This document shows, piece by piece, positions 1-421 of a stretch of DNA of 421 nt; within the stretch, counting starts at the first letter, position 1; every line of letters begins with the position of its first letter. This DNA comes from a phage, in sequence record X15717.1; one strand, given 5' to 3'. The position numbers and the translations under genes were made by a program. The notes under the pieces were generated by a model. It worked only from the letters and a program-made list of their open reading frames with translations. It made no database searches and was not told where the DNA came from.

Positions 1-22
1 AGTCCTTCAGCCGCTTAAATAA
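1..22 (+). CDS. G: 3' end of major spike protein G (5'-partial; last 6 codons plus stop)
   Basis: Reading from position 2 gives V-L-Q-P-L-K then TAA at 20-22. This matches the C-terminus of phiX174 protein G as I recall it (...CLQPLK*). It is in the same frame and strand as the downstream H gene and in the position expected from Bullavirinae gene order (F-G-H). Only 6 codons are visible, so the call depends on context. Confidence 0.6.
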
Positions 23-47
23 AAGGCTGCCGCACTCCCGGTTAGAT

Positions 48-69
48 GCCTGCCCAGTGTAGGGCAGAC
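48..69 (+). repeat. Inverted repeat / hairpin I (6-bp stem CTGCCC/GGGCAG, 6-nt loop AGTGTA)
   Basis: Bases 50-55 (ctgccc) are the exact reverse complement of 62-67 (gggcag). One further G48:C69 pair is possible across a C49/A68 mismatch. No U-tract follows. Confidence 0.6.
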
Positions 70-81
70 CGAGCCGACCCG

Positions 82-99
82 ATAAACTAGATAAACTAG
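82..99 (+). repeat. Perfect tandem direct repeat, 2 x 9 bp (ATAAACTAG ATAAACTAG)
   Basis: Positions 82-90 and 91-99 are identical (ataaactag), seen directly in the sequence. Each unit ends in the palindromic tetranucleotide CTAG. Confidence 0.9.
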
Positions 100-105
100 G
101 AACGT

Positions 106-126
106 GGAAGGCGTTAGCCGCCTTCC
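106..126 (+). repeat. Inverted repeat / hairpin II (perfect 8-bp stem GGAAGGCG/CGCCTTCC, 5-nt loop TTAGC)
   Basis: Bases 106-113 (ggaaggcg) are the exact reverse complement of 119-126 (cgccttcc), giving 6 G:C and 2 A:T pairs. The hairpin is followed 3 nt later by CTG at 130-132 and has no downstream U-tract. Confidence 0.7.
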
Positions 127-143
127 CTCCTGCTAAGCCCAAA

Positions 144-149
144 AAGGAG
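144..149 (+). promoter_or_regulatory. Shine-Dalgarno ribosome-binding site for gene H (AAGGAG)
   Basis: AAGGAG at 144-149 lies 8 nt upstream of the ATG at 158, which is canonical spacing, and sits within an A-rich context (aaaaaggag). Confidence 0.75.
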
Positions 150-157
150 TTACAGCG

Positions 158-421
158 ATGTTAGGTGCCGTTGTTGGTGGCATTGCCTCAGCCTTAGCTA
201 GTGGTGCCGCTTCGAAATTATTTGGAGGCTCTCAGCGTGGAGTTTCTGTTATGCAGCAAGGTGCCGAGTCTGCCGGATTGACTAACGGCGGCGGCGCCAT
301 TTCTATGGATAATGACCAAGGTATTCAGTCTGCTATTCAAGGCTCGAATGTTCCTCCTGCTGGTCAGCTTCCTGAGTCTCAGAACTCTGGTGTTATGGCT
401 GATGCTGGTAACATGCTTCGT
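158..421 (+). CDS. H: DNA pilot protein / minor spike protein H, N-terminal 88 codons (3'-partial, runs off window end)
   Basis: ATG at 158 with a Shine-Dalgarno site upstream, and an open frame for 88 codons to the window end. Translation: MLGAVVGGIASALASGAASKLFGGSQRGVSVMQQGAESAGLTNGGGAISMDNDQGIQSAIQGSNVPPAGQLPESQNSGVMADAGNMLR. The N-terminus aligns closely with phiX174 H as I recall it (MFGAIAGGIASALAGGAMSKLFGG... and the ...SAIQGSNVP... block). Third codon positions are strongly T-biased, as is typical of phiX-like phages. The other two + frames are closed by multiple stops. Confidence 0.93.
   Translation, partial: MLGAVVGGIASALASGAASKLFGGSQRGVSVMQQGAESAGLTNGGGAISMDNDQGIQSAIQGSNVPPAGQLPESQNSGVMADAGNMLR

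Follow-up and report, generated by a model that had tools for sequence, protein, structure and literature searches.

The question raised by this locus is what function is served by a stretch of 135 nt that separates genes G and H of a microvirus and in which a scan of both strands detected no open reading frame of at least 20 aa. The analysed DNA of 421 nt (hereafter the window) is 98.3% identical over its full length to four records of Escherichia phage alpha3 (Alphatrevirus, Bullavirinae, Microviridae), and its source, preliminarily described as an alpha3-like microvirus, can thus be narrowed to alpha3 itself. At its left end the window contains the 3' end of the major spike protein gene G (positions 1-22, + strand, ...VLQPLK, stop codon TAA at 20-22), as indicated by the alpha3 CDS annotation and by translation. 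At its right end it contains the 5' part of gene H (158-421, + strand, 88 codons), encoding the minor spike or DNA pilot protein, in a form identical to that of alpha3; translation from the ATG at 158 starts with MLGAVVGGIASALASGAASKLFGG. A search with this 88-aa N-terminus as a protein query yielded a single 69-aa fragment of 71% identity. In the annotation of DQ085810.2, the last base of gene G corresponds to window position 22 and the first base of gene H to window position 158, and the resulting 135-nt spacer (23-157) has exactly the limits assigned to it in the preliminary description. The Shine-Dalgarno sequence AAGGAG of gene H is situated in the spacer at 144-149 (+ strand) and corresponds to the ribosome-binding site annotated at 194-199 in M25640.

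The annotated gap between genes F and G of alpha3 comprises just 34 nt. The tiny size of the phiX174 G-H gap, to which the spacer had been contrasted, was confirmed by annotation (8 nt; G end at 2922, H start at 2931), and in G4 genes G and H are separated by 10 nt. The description of the spacer as GC-rich applies only in the sense of a mild excess, as its GC content is 57% vs. 50% in the remainder of the window.

Results of our analysis indicate that the region 23-157 of the viral (+) strand is very probably the complementary-strand (minus-strand) origin, oric, of alpha3, namely, an element of the G4 kind placed between G and H. This assignment is based on homology, on a covariance model, and on conservation. 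A sensitive BLAST search with 23-157 as a query returned 31 phage records, all of which represent Alphatrevirus or the G4 group, and which include the known origins of these phages. In Alphatrevirus (St-1, phiK, WA13, and others) the matched sequences are 86-95% identical to the query and are invariably located between G and H, in accordance with the location of the alpha3, St-1, and phiK origins given in the preliminary description. The matches in the G4-group phages ID52, NC6, and Shigella phage vB_1081 are of 77% identity. In the case of ID52 and NC6, the annotation of both of which was checked, the matched stretch sits between F and G. In the multiple alignment, G4 could be aligned over the entire element. 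Megablast of the window against 72,556 plasmid records, which detects only sequences of about 85% identity or more, gave no match.

Comparison of 12 whole Alphatrevirus genomes, alpha3 itself excluded, with alpha3 gave an identity of 94-98.5% for the spacer, while the flanking genes of the same genomes are less similar to their alpha3 counterparts (70-91% in the case of G and 83-92% in the case of H). Since the spacer is non-coding and yet better conserved than the adjoining genes, it is under strong purifying selection. When 20 relatives, without the window, were used to build a covariance model of the element, this model matched each of 13 whole Alphatrevirus genomes exactly once, always in the G-H spacer. 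Two doubts had been raised earlier, namely, that the spacer might resemble no known origin or that the genome might carry a G4-type origin in its F-G spacer; the homology to G4 and Alphatrevirus removes the first, and the single match per genome, between G and H, removes the second. The score of the window (153.1 bits) lies between the ranges of the two groups, as alpha3 scored 171.6, other Alphatrevirus copies 161.8-174, and the G4 group 127-131 bits; it is 8.7-21 bits under every other Alphatrevirus copy and the lowest in the genus set.

The suggestion that the spacer is rich in secondary structure was borne out by folding. The minimum free energy of the spacer as single-stranded DNA is -23.3 kcal/mol, as compared with -16.5 +/- 2.6 kcal/mol for dinucleotide shuffles (z = -2.6; 2/200 shuffles fold as well). 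In the 5' to 3' direction of the viral strand, the elements are arranged in the order: stem-loop III, middle block, hairpin I, and CTG.

Stem-loop III (25-70, + strand) was delimited by covariation. Its core is formed by G25-C31 paired with G63-C70, with A68 bulged and a loop of 31 nt. In the covariation set of 18 sequences, 99% of the alignment cells of this stem are paired, and two of its pairs have changed in a compensatory manner: T28-A66 is present in 5 sequences vs. C-G in 13, and G29-C65 is replaced by A-T in Lilleven and NC28, which belong to different subgroups, judging by their aligned H-leader sequences. When stem III and hairpin I are considered together, 99.6% of cells are paired in the 18 sequences, with 3 compensatory pairs, and the covariation score was reached by 0/500 column shuffles. 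In a control in which the partners were slid by 1-3 columns, pairing fell to 34-57%.

Energy folding with DNA parameters gives the long stem III as the minimum-energy structure of NC3, NC28, ID52, and G4. For the window and for alpha3 its energy exceeds the minimum by 3.1 kcal/mol, and its probability in naked-DNA folding of the window is P = 0.03. In both of these sequences the minimum-energy fold of naked DNA contains a local hairpin, CTGCCC-AGTGTA-GGGCAG (50-67, + strand; arms 50-55 and 62-67; P = 0.92), the formation of which excludes stem III. Across the relatives, the local hairpin has changed only on one side of its pairs, to G.T, and shows zero compensatory changes. The comparison of the aligned sequences supports the view that the conserved structure is the long-range stem 25-31/63-70 and not the energetically preferred hairpin 50-67. 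Of the two hairpins proposed in the preliminary description, the one at 106-126 is conserved, while the one at 50-67 is indeed a minimum-energy structure but not the conserved one. Covariation support was found neither for the inner extension of stem III (32-36/56-60) nor for a small hairpin II of the wild-type sequence (CGG-AGATAC-CCG). The support by compensatory changes that the 20 relatives now provide for stem III and hairpin I is a small contribution of our analysis that has some value.

Hairpin I (106-126, + strand) is a perfect inverted repeat, with an 8-bp stem formed by GGAAGGCG (106-113) and CGCCTTCC (119-126) and with the loop TTAGC. In the single-stranded DNA of the window it is paired with a probability of 0.99. 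It is 100% paired in the 20 relatives, in which one compensatory change was found, of the pair A109-T123 to C-G in the G4 group. Inside it, at 111-118, is the mini-hairpin motif GCGTTAGC. The motif GCGNNAGC or GCGNAGC is retained in 21/21 sequences, and the loop varies solely at the N positions. According to a 2026 review, St-1 and alpha3 contain Hairpin I with an 8-bp stem and with GCGTTAGC at the priming site of primase, the corresponding motif of G4 is GCGAAAGC, and SSB has been proposed to turn hairpin I into a mini-hairpin which SSB itself binds poorly (PMC13037366).

The triplet 5'-CTG-3' at 130-132, located 3 nt past the hairpin I stem, is invariant in all relatives, and its spacing in G4 is alike, as illustrated by the junctions CGTCC-CTA-CTG in G4 vs. 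CCTTCC-CTC-CTG in the window. In the naked-DNA fold of the window it is partly paired with the Shine-Dalgarno sequence of gene H. The RefSeq record of G4 contains, in the F-G spacer, the features "RNA primer of replication" (3970-3997) and "origin of compl. strand synthesis" (3998). By alignment, G4 positions 3970-3997 correspond to window positions 104-131, and G4 position 3998 corresponds to 132. The G4 annotation mapped in this way predicts a primer template at 104-131 and, together with the initiation triplet, a priming region at 104-132 (+ strand). The predicted primer, 5'-AGGAGGGAAGGCGGCUAACGCCUUCCAC, would have its first base templated by T131, and its 5' end, expected opposite this residue, would read AGGAGGGAAGG... 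The counterpart primer of G4, as deduced from the annotation, is AGUAGGGACGGCGGCUUUCGCCGUCCAU.

Priming in G4 requires no proteins other than SSB and primase, and the CTG with its initiating thymine is located 3' of three stem-loops, which create SSB-free regions and so enable the binding of two primase molecules; the primer reaches up to 28 nt, and DNA polymerase III holoenzyme then completes the strand (PMC6783573). All the tested defining sequence features of G4/alpha3-type origins were found in the window save the conserved middle block. From the homology to G4 we infer that priming takes place at 23-157 and depends on DnaG and SSB. In such a scheme, the viral single-stranded DNA would be coated with host SSB upon its entry into the cell, while the stable stem-loops of the origin would remain folded and set the phase of the SSB. 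The SSB-origin complex would then be bound by DnaG primase of the host, without other primosome proteins, and RNA priming would begin at the CTG (130-132) that follows hairpin I at a distance of 3 nt on its 3' side, with T131 as the first template base. The primase would copy leftwards through hairpin I to about window position 104, and the elongation of the primer by DNA polymerase III holoenzyme would yield the double-stranded replicative form.

The identity of the spacer as an origin is already known, as sequences of these origins were published in 1978-79 and that of the alpha3 genome in 1992, and the expectation that the locus represents known biology rather than a new system proved right. 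By its title, the paper of Sims, Capon and Dressler of 1979 (J Biol Chem 254:12615), which is cited in the 2026 review (PMC13037366) for Hairpin I and belongs to the 1979 literature invoked in the preliminary description, reportedly concerns the dnaG-dependent origins of St-1, phiK, and alpha3, and the paper of Kodaira et al. of 1992 is said to deal with the alpha3 genome. The roles of stem-loops I-III were reportedly addressed in the mutational work of Hiasa, Sakai, Komano and Godson, and minus-origin mutants of these phages are said to have been described by Kodaira, Godson and Taketo (1995). The primase-only origin of the G4/alpha3 type is still a standard in vitro substrate for DnaG and SSB. 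With respect to the replication of these phages, our assignment is a re-identification of a textbook element and adds nothing to what is known of it.

What distinguishes the window from all other copies is the block at 77-98 (+ strand), as revealed by alignment with alpha3 and the 20 relatives, by Tandem Repeats Finder, and by folding. All 7 mismatches to alpha3 fall in 77-89, and the remaining 408 positions are identical. The 9-nt sequence TACGGAGAT is missing, with the deletion junction between G76 and A77, and the 9-nt sequence GATAAACTA is tandemly duplicated (81-89 and 90-98). Thus, alpha3 reads GCCG TACGGAGAT ACCC GATAAACTA GGAACG, and the window reads GCCG ACCC GATAAACTA GATAAACTA GGAACG. 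The deletion and the duplication account for all differences, with zero substitutions needed. The same change can equivalently be described as the replacement of a 13-nt block (77-89) by the sequence located 9 nt downstream. It had escaped attention in the preliminary description. As a way in which it could have arisen, a single template switch is conceivable, with 13 nt copied in the +9 register before a return to the original one and with extension of a mismatched end (ACTA against ACCC). The recently published alpha3-like phage vB_SEC_3 (PX907427) is about 95% identical to alpha3 (PMC13029530). It is unlikely to be the phage of the window, as the window agrees with alpha3 at 408/408 positions outside the altered block.

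The missing TACGGAGAT is retained in 20/20 relatives (17 of Alphatrevirus and 3 of the G4 group, including three IMG/VR genomes), and of its nine columns eight are invariant and the ninth is altered only in WA45. The window does not conform to the middle block consensus, GCC(G)TACGGAGATAC(C/T)CGA, which in G4 includes the 5' arm of stem-loop II. The duplication, in turn, sits in the sole stretch of the alignment in which the two genera differ. As 9 nt were lost and 9 nt gained, the length of the spacer is unchanged. The nearly constant distance from stem III to hairpin I (C70 to G106) is likewise kept, as it is 35 nt in the window, in alpha3, and in other Alphatrevirus phages, vs. 33 nt in the G4 group. 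As concerns local structure, a weak hairpin of the wild-type sequence, CGG/CCG (-1.5 kcal/mol, P of about 0.55), has been lost, and a weak hairpin CTAG-ATAAA-CTAG (87-90/96-99, -1.7 kcal/mol, P of about 0.8), situated 8-9 nt nearer hairpin I, has been gained.

The rearranged allele was not found in INPHARED phages, IMG/VR, JGI metagenomes, GTDB genomes, PLSDB, or E. coli genomes, which were searched with exact junction patterns (IMG/VR, JGI metagenomes, and GTDB) or by megablast of the window (E. coli genomes and plasmids). Fourteen 20-mer matches in JGI metagenomes and GTDB were recognized by their flanks and by BLAST as unrelated, AT-rich chance matches. A preprint on the generative design of phiX174-like genomes showed no link to the window sequence.

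Two explanations of this allele deserve consideration, both of which leave the identity of the spacer as the alpha3 origin unaffected. According to the first one, to which we assign a chance not far short of even, the window contains the alpha3 origin in a defective or unnatural copy, resulting from a laboratory or engineered mutation, from a sequence or assembly artefact, or from editing of the sequence. An origin of this kind would be weakened, and priming would fall back on less efficient routes. The clustering of 7/7 differences within 77-89 in an otherwise identical sequence is in favor of this explanation, and so are the absence of the allele from all the above collections and the nature of the deleted 9-mer, the eight invariant columns and one near-invariant column of which are kept by 20 relatives that are up to 30% apart in gene G. 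The lack of TACGGAGAT, taken together with the lowest covariance-model score among the Alphatrevirus copies, indicates that the window copy may be impaired. What does not fit a damaged copy is the precise length neutrality of the change, which leaves stem III, hairpin I, CTG, and the 35-nt spacing intact, and its restriction, as far as the duplication is concerned, to a stretch that varies between the genera anyway. The exchange of one weak hairpin (-1.5 kcal/mol) for another (-1.7 kcal/mol) is likewise what would be expected under selection for a working origin.

The length neutrality and the substitute hairpin give some room to the second explanation, which we regard as rather doubtful but worth stating: the allele would be real and viable, and the loss of TACGGAGAT, the 9-mer most strongly conserved in the element, would be compensated by the 9-nt duplication, which restores the 35-nt distance and provides a substitute mini-hairpin. 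If so, what primase and SSB recognize in the middle part of the origin would be its geometry, that is, the spacing and the presence of any small hairpin, rather than its sequence, and the window would be a natural case of length compensation in a single-strand origin. If derived from a viable phage, it could be used as it is to test whether the invariant middle block matters by its sequence or only by spacing and structure. A functional compensated variant would be of moderate interest for the recognition of single-strand origins by primase and SSB.

Whichever of these applies to the middle block, the assignment of the spacer as a complementary-strand origin must also be weighed against a role exerted chiefly at the RNA level, with the origin function secondary. 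Hairpin I could act as a terminator or 3' stabiliser for G, and the pairing of CTCCT with AGGAG could limit the synthesis of the low-copy H. We consider this improbable as the main role of the spacer. The region 100-175 folded as RNA does form hairpin I and a helix in which the Shine-Dalgarno sequence is occluded (-24.2 kcal/mol), and the CTCCT (127-131) with AGGAG (145-149) pairing is predicted in DNA as well (P of about 0.6). However, the RNA fold z-score is just -1.75, and a scan for promoters and terminators found nothing; hairpin I is followed by CTCCTGCTAAGCCC, with no T-run of an intrinsic terminator. The search of Rfam gave nothing but chance-level matches under the gathering scores, and no match to an RNA family. 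Moreover, the conservation reaches as far as stem III, which lies some 100 nt before the Shine-Dalgarno sequence, and the gene that follows the element in the G4 group is another one (G), with a different downstream sequence. The presence of the same element before a different gene indicates that its conservation is tied to the origin rather than to the leader of H. An RNA-level role is possible as a side function of the spacer. That the spacer is instead a primosome site of the phiX174 type, recognized by PriA (n' protein), or an origin at which RNA polymerase makes the primer, as in M13, can practically be dismissed, for although these are likewise hairpin-rich non-coding stretches of phage single-stranded DNA with the same purpose, and the F-G spacer of phiX174 has 110 nt, the distant BLAST matches of the spacer belong solely to Alphatrevirus and the G4 group and include none of phiX174-like phages, the covariance model gives no match in phiX174 900-3000 with its F-G spacer, and the window can be aligned base for base with the primase start site of G4, including CTG and hairpin I.

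The position of the alpha3 origin of the window among known systems is best seen by comparison with its closest relatives. With the origins of alpha3, St-1, and phiK it represents the same locus, as it has in common with them the position between G and H, hairpin I with GCGTTAGC, CTG, and stem III; these origins differ from it by being free of the TACGGAGAT deletion and the GATAAACTA tandem duplication, which were found only in the window. The G4 origin (G4oric) is similar to it in sequence (about 77% identity), in the order of parts, and in the 3-nt gap between hairpin I and CTG, but is located between F and G, whereas the element of the window is located between G and H. Folding of G4 gives a clean set of three stem-loops. 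Its stem-loop II is stable (6 bp, CGGAGA/TCTCCG), that of alpha3 is reduced to 3 bp (CGG/CCG), and the window has neither of them and contains the 4-bp CTAG hairpin instead. The motif in the hairpin I loop is GCGAAAGC in G4 vs. GCGTTAGC in the window. The primosome assembly site (PriA/n') of phiX174 performs the same task, namely, the priming of complementary-strand synthesis on SSB-coated DNA, and also occupies a non-coding spacer between late genes. However, this F-G site has no sequence similarity to the window by either BLAST or the covariance model, and it requires a multi-protein primosome rather than primase alone. The G4-type ssi signals of plasmids, which are folded regions of single-stranded DNA that let DnaG prime in the presence of SSB, would act in the same manner as the origin described here.

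The difference between the G-H spacer of the analyzed record and that of phage alpha3 concerns the middle of the complementary-strand origin. At window positions 77-98, the near-invariant 9-mer TACGGAGAT is missing and GATAAACTA is present as a tandem duplicate, which distinguishes this block, as aligned, from the corresponding region of alpha3 and of all the relatives examined (20/20; 17 Alphatrevirus and three G4-group phages). The net length change associated with this rearrangement is exactly zero, and the remaining part of the window is identical to the alpha3 sequence. The rearranged allele had no match in any of the public collections searched.

The CTCCT sequence (127-131), which overlaps the predicted primer start CTG (130-132), is complementary to the Shine-Dalgarno sequence AGGAG of gene H (145-149). 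The pairing of these two elements is predicted in the DNA fold with a probability of about 0.6, and likewise in the RNA fold. Such pairing might damp the translation of H, a low-copy protein, or couple it to the origin structure.

Gene H itself contains an imperfect direct repeat, CAAGGTGCCGAGTCTGC (257-273) and CAAGGTATTCAGTCTGC (317-333), spaced by 60 nt, which encodes a recurring Q-G-x-x-S-A peptide motif within the N-terminal portion of this pilot protein. A search of a large protein collection with the H N-terminus (window 158-421) as a query returned a single match, a 69-aa fragment of 71% identity, and neither alpha3 H nor any of its many relatives. According to the annotation of the circular alpha3 genome (Acc. 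No. DQ085810.2), H ends at position 6089 and A starts at position 760, outside the window; the H-to-A stretch of about 760 nt without an annotated gene is far longer than the G-H spacer.

Two adjacent pairs of the long-range stem III (window 25-70) differ in state between the phages. According to alignments A2 and A4, T28-A66 is shared by alpha3, the related sequence L019, and the WA13/ID32/WA45 group, and is absent from L023, St-1, and phiK, whose G genes resemble that of alpha3 more closely. The A-T state of the adjacent pair occurs in Lilleven and NC28, which represent separate subgroups. This pattern suggests either double changes that occurred more than once or recombination inside the spacer.

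The loop of hairpin I (window 111-118 and the aligned columns in L001, which is alpha3, to L019, L023, and L030) differs between the 21 sequences compared, with the variants TT, CA, TA, AA, and a single T. All of this variation falls on the N positions of GCGNNAGC / GCGNAGC, the 'mini-hairpin' motif, which suggests selection on the motif itself.

Follow-up and report, generated by a model that had tools for sequence, protein, structure and literature searches.

A very probable G4-type DnaG-dependent minus-strand origin, with a rearranged spacer, in the G-H intergenic region of an alpha3-like phage

Location and gene context

The window analyzed in this study (the whole stretch of 421 nt) was found to be 98.3% identical to coliphage alpha3 across all 421 nt, the match covering positions 4938-5358 of X60322 and three other alpha3 records. 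Judged by this match, it corresponds to the alpha3 G-H intergenic region together with the start of gene H, and its source can be placed among the alpha3-like microviruses (Bullavirinae, Alphatrevirus). The following gene features were located.

20-22, + strand: stop codon TAA of gene G (major spike protein); the G coding sequence of X60322 ends at 4959, which is window position 22
23-157, + strand: G-H intergenic region, 135 nt, between the G stop codon and the H ATG at 158
144-149, + strand: Shine-Dalgarno sequence AAGGAG of gene H, lying outside the origin (ribosome_binding_site 194-199 of M25640)
158-421, + strand: 5' part of gene H, 88 codons, for the N-terminus of the minor spike (pilot) protein; identical to alpha3

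The end of gene G is found at the same position in ID32, WA13 and others. The origin region is noncoding and is presented on the same strand as the genes, i.e., in the coding sense. In Bullavirinae the coding-sense strand is the encapsidated (+) strand, and the complementary strand is therefore synthesized on it as template.

Positions 25-139 of the window very probably constitute a G4-type DnaG-dependent minus-strand origin of the alpha3-like kind, in which 106-126 forms stem-loop I (Hairpin I) and CTG at 130-132 is the primer start; we hold this assignment with high confidence. The observations that support it, all made here, are the anatomy of the element, its homology to the annotated G4 primer site, its conservation and covariation, and the fact that individual genomes contain no second hairpin of this kind. 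It should be noted that the primase origin is an already known and well characterized element, and that the present analysis brings nothing new on its mechanism. Its parts are listed below.

25-70, + strand: stem-loop III, in which 25-31 pairs with 63-70 and A68 forms a bulge; a local alternative hairpin (50-55/62-67) lies inside it; assigned by covariation
72-105, + strand: spacer, corresponding to the stem-loop II region in G4-type origins, with a rearrangement specific to the window; identified by comparison with alpha3
106-126, + strand: Hairpin I, 8-bp stem GGAAGGCG/CGCCTTCC with loop TTAGC; found by inverted-repeat search, folding and pairing in 19 phages
104-131, - strand: predicted full-length primer template of 28 nt, running through Hairpin I, with the primer 5'-AGGAGGGAAGGCGGCUAACGCCUUCCAC-3'; by analogy with G4
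130-132, + strand: 5'-CTG-3', DnaG initiation trinucleotide; kept in 19 of 19 phages and aligned to G4 3996-3998
133-139, + strand: conserved block CTAAGCC, directly 3' of the start site; from the 19-phage alignment

Hairpin I and the chance level of its occurrence

The original prediction, made from the letters of the DNA alone, had pointed to a perfect 8-bp hairpin at 106-126 followed 3 nt later by CTG at 130-132. This description proved accurate: the arms at 106-113 (GGAAGGCG) and 119-126 (CGCCTTCC) are 100% complementary, they enclose the 5-nt loop TTAGC, and the trinucleotides CTC (127-129) and CTG (130-132) follow as spacer and candidate start site. One correction concerns the number given to the hairpin. 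It had been called hairpin II, whereas in the published numbering, which is counted from the primer start, it is hairpin I. As single-stranded DNA, the hairpin has a predicted energy of -9.4 kcal/mol (z = -3.5 against shuffles), and it is present in both the minimum-energy and the centroid folds of the whole intergenic region. A shorter motif, the GCGTTAGC 'mini-hairpin' sequence, is located at 111-118 within it.

It is conceivable that such a structure is nothing other than a chance inverted repeat beside a chance CTG, with no function. Because CTG occurs 12 times on the + strand of the window, the trinucleotide alone is uninformative. Hairpins of this kind also arise at some rate at random: when the window was shuffled with its dinucleotides kept, a perfect 8-bp hairpin with a loop of 3-8 nt appeared in 155 of 5000 shuffles (about 3%), and shuffling of the intergenic part gave 37 in 5000. 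Such a hairpin together with CTG no more than 8 nt 3' of it was seen in 23 of 5000 shuffles. Taken by itself, the window sequence is therefore suggestive of a start site and not decisive, and the case for the start site is built instead on homology, on conservation and on the finding that this is the sole such hairpin in a whole genome. The latter came from a scan for perfect stems of at least 8 bp with loops of 3-8 nt in six complete genomes (alpha3, G4, St-1, phiK, a WA13-like phage and ID52), in each of which Hairpin I was the only perfect hairpin of at least 8 bp.

We also searched Rfam with both strands at E values up to 10. Only three chance-level matches were obtained, far under the gathering scores and all to unrelated eukaryotic lncRNA and sRNA models, so that no curated RNA family covers the element.

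Homology to the G4 origin

Window positions 1-160 were compared by sensitive blastn with 50,697 phage records. All of the 31 matches at E up to 10 were to alpha3-like and G4-like phages. With ID52 and NC6, which belong to the latter group, identity was 76.9%, and the stretch matched in them carries no annotated gene and is located between genes F and G. For G4 itself, the intergenic region (23-157) gave a full-length alignment with positions 3891-4018, with 73.7% identity over 133 nt (E = 7e-16), whereas the neighboring gene H and G4 shared only matching patches of up to 36 nt. As read from these alignments, the origin module is a self-contained element that is conserved more than the DNA surrounding it. 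Its location differs between the two groups, between F and G in G4 and between G and H in alpha3-like phages. The likeness to the G4 origin extends over approximately 130 nt (73.7-76.9% identity) and includes the 8-bp Hairpin I, the 3-nt spacer, CTG and the long stem III.

The annotation of G4 made it possible to compare the start site directly. In NC_001420, an 'RNA primer of replication' is annotated at 3970-3997 and an 'origin of compl. strand synthesis' at 3998. The template at 3970-3997 reads ATGGACGGCGAAAGCCGCCGTCCCTACT and base 3998 is G; therefore, the G4 primer starts with A opposite T3997 of C3996-T3997-G3998. These three bases occupy the same alignment columns as C130-T131-G132 of the window, so the alignment with mapped G4 starts that had been proposed as a check places CTG 130-132 on the annotated start column for column. 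Similarly, the G4 hairpin GGACGGCG/CGCCGTCC (positions 3972-3992, inside the annotated primer) aligns on window 106-126. In both clades a stem of 8 bp carries a loop of 5 nt, or of 4 nt in ID52 and NC6, and CTG follows after a spacer of 3 nt. The loop itself differs, being AAAGC in G4 and TTAGC in the window. Alpha3, St-1 and phiK, on the other hand, share Hairpin I, the CTC spacer, CTG and the CTAAGCC block with the window without any difference. Previous work described Hairpin I of St-1 and alpha3 as an 8-bp stem with GCGTTAGC where G4 has GCGAAAGC (PMC13037366). Sims, Capon and Dressler 1979, as cited in PMC13037366, dealt with the dnaG-dependent origins of the negative strand in St-1, phiK and alpha3; a unique primer with a mapped 5' end, made in vitro by DnaG and SSB independently of rifampicin, DnaB and PriA, is reported from that study for these three phages, as it is elsewhere for G4 (PMC6783573).

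The same search bears on a different kind of priming site. A stable hairpin in a microvirus intergenic region might be a primosome assembly site of the phiX174 type, at which PriA recognizes the hairpin, PriB, PriC, DnaT, DnaB and DnaC assemble, and DnaG then primes at many sites; the phiX174 assembly site is intergenic as well. However, no phiX174-like record was present among the 31 matches at E up to 10 in the 50,697 phage records, and the homology is instead to the G4 primer site, which depends on primase and SSB only. We consider a primosome site at this locus extremely improbable. More generally, the phiX174 PriA (n') site and the minus-strand origin of M13/f1 do the same job as the proposed origin, i.e., conversion of viral single-stranded DNA to the replicative form, and both are hairpin-based and intergenic. 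The machinery is different, with the PriA primosome acting in phiX174 and the host RNA polymerase in M13, and neither site showed sequence similarity to window positions 1-160 by blastn.

Conservation and covariation of the stems

We aligned the origin from 19 phages, 15 of them alpha3-like and 4 G4-like. All eight pairs of the Hairpin I stem are formed in 19 of the 19. At pair 109:123 the alpha3 clade has A:T where the G4 clade has C:G, a compensatory change, and the stem is otherwise invariant; as far as the alignment indicates, this covariation is a single evolutionary event that separates the alpha3 clade from the G4 clade. CTG 130-132 is likewise invariant in 19 of 19 phages. Thus, conservation of hairpin and CTG among related phages, on which the original prediction had been made to depend, was observed throughout, with one compensatory pair in addition. 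Together with the G4 homology and the presence of a single such hairpin in each of the six genomes, it supports the proposal that CTG 130-132 is the DnaG start site. The reading as a chance repeat is at odds with the invariance of stem and CTG in 19 phages of two genera with a compensatory change, with the fact that no other such hairpin exists in the six genomes, and with the alignment to an annotated primer site. Conservation, covariation and genome-wide uniqueness effectively refute it, and its probability is negligible.

Within the Hairpin I loop, positions 114-115 are variable (TT, CA, TA and AA occur, and ID52 and NC6 lack one base), and A116, G117 and C118 are invariant in the 19 phages. 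One metagenome contig (SKEJ01012116.1; L036 ~150-156) carries a C118T change in this loop, an observation that bears on the GCGNNAGC/GCGNAGC mini-hairpin model. A pattern search in which Hairpin I was left free detected only known Bullavirinae and one metagenome contig, and no covariation was added by it.

Stem III (25-31/63-70) is supported by the same alignment: 99.2% of cells are paired in the 19 phages, no one-sided changes were found, and two pairs are compensatory (28:66, CG/UA, and 29:65, GC/AU). G4 also folds into a long stem equivalent to stem III. The energy model preferred the local hairpin 50-55/62-67 over this long stem. We chose the long stem because of its two compensatory pairs; the local hairpin showed only one-sided changes and G.T pairs and was rejected as stem III. 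The two structures share positions 63-67 and are mutually exclusive.

Between stems I and III, G4 has a stem-loop II (CGGAGA/TCTCCG, -6.4 kcal/mol), whereas alpha3 and the window are almost devoid of predicted structure in this region. No significant hairpin was found there in alpha3 (-1.8 kcal/mol) or in the window (-1.7 kcal/mol), and the window contains only a 4-bp CTAG/CTAG stem, which was created by the duplication described below. A strong hairpin II is absent from all alpha3-like phages; therefore, this feature defines G4 itself and not the whole family.

Predicted primer and mechanism of initiation

The G4 system provides the model for how this origin would work. Previous studies showed that primase and SSB suffice for primer synthesis at G4ori and that the primer is initiated at the T of a 5'-CTG-3' on the 3' side of three stem-loops (PMC6783573). 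SSB bound to the G4 origin leaves regions of approximately 30 nt free of SSB on either side, the origin is bound by two primase molecules, and the full-length primer is 28 nt (PMC6783573).

From this literature we carried over to the window, by homology, the SSB/DnaG mechanism with its protein requirements, the start nucleotide and the length of the primer, and they would give the following sequence of events. After infection, host SSB would coat the circular (+) strand of the virus. It would not melt stem-loops I and III, which would phase it and leave short SSB-free stretches to which DnaG would bind directly, with neither DnaB nor the PriA primosome taking part. DnaG would then read 5'-CTG-3' 3 nt 3' of stem-loop I, so that the predicted primer begins with pppA opposite T131 followed by G opposite C130. 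It would copy through Hairpin I to approximately position 104, which would yield a primer of up to about 28 nt (AGGAGGGAAGGCGGCUAACGCCUUCCAC), and the DNA polymerase III holoenzyme would extend this primer to generate the replicative form. The exact start nucleotide proposed for alpha3 is based on homology to G4 and on a secondary citation, and the length and 3' end of the primer are predicted by analogy with G4.

The reverse complement of positions 104-131 is AGGAGGGAAGGCGGCUAACGCCUUCCAC, and at T131 it begins AGGAGGGAAGGCGG, as had been predicted for a primer starting opposite this base. The accompanying suggestion that this primer resembles that of G4 was borne out in part. The predicted primer and the G4 primer (AGUAGGGACGGCGGCUUUCGCCGUCCAU) are identical at 22 of 28 positions; however, their 5' ends are not identical, the G4 primer beginning with AGUAGGGA and the one predicted for the window with AGGAGGGA.

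Directly 3' of the start site, C133, A135, A136, G137, C138 and C139 of the CTAAGCC block are invariant in the 19 phages, and they are also present in the plasmid homologues discussed below. This block is probably inside the single-stranded region bound by primase, a role assigned to it because of the G4 model of SSB-free flanks (PMC6783573).

An alternative model for this class of origins proposes that SSB melts the outer stem and leaves only the GCGTTAGC mini-hairpin (PMC13037366). With this model the details of initiation change and the start site is the same. The invariance of G111-C112-G113 and A116-G117-C118 is compatible with the full-stem and the mini-hairpin models alike, and the single C118T variant slightly favors the full stem over the mini-hairpin.

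A G4-type origin is the classic example of minimal priming, since DnaG needs no partner other than SSB to begin DNA synthesis at one defined position, and origins of this type are still the standard substrate for studies of bacterial primase and of the primase-to-polymerase switch. The present case also illustrates that reasoning from the sequence alone (a stable hairpin followed by CTG) can pick out what is very probably the real start site.

Possible roles at the RNA level

Viral strand and mRNA share their sense, and the element lies between two genes. It might therefore be asked whether the hairpin acts mainly as RNA, either as a leaky terminator or stabilizer after gene G or as a damper of H translation. 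Folding of positions 100-175 as RNA kept the hairpin and paired CUCCU (127-131) with AGGAG (145-149) of the H Shine-Dalgarno sequence, and the DNA fold did likewise. However, the RNA fold does not stand out significantly from shuffled sequences (z = -1.75), of which 11 in 200 folded at least as well. Moreover, in G4 the same module is upstream of gene G and not of gene H, and it has CTACT instead of CTCCT, yet the stem and CTG are kept. Their retention before a different gene argues for a function at the DNA level that is independent of the neighboring gene. We regard a mainly RNA-level function as very unlikely; a role of the RNA could at most be added to the origin function and would not replace it.

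The CTCCT segment at 127-131 overlaps the CTG primer start, and its pairing with AGGAG at 145-149 could damp translation of the low-copy protein H. An intrinsic terminator was considered and rejected: the stem is not followed by a T-run (the next bases are CTCCTGCTAAGCCC), and a scan of the window detected no terminator-like site. A promoter scan of the window was also negative.

Rearrangement of the spacer between stem III and Hairpin I

The window differs from alpha3 only in the spacer that separates stem III from Hairpin I, where positions 77-98 combine a 9-nt deletion with a 9-nt tandem duplication that no deposited relative shows. After position 76 the 9-mer TACGGAGAT has been lost, and two tandem copies of GATAAACTA occupy 81-89 and 90-98. 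When this deletion and duplication are applied to alpha3, exactly the window is obtained, with its length unchanged, and all seven differences from alpha3 are confined to 77-89. The rearrangement leaves Hairpin I and CTG untouched. The lost 9-mer belongs to the block TACGGAGATACYCGA, which is kept in all 18 other aligned phages, including the G4 clade, and also in all 13 viral contigs and one metagenome contig; in G4, stem-loop II has this 9-mer as its 5' arm. Viral contigs gave no match to the full variant, to the duplication alone or to the deletion alone, and the full variant was also not found in contigs from metagenomes and genomes or in E. coli genomes.

The spacer variant may come from a natural isolate or from a laboratory stock, may have arisen by an error in sequencing or assembly, or may have been designed. 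That the rearrangement at 77-98 is a genuine, viable origin variant appears doubtful to us. If it is real and functional, the sequence of the stem-loop II region would be dispensable for DnaG priming provided that stem III and Hairpin I stay the same distance apart, and the duplication would be a compensatory event that restored the spacing. The preserved distance would fit selection on spacing. At the same time, since 9 nt of a conserved block are missing, the efficiency of the origin may be reduced in the window variant. A genuine variant would thus be a natural test of sequence versus spacing in the middle of the origin.

Homologues in small plasmids

Signals of the G4-type ssi class are DnaG priming signals on single-stranded DNA and are built from hairpins. 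For plasmids, single-strand initiation (ssi) signals are credited to Nomura et al. 1991, as cited in PMC6854812. We found that two small E. coli plasmids (9.65 kb and 8.0 kb) contain a homologue of window positions 19-139 with 71-79% identity, detected by sequence homology at the following locations.

CP057337.1 1083-1205 (L033 1501-1623), minus strand: homologue in the 9.65-kb plasmid
NZ_CP062859.1 (L034 863-985): homologue in the 8.0-kb plasmid

In these homologues, the stem III region and CCCTCCTGCTAAGCC are kept as in the window, whereas Hairpin I is replaced by a sequence that contains GCGAAGC and has no clean nearest-neighbor fold. Because Hairpin I is not preserved, they were left out as evidence for structure. 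The homologue may be a putative plasmid single-strand initiation signal of the G4 type. In the 9.65-kb plasmid, it is situated in a long noncoding stretch, and all 14 annotated genes are on the other strand.
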